In this document: positions 1 through 16,118 of the stretch, piece by piece
How positions within the stretch are numbered: the first letter of the stretch is position 1
How the letters are laid out: each line of letters begins with the position of its first letter
From: a virus
Reading direction: 5' to 3' (one strand)
Virus record (IMG/VR): IMGVR_UViG_3300045988_134023
Span: 1-16,118 of that record
DNA length: 16,118 nt
Program-made: the position numbers and the translations under genes
Notes under the pieces: model-generated
The model's input: only the letters and a program-made list of their open reading frames with translations
The model's database searches: none
Told to the model about the DNA's origin: nothing

Positions 1-146
1 CCCCCAGAAATCTGTCCTATCTTATCTGCATAGCTTCTAAAGGTATCGGAATCTGATACAGCAACACCTTTAGCTACAATAGCATCTTTAATGGCACTCT
101 TAGTACCTTCAAGATACGTTAATTTATCAGAAATTGTATTTGCCAT
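1..146 (-). CDS. Tail-fibre-like structural protein, N-terminal 48 codons only; the gene runs off the window start
   Basis: ATG at 144-146 lies 1 nt after the HNH stop (148-150). Hand translation MANTISDKLTYLEGTKSAIKDAIVAKGVAVSDSDTFRSYADKIGQISG stays open to position 3. The function call is from position in the fibre cluster only. Confidence 0.5.
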   Translation of the reverse strand, partial: MANTISDKLTYLEGTKSAIKDAIVAKGVAVSDSDTFRSYADKIGQISG

Positions 147-147
147 A

Positions 148-669
148 TTAGATATATTTAAATTTTACCCCTTTATAAGTGTCTGTTCTTCCTTTAAGAC
201 AATCTATAACTCTACTATGAGTATACCCATCTATTGATGTTTCAATTGCATTTTTATATGTTTTAACTAGTAAATCATTAATAAATAGCCCTACAGGTTT
301 ACTAATTTTATCAATACATCTATTTATTCTAGTTCCATATGTATTATTATACTTTGCATCACATCATTCTAAATTTTCTACCCTATTATCTGTCTTATTT
401 TCATTTATATGGTTAACATATGGTAGATTGTCAGGATTTGGAATAAATGCTTCTGCTACTAGTCTGTGAACTTTAATAGCTTTAGGTTTATCTAAGCCAG
501 ATACTAGAATTACATAATTATAGCCATATTTATCTATATGCTGTTTTAGCTTTTTATGTATTTGTTTTCTGGTTCTTCCAATAGAATCTTTAAAAGTCAA
601 TGGGTTACTATATACATCTCCTGTAGAAGATACACTATAGTTAGGATAATTTGTTAATACTCTATTCAT
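148..669 (-). CDS. HNH homing endonuclease (NUMOD4-like N-terminus, HNH_3-like core, C-terminal DNA-binding tail), read through one in-frame TGA at 364-366
   Basis: The track ORF 364..696 ends ...[16 protein letters not shown] at a TGA. Continuing in the same frame gives [72 protein letters not shown], ending at TAA 148-150. The N-terminus [14 protein letters not shown] and the motif [12 protein letters not shown]...[16 protein letters not shown][W] are classic for phage HNH endonucleases. The likely start is ATG 667-669 ([11 protein letters not shown]); ATG 682-684 or TTG 694-696 are alternatives. Confidence 0.8.
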
Positions 670-1201
670 TTGGAATTTCACCATTAATTGTATCAAGAGT
701 AGTTGAGATAGTTCCGATTTGTGCCTGTAAAGCTTGAATAGCAGCTTCTAATTCTGAAACCTTAGTATTATATACTTCTAATGTTACATAATTAGATAGT
801 TCCGATTTGTCTGCTTTATTTGCATCTAATGTCCCAACTTCCTTATCTAATGCATCAATCTTTAGTCCATCCTCTTCTTGCTTACTTTCAATAGCTGTAA
901 TCTTAGAAGAATTGTTTCCAACTTCTCCTTTAAGATTAGTAATCTCAGTATTAATTGGAACAAGTTTAGCATCTATAGATTGATCTACTAAAAGGGGAAC
1001 TTGCTCTTCAATACTTTCTGTTACTTTAGTATCAATTAACTCTTCTGCTTTCTCTTCAGAAATGTAATTACCTTTAGGTTGGAATCTTTCATCTGCTTCA
1101 ATCTTAGTATAAGAACCAACAGGAAGTTGTCCAGATTCAATACCACATTTCTTACTTACATAGAAGGTCTGAGTATTCTTAGTATTCTTTAATATAATCA
1201 T
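662..1201 (-). CDS. Coiled-coil tail fibre or fibre-shaft protein (179 aa)
   Basis: ORF from ATG 1199-1201 to TAG 662-664. It has heptad-like segments ([23 protein letters not shown]). It shares the motif KQEEDG-x-KID-x-LDKE (839-883) with the 540-aa fibre (3228-3272). Confidence 0.6.
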
Positions 1202-1203
1202 CG

Positions 1204-1440
1204 TTATTTAACTTTTATTGATTCTTCATACTCTTTTGAAGCTGTTTTAGCAGTTTCTTTATATTCAGAATCCTGCTCTAATGTTATCTCTCTTAAATGT
1301 TCTAAATCACAATTTAATGGACAAATACACTCTTTAAATGAGTTATACCCTTTAATATCCATTTCGTCTTTATAGTTAGTAAGAAGCATATTATCTTCAG
1401 GTTTAACTACTTTATACTTTTCTTTAATTTCAATTTTCAT
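1204..1440 (-). CDS. Small protein (78 aa), paralog of 3995..4210; possibly a fibre assembly or accessory factor
   Basis: ATG-to-TAA ORF packed between a repeat protein and a fibre gene. It shares the pattern L/I-T-x-Y-(4)-IK-x-Y-x-x-F-(4)-CPL with the 3995..4210 product. The function is an inference from position only. Confidence 0.55.
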   Translation of the reverse strand: MKIEIKEKYKVVKPEDNMLLTNYKDEMDIKGYNSFKECICPLNCDLEHLREITLEQDSEYKETAKTASKEYEESIKVK

Positions 1441-1447
1441 AGTGTAT

Positions 1448-2365
1448 TTAATTAGAATATGATATTGTTCATCCTTTAGAAACTATCTGGGCTTTTTGAT
1501 CTTCAGTTAAAGAGTCAAAGATTACTTTATTAAAAACAATAGTAGGATTCTTAGATGCGTCTGAATATAGTCCTTCTATTATATTATTTATAGATTGAAC
1601 AGTAAGTGCAGGTAATCCTCCTAAATGCAATGTATATGTACTCATAGTGACTCCCTTCCCAATATTTGTAAAACCTCCAATATCTGTAAGTAGGGTGAAA
1701 TCTTTAGATTCTTGATCTCTCTCATCATCAGTTCTGAATAAATCAGAAAAATTACTCCAGTTACTTGCATCATATTGCGGAACAGATTGAAGCCTATAAC
1801 AGTACCTAAACATTTGATAAACAGTAACTTTTTTAGTTGAAGAAAAAGTTATCTGAGGTGCTGTTTTTAATTGTTCTGAATATCTAAATAATCCAGTACA
1901 ATCTACAGCATTAGATAGATCTAATGGATCTATTTCTGTAGCTCCAATTCCAGATAAGGCACCATACATCCTCTTTTTACCAATAAAAATATCAGGTAAT
2001 ATATATGTTAAACTACGACATCCAGCAAATAAATAATACAAATCAGTATCTGTATTTTCAGTAATATATTTTTGAGCATCTATAGATGTAGTTAACTGAT
2101 ACTGTAATGATGAATCTGCTCTAAATATAGAAGTTTTTGGGTTAGATGAAGTAGGATTTATATATCAACTAATAACATCTGGATTATTACATTCTGTAAT
2201 TATTGAATTTACACTTCCTAAATATTGTCTTGCAACTGCTTTACGAAAAGTATCATCTATAAATGGAATTGGAGGACAAGGCCAGACTTTGGTACTGCCA
2301 ACATAAATAGCAGTACCTTGTCTGTTACCTACATAAAAAGCTTTTAAATTATCTCGAATATTCAT
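1448..2365 (-). CDS. Receptor-binding or tail-fibre candidate (305 aa) with C-terminal ~26-residue F-x-x-C-x-x-L surface-protein repeats (DUF285/BspA-like class), read through TGAs at 2165-2167 and 1469-1471
   Basis: Track ORFs 2165..2365 and 1469..2041 are in the same frame (2365 and 2041 are both 1 mod 3). I translated 2042-2164 and found no TAA or TAG. Reading past TGA 1469 adds TISYSN, then TAA 1448-1450. Repeats include LFAGCRSLTYI, LDLSNAVDCTGLFRYSEQL and QMFRYCYRLQSVPQYDASNWSNFSDLF. The C-terminus LTEDQKAQIVSKG[TGA]TIS parallels LTDEQKEIATNKNWILA of 4210..5220. Confidence 0.7.
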
Positions 2366-2366
2366 A

Positions 2367-3989
2367 TTACTCTACAATTAAATATTGAGTATTTGGATCT
2401 TTACTTGAAATAGCATCATATTCAGATTGAGTTACCACAAGAATAGTATGAACTTGTGGTTGAGTTCCACTTCCATAAGTAACTGGATTAGAAACGCTCT
2501 CAATATCTATATTTCCACTACCTAACAAGCTTTCTCCATTAACTGTCTTGATATTTGTTCCACTAACTAAAGTATCTTGTTTATTTCCTAATCCTGCATT
2601 TAATTCAGTTTCCGTAACATATTCATCAGGAATAGAAGTTAAAAATCCACTATCATTAGTAAGCTCAGATGTCTTAGTTGGTATACCTAAATCTGATAAA
2701 CTCTTATTGCCAGATAACTCAACAGAATTAATCTGAGGTTTATTTGTTAACTGAGTATAGTCAGTAGTCCCTCCAGATATTTCAAGATTACCTTCTCCTA
2801 AAATACTTTCACCATTAATAGTCTTTATATTAGTCTCAGAGACTAGTTCCTCTTGATACCTATGATAACTAGTATCTACTGATACTCCAGTTGGAGTAAT
2901 AGTAGTTAGAATTACAGTATGATTAGCTGTAATACTTTCAAAATGGAAAGTAGCTTGAATACTTTCTCCTGAAGCAAAACATACTTCTGGAGTAGATACA
3001 TCATTATAACCTAGAATACCTACATAATAAAGCTCATATGGTGCGTTATTAAGTATAGCATTCTTAACAGCAGCGAAATCTCCACAAAGAGGAATAGTGG
3101 AATTTATAAATAGAAATGGAATATTAGAACCACTTTTAATTTCTATATTACCTTTTCCAAGTAAAGACTGACTATTGATTGTTTTGATATTAGTTCCACT
3201 TACAAGTAAATCTTGCTTAGTAGCCATCTCTTTATCAAGTGAATCAATCTTATTTCCATCTTCTTCTTGCTTTGTTTTAATAATTGATATGTCTGAAGTA
3301 TTAGTTGCTACTTGAGTAGATAAAGATTCTACCACAGAAGAATCAGCTTTACCAGCAAGTTCTGTTTTTGTTGCATAATCTCCTACAGGCTGTTTAGTAG
3401 CAAGCTGCTCATCAACATAAGTCTTATCTGCTTTACCTGCTAAATCTCCAGAAACCTCTGCTTCAGTTACAAAGTTAGAATCATTAGTAAGCTCACTAAC
3501 TTTAGTTGGAATATCACTCTTTAAAGCATAATCTCCTTTATCTTGTTTTAGATCTATTTTTCCTTCTAAAGAAGTTTCTAATGTATTAACCTTATCATTA
3601 GTTGCATAAGTAGATAAATCTACAGATAATTGAGTCTTATCTTCATTAAAAGCTAATGGAGCTTGAGGAGCAAATACTCCTTGTTTTTCCTCAAGTTTGG
3701 CATCTACTTCTTCTTTAGTTGGATAGTCAATAAGTTTCTCTGTAATTTGATTGTCAACATCTTCAATAGAAGGAATTCCTAATTCTTTAGAAGGAATATT
3801 CCCATTTAATTCAACCCCATTGATTTCAGGCTTAAATTGAAGATCTTGATAGTTACTTGATCCTAACTGAGAACCATCCATAACCTTTACCTCATCATCT
3901 TTATCTATTACTAGAACCTTAGTAACATTTGACTTATCAATTGTATCTACTTCTAATACATTTAGGTAAGGCAGAATAGTATTTTCCAT
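2367..3989 (-). CDS. Tail fibre protein (540 aa) with repeated fibre motifs
   Basis: ATG-to-TAA ORF. It has three copies of LVS-G/E-TNIKT-I/V-N-x-x-S-L/I-LG-x-GN-I/L-E/D-I. It has two copies of Y-x-x-L-x-x-KP-x-IN-x-VEL-x-GN...LGIP followed by SELTNDS-x-F. The C-terminal ILVVTQSEYDAISSKDPNTQYLIVE motif is typical of phage fibres. It contains no Trp codon of either kind. Confidence 0.75.
   Translation of the reverse strand: MENTILPYLNVLEVDTIDKSNVTKVLVIDKDDEVKVMDGSQLGSSNYQDLQFKPEINGVELNGNIPSKELGIPSIEDVDNQITEKLIDYPTKEEVDAKLEEKQGVFAPQAPLAFNEDKTQLSVDLSTYATNDKVNTLETSLEGKIDLKQDKGDYALKSDIPTKVSELTNDSNFVTEAEVSGDLAGKADKTYVDEQLATKQPVGDYATKTELAGKADSSVVESLSTQVATNTSDISIIKTKQEEDGNKIDSLDKEMATKQDLLVSGTNIKTINSQSLLGKGNIEIKSGSNIPFLFINSTIPLCGDFAAVKNAILNNAPYELYYVGILGYNDVSTPEVCFASGESIQATFHFESITANHTVILTTITPTGVSVDTSYHRYQEELVSETNIKTINGESILGEGNLEISGGTTDYTQLTNKPQINSVELSGNKSLSDLGIPTKTSELTNDSGFLTSIPDEYVTETELNAGLGNKQDTLVSGTNIKTVNGESLLGSGNIDIESVSNPVTYGSGTQPQVHTILVVTQSEYDAISSKDPNTQYLIVE
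2502..3209 (-). repeat. Three diverged copies of a 24-aa fibre motif (2502-2573, 2778-2849, 3138-3209); copies 1 and 2 bracket a 96-aa insert domain (2850-3137)
   Basis: Residues 261-284, 381-404 and 473-496 of the 540-aa protein, with coordinates computed from the ORF start at 3989. The copies are conserved at protein level and only loosely at DNA level. Confidence 0.7.
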
Positions 3990-3994
3990 ATTGT

Positions 3995-4210
3995 TTATTT
4001 TTTAATTAATTCTTTATCTTTTAAGTATGACTTATGCGTTAATTCATCAACAATATAATACTTATTAACATTAATAGTTAAAGGACAATACATTATTGTA
4101 AATGCACAATAGTCTTTAATATTAGATCCATCATACTTTGTAATATAATACCCTTCATCTGATGTAAGTATAATGAATTTATCAGTTTTATTAATATGTA
4201 AATGTTCCAT
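3995..4210 (-). CDS. Small protein (71 aa), paralog of 1204..1440; possibly a fibre assembly or accessory factor
   Basis: ATG 4208-4210 overlaps the upstream TAA (4210-4212) as TAATG. MEHLHINKTDKFIILTSDEGYYITKYDGSNIKDYCAFTIMYCPL... carries the same Y-x-IK-x-Y-x-x-F-x4-CPL pattern as the 78-aa protein. The track's TTG start at 4225 is less likely. Confidence 0.55.
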   Translation of the reverse strand: MEHLHINKTDKFIILTSDEGYYITKYDGSNIKDYCAFTIMYCPLTINVNKYYIVDELTHKSYLKDKELIKK

Positions 4211-5220
4211 TATGCTAGTATCCAATTTTTATTAGTTGCAATTTCTTTTTGTTCATCTGTTAGTTTTGCAAGATTTGCAGATCCAATTGTTTGTGTTTTT
4301 TCTACTTGCCCTGTTAAATCTACTAATGCATTTATTACTGACATTAATGAATCTACTGTTATTCTAGTACTACTAGTACCTCCTAAATTTAAATCAACAT
4401 CTAATGTTCCAGTTAATGTAATATCTTTAATATTATAGCAACTGCCAAACATATTCTCTGCTTCCGTCAATGCACTTAAATCAGACGAAAAGACCTCTAA
4501 TCCTGAACAAAATAAGAACATACTTGATCCTATATTTAATGAAGATAATGTTTTATCAAATGTTTTTAATTCTGAAGAAGCACATTTATAACTTCCATCA
4601 GTCAATGATTCCCATCCTACAATATTATCAGGAACACTATTCTGTTGATAATATGCTAAACTTACTCCTGGATTTTCAATACTTTGTTGTATATAAACTT
4701 GTACTGTTAGTTTCTTCATTGCATCATAACCTGATGAAGGAGTATATTGTTGAGGTCCATCTGAGCTTACAAAAAGACTTCTAGTAACATTATCTTCTAT
4801 ATTATATGTAGGAACATTAACAATTACGTCACACATCTCTATATAATCATATCCATCTCCAGGAATGATAGTAGTAGTTCCATTTTCAGTAATAGTAACC
4901 TGTTTATTATCCTCAACTGGTATTTCTACATCAACTTCAACTCTTGATAAGCCAGAATATCCTTCATCAGGAGTTACTTCTGTCATTGATACATTTTTGT
5001 CTATTGAAATGTGCTTATCTTGTAATGGAACTACTACATCAACAGATACATTTACCTTAGACATTCCATCATATCCCTCATCTGGCAGTACTTCAAACTC
5101 TGCATTCTGTGCATATTCTACAGATTTTTCTTGTAATTTACATTCAGCAGCTTTAATTAAATCTAAATTTTTAGTTGTAGTATTTTTAGCTACTGGTTCT
5201 GATGTGAATACTATTGCCAT
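4210..5220 (-). CDS. Receptor-binding or tail-fibre candidate (336 aa): N-terminal 4x P-x-x-GY-D/S repeats plus C-terminal MF-x-x-C-x-x-L (DUF285/BspA-like) repeats
   Basis: ATG-to-TAA ORF. C-terminal repeats are SSMFLFCSGLEVFSSDLSALTEAENMFGSCYNIKDI. The C-terminus KLTDEQKEIATNKNWILA is paralogous to that of 1448..2365. Confidence 0.65.
   Translation of the reverse strand: MAIVFTSEPVAKNTTTKNLDLIKAAECKLQEKSVEYAQNAEFEVLPDEGYDGMSKVNVSVDVVVPLQDKHISIDKNVSMTEVTPDEGYSGLSRVEVDVEIPVEDNKQVTITENGTTTIIPGDGYDYIEMCDVIVNVPTYNIEDNVTRSLFVSSDGPQQYTPSSGYDAMKKLTVQVYIQQSIENPGVSLAYYQQNSVPDNIVGWESLTDGSYKCASSELKTFDKTLSSLNIGSSMFLFCSGLEVFSSDLSALTEAENMFGSCYNIKDITLTGTLDVDLNLGGTSSTRITVDSLMSVINALVDLTGQVEKTQTIGSANLAKLTDEQKEIATNKNWILA
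4690..5100 (-). repeat. Four tandem, diverged ~38-aa-period repeats within the 336-aa protein
   Basis: The repeats are EFEVLPDEGYDGMSKVNVSVDV (41-62), MTEVTPDEGYSGLSRVEVDVEI (79-100), TTIIPGDGYDYIEMCDVIVNVP (116-137) and QQYTPSSGYDAMKKLTVQVYI (157-177). Confidence 0.65.
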
Positions 5221-5261
5221 ATTATTTTTCTATAAAATATAAATTATTCATTATGTGGTAT

Positions 5262-5301
5262 ATAAACAAAATAAGGGGCAAGTAAATTAATACTCGCCCC
5301 T
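5262..5301 (-). terminator. Rho-independent terminator downstream of the tail-tube-like gene
   Basis: The minus-strand transcript reads AGGGGCGAG-(10-nt loop)-CTTGCCCCT. The stem is plus 5274-5282 against 5293-5301, with 8 of 9 positions paired. It is followed by TATTTTGTTTAT and lies 11 nt after the TAA at 5312-5314. It is the only GC-rich hairpin in an AT-rich spacer. Confidence 0.7.
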
Positions 5302-5311
5302 CTTTCTGTTA

Positions 5312-5836
5312 TTAAGCACCTACAACGCTTTGGATAGCTTCTGCAGATAACTCATAAGGATAAGAATCTGAATCTGTTGAAAGTGTCAGAGTATAAGCAT
5401 TCTGATCACCTTTAGCAGTACCAGTAACACCCGTACCAGCGGAAGCGCTTACATAATCATCTTTACCTAAGAACCAATACTTACCATTGCTATCTTCAAC
5501 AACAACTGCAAGCTGACCAATTGATAAAGCTGCAATCTCTACTCGTTTTGCGGTTTCCATCTTTGTAAATACAAGAGCAAGCTCATTACTTACATAATTA
5601 ACACCAGCACTTTCATCTACATTTAAAGTTGAGGTTAGAGAACCAGTAGCCTTTCTAAATTGGTAGTTATACCATTTAGCTGAAGACTCAAGAGTAATAT
5701 CTGAAATCATATTGCTCTCAGGATCAACCGTTACACTTTTAACATCTGCATACTGGGTAATCCATACCTGTTTGATTCCACCCAATGAAGGTTGGCAATC
5801 AAGTGTGATTCCTGCGATAGTTATTAAACAAGCCAT
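5312..5836 (-). CDS. Major tail (tail tube)-like structural protein (174 aa)
   Basis: ATG-to-TAA ORF directly after the capsid gene and followed by a strong terminator. Size, composition (MACLITIAGITLDC..., Gly/Thr/Ser-rich C-terminal half ...TGVTGTAKGDQNAYTLTL) and higher GC suggest a very abundant virion protein. The family assignment is from recollection, not a search. Confidence 0.55.
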   Translation of the reverse strand: MACLITIAGITLDCQPSLGGIKQVWITQYADVKSVTVDPESNMISDITLESSAKWYNYQFRKATGSLTSTLNVDESAGVNYVSNELALVFTKMETAKRVEIAALSIGQLAVVVEDSNGKYWFLGKDDYVSASAGTGVTGTAKGDQNAYTLTLSTDSDSYPYELSAEAIQSVVGA

Positions 5837-5876
5837 AATTTCAATATCATTTAGAAGTTAATAAAATCTATTGAAA

Positions 5877-6782
5877 TTAAGCCTTGGCGCCTAATACTAC
5901 TTCGTCAGGGAAAGCAACTTGTACACCAGCGTTAAATTCAATAGCTAATCTGAACTCGCGGAAATCCTGTGAATACCACAATTCGAATTTCTCTTCATCG
6001 TTCATCATATCTACACCATAGAAGAAGTTCTTGTCTAACTGACCAGCAACAATCTTATCAGTTCCATTAAGACCATTAACAGCAATAACCTTAACCTGTG
6101 AACCAGGAAGATAAATCTCACCATTAAGGCTCTCTCCGCTATAGTGGAAATAGTTCTTCTCAACAAGTTCATTTACGAACTTACGGAACATATCGGCACC
6201 AACAAGAATAGAAGCACCATCAAGAACCTTCTCAGGAATTGCATTATAAACTGCCATAATATCAGTATAAGCAGATGTTCCAGCAATTGTTACATCTACA
6301 GTACCAGCATCAGCAGCAAGAATCTTAAGCAGACCATCAAAATACTTCAAGTTATTAGTTTCTGAAGCCGTATCACCCTGCCAGATAGCTATCTCAATAG
6401 CCTCTTTTACGTTCTCTACAACAGCATTTACGAAATCCTCTTCAAAAGGAAGAGTCTTCTGACCAGCGGCTACCTTAACTGCATACTGAGTCCAGTATTT
6501 CAGCATAGCCTTATCGCAATATGCCATATTAATCTTAATATTACCAGTCTTAAGAATTCTCTGAGAAAGAGTCTGAGTTCCAGCCTCATCCCAACCACAA
6601 GTAAGACCATCACCGAACTGAACATCGGTAGATAACAGGTTAAGAGTAGCATCAGTTTTAATATCTGTCTGAAGATTAAACAAACTTGCACTCTTAGCTT
6701 TTAAAACCGCTTCCTTAATAAGAGGGAGACGTCTTTGCTCCACATAAGCAGGAAGCGTTGTCATAATTGGTGAATTTGCCAT
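5877..6782 (-). CDS. Major capsid protein (301 aa, presumably HK97-fold)
   Basis: ATG-to-TAA ORF in the protease-scaffold-capsid position, of a size typical for an MCP that uses a separate scaffold. It lies in the window's highest-GC stretch. All four Trp codons are TGG. Confidence 0.7.
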   Translation of the reverse strand: MANSPIMTTLPAYVEQRRLPLIKEAVLKAKSASLFNLQTDIKTDATLNLLSTDVQFGDGLTCGWDEAGTQTLSQRILKTGNIKINMAYCDKAMLKYWTQYAVKVAAGQKTLPFEEDFVNAVVENVKEAIEIAIWQGDTASETNNLKYFDGLLKILAADAGTVDVTIAGTSAYTDIMAVYNAIPEKVLDGASILVGADMFRKFVNELVEKNYFHYSGESLNGEIYLPGSQVKVIAVNGLNGTDKIVAGQLDKNFFYGVDMMNDEEKFELWYSQDFREFRLAIEFNAGVQVAFPDEVVLGAKA

Positions 6783-6783
6783 T

Positions 6784-7353
6784 TTATAAAATTTTAAATA
6801 ATAATTGTTTGTGAGTTTTTGATCTTCCAGCTATTACATTATCAATAGCTTTCGGATTAAATCCATCTAGTTTTAATTCGTTTCTCGTTTTATACATTTT
6901 AATTAATTTTCCGTCTAAAGAATAACAACCAATGTTATAGTCTTTATGCCAATTAGAGCCAACTCTTGATTTAGAGATTTGAGCTTTAGATACTTCTGTA
7001 TGATGTCTGCCATAAAAAGGATTTTTCTCTCCAGAGTGATTATGACCTTGTCTTTTTCCTCCTTTTAATCCTCCAGGTTCTTGATTCATACATAACGGAT
7101 CTGTTTTTCATAAATCTCCAACTCAATAAGCTTCCCTTTCAGCATTTTCTTCTTTAGAAGCATTCAGTTCAATTATTGTTTTACGGTATGTACCAACTGT
7201 TCCGTATTTATCGAAAAAAGATTTACAAAACCGACCACTGCCTCTATAAGCCTTATCATTTTCTGGCTTATAATTAACTGTTCGTTTTCCTATATAATAT
7301 TTGCCAATATGTTTTGGATGTAGGAAGTCGATTTTATAAATATAATGATACAT
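6784..7353 (-). CDS. GIY-YIG homing endonuclease with NUMOD3-type linker and C-terminal DNA-binding domain (189 aa), read through TGAs at 7123-7125 and 7108-7110
   Basis: Track ORFs 7123..7353 (YHYIYKIDF...KYYIGKR...RGSGRF...AEREAY) and 6784..7089 (GEKNPFYGRHHTEVSKAQISKS...) are in the same frame (7353 and 7089 are both 0 mod 3). The junction translates ...EREAY[TGA]VGDL[TGA]KTDPLCMNQEPGG with no TAA or TAG. Its ATG overlaps the scaffold TAA as TAATG (7351-7355). Confidence 0.85.
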
Positions 7354-7976
7354 TACCCAATAAAGTTCTTAAGTTTCTTATCAATCGTAGGATCTCCACT
7401 AGAAACAAAAGATTTATCTTCTAAACCTTTTTCAAGTGTTTCCTCTGCTGAAAAAGCAGCACTCATCTTACTCATCTTTTCAACCGTCTTTTCTGTAGCT
7501 TCAGATTTACCCTCTAATTCAGCTACTTTCTTAACAAGCTTATCAACAATGTCATAAAGCTCATTAATTTCGCGATGAATAGCGTCGATTGCATCAGTCT
7601 CAGTTTCTTTAACACCGTCTGTTTCAACAGCAGGATCAGCAACTTCCTCAGCTTTTACTCTCTTAGCTCCACAAGCAGCATCAACCTCAACAGTTCTCAT
7701 ACCCTCATCTGGATCAACTTCAGCTTTAGGATCAGTAATGGATTCTACTTTACCGTCTTTAACAACAATAGTTTTGCCATCCTCGGTAATATACTCACCA
7801 TCAGCAGCAGGTGCATATTCGCCAGTATCAGTATCCATTGTATATACACTCATACCTGCCCTTAGATCCTCATCCTCACTACCATCGTAAGTTAGAACTC
7901 CAGCACTAGTCTTAACATCGTTAAATTTTGCTAAGAGTTTACTAAGTTCGATTCTCAGTTTAGTTAATTTGTTCAT
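7353..7976 (-). CDS. Capsid scaffolding protein (207 aa)
   Basis: Highly acidic protein with helical and coiled-coil termini (MNKLTKLRIELSKLLAKF..., ...INELYDIVDKLVKKVAELEGK). It sits between the protease and capsid genes and contains no Trp. Confidence 0.65.
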   Translation of the reverse strand: MNKLTKLRIELSKLLAKFNDVKTSAGVLTYDGSEDEDLRAGMSVYTMDTDTGEYAPAADGEYITEDGKTIVVKDGKVESITDPKAEVDPDEGMRTVEVDAACGAKRVKAEEVADPAVETDGVKETETDAIDAIHREINELYDIVDKLVKKVAELEGKSEATEKTVEKMSKMSAAFSAEETLEKGLEDKSFVSSGDPTIDKKLKNFIG

Positions 7977-8571
7977 ACTTAAATTTAAAATTTTTATGAT
8001 AGTTTTGTTTATTTTTGCAACATTTTATAATAGCACTATGATCAAAATTTCCGTTTCTTTCAGCGTCCATAGCAGATTTCCAAGTGCATATATAAGTATC
8101 ATTAATATCTGTCATAATTATACGTTTACTTACTTTTTCTTTCTGCTGTTCAGTTTGTTTAGTTCCCAATCTACATTCTCTTAACTTTAATTTTGTTTCA
8201 TCCTTTAATACTCTTCCAGACTGTTTTAAAGACATTTTGTGTTTAGATTCTTCACTGTGTTTAAATCCAGTATTAGAACCTCCACCTTCATTTAAATTAT
8301 AACCATTATTTAATGTATCAAATAACTGAATATATTTAATTTCTGCATTATTTAGTTGTCTTTTCAATAATTCTGTAGAAGAACAACAAAAGATTTGAAG
8401 AATTTCCCATTTAAAGTTATTGAATCCATATTTCCTAATCGCTCTATGAAAATATGTAAGATTAGAACTGTATTTATGTTCATTCTTTCTTCTCAAGAAA
8501 TTATTTGTTTGTCCTACATATTTATTGCCATTTATAAGATTTGTTGCTAGATATATAACTCCACTATACAT
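7960..8571 (-). CDS. GIY-YIG homing endonuclease (203 aa) with NUMOD3-like repeats and a C-terminal DNA-binding domain
   Basis: Motifs are GVIYLATNLINGNKYVGQT...RRKNEHKY...AIRKYG...AEIKYIQLFDTLNNGYNLNEGGG, then GFKHSEESKHKMS and the tail ...SAIIKCCKNKQNYHKNFKFKY. The ATG is 1 nt after the protease TAG. The 3' end overlaps the scaffold start by 17 nt. It has no TGA codon. Confidence 0.85.
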   Translation of the reverse strand: MYSGVIYLATNLINGNKYVGQTNNFLRRKNEHKYSSNLTYFHRAIRKYGFNNFKWEILQIFCCSSTELLKRQLNNAEIKYIQLFDTLNNGYNLNEGGGSNTGFKHSEESKHKMSLKQSGRVLKDETKLKLRECRLGTKQTEQQKEKVSKRIIMTDINDTYICTWKSAMDAERNGNFDHSAIIKCCKNKQNYHKNFKFKYEQIN

Positions 8572-8572
8572 T

Positions 8573-9163
8573 CTATTTAACTCTTTTTATTTTTCTCAAC
8601 ATTTTTTGAATCTCTTTAAGTTCCTCATATTCATCAGATTGTCTTTCTAAAGTAAACAATCCCTCAATAGAGAACCCTTTAAACTTTCCAGCTTTAATTG
8701 CATCCCATATAACAGGATTATTTACTTTATAAGTAGCAAATAATGAACCATCTGGACAATCAGCAAATTCAACTGGATTAATTCCTCTATCTATATCTTT
8801 AACATATAGTTCTTGAAGAATTATTCCAGGAATTACTGAATCTTCCAAATGTTCAATATTTACATCAGTAGTTCTCTTATCATACATCATTTTTTCAGCC
8901 ATTAAACGGAGAGTTTCTTTATCATATTGAATATAATATTCTCCGTTTTTACTATCCCGTCTAAATATAGGTATATCACATACCATTAAACAAGAAGTAA
9001 CTATATGTTTTTCTTCATCCATCGAGAACTTCTGAGATTCCCCAAAAGCAAGCCAATTAACTTGGGTTGCAGGTTTACTGGTCAATGCTACGAACTCTAT
9101 TCCATCACAATCATCAGCAATAATTGCTTGATATAATGGAAGATCATTATACATTTTTTCCAT
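8573..9163 (-). CDS. Putative prohead protease, XkdF-like (196 aa)
   Basis: ATG-to-TAG ORF immediately upstream of the scaffold and capsid genes. The N-terminal region (...IEFVALTSKPATQVNWLAF...HIVTSCLMVCDIPI...) resembles my recollection of the XkdF-type phage serine protease family. This has not been verified by search. Confidence 0.5.
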   Translation of the reverse strand: MEKMYNDLPLYQAIIADDCDGIEFVALTSKPATQVNWLAFGESQKFSMDEEKHIVTSCLMVCDIPIFRRDSKNGEYYIQYDKETLRLMAEKMMYDKRTTDVNIEHLEDSVIPGIILQELYVKDIDRGINPVEFADCPDGSLFATYKVNNPVIWDAIKAGKFKGFSIEGLFTLERQSDEYEELKEIQKMLRKIKRVK

Positions 9164-9219
9164 TTTTTATTAATATATAAGCTATTTTAAAAATGTAATA
9201 TTGTTACAATCTTTTATTT

Positions 9220-9248
9220 TTATATATTTATATACTATCAAATGTCAA
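9220..9248 (-). promoter_or_regulatory. Candidate sigma70-like promoter for the head operon
   Basis: The minus strand reads TTGACA (9248-9243), a 16-17 nt spacer, then TATATA/ATATAA (9226-9220), about 57 nt upstream of the protease ATG. AT-rich DNA yields such matches by chance. Confidence 0.25.
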
Positions 9249-9294
9249 GTTTTTTACTCAAATTTGTATCTAAGATAAATAAATTTTGACATAG

Positions 9295-9338
9295 CACTAC
9301 TATATAAGCACTGATAATCAGCAACTTACATAGTAGTG
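9295..9338 (-). terminator. Hairpin just downstream of the tape-measure stop; a weak terminator or regulatory structure
   Basis: A perfect 9-bp inverted repeat, cactactat (9295-9303) and atagtagtg (9330-9338), encloses a smaller palindrome ctgat-a-atcag (9311-9321). It starts 21 nt after TAA 9359-9361. The T-rich run is not immediately adjacent, so terminator function is uncertain. Confidence 0.3.
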
Positions 9339-9358
9339 TGTCAGAAATTTTACTCACT

Positions 9359-12049
9359 TTAGAAACTTGCATTTGATTCTGTAACTGCAACTTTAGTTTG
9401 AGCATTAGTAATATCACTCTCAACTACATAGCATTTAACAGGTTCATTTAATAAATCAGTCTCTTTATCACCAAGTAAGTTTCGAGTATATTCTACAGGA
9501 GCAGTGTTTAAAGCAGCAGGTGCTGCAACAGATGCAGAAGCAAAAGATGCAGATGCTCCACTAGTTTCATCTACCTCTCAAATCTTTTTAACATTAGCCA
9601 TACCAGCTGCAATTGCTGCAGCAGCGGCGGCAGCACCTAAAGCTGGGCCCACTATAGGAATGCCAGCCATAGCTGAATATGCTGAGTTAGCCGCAGAATA
9701 AGTGTCAATTAATGCTTGAGCAGTAGCAAATCCTTTACCTACTTTACTTTCCTCTCCTCAAATACTTGCCATACTTCCAGCAATACTAGAAGCTACAGAT
9801 AAAGTACCTTGTAAAGCTTGCTGCCTTGCTTTTTGAAGATTTTGGTATGCTTGTGTATTAGCCTGTTCATTAGCTAATTGAGCGTCTGATAGAGCTATAT
9901 TATTTTCAGTAAGAGTTCTTTGTATCTCTTGCTTCTGTTCAGCAGTAAGCTGCTCATTCATTAACTGTTGATTTAATAAAGAGTTTTCCTGCTCGATTCG
10001 ACTTTGAGTTAATGCTAGTAAATTATTATTATATTCAATTTGAGCGTTATACTGGTTCTCTAAATCTTCTCTACTTTGATATGTAAACTTATATCCAGTT
10101 CCTTCGTAATCTCCAGCTAATCCAAATGCTTTCGATATACCTTGAGTATAAGTAGTCTGAAAGGTCTGCTCTCTTGGCTCTCTCAAATTACTTGTAGAAG
10201 ATAAATCTCTAATCCTTTTTAATTCAGACTGTAGATCATTCCAAGCTTTATCTGCATCTTCCTTACGCTTAGCTTCTTCATCAGCTCTAGCTTTATCTCT
10301 AATCTTTTTAAGCTCTTCCTGATGCCAAGCTTCTACCTCTTCAATTCCCCTATTATACTTAATAGCTAATGCTAATAGTCTAATATATTCATCTTCAAGT
10401 TCATCTACTGGGTCTTTATCCTCTAATCTCTTTTGAAGCCATTCATCAAATTCATTAATTACCTTCTTAGCTTCAGTAGTGTTCTTTGTAATAGTTGGAA
10501 TATTAAAGAATCCACCATACTTTTTATTAGTATCTGCTACATCCTCAAATAGCTTTCTAAGCCTTTTCTCAATGTCTTTATTTAAATCATCCAACTGTTT
10601 ATAAGTATTCTCTTTATTTTGCTTTGTGTACTCATAAATTGTATTTGAATAATCTTTTCAGAACATTGCTGTAGCTTTAAAAGCCTGTCAAGCTGAAGCT
10701 TCCCCAAAATTAGTATCTTCAATCTTATTCTCTAATTCGGTGCGTTTATTTAGATATTCTTCATAAAGTTTGATAGCTGCCTGTTCAATAGCTTGTGCTT
10801 TAGCTCTTGCTTCTAAGGCTTCTACATAATTGCCTGTATTATTTACAAAGGCATCTTCAGCAGTCTTTACATCAGTAATATTTAATCCAGTCTCTTTAAT
10901 CTTATCTGAATATTGCTCAATGAATTTACGTTTATCATCTGCTGAATCTCCAACACTCTCATATGCTATCTGAAGCTCTTTAAATATAGCAATAGACTTA
11001 GAAGAAATTTGATTAGTAGCATCAGTGATAGATTTTCTAAATTCTTCTTGCTCTTTAGCAGCTGTTCTTATAGAAGATACATAATCTATTACCTTATTAA
11101 TAGCTAATCCAATAGCTGTAGCTAAAGCTATCCATACTGTTACATTACCAATAGTTTTAAGAGCTGTAGTTGCTTTTGAAAATGCTGTAGTTGCCTTAGC
11201 AGCTTGTGAAGTCCCATCTGCCAGCCCTTTCGCAGCATCTGCTTGTTTATTCAATGCGGCTGCAATTGCTGGAGAATTCCTTTTTAATCTCTCTAACTCT
11301 TCACTGGTGACTTTCATACTGTTAGCAGAATTCTTAACAGTATCATTAAATTTGCCAACTATGGGAATGGTATTAGAGACGCTTTTATTAGTAGAATTTA
11401 TTTCCCCAGGAGTGCCCATTACTCCTTGAATCATACCTCCTTTAAAATTAATATTGGCCCCCTCTAAATCTTTTACAACTTTAGAAATATTTCCCAATTC
11501 AGTACCAACATTTCCAACAGAAGTGCCAATATTATTTAGTTTAGCGGCATCAATATTATTAAGATTTTTAGCAGCATTGTCTAATCCAGTATTAAAAGGA
11601 GTAATATAATCTACCAACTTCTTAAATCAATTCCCTAAAGCAGGTAGCTCTTCAATCAAATCTTTTATACCTCCCACACCTTGAACTAAAGCAATAGTAG
11701 ATTGTAACTTAACCATTACTTTATTTAAATCTTCTGATTCTTTGCCAAATAAAGTAATAGCAGCAGTTGCAGCACCATATCCACTAGCTAAGCCAGTGGA
11801 TATTTTAGCTACACTTTCAAATCTCTGTGCAGTAGTTCTTGAAGATCTTGCTATCTGCTCATTAATTTTATTGAATTCTGATTGTCTCTTACCAAGTAAT
11901 GAAAGAGTTTCATTATATTCCTTAGTACCAATCTCTAAATCATTCAGCGAATTAGTTAATGCATCAATATCTTTCTTTAAAGAATTTATTGATTTATTAC
12001 TTGATTTAGTATCTACACTAATTACTTTTTTAATTTCTATTTGTGCCAT
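9359..12049 (-). CDS. Tape-measure-like protein (896 aa), read through five in-frame TGAs (11627, 10688, 10658, 9758, 9578)
   Basis: Track ORFs 11627..12049, 10688..11617 and 9758..10594 share one frame (differences of 432 and 1023 nt). I translated every junction and the 9359-9757 tail and found only TGA interruptions, with a true TAA at 9359-9361. The protein has long coiled-coil Q/E/K/N-rich stretches plus hydrophobic Gly/Ala segments (GLASGYGAATAAITLFG; GPALGAAAAAAAIAAGMA), as is typical of tape-measure proteins. Confidence 0.65.
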
Positions 12050-15000
12050 TAGATTGTAATATTTTTAACAGTATCTTCTGTTAGTGTTAAATTCTCTGTA
12101 TATTTAATTGTTCCTGTTGGTCCGTCAGATACTCTAAATAAAAATTGAACTCCATTTTGAGCATATATTCTATAACTTCCATCATCTCTCATATAAGTGA
12201 TATTTAAGAAATTATCATTTTCAGTTAGAATCTGATTAACGCCAGAAGGAATACCTCCAGTAGAAGTTTGAAGTTTTCCTGTAATAAGAATAGCTTTATT
12301 TGGGTCTGGAGTTTGAGTAAACATACATTGAGGGCCATCTATACTTCCTTGTTTATAAAGACTAAAATAGAAACTCCTTTGGTCATATGTAGTATTCTCA
12401 TTATATGTAACTGTCAATTCTGTTTCTCCAAGCTGCCCAGATTCAGGTGTAATGCTTACAATTTCATTTGGACTATATCATCCTAATTCTCAAGGAATAT
12501 TAGAAGTAACTGTAATCTTTTTAGTCCCAGCTTTATAATCTACAACTGGATCTGAATCATCAAATGATATATATTCACCTAGATTTTGAACTCCAGCTAA
12601 ATAACTATTAATATCTTGAACTTTAATAAATTCACATCTAACTGTAGAATCTGAATTAATATCATAAGCATCAATCTTATTAAGTACCCAGTAAGAATCT
12701 TCAAAATAATAGAATTGTCTAAGTAAATCATACTTAACATCTAAATCATCTAATCTTACAAAGCAGGTAACTTTTTTAGTATTTACATCAAATTGATCAT
12801 TATAAAATTCACTTCAGAATCTACTATAAATAGTACTTCCGATATTATAAGTTATATCATCAATATAAATCTCTTGTGGTAATCCAAAATCTCAAGAAGC
12901 AGTAACATTAGAGGACGAAACGGTATACCTTGTAAATTGAGGTAATACAGTTCTCTTTATAGCAATTTTATTCCCCCTAATATCTTTCTCACTTTTAGTA
13001 GATATATAACACATTTCCTGATCATTTAATATGTTCATTTCTGTAAGATCATCTGTAATTCAATATGTTACTTCATTTCCTTTTACATCAGTTAAAGGAA
13101 CATTACCGTTAAAGAATACTAGGGATTGAGAGATATCCTCTAAAGATTCCTCATTACCATCAATTGAGAAAAATACATTTTTGGCAAATATATCATTACC
13201 TGCGATTTTATATCATTCTGTGGTTTTAGAGGGATCTATAAAATTAGCTCCGTATAACTCTTGATCTATAGTCTTAAGTTCAGTAGTGCTATTATTAAAT
13301 AATGTATAGGTAATATTATCATTCATAAATGCAGGAACTACAAGGGAAGAAGAATTGTAAAAATTTCTAAAATATTTATTTCTCCATCTTGCAGAAACTA
13401 TATTTTCATATATATTATCACTATACAGTTCAGTTGTTTCAGAATTAAAATTATAACCAGTATTTAATCTTTGTTGACCATATAATATAGAATATTCCTT
13501 ATTGTATTTTTTATAAAAATAAGTTTCTGGACCTTCAGAACTCATTCTATATCACTTCTTATCAAATAATATTGGATTTACATTGAAATCTTTAGAATAA
13601 TCTATTCTCTTGCTCCAATCAGAGATTATATTCTTAAAGAAATTATTTCTAGTATATATTCTAATTGTTTTACTATCAATATCTTTTGTAAAATATAACC
13701 CAAATAGTTTTGCATAACTCAATAAGTAATCAGCAGGAGATTGTTCTGTTTTTAATAATAATTTTTTAGTTAATAATGCATTACTTTGAAGTACCTCTGT
13801 AGAAGTAGTAATTTCAATGGGAGAAGTAAGATCTACTATAAGATCTCCTTTTGGAATAGCTTGGTAATCCTCTCCTCTTTCTATTACTTCACTTAATAAT
13901 CCAGTAGGGCGAACACTATTTCCAGTAGATCATACAACATTAAGTTTAATTTTAATTTTATTAATTGGAATTTTAAAATTTGTAATATTAATAACAAAAT
14001 CATTAGTTAATGAAGAAGTATCATAAAATACATTATTTTGAAAATACCCAAAATGATTAACCCCATTAGCTATAGGATGTGAGTAGGTTCCTGAATTTGT
14101 AAATCTATGTATTTCAGAAGTATAAATAGTATCATCTACTTCATTAGTAATTGTTAGCCAAACATCAGCGTATCCTCTATATGCTGAATAAAAAGAAGGA
14201 GCAGAGGAGCTAAAATACCTTCTAAATCCAAAAAAATATCTATCCCCAACATTTCCTGCAGTTCGATTAAACTTTAACTTAAAATAAAAAGTTGTAGAAA
14301 GGCTTTTTCTAAATCCAGCCTCACTTAAATCAATTATTCCAGAATCGTAAACAATATCAGGTGATGCAATGGATAATTTTAAAGGACTTGATGTAGATTC
14401 TCCTTTATTTATACCTACCTGATAATTATATTTACTATCTTCTACTAAAAAGCCAGATTCTGTTACATCTTCTTCGTCACTTACTAGATTAGATAATAAA
14501 GGTAAAGCTACAAAGGATTTACTTCAATACGGATTATTTCAATTAAAAAATGAAGGATCAAATACTACATCATATCCAGAATTCTCTTTTCTACAGATAG
14601 TTTCAATTAACTTACTCAATTTTAAAGCTGGCCTTTGCATATAACTTCTAAGATCTCTCATCTCCCATTCTGTATATGCTCTATTTAATTTAGCTAATCC
14701 ATACCCATTATAAGGTGTATATGTAACTCCTGAATCTGTCTTACTAGTAGGAAATATACTATTTTCATTAGTATTTATTAAACAAGTTTCATTATCAAAA
14801 TCTTCATATAAACCATTATATGCTGGAATAAATGTCAAATAATCATATATTTGACTTCCTTCATTCGTTTTACTTCAGTCAAAACAAGTATTTACAAAAT
14901 CTTTATTAATATAAAAATTAAGTTCAGTATCAGCAGGAAGTGTATTCCCATCTTCATCAGTTACAAAGTATTGTAAATCAGCAAAAGTCCTAATAGTACC

Positions 15001-15405
15001 ATCTTCTTTATATTTAAGTCCATAGAAGAAATCTCCTAATCCTCCATATAAAGTAATATTATAAGTAATAACAGCTTGTTTTATAGATATACTATTTAAT
15101 TGCATATATCCAGATTCAACTAAATAGTCATTATTATAGATTCCAAAATCAACTCGTTTTGAAGGATCAAAATATACTCCAGAGAAATTACCTTCTTTTA
15201 TATGGAGAAATCTATCTAACTTATAAATCTCTCCAAAAATCTTATTATTATTCTTTGTGCCAGGTATAGAAATCGTTTTACTAAACGAGTTCTTGACTAT
15301 AGTGGGGTTTTGGAAATCCTCAACAGTATATGTCATAGGAAGACTAATTCCCTCACTACAGTCAACCTCTTTATTTGCAATAAATAGTTTTATATTCTTT
15401 CTCAT
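12049..15405 (-). CDS. Large virion or tail structural protein (1118 aa), function unassigned (baseplate or host-interaction candidate), read through 11 in-frame TGAs
   Basis: Track ORFs 14875..15405, 14539..14838, 13213..13545 and 12049..12417 all end at coordinates that are 0 mod 3. I checked every triplet of the gaps (12418-13212 and 13546-14538). The only stops are TGA at 14875, 14539, 14524, 13930, 13552, 13213, 13060, 12892, 12814, 12490 and 12478. It starts at ATG 15403-15405. TAA 12049-12051 overlaps the next ATG as TAATG. Confidence 0.75.
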
Positions 15406-15407
15406 AA

Positions 15408-16118
15408 TTATTTACGATAAGTATCTTGAGAAGCTTCTACATTAATTGTATAATAGAACTTGTTTTTACCTTGATTAGTATAAGTTTTATATTCACAATT
15501 TGTATCTGTAATCAATACTGGAGTGATAGTATTATCTTTAAGATTATGCAAATATACTTTGGTACTCTCAATTAGATTAAACATCTTAGAAGCTTGAATA
15601 TCATTTAAATAACCAGTATAAAGAACCCAGCTTGAAGTTATAGTATTCAAATACTTATTTCTTGCAAACTCTTGTGATGTATTTAATACCTTACGAGTAT
15701 ATGTTTCAGATTTAATCTCATCATTCTTTTTAACATTACCCTCAACAAGTAATGAATCTCATCCACCTGCTGAATTAGTATAATACAACACATAATCTTT
15801 ACCTGTAGTATCTATATCATATCTAATCTGTCTATCACTAATATTTCCACCTTCTACAAATCCTACTATTAAATAGCTTCCACAAGGCCATAATTTATTA
15901 CTTAAATCTTCTGTATATGTATATCCATTAATTCCAGAATTTAAACTAATATCCATAGCAGATTGTACTCCATCTATATAAAAGAATCTATTAATAACTC
16001 CAGTTCCAGTTGGTAGAATTCAACTTGATACTAAATACTGCCTTGGATCAACTAAACCAGTAATAGGATCACTTAACATAGTGCCTTTAGTTAGATCTCT
16101 ATCTTTATAACTCCAGTC
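15408..16118 (-). CDS. Virion or tail structural protein, C-terminal 236 aa; the gene continues beyond the window end; two in-frame TGAs (16020, 15759)
   Basis: Track ORFs 15759..15956 and 15408..15650 are in one frame (both 2 mod 3). The gaps 15651-15758 and 15957-16118 translate without TAA or TAG. It ends at TAA 15408-15410, 2 nt before the next ATG. Confidence 0.65.

Follow-up and report, generated by a model that had tools for sequence, protein, structure and literature searches.

Organization of the locus

The window, that is, the whole 16,118-nt stretch of viral DNA analysed here (IMG/VR record IMGVR_UViG_3300045988_134023), belongs to a small, gut-type tailed phage of roughly 30 kb that reads TGA as Trp. 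An earlier note on this DNA had described a host-recognition cassette of three genes (repeat protein, small protein, fibre) that was present in two tandem copies at 662-5220. All six genes are found there on the minus strand, provided that TGA is decoded as Trp in rep2. The locus comprises the following features:

5273..5302, minus strand: intrinsic-terminator-like hairpin (12 pairs, 6 of them G-C, with a T-run) between a 174-aa tube-like gene and rep1
4210..5220, minus strand: rep1, repeat protein, 336 aa
3995..4210, minus strand: sm1, small "CPL" protein, 71 aa
2367..3989, minus strand: fib1, long fibre, 540 aa
1448..2365, minus strand: rep2, repeat protein, 305 aa, with TGA as Trp at codons 67 and 299
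1204..1440, minus strand: sm2, small "CPL" protein, 78 aa
662..1201, minus strand: fib2, short coiled-coil fibre or whisker, 179 aa
148..696, minus strand: HNH homing-endonuclease gene, an insertion that separates fib2 from rep3
1..146, minus strand: N-terminal adaptor of rep3, a third LRR protein (first 48 codons, beginning MANTISDKLTYLEG; the contig ends here)

Open reading frames were called with code 4. Calling with the standard code was dropped because it splits rep2 and several tail genes; under table 11, rep2 falls into two pieces. Relatives have TGG in place of both in-frame TGA codons of rep2 (67 and 299), and at position 203 the reverse holds, with TGG in the window and TGA in relatives.

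The region is almost certainly a host-recognition module, and the most probable extent of a host-adsorption module is 1..5302, following the terminator-like hairpin and lying between the tube-like gene and the portal gene. The hairpin is conserved in relatives and forms the upstream boundary of the array, which is surrounded by tape-measure-like, protease, scaffold, capsid and portal genes. Spacing within the array, fibre genes included, is tight, with gaps of 1-7 nt or a one-base overlap, as where the start of sm1 overlaps the stop of rep1 (TAATG), and the genes appear to be translationally coupled with the fibre genes. The HNH gene is no part of the adsorption apparatus, though it overlaps the 3′ end of fib2 and thereby defines the fib2 C-terminus. 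Megablast with the window found no match among deposited phage genomes. Capsid relatives in GTDB genomes sit for the most part on short contigs whose bins are taxonomically mixed, and the only integrated ones are distant (28-34% identity) and lie in Bacteroidota chromosomes. The 148-kb contig of one relative (L028) was considered as a host chromosome and rejected, being phage-like DNA throughout.

Structure of the encoded proteins

rep1 runs from an N-terminal segment (about residues 1-30) through four beta repeats of ~45 residues (P-D-x-G-Y-D-G..V.V.V) to a degenerate LRR head of BspA/DUF285 type, and is closed at the C-terminus by a conserved cap (residues 277-336, nt 4213..4392). In rep2 the N-terminal anchor takes up residues 1-30 (nt 2276..2365) and the C-terminal cap residues 246-305 (nt 1451..1630), with an LRR-like body between them. 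The tandem repeats, of about 24-26 residues with an (M/L)FxxCxxL core, survive as only 2-3 degenerate copies in each protein: SSMFLFCSGLEVF and ENMFGSCYNIKDI in rep1, and YLFAGCRSLTYI, GLFRYSEQLKTA and QMFRYCYRLQSV in rep2. Both window copies stay below the Pfam gathering cut-offs, rep1 with 15.8 bits on LRR_5 (PF13306; cut-off 27.7) and rep2 with 14.8 bits on DUF285 (PF03382; cut-off 25). Their families score higher: of ten members of the rep1 family, eight reach E <= 0.001 on LRR_5, the best with 1.2e-15, a homolog in the relative L037 reaches 114 bits on DUF285, and two proteins that are 39-41% identical to rep2 over 99% of its length (P0009 and P0010) both carry PF03382, the second also PF13306.

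The AlphaFold2 model of rep2 (pLDDT 88 overall) predicts short strands every 24-30 residues. Confidence drops to 49-59 over the first 30 residues, which would fit a segment that folds on a partner. The top PDB matches of this model in Foldseek are LRR proteins (SDS22, 4ezg, 4h09), all insignificant (E >= 0.12, TM <= 0.30). A sequence search of solved structures with the rep3 profile gave nothing meaningful, nor did one with fib1. Read by eye, the LRR proteins show no N-terminal hydrophobic leader, signal peptide or lipobox.

fib1 has its anchor at the N-terminus (residues 1-45) and a coiled-coil shaft that includes the block KQEEDGNKIDSLDKE (nt 3228..3272); further features are three SGTNIKTINGESLLGxGNI motifs and a C-terminal Phage_tail_C tip (PF24243; residues 515-539, nt 2373..2447), which scores 38.9 bits where the cut-off is 23.7. 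A second match of fib1, at E 1.4e-5, is to phrog_1197, "tail protein". The window allele is the shortest full-length one seen, relatives having 669-870 aa or more. fib2 likewise has an anchor (residues 1-45) and a 15-residue KQEEDG-type block (nt 839..883), followed by no tip domain, and lacks a 51-aa segment that most relatives have.

sm1 and sm2 are members of a single family, widespread and uncharacterised, that occurs in modules of this kind. Searches of Pfam and PHROG with sm1 and sm2 returned no match, and known chaperone and adaptor families (fibre-assembly chaperones, small adaptors) match them neither in sequence nor in fold. AlphaFold2 models sm2 as five strands with a helix at the C-terminus (pLDDT 91); with this model, Foldseek found nothing significant in the PDB (best E 0.9), and the only BFVD matches were uncharacterised small phage proteins (TM 0.55-0.67). 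A full HMMER search collects 291 clusters at E <= 1e-3. Among capsid relatives more distant than the window's own clade (L041-L058 and L089-L102), the family HMM found no copies, and a DNA-pattern scan of viral contigs recovered the close clade only.

Partial paralogy of the gene pairs

The two sets contain three truly homologous pairs in the same order, as had been proposed, and the motifs on which that proposal was built are all present: the MFxxC/LFxxC repeats, the C-terminal LT(D/E)(E/D)QK...W, the CPL and KQEEDGxKIDxLDKE, although the small-protein motif aligns only with a one-residue indel (Y-x4-IK in sm1, Y-x5-IK in sm2). The copies are indeed strongly diverged, with BLASTP identities of only 26-33%: 27% over 60 aa for rep1 and rep2 (E = 0.026), 26% over 46 aa for sm1 and sm2 (E = 1e-4), and 33% over 105 aa for fib1 and fib2 (E = 4e-9). 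With profiles built from relatives for each family, hhalign put the similarity well beyond chance (E 4.5e-16 to 6.2e-11), giving 98.7% for rep1 against rep2 (E 4.5e-16), 97.2% for sm1 against sm2 (E 4.5e-11) and 97.1% for fib2 against fib1 over two collinear shaft blocks (E 6.2e-11).

The homology is only partial, however. Across the rep1, rep2 and rep3 families (98.7-99.4%, E 4.5e-16 to 4e-21), the alignments are limited to the C-terminal 130-250 columns, that is, to the LRR head and the cap, and the N-terminal segments of rep1, rep2, rep3, fib1 and fib2 are mutually unrelated and specific to gene position. The block shared by the fibres reads as a mosaic segment, present in 28 of 37 long fibres and only 7 of 27 short ones. 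Underlying it is an 85-nt DNA repeat (840-924 and 3229-3313); recent gene conversion was considered and rejected, and the shared segment must be old, because the DNA is only 73% identical, against 13 identical residues out of 15 in the motif.

Conserved anchors and variable bodies

The comparison covered about 40 related phages of 30 kb. Over its N-terminal 30-48 residues, each of the five large proteins is 86-100% identical among close relatives; in more distant ones, identity is 48-75%. In bins of 25 columns, the anchors of rep2, rep3 and fib2 are 90-97% identical, those of rep1 61-88% and those of fib1 69-83%. The variable middles of rep1-3 mostly fall to 15-50% (near 0 in rep1 where allele lengths differ), and the C-terminal caps return to 53-85%. 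The LRR heads are the fastest-evolving parts; over 24 genomes, the mean pairwise identity is 93% for the capsid versus 48% for rep2.

Anchors and bodies are found in several combinations. The same rep2 anchor also bears a different 373-aa body, L037 carries an LRR protein on the fib2 anchor, and in L005 the fib2 anchor is fused to a rep3 body. In L017, rep2 is a 40-aa stub that is little more than its anchor, and fib2 is cut to 75 aa, an anchor with a short coiled coil. The rep3 anchor is widely re-used: it occurs on 328 protein clusters (183-566 aa) at 60-98% identity, mostly 71% or more, many of them with DUF285 or LRR_5. This conservation suggests that the anchors dock each protein to its own tail site or to a neighbouring protein.

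Gene flux among relatives

Modules are exchanged among relatives, a possibility that the earlier note had raised for its cassettes, but the unit that is gained and lost is rep1+sm1, without a fibre. rep1 is missing from 13 of 28 complete loci, sm1 is missing too in 12 of those 13, and fib1 is kept in all. Scored on 27 genomes, the pair is present in 14 and absent from 13, which on a capsid+tube DNA tree needs at least 10 changes; a phage with the pair (L007) and one without it (L035) are identical in capsid DNA. The module is flanked on both sides by the 14-nt microhomology AAATAATATGGCAA. sm1 and rep1 move together, forming an accessory module of two genes.

The gene at 1..146 had been suggested to begin a third unit. 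A unit does begin there, but it consists of the repeat protein only: in relatives, rep3 is followed directly by a 130-aa gene and then by the portal gene, with no small protein or fibre.

The small proteins keep varied company. L011 and L029 have a repeat protein with no small protein beside it, and L033 and L034 keep a small protein without the repeat protein. Four more distant phages (L103 and L107-109) have the order tube-like gene, sm, 75-aa gene and DUF285/LRR gene, so that sm precedes the LRR gene there and follows it in the window clade; in one large phage the small protein adjoins fibre genes. In co-variation of identity, sm2 follows rep2 (rho 0.45) about as closely as it does fib2 (rho 0.41).

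Interpretation of the array

The array is probably a multi-protein adsorption apparatus in which private docking segments are combined with exchangeable DUF285/BspA-type LRR heads and fibres, and its evolution is of the mix-and-match kind usual for phage fibres, not that of a clean duplicated three-gene block. On the homologies, conservation pattern, gene flux and gene context observed, the proteins would be located in the virion and bind the host. All five large proteins (rep1, fib1, rep2, fib2, rep3) would share one build of anchor, spacer and distal part. The near-invariant N-terminal segment, private to each gene position, would be the docking piece; after it would come a spacer, which is made up of GYDG repeats of Ig-like type, of a coiled coil or of a Gly linker; and the variable distal end would be a BspA/DUF285-type LRR head closed by the common C-terminal cap in rep1-3, a fibre tip domain in fib1, and the coiled coil alone in fib2. 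The LRR heads would then be the receptor-binding surfaces, and for the small proteins we infer a role as assembly helpers or small adaptors for the LRR or fibre proteins. Modules would have been re-used or anciently duplicated; the paralogy of the three pairs is likely to reflect such an old duplication or re-use, followed by recombination at short conserved gene-start sequences.

The proposal from which this work started, taken literally, that a cassette of repeat protein, small protein and fibre was duplicated in tandem and diverged in place, so that the triplet is the evolutionary and functional unit, accounts for the repeated gene order and for the homology of all three pairs. It would also account for the clustering of the repeat-protein C-terminal domains by gene position, as expected of old, vertically inherited paralogs, and distant relatives (L037 and L038) do have fewer units. 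We nevertheless consider it unlikely. The N-terminal segments of the paralogs are unrelated and the triplet is no unit among relatives: the indel unit is rep1+sm1 with fib1 always retained, the third unit has neither small protein nor fibre, the fibre motif occurs in so few of the short fibres, and the conserved trio of L103 and L107-109 (sm, 75-aa gene, LRR gene) has no fibre. Moreover, sm1 and sm2 are not each other's nearest relatives within the wider family, being interleaved with members from other phages, in a tree of 79 columns that is poorly resolved and weakly supported. With partial homology, rep1+sm1 flux, a lone rep3, a mosaic fibre motif and this tree, in situ tandem duplication is possible, and separate acquisition of related modules fits equally well.

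A different alternative takes the LRR and small proteins as phage-encoded accessory proteins that are produced in the course of infection and have no place in the virion, being morons that sit among the structural genes; superinfection exclusion, modification of the host surface and counter-defence are examples of what they might serve. According to Pfam, it is chiefly as bacterial surface adhesins that BspA/DUF285 proteins are known, related families are of "unknown function" in PHROGs, and rep1+sm1 acts like an accessory moron. Yet neither signal peptide nor lipobox is visible by eye, the genes are tightly packed and apparently translationally coupled with fibre genes, receptor-binding proteins typically combine, as these do, invariant N-termini with hypervariable heads, the fib2 anchor is able to bear an LRR body, and the rep3 adaptor is re-used on hundreds of LRR proteins in phage-sized contigs. 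We regard this alternative as very improbable, and return to the adsorption apparatus of docking segments and exchangeable heads.

Relation to known systems

Modular receptor-binding loci, in which a conserved N-terminal anchor carries an exchangeable distal domain, are familiar from phages and include branched systems with multiple receptor-binding proteins (RBPs); examples are the tailspike sets of CBA120 and G7C, the multi-depolymerase Klebsiella phages, and T4 gp37/gp38. As in these, several adsorption proteins are encoded here side by side with invariant N-termini and hypervariable distal domains, and phages that are nearly identical exchange entire modules at boundaries that are short and conserved. 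Unlike these, the heads are putative LRR solenoids of BspA/DUF285 type with a common C-terminal cap rather than beta-helix tailspikes or gp37-type tips, and there are five private anchors together with a 70-90-aa small partner beside LRR genes.

With the bacterial surface proteins of the BspA-type LRR (LRR_5) and DUF285 families, rep1-3 share the same MFxxCxxL repeat of about 24-26 residues, and relatives of rep1-3 pass both Pfam models. They differ in being phage-encoded, in having phage-specific N-terminal adaptors and no visible signal peptide or lipobox, and, for the window copies, in having few, degenerate repeats that fall below the Pfam cut-offs. Our search of the literature on DUF285 or BspA LRR proteins as phage receptor-binding proteins found no direct precedent. 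fib2, short and almost purely coiled-coil, resembles the T4 fibritin (wac) whiskers and weakly matches phrog_1056 (E 6e-4), a match that may be driven by composition; it lacks a foldon-like C-terminal domain. A parallel in design comes from the chimallivirus Goslar, whose DUF7941 proteins place carbohydrate-binding, hydrolase or LRR domains behind an N-terminal docking module (bioRxiv 10.64898/2026.04.21.720040). A common N-terminal attachment module with varied host-recognition domains, LRR among them, is shared, but the Goslar adaptor is probably unrelated, is much larger and comes from a jumbo genome, and in the present array every gene position is served by a short adaptor of its own.

Implications

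For gut phages that have not been cultured, host range for the most part cannot be read from the sequence. In kind, what is seen here is familiar modular phage fibre evolution. The array separates the parts that are fixed (docking segments and C-terminal cap) from those free to vary (LRR heads and fibre segments), and contains a two-gene module of repeat and small protein that moves between otherwise identical phages. It also links a widespread, uncharacterised small-protein family and a much re-used 50-residue adaptor to LRR proteins of DUF285/BspA type. These findings are of concrete use in annotating the receptor-binding genes of recoded gut phages and in selecting constructs with which to assay binding. 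A bolder reading, speculative and unlikely at present, is that the CPL proteins form a new class of dedicated coupling or assembly factor. By way of the private N-terminal adaptors they would attach monomeric adhesins of the DUF285/BspA LRR type to trimeric fibres or to sites on the tail, and gut phages would thereby possess a branched, combinatorial organelle for adsorption, with heads exchanged at conserved microhomologies at gene starts. If that were true, the 291-cluster family and the rep3 adaptor, with its 328 clusters, would mark a widespread and undescribed system of receptor-binding proteins.

Homology of the paired genes

The earlier note read this region as a tandem duplication of a three-gene cassette consisting of a repeat protein (rep), a small protein (sm) and a fibre (fib). 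The observation is confirmed, but the interpretation is only partly supported. All six ORFs and the motifs quoted for them are found in the window, whose 16,118 bases are the entire record of this genome, with all long genes on the minus strand; the small-protein motif occurs in both copies, but not exactly as quoted, a one-residue indel being needed between sm1 and sm2.

Genes in coding (minus) strand order
223-aa protein
1118-aa protein
tape-measure-like protein (896 aa)
XkdF-type protease
GIY-YIG endonuclease
scaffold
second GIY-YIG endonuclease
capsid protein
174-aa tube-like protein
4210-5220, repeat protein rep1 (336 aa)
3995-4210, small protein sm1 (71 aa)
2367-3989, fibre fib1 (540 aa)
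1448-2365, repeat protein rep2 (305 aa)
1204-1440, small protein sm2 (78 aa)
662-1201, fibre fib2 (179 aa)
HNH endonuclease
1-146, start of repeat protein rep3

Pairwise BLASTP lends marginal to good support across the three pairs: E 0.026 for rep1 against rep2 (C-terminal 60 aa), 1e-4 for sm1 against sm2 and 4e-9 for fib1 against fib2. Comparison of family alignments built from relatives is decisive for homology.

hhalign comparisons of family alignments (probability, E-value, aligned columns)
rep1 vs rep2: 98.7%, E 4.5e-16, 143 columns
rep3 vs rep1: 99.4%, E 4e-21, 247 columns
rep3 vs rep2: 99.2%, E 1.3e-19, 133 columns
sm1 vs sm2: 97.2%, E 4.5e-11, 59 columns
fib2 vs fib1: 97.1%, E 6.2e-11, two collinear blocks

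A BLAST chain leads from rep1 to the rep1 of a related locus (L017, E 2e-55), on to the rep3 of another (L034, 1.5e-11) and thence to rep2 (2.8e-14), and the sm1-sm2 chain runs via a 47%-identical pair. Since the family comparisons and the chains via intermediates agree, the paralogy of the proposed pairs is real.

Genetic code and relatives

TGA must be read as tryptophan (table 4 versus table 11 translation): rep2, the tape-measure-like gene and the 1118-aa gene are broken under table 11 and open under table 4. At Trp positions of rep2, TGA and TGG interchange between the window and related loci; codon 67 reads TGA in the window but TGG in L014 and L030, the converse holds at codon 203 (TGG in the window, TGA in those two loci), and at codon 299, which encodes the Trp of the C-terminal KGW motif, the window has TGA where L016 and L018 have TGG. 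A capsid search returned 58 related viral contigs, the majority from IMG sample 3300045988, with genomes of ~30 kb. For the smaller relatives L103 and L107-L109 (~22-30 kb, with the capsid/tube/sm/LRR/portal layout of the window's phage), the source pipelines called contiguous series of genes, which suggests that the recoding may not be common to the whole lineage. Three homing-endonuclease genes (two GIY-YIG, 6784-7353 and 7960-8571; one HNH, 148-696) lie between structural genes, and their presence differs from relative to relative. One end of G001, a 148,631-bp IMG/VR contig, is a copy of this phage (L028), and the remainder is also phage-like DNA; this contig may be a chimeric assembly of a 30-kb phage and a larger one.

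Duplicated cassette or re-used modules

Gene order was compared in 28 loci spanning the whole interval. Their common core is fib1, rep2, sm, fib2, (HNH) and rep3, after which come a 130-aa gene and the portal gene. The rep1 gene is present in 14 and absent from 13, the remaining locus (L038) being arranged differently, and sm1 tracks it in all but two of the loci. Among 27 genomes (the window and 26 close loci; rep1 in 14, missing from 13), presence and absence of rep1 requires at least 10 changes on the capsid+tube DNA tree, at least 6 of them forced by well-supported branches; capsid and tube DNA are identical in L007, which has the rep1+sm1 module, and L035, which does not. The module is flanked by one 14-nt sequence, AAATAATATGGCAA, which stands where rep1 and fib1 each begin, and recombination between its copies takes out or brings in precisely rep1+sm1. 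The sequence TAATATGGCAA is also found upstream of rep3. At L033:12300-12542, the small protein is fused to the opening seven codons of rep1 (MAIKFTT), a deletion scar in which rep1 was lost and sm1 kept. In more distant capsid relatives (45-56% identity), the portal gene directly follows the tube-like gene and the LRR genes are elsewhere.

A single in-situ duplication of the triplet is possible, and the C-terminal domains of rep1-3 do group by their position in the array, consistent with old paralogy. However, rep1 and sm1 come and go without fib1, which belongs to the common core. The suspected third unit at 1..146 is also at odds with it: the translation, MANTISDKLTYLEGTKSAIKDAIVAKGVAVSDSDTFRSYADKIGQISG, matches the N-terminus of the relatives' third repeat protein, but the unit has neither small protein nor fibre. 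The KQEEDG block is found in 28/37 long fibres but only 7/27 short ones, and in a tree that rests on 79 columns and is poorly resolved, sm1 and sm2 are interleaved with family members of other phages. Given the flux of rep1+sm1, the repeat-only third unit, the mosaic fibres and the interleaved small proteins, the array expanded through re-use of related modules. The unit of insertion and deletion is rep1+sm1.

Of the fibres, fib1 bears a Phage_tail_C tip motif and has hits to tail PHROGs, and fib2 is almost entirely coiled coil. Optional segments make the short fibre a mosaic; one of them, missing in the window's fib2, matches fib1 residues ~100-133. The window's fib1 is the shortest full-length allele observed (669-870 aa in relatives, 1164 aa or more in some), lacking ~260-330 residues of proximal shaft. 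The HNH gene overlaps the fib2 3′ end (window 640-710), and comparison of these ends in loci L001-L040 indicates that the insert appears to have altered them: fib2 ends in ...GEIPNE in 13/13 genomes with the insert and in ...GEVI in 10/12 without it. Two loci without HNH, L027 and L032, have IPNE and a 20-nt spacer, which could be a footprint of HNH loss or a pre-insertion allele.

Fixed anchors and exchangeable bodies

The N-terminal 30-48 residues of rep1, rep2, rep3, fib1 and fib2 are each position-specific, and these five anchors are 86-100% identical in close relatives and 48-75% in more distant ones. In 25-column bins, identity in the N-terminal segments is 90-97% for rep2, rep3 and fib2, 61-88% for rep1 and 69-83% for fib1; it falls mostly to 15-50% in the variable middles of rep1-3 (~0 for rep1 where allele lengths differ) and is back up to 53-85% in their shared C-terminal segments, or C-caps. 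Mean pairwise identity across 24 genomes is 93% for the capsid versus 48% for rep2 (minimum 24%). One and the same anchor bears unrelated bodies in different relatives: a 373-aa protein matches the window's rep2 in nothing but residues 1-32 and the C-cap, the fib2 anchor heads a GYDG-repeat and LRR protein in L037, and a rep3 body is fused behind fib2 residues 1-44 in L005. The 50-residue rep3 anchor occurs in 328 protein clusters (183-566 aa; 60-98% identity, mostly 71% or more), many annotated DUF285/LRR_5. A fixed N-terminus with a varying distal domain is the signature of receptor-binding proteins, and we infer docking via the N-terminal piece. At L017:15094-15452 there are two shortened genes, a 40-aa rep2 with little beyond its anchor and a 75-aa fib2 in which a short coiled coil joins the anchor; both are intact ORFs 63-66% identical to the full-length genes, which suggests that the phage may require the docking pieces alone for its structure.

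Among relatives, the repeat proteins exceed the Pfam cut-offs for DUF285 (L037, 114 bits) and LRR_5; the window's rep1 and rep2, short and degenerate family members, fall below them. An nr entry homologous to rep2 bears the name [quoted passage not shown]. AlphaFold2 models rep2 confidently, with a pLDDT of 88 (only 49-59 for residues 1-30), and the top PDB matches of the model are LRR proteins, none significant. The rep1 protein has in addition four "PDxGYDG..V.V.V" beta repeats of ~45 residues, whose copy number varies between alleles.

The small protein is modelled as five strands and a C-terminal helix (pLDDT 91), with no match in the PDB. Its BFVD matches (TM 0.55-0.67) are small proteins, themselves uncharacterised, from other uncultured phages. 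In a full HMMER search the family reached 291 clusters at E <= 1e-3 (113 at E <= 1e-10), and almost all members are free-standing proteins of 65-100 aa. Across the family the Pro of "CPL" is near-invariant and the Cys is not, so a metal or redox role is unlikely. In L103 and L107-L109, a tube-like gene, sm, a 75-aa gene and a DUF285/LRR gene occur in that order; two LRR genes, both with the same C-cap, follow the 75-aa gene in L103, and in L109 the DUF285/LRR gene is succeeded by an 89-aa gene and then the portal gene. On another contig, 84-178 kb in size, the neighbours of sm are a Phage_fiber_rpt gene and a 1633-aa fibre, and a DUF285 gene lies 3 kb upstream. The association of sm with LRR and fibre genes is thus conserved, and the gene order not. 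The beta-rich ~75-aa gene between sm and the LRR gene (L103:6267-6494, L038:14107-14346) is conserved in more distant relatives and absent from the window's clade.

In the literature and PHROGs we found no characterisation of any of three components: DUF285/BspA LRR heads on private adaptors, the C-cap that they share, and the widespread small partner protein. Overall, this part of the genome of a TGA-recoded phage of ~30 kb holds a modular host-recognition array of several proteins, which is a familiar kind of system.

Follow-up and report, generated by a model that had tools for sequence, protein, structure and literature searches.

Why would a phage that reads TGA as tryptophan spell the tryptophans of its head and tail-tube genes with TGG? 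We analyzed the IMG/VR record IMGVR_UViG_3300045988_134023, a stretch of 16,118 nt (hereafter the window) that represents about half of a gut phage genome of about 30 kb. That TGA encodes Trp is shown by alignments with relatives, in which TGA stands opposite TGG 122 times versus five times opposite Gly, the residues facing it most often after Trp being Tyr (37), Leu (17) and Phe (14). Moreover, code 11 splits the 1118-aa and 896-aa genes into pieces, whereas code 4 leaves genes whole, and the coding density of the sibling G008 is 0.93 under code 4 versus 0.74 under code 11. The recoded codon appears in about half of the genes (median 0.54), and close siblings exist that use the standard code (G007) or read TAG as sense (L071). 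The features concerned are, from the highest coordinate to the lowest:

15408..16118, minus strand: C-terminal 236 aa of a 726-aa virion protein (p726), cut by the contig end (99% identity to G001 residues 491-726); 2 TGA, 3 TGG.
12049..15405, minus strand: tail or baseplate-like protein of 1118 aa (p1118), a comparator (weak BACON_2 match, below the Pfam cut-off); 11 TGA, 5 TGG.
9359..12049, minus strand: tape-measure-like protein, 896 aa, a comparator (PHROG tape measure families); 5 TGA, 4 TGG.
9164..9358, minus strand: gap of 195 bases between the tape-measure-like and protease genes, the longest of the stretch, holding TTGACA.
8573..9163, minus strand: head maturation protease of the XkdF / Peptidase_S78_2 type, 196 aa (Pfam PF14550, E=1.2e-7; PHROG protease families); 0 TGA, 2 TGG.
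7960..8571, minus strand: inserted GIY-YIG homing endonuclease gene, 203 aa (Pfam GIY-YIG, E=3.2e-8, and NUMOD3; PHROG 314, E=1e-32); 0 TGA, 2 TGG.
7353..7976, minus strand: scaffold-like protein, 207 aa, rich in Ala, Glu and Lys (assigned from composition and its position between protease and capsid); Trp absent.
6784..7353, minus strand: inserted NUMOD3 homing endonuclease gene of the GIY-YIG family, 189 aa (PHROG 314, E=7e-16; Pfam NUMOD3); 2 TGA, 1 TGG.
5877..6782, minus strand: major capsid protein, 301 aa (PHROG 11320 and 1623, virion structural protein; 58 related loci); 0 TGA, 4 TGG.
5312..5836, minus strand: probable tail tube protein, 174 aa (AlphaFold model, pLDDT 75; Foldseek); 0 TGA, 3 TGG.
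5273..5302, minus strand: intrinsic-terminator-like hairpin (12-pair stem and T run) directly after the tube gene.

The scaffold-like protein matched no PHROG or Pfam family, and the 174-aa product matched no PHROG or Pfam sequence family of known function; the best Foldseek matches of the latter are all phage tail tubes and weak (E 4.7e-3 at best, TM 0.3-0.4), and the four that rank first in the PDB are tail or tail-tube structures of phages. The p726 fragment is what the original prediction had called tail protein A. The GIY-YIG gene at 7960-8571, the second in the block, had not been listed there; its GC is 0.257, its family is TGA-rich (48 TGA, 25 TGG), and G001 has no endonuclease gene between protease and scaffold. 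The site of the other endonuclease gene, whose family totals are 24 TGA and 11 TGG, is also empty in G001.

Within the window, the protease, scaffold, capsid and tube genes together use 0 TGA and 9 TGG, whereas the remaining genes use 23 TGA and 18 TGG (Fisher p=0.002). Our recount reproduced the earlier tallies for the four genes, including the lack of Trp in the scaffold, and located the only TGAs of the block, two in number, in the endonuclease gene at 6784-7353, as had been claimed. The 18 TGAs given for the three upstream genes were also recovered, while the 12 TGGs given for them are found with the 5' end left open and become 11 with the 223-aa ORF.

TGA-free genes with at least two Trp codons are in excess in the window (permutation p=0.001), a comparison that had been proposed along with the original observation. 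The same permutation in five complete relatives gave p values from 0.017 to 0.39, tests within single genomes were weak (p 0.0001 to 0.34), and heterogeneity within single genomes was not significant in three of the five complete relatives; the last of these results and the small sample from one window favor an accident of nine codons chosen post hoc. Against this, the mean TGA frequency across 27 genomes is 0.03 in the Trp columns of the four genes and 0.43 in the 102 columns elsewhere (p=0.0002), a comparison in which the four genes contribute only about 10 columns, all on one shared tree, and with families as units the four genes outrank the others in TGG share (p=0.004). The pattern recurs in G008 and, for another stop codon, in L071, so that chance is an extremely improbable explanation.

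The avoidance is graded rather than absolute. The scaffold family has 0 TGA and 20 TGG in the 27 genomes, the capsid family 1 and 102, and the tube family 2 and 62; TGA is present in the protease of 8 of 27 genomes (one each), in the tube of two and in the capsid of one, and the earlier statement that these genes avoid TGA entirely is thus accurate for the window and not for the family. The TGG share falls from scaffold (1.00), capsid (0.99) and tube (0.97) through protease (0.92), portal (0.88) and connector (0.86) to p726 (0.70), with TerL, p1118 and the tape measure at about 0.56 and the homing endonucleases at 0.31-0.46, an order that agrees with the one virion copy number would predict, copy numbers and expression levels being assumed here from general phage biology. 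Trp columns of portal and connector have a TGA frequency of 0.12 (p=0.011). In the comparators, the p1118 family totals 197 TGA and 261 TGG, and seven of nine conserved Trp columns of the tape-measure-like gene are mixed TGA/TGG among relatives. The proposal that abundant virion proteins are kept TGA-free therefore stands as a pattern and as probable selection: it follows likely abundance, exceeds codon bias and recurs in L071.

Translational selection gives the most abundant proteins the most biased codons and a higher GC3, and is opposed by AT mutation pressure. TGG could thus be preferred over TGA as one more G/C-ending codon, with no role for the recoded stop. Head genes do exceed the others in G-ending Lys, Glu and Gln (K/E/Q) codons (about 0.45 versus 0.27) and in C-ending two-fold codons (0.20 versus 0.11), the odds ratios for columns fixed for G, a cruder measure, are alike for Trp (9.5) and K/E/Q (8.4), and from family to family the TGG share rises weakly with GC3 (rho 0.37, p=0.03). 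The shift toward the G-ending codon, however, is 2.27 logits for Trp versus 0.69 for K/E/Q, a difference of 1.59 (95% interval 1.06-2.11), so that the recoded-stop effect is several-fold above that on other A/G codon pairs. Taken by itself, the capsid gene shows two shifts (1.82 and 1.52 logits) that cannot be told apart, and general bias could explain this gene; it does not explain the protease, scaffold and tube genes, where the shifts are 1.83 and 0.32 logits, nor the helicase-like gene described below, which is TGA-free at a GC3 of 0.158 and without a K/E/Q shift. When portal and connector are added to the four genes, the TGG effect persists after adjustment for G-ending K/E/Q codons (+2.7 logits, t=3.3). 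Moreover, among 33 families the TGG share shows no significant dependence on how often K/E/Q codons end in G (rho 0.19), and the endolysin and a small HTH gene combine high K/E/Q G-ending use with many TGAs.

The relative that reads TAG as sense bears on the same question, as avoidance of TAG is not a third-position choice. L071 is syntenic and has 0 TAG in the 647 codons of scaffold, capsid and tube, versus 16 TAG in the 1520 codons of its two large tail genes (Poisson P=0.001), and its capsid gene uses CAA for each of its 12 Gln residues. An effect that is much larger than on other A/G pairs, and that is seen for TAG in L071, indicates specificity for the recoded stop. Ordinary codon optimization as the whole explanation accordingly retains a modest probability, well below even.

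The head and tube genes had also been described as GC-richer than their surroundings, and the two hand counts behind that claim, 28 of 60 at 5881-5940 and 10 of 60 at 13921-13980, are exact. The description fits tube (0.381), capsid (0.394) and scaffold (0.380) and does not fit the protease, which at 0.305 lies at the window mean (0.31); capsid GC3 (0.309) is the window maximum, while the GC peak of the window (0.41 at 9501-10000) falls inside the tape-measure-like gene. The GC enrichment of capsid, tube and scaffold is distinct from TGA avoidance and older, and is attributable to an Ala/Val/Asp/Glu-rich composition and a preference for C/G-ending codons. A head block that came from a standard-code phage of higher GC and has yet to ameliorate to its genome is made conceivable by free module exchange (capsid and p1118 identity nearly uncorrelated, rho 0.13 over 435 genome pairs; capsid above 97% with p1118 below 75% in 47 pairs, and the opposite in 56) and by capsid relatives in genomes of GC 0.28 to 0.62. 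Yet the GC-rich, TGA-poor state is family-wide: capsid and tube are GC-rich in every member, including L071 and the standard-code G007 (genome GC 0.27, capsid 0.369). Close relatives vary between A and G at 58% of the capsid gene's conserved K/E/Q columns, so synonymous sites there turn over and are not frozen, and Trp positions common with the standard-code sibling, which are old, are already 40% TGA in other genes versus 2 of 47 in head genes. A separate origin is very improbable.

TGA is also missing from a helicase-like gene that, from its position and strand, is probably early. This gene has 0 TGA in 20 genomes and 84 TGG in 18 distinct sequences, the absence spans alleles down to 71% identity, and the TGA frequency of its Trp columns is 0.00 (p=0.0013). 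The holin-like gene avoids TGA as well and, like the helicase, encodes no bulk protein.

The TGA-free helicase is the point in favor of recoding as a timing or dual-code device, in which a standard-code host makes helicase, head and tube while tail, fibers, lysis proteins and endonucleases await a switch; such a model has been published for recoded phages (bioRxiv 10.1101/2021.08.26.457843). The siblings with standard code and with TAG as sense are consistent with it, as are indirect host clues that point to standard-code Bacteroidales. The host is probably a member of this order: Shine-Dalgarno sequences precede none of 16 window genes and three of 35 G001 genes, reference genomes yielded 13 relatives of the M15_3 lysin, 12 of them in Bacteroidales MAGs, and the bins that hold capsid relatives are one of Bacteroidaceae and one labeled 'Azospirillum CAG:239'; neither a prophage nor a CRISPR link to a host emerged. 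In G001, the Peptidase_M15_3 gene (E=2.3e-14) adjoins a small gene whose product is hydrophobic and holin-like, and this cell-wall peptidase in the lysis cassette led us to reject a wall-less host with native code 4 (Mollicutes).

A timing device is nonetheless decidedly unlikely. TerL has one to three TGAs in 25 of 25 genomes, and many genomes also have TGA in portal (12 of 26), connector (12 of 24) and protease, so filled heads would be impossible without TGA decoding, and the suggestion that heads stay translatable under either code fails on the same evidence. Late genes form a gradient rather than two classes, the TGA-rich tail genes sit immediately upstream of the head genes and share their strand, and small genes near the helicase gene carry TGA, including one just downstream of it. 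Nor was machinery for a switch recovered: searches for a release factor or TrpRS gene able to change the code found none, ARAGORN detected no tRNA, either in the window or in five complete genomes, and Rfam found none in G001. The suppressor tRNA (UCA) of TGA-to-Trp recoded phages was thus found in none of the complete genomes searched; published rates of phage-encoded suppressor tRNA (UCA) in recoded phages are 15-35%, making it frequent and not required.

The explanation that we favor, at somewhat better than even probability, is that selection strips a costly recoded stop from genes that are early or of high dosage, with AT-biased mutation spreading TGA in the others. Protease, scaffold, capsid and tube would form one strongly expressed late unit, probably, with the long gap upstream and a conserved terminator after it. 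The gap is a possible promoter region, although no promoter motif exceeding chance was found in it; the hairpin and T run after the tube gene occur also in G003, G008 and the standard-code G007, with differing sequences. AT-biased mutation would drive TGG to TGA, bringing TGA to some 40-45% of Trp codons in most genes, and decoding of the recoded stop may be costly or incomplete through limited suppressor capacity or release factor competition. TGA would then be removed most efficiently from genes whose products are needed first or in the largest amounts, with a strength presumably falling from scaffold, capsid and tube to protease and on to portal and connector, and with the probably early helicase-like gene also kept free. 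The base following the codon does not distinguish TGA from TGG, and TGA is not biased in its position within genes; some difference would perhaps be expected under release-factor competition, and its absence counts against that route. A further proposal, which we hold to be unlikely, is that virion stoichiometry is set in part by the number of TGAs per gene, which would attenuate translation: bulk proteins would have none, twelve-copy proteins none or one, and low-copy tail, fiber and endonuclease genes many, with a tRNA-less phage relying on a suppressor from the host or a co-infecting helper phage and decoding being partial by design.

Comparable systems have been described. Recoded gut phages, including the Garnet, Amethyst, Topaz and Agate clades, use the recoded codon unevenly among gene families, as tests run family by family showed: integrases avoid it, lysis, tail and endonuclease genes prefer it, and structural genes were handled as a single late block with recoding (Borges et al., bioRxiv 10.1101/2021.08.26.457843). 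The present phage resembles these in reading TGA as Trp in the gut with standard-code and TAG-reading relatives at short distance, in its small genome (as in Garnet and Amethyst), in recoding about half of its genes, in a replication-type (helicase-like) gene without the codon and in endonuclease genes that favor it. It differs in that the search for a suppressor tRNA came up empty in every complete genome covered and in that bulk structural genes are exempt, the use of the codon in late genes falling as likely copy number rises. Similarly, crAss-like phages recode TGA or TAG in late genes and switch code between close relatives, with suppressor tRNAs that match recoding imperfectly, for which a host suppressor or an undetected tRNA was suggested (Yutin et al., 2021; PMC7886860). 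Our phage shares their likely Bacteroidales host and code switches among close relatives and differs in genome size (about 30 kb) and gene content; in-frame stops in capsid, TerL and portal served as evidence of recoding in that study (PMC7886860), so capsid avoidance is not universal. Phages of native code-4 hosts (Mycoplasma, Spiroplasma) also read TGA as Trp without a phage suppressor tRNA (PMC11210395), as here, but the M15_3 peptidase lysis cassette, the standard-code sibling, the strongly gene-specific avoidance of TGA and lysin relatives in Bacteroidales rather than Mollicutes set the present phage apart.

The finding is a modest extension of a published pattern. The retention of TGG by bulk-particle genes across the phage family suggests that reading a recoded stop carries a cost. 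If that cost is real, phage recoding would be a trade-off that shapes which genes carry the codon rather than a neutral change of alphabet, with bearing on the evolution of recoding, for example on which genes convert first after a code change, on the many recoded phages with no detectable suppressor tRNA, and on annotation, where a TGA-free capsid gene would be no proof of the standard code. With standard-code, TGA-recoded and TAG-sense siblings of identical gene order, the family provides natural replicates.

The window (16118 bases, record completeness rating 53%) carries every gene on its minus strand, and its large genes, fragmented under the standard code, are whole under code 4. Alignments with relatives place in-frame TGA opposite TGG 122 times and opposite Gly five times; TGA is therefore read as Trp and not as Gly, and code 25 (TGA = Gly) was ruled out on the same counts. 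A 223-aa gene considered as the first open reading frame (15408-16118) proved to be the 3′ part (236 aa) of a gene for a 726-aa protein. The 174-aa product is probably a tube protein, as its structural model (pLDDT 75) has top PDB fold matches that are all phage tail tubes, albeit weak ones. The gene order is as follows.

16118-15408, minus strand: C-terminal 236 aa of the 726-aa protein, truncated at the contig end
15405-12049, minus strand: tail or baseplate-like protein, 1118 aa
12049-9359, minus strand: tape-measure-like protein, 896 aa
9163-8573, minus strand: XkdF-type protease
8571-7960, minus strand: GIY-YIG homing endonuclease
7976-7353, minus strand: scaffold-like protein
7353-6784, minus strand: second GIY-YIG-type homing endonuclease
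6782-5877, minus strand: major capsid protein
5836-5312, minus strand: probable tube protein, 174 aa
Downstream of the tube gene: two receptor-binding and fibre cassettes, one HNH endonuclease

The original prediction held that the head and tube genes between 5312 and 9163 avoid TGA entirely and are GC-richer than the rest of the window. On recount, its TGA and TGG tallies are right and its hand counts of G+C are exact: the protease, scaffold, capsid and tube genes contain 0 TGA and 9 TGG, against 23 TGA and 18 TGG in the remaining window genes (Fisher p=0.002). The only TGAs of the block do lie in the gene at 6784-7353, and a second endonuclease gene, which had gone unmentioned, is also inside the block. 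GC-richness applies to the tube, capsid and scaffold genes (0.38-0.39 versus a window mean of 0.31) and not to the protease gene (0.305), and the highest GC of the window belongs to the tape-measure-like gene, outside the block. The genes downstream of the tube gene also lack TGA, in this window only; they have few or zero Trp codons, and relatives' copies do contain TGA. Trp-free fibre proteins are encoded at window positions 2367-3989 (540 aa) and 662-1201 (179 aa), and at 17123-19336 (737 aa) in the TGA-reading relative G001.

A capsid search of viral contigs returned 58 related loci, many of them from records of ~30 kb that are complete or assembled with terminal repeats. The capsid protein had no match among GenBank phages, its only relatives among reference genomes were two distant contigs from MAG bins, and TerL matches among cultured phages were all ≤29% identical and uninformative on the host. 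Our comparison set comprised 25 related genomes reading TGA as Trp and a standard-code sibling (G007), and gene families were clustered from 967 genes of 27 genomes. The standard-code sibling is ~30 kb long, has the same gene order as the window and a capsid protein 66% identical to the window's; its substantial genes have zero in-frame TGA and encode every Trp as TGG, and TGA serves as stop in only 3 of its 38 genes. As this phage uses the standard code beside TGA-reading siblings, the code has changed within the phage family. A further relative, L071 (CAVCAD010000156.1, from a Bacteroidaceae MAG bin), is syntenic, with a capsid protein 48% identical, and reads TAG as sense and TGA as stop. 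The broader family thus spans three states: standard code, TGA recoded and TAG as sense.

Within single complete genomes, evidence is only moderate both for heterogeneity of TGA use among genes (permutation p 0.0001 to 0.34) and for an excess of TGA-free genes (permutation p 0.017-0.39). Across gene families the TGG share varies widely.

TGG share of Trp codons by gene family, with codon counts for selected families
Scaffold: 1.00 (0 TGA, 20 TGG)
Capsid: 0.99 (1 TGA, 102 TGG)
Tube: 0.97
Protease: 0.92
Portal: 0.88
Connector-like DUF6712: 0.86
726-aa protein: 0.70
TerL: 0.57
1118-aa protein: 0.57
Tape measure: 0.55
Three homing endonuclease families: 0.31-0.46
Helicase-like, 572 aa, opposite strand: 0 TGA, 84 TGG
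Holin-like, 53 aa: 0 TGA, 29 TGG

With the Trp alignment column as the unit, mean TGA frequency is 0.03 in the four genes (10 columns) versus 0.43 elsewhere (102 columns; p=0.0002), 0.12 in the portal and connector columns (p=0.011), and zero over the five Trp columns of the helicase (p=0.0013). The claim that the block is "entirely" free of TGA does not extend to the family, where TGA occurs in the protease gene of 8 of 27 genomes, the tube gene of two and the capsid gene of one. TGA avoidance by the head genes is a tendency, not a rule.

The helicase-like gene (G001 27991-29709, minus strand; L061:12991-14709) has SF2-helicase-like motifs, recognized by eye, without a Pfam match; it lacks TGA in 20 genomes, with alleles down to 71% identity and a low GC3 (0.158). 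Two small genes are near-exclusive in TGA at their single Trp column, namely a sigma-70 region 4/HTH gene (G001 927-1172; family total 18 TGA, 4 TGG) and a 53-aa gene adjoining the helicase gene (G001 27757-27918; family total 10 TGA, 0 TGG), which may reflect inertia or regulation.

Head genes favour G- and C-ending codons, and TGA avoidance could be merely one expression of a general G-ending bias. Using the Lys, Glu and Gln codon pairs (K/E/Q) for comparison, we found that columns fixed for G give similar odds ratios for the two classes (Trp 9.5, K/E/Q 8.4), and in the capsid gene alone the shifts (1.82 logits for Trp, 1.52 for K/E/Q) are inseparable. However, TGG share among 33 families is not predicted by G-ending K/E/Q use (rho 0.19), and the head-class effect, assessed on the four genes plus portal and connector, persists with K/E/Q as control (+2.7 logits, t=3.3). 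Column-weighted, the four genes shift to G by 2.27 logits for Trp versus 0.69 for K/E/Q, a difference of 1.59 logits (bootstrap 95% interval 1.06-2.11); excluding the capsid gene leaves shifts of 1.83 and 0.32 logits, and the helicase shows 2.10 and -0.04. Moreover, L071 has 0 TAG in 647 codons of its scaffold, capsid and tube genes versus 16 in 1520 codons of two large tail genes (Poisson P=0.001). A choice at the third codon position is not what keeps TAG out, and GC3 therefore fails as an explanation; L071 is an independent replicate pointing in the same direction. A general G-ending bias thus accounts at most for the capsid gene.

GC-richness of the head genes is a separate matter from TGA avoidance. 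Capsid and tube GC are 0.369 and 0.377 in the standard-code sibling against 0.27 for its genome, and both genes likewise exceed the rest of the genome in L071. The excess in the window is present at all three codon positions, accompanied by higher Ala, Val, Asp and Glu and lower Asn and Ile. A different evolutionary origin of the head block had been offered as an explanation, and module exchange within the family is indeed free, capsid and 1118-aa protein identities being nearly uncorrelated (rho 0.13, 435 pairs). A recent import nevertheless does not fit the GC-rich capsid and tube genes common to every family member, whichever its code, which are also TGA-poor in the TGA-reading members. It does not fit the turnover of the capsid gene either, where 58% of conserved K/E/Q columns are A/G-variable among close relatives, so that synonymous sites are evidently still changing. 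Slow protein evolution that preserved ancestral TGG was also rejected as a cause: outside the head genes, TGA makes up 40% at Trp positions that the standard-code sibling shares and 47% at newer ones (p=0.24). At such shared positions, head genes have TGA in 2 of 47, versus the 40% in other genes.

The scaffold gene is flanked by the endonuclease genes at 7960-8571 and 6784-7353. G001, 98-100% identical to the window in the listed genes, lacks both at these sites, and they are therefore insertions. All three homing endonuclease families are TGA-rich, and an intron endonuclease of Agate phages is likewise reported to be rich in the recoded codon. Upstream of the protease gene is a gap of 195 bases, and directly 3′ of the tube gene lies a strong, terminator-like hairpin with a T run (5273-5302, minus strand), with hairpins of differing sequence at the equivalent place in distant relatives, namely G003, G008 and the standard-code sibling. 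Gap and hairpin would be consistent with a head-tube unit that is discrete and strongly expressed; promoter motifs of sigma-70 type and TAnnTTTG were both not above chance.

Searches of the window and of five complete genomes yielded no tRNA, suppressor or otherwise, and no other RNA gene, and Pfam scans recovered no release factor or TrpRS gene. Published work describes many other recoded phages without an evident means of decoding. Shine-Dalgarno sequences precede 0 of 16 window genes and 3 of 35 in G001, upstream stretches being A/T-rich; the G001 lysis cassette includes an M15_3 peptidase, and Bacteroidales MAGs contain 12 of the 13 lysin relatives that reference genomes yielded. These clues point to, without proving, a member of the Bacteroidales with a cell wall as host, and such a host would use the standard code.

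G006, a 148.6 kb contig containing locus L029 and loci L072-L079, was considered as a host chromosome and rejected, as its first ~119 kb are another, large code-4 phage joined to a 30 kb phage copy. The large phage encodes a 772-aa TerL with 10 TGA, ThyX, fibres, 11 tRNAs and a tmRNA; no UCA-anticodon tRNA was found in it, and ARAGORN left uncalled two weak, tRNA-like matches (L076:3537-3665 and L076:3801-3905, minus strand) that contain long inserts. The fibre gene at the junction (962 aa) and the window's 540-aa fibre match the same PHROG, 16348, which may indicate a chimeric assembly or else exchange at a fibre gene common to the two phages.

Borges et al. (bioRxiv 10.1101/2021.08.26.457843) tested preference for and avoidance of the recoded codon by gene family in recoded phages, and reported that integrases avoid the recoded codon while lysis, tail and endonuclease genes prefer it; the endonuclease preference is common to their phages and the window's family. 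In crAss-like phages the capsid gene often has recoded stops (PMC7886860), whereas the capsid gene of this family is nearly free of them. An exemption of bulk virion proteins from the recoded codon was not found in the literature searched.

One proposed role for the avoidance was a gate letting heads form under the standard code, so that they could be made under either code. The genes for packaging and assembly contradict such a gate, since TerL contains one to three TGA in every genome, and portal, connector and protease often contain one. Among late genes, the ordering by likely copy number is easier to reconcile with a dosage effect than with an on/off gate. Two signatures that a cost of TGA might leave are absent, as the base following the codon does not differ between TGA and TGG (p=0.36) and TGA position within genes shows no bias. 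Taken together, TGA avoidance in the head genes is real, conserved and statistically supported, a modest variation on a phenomenon already published, with a mechanism that we infer. Most likely, AT-biased mutation would push TGG towards TGA, and selection would purge TGA where it may be costliest, in genes whose products are required early or in large amounts.
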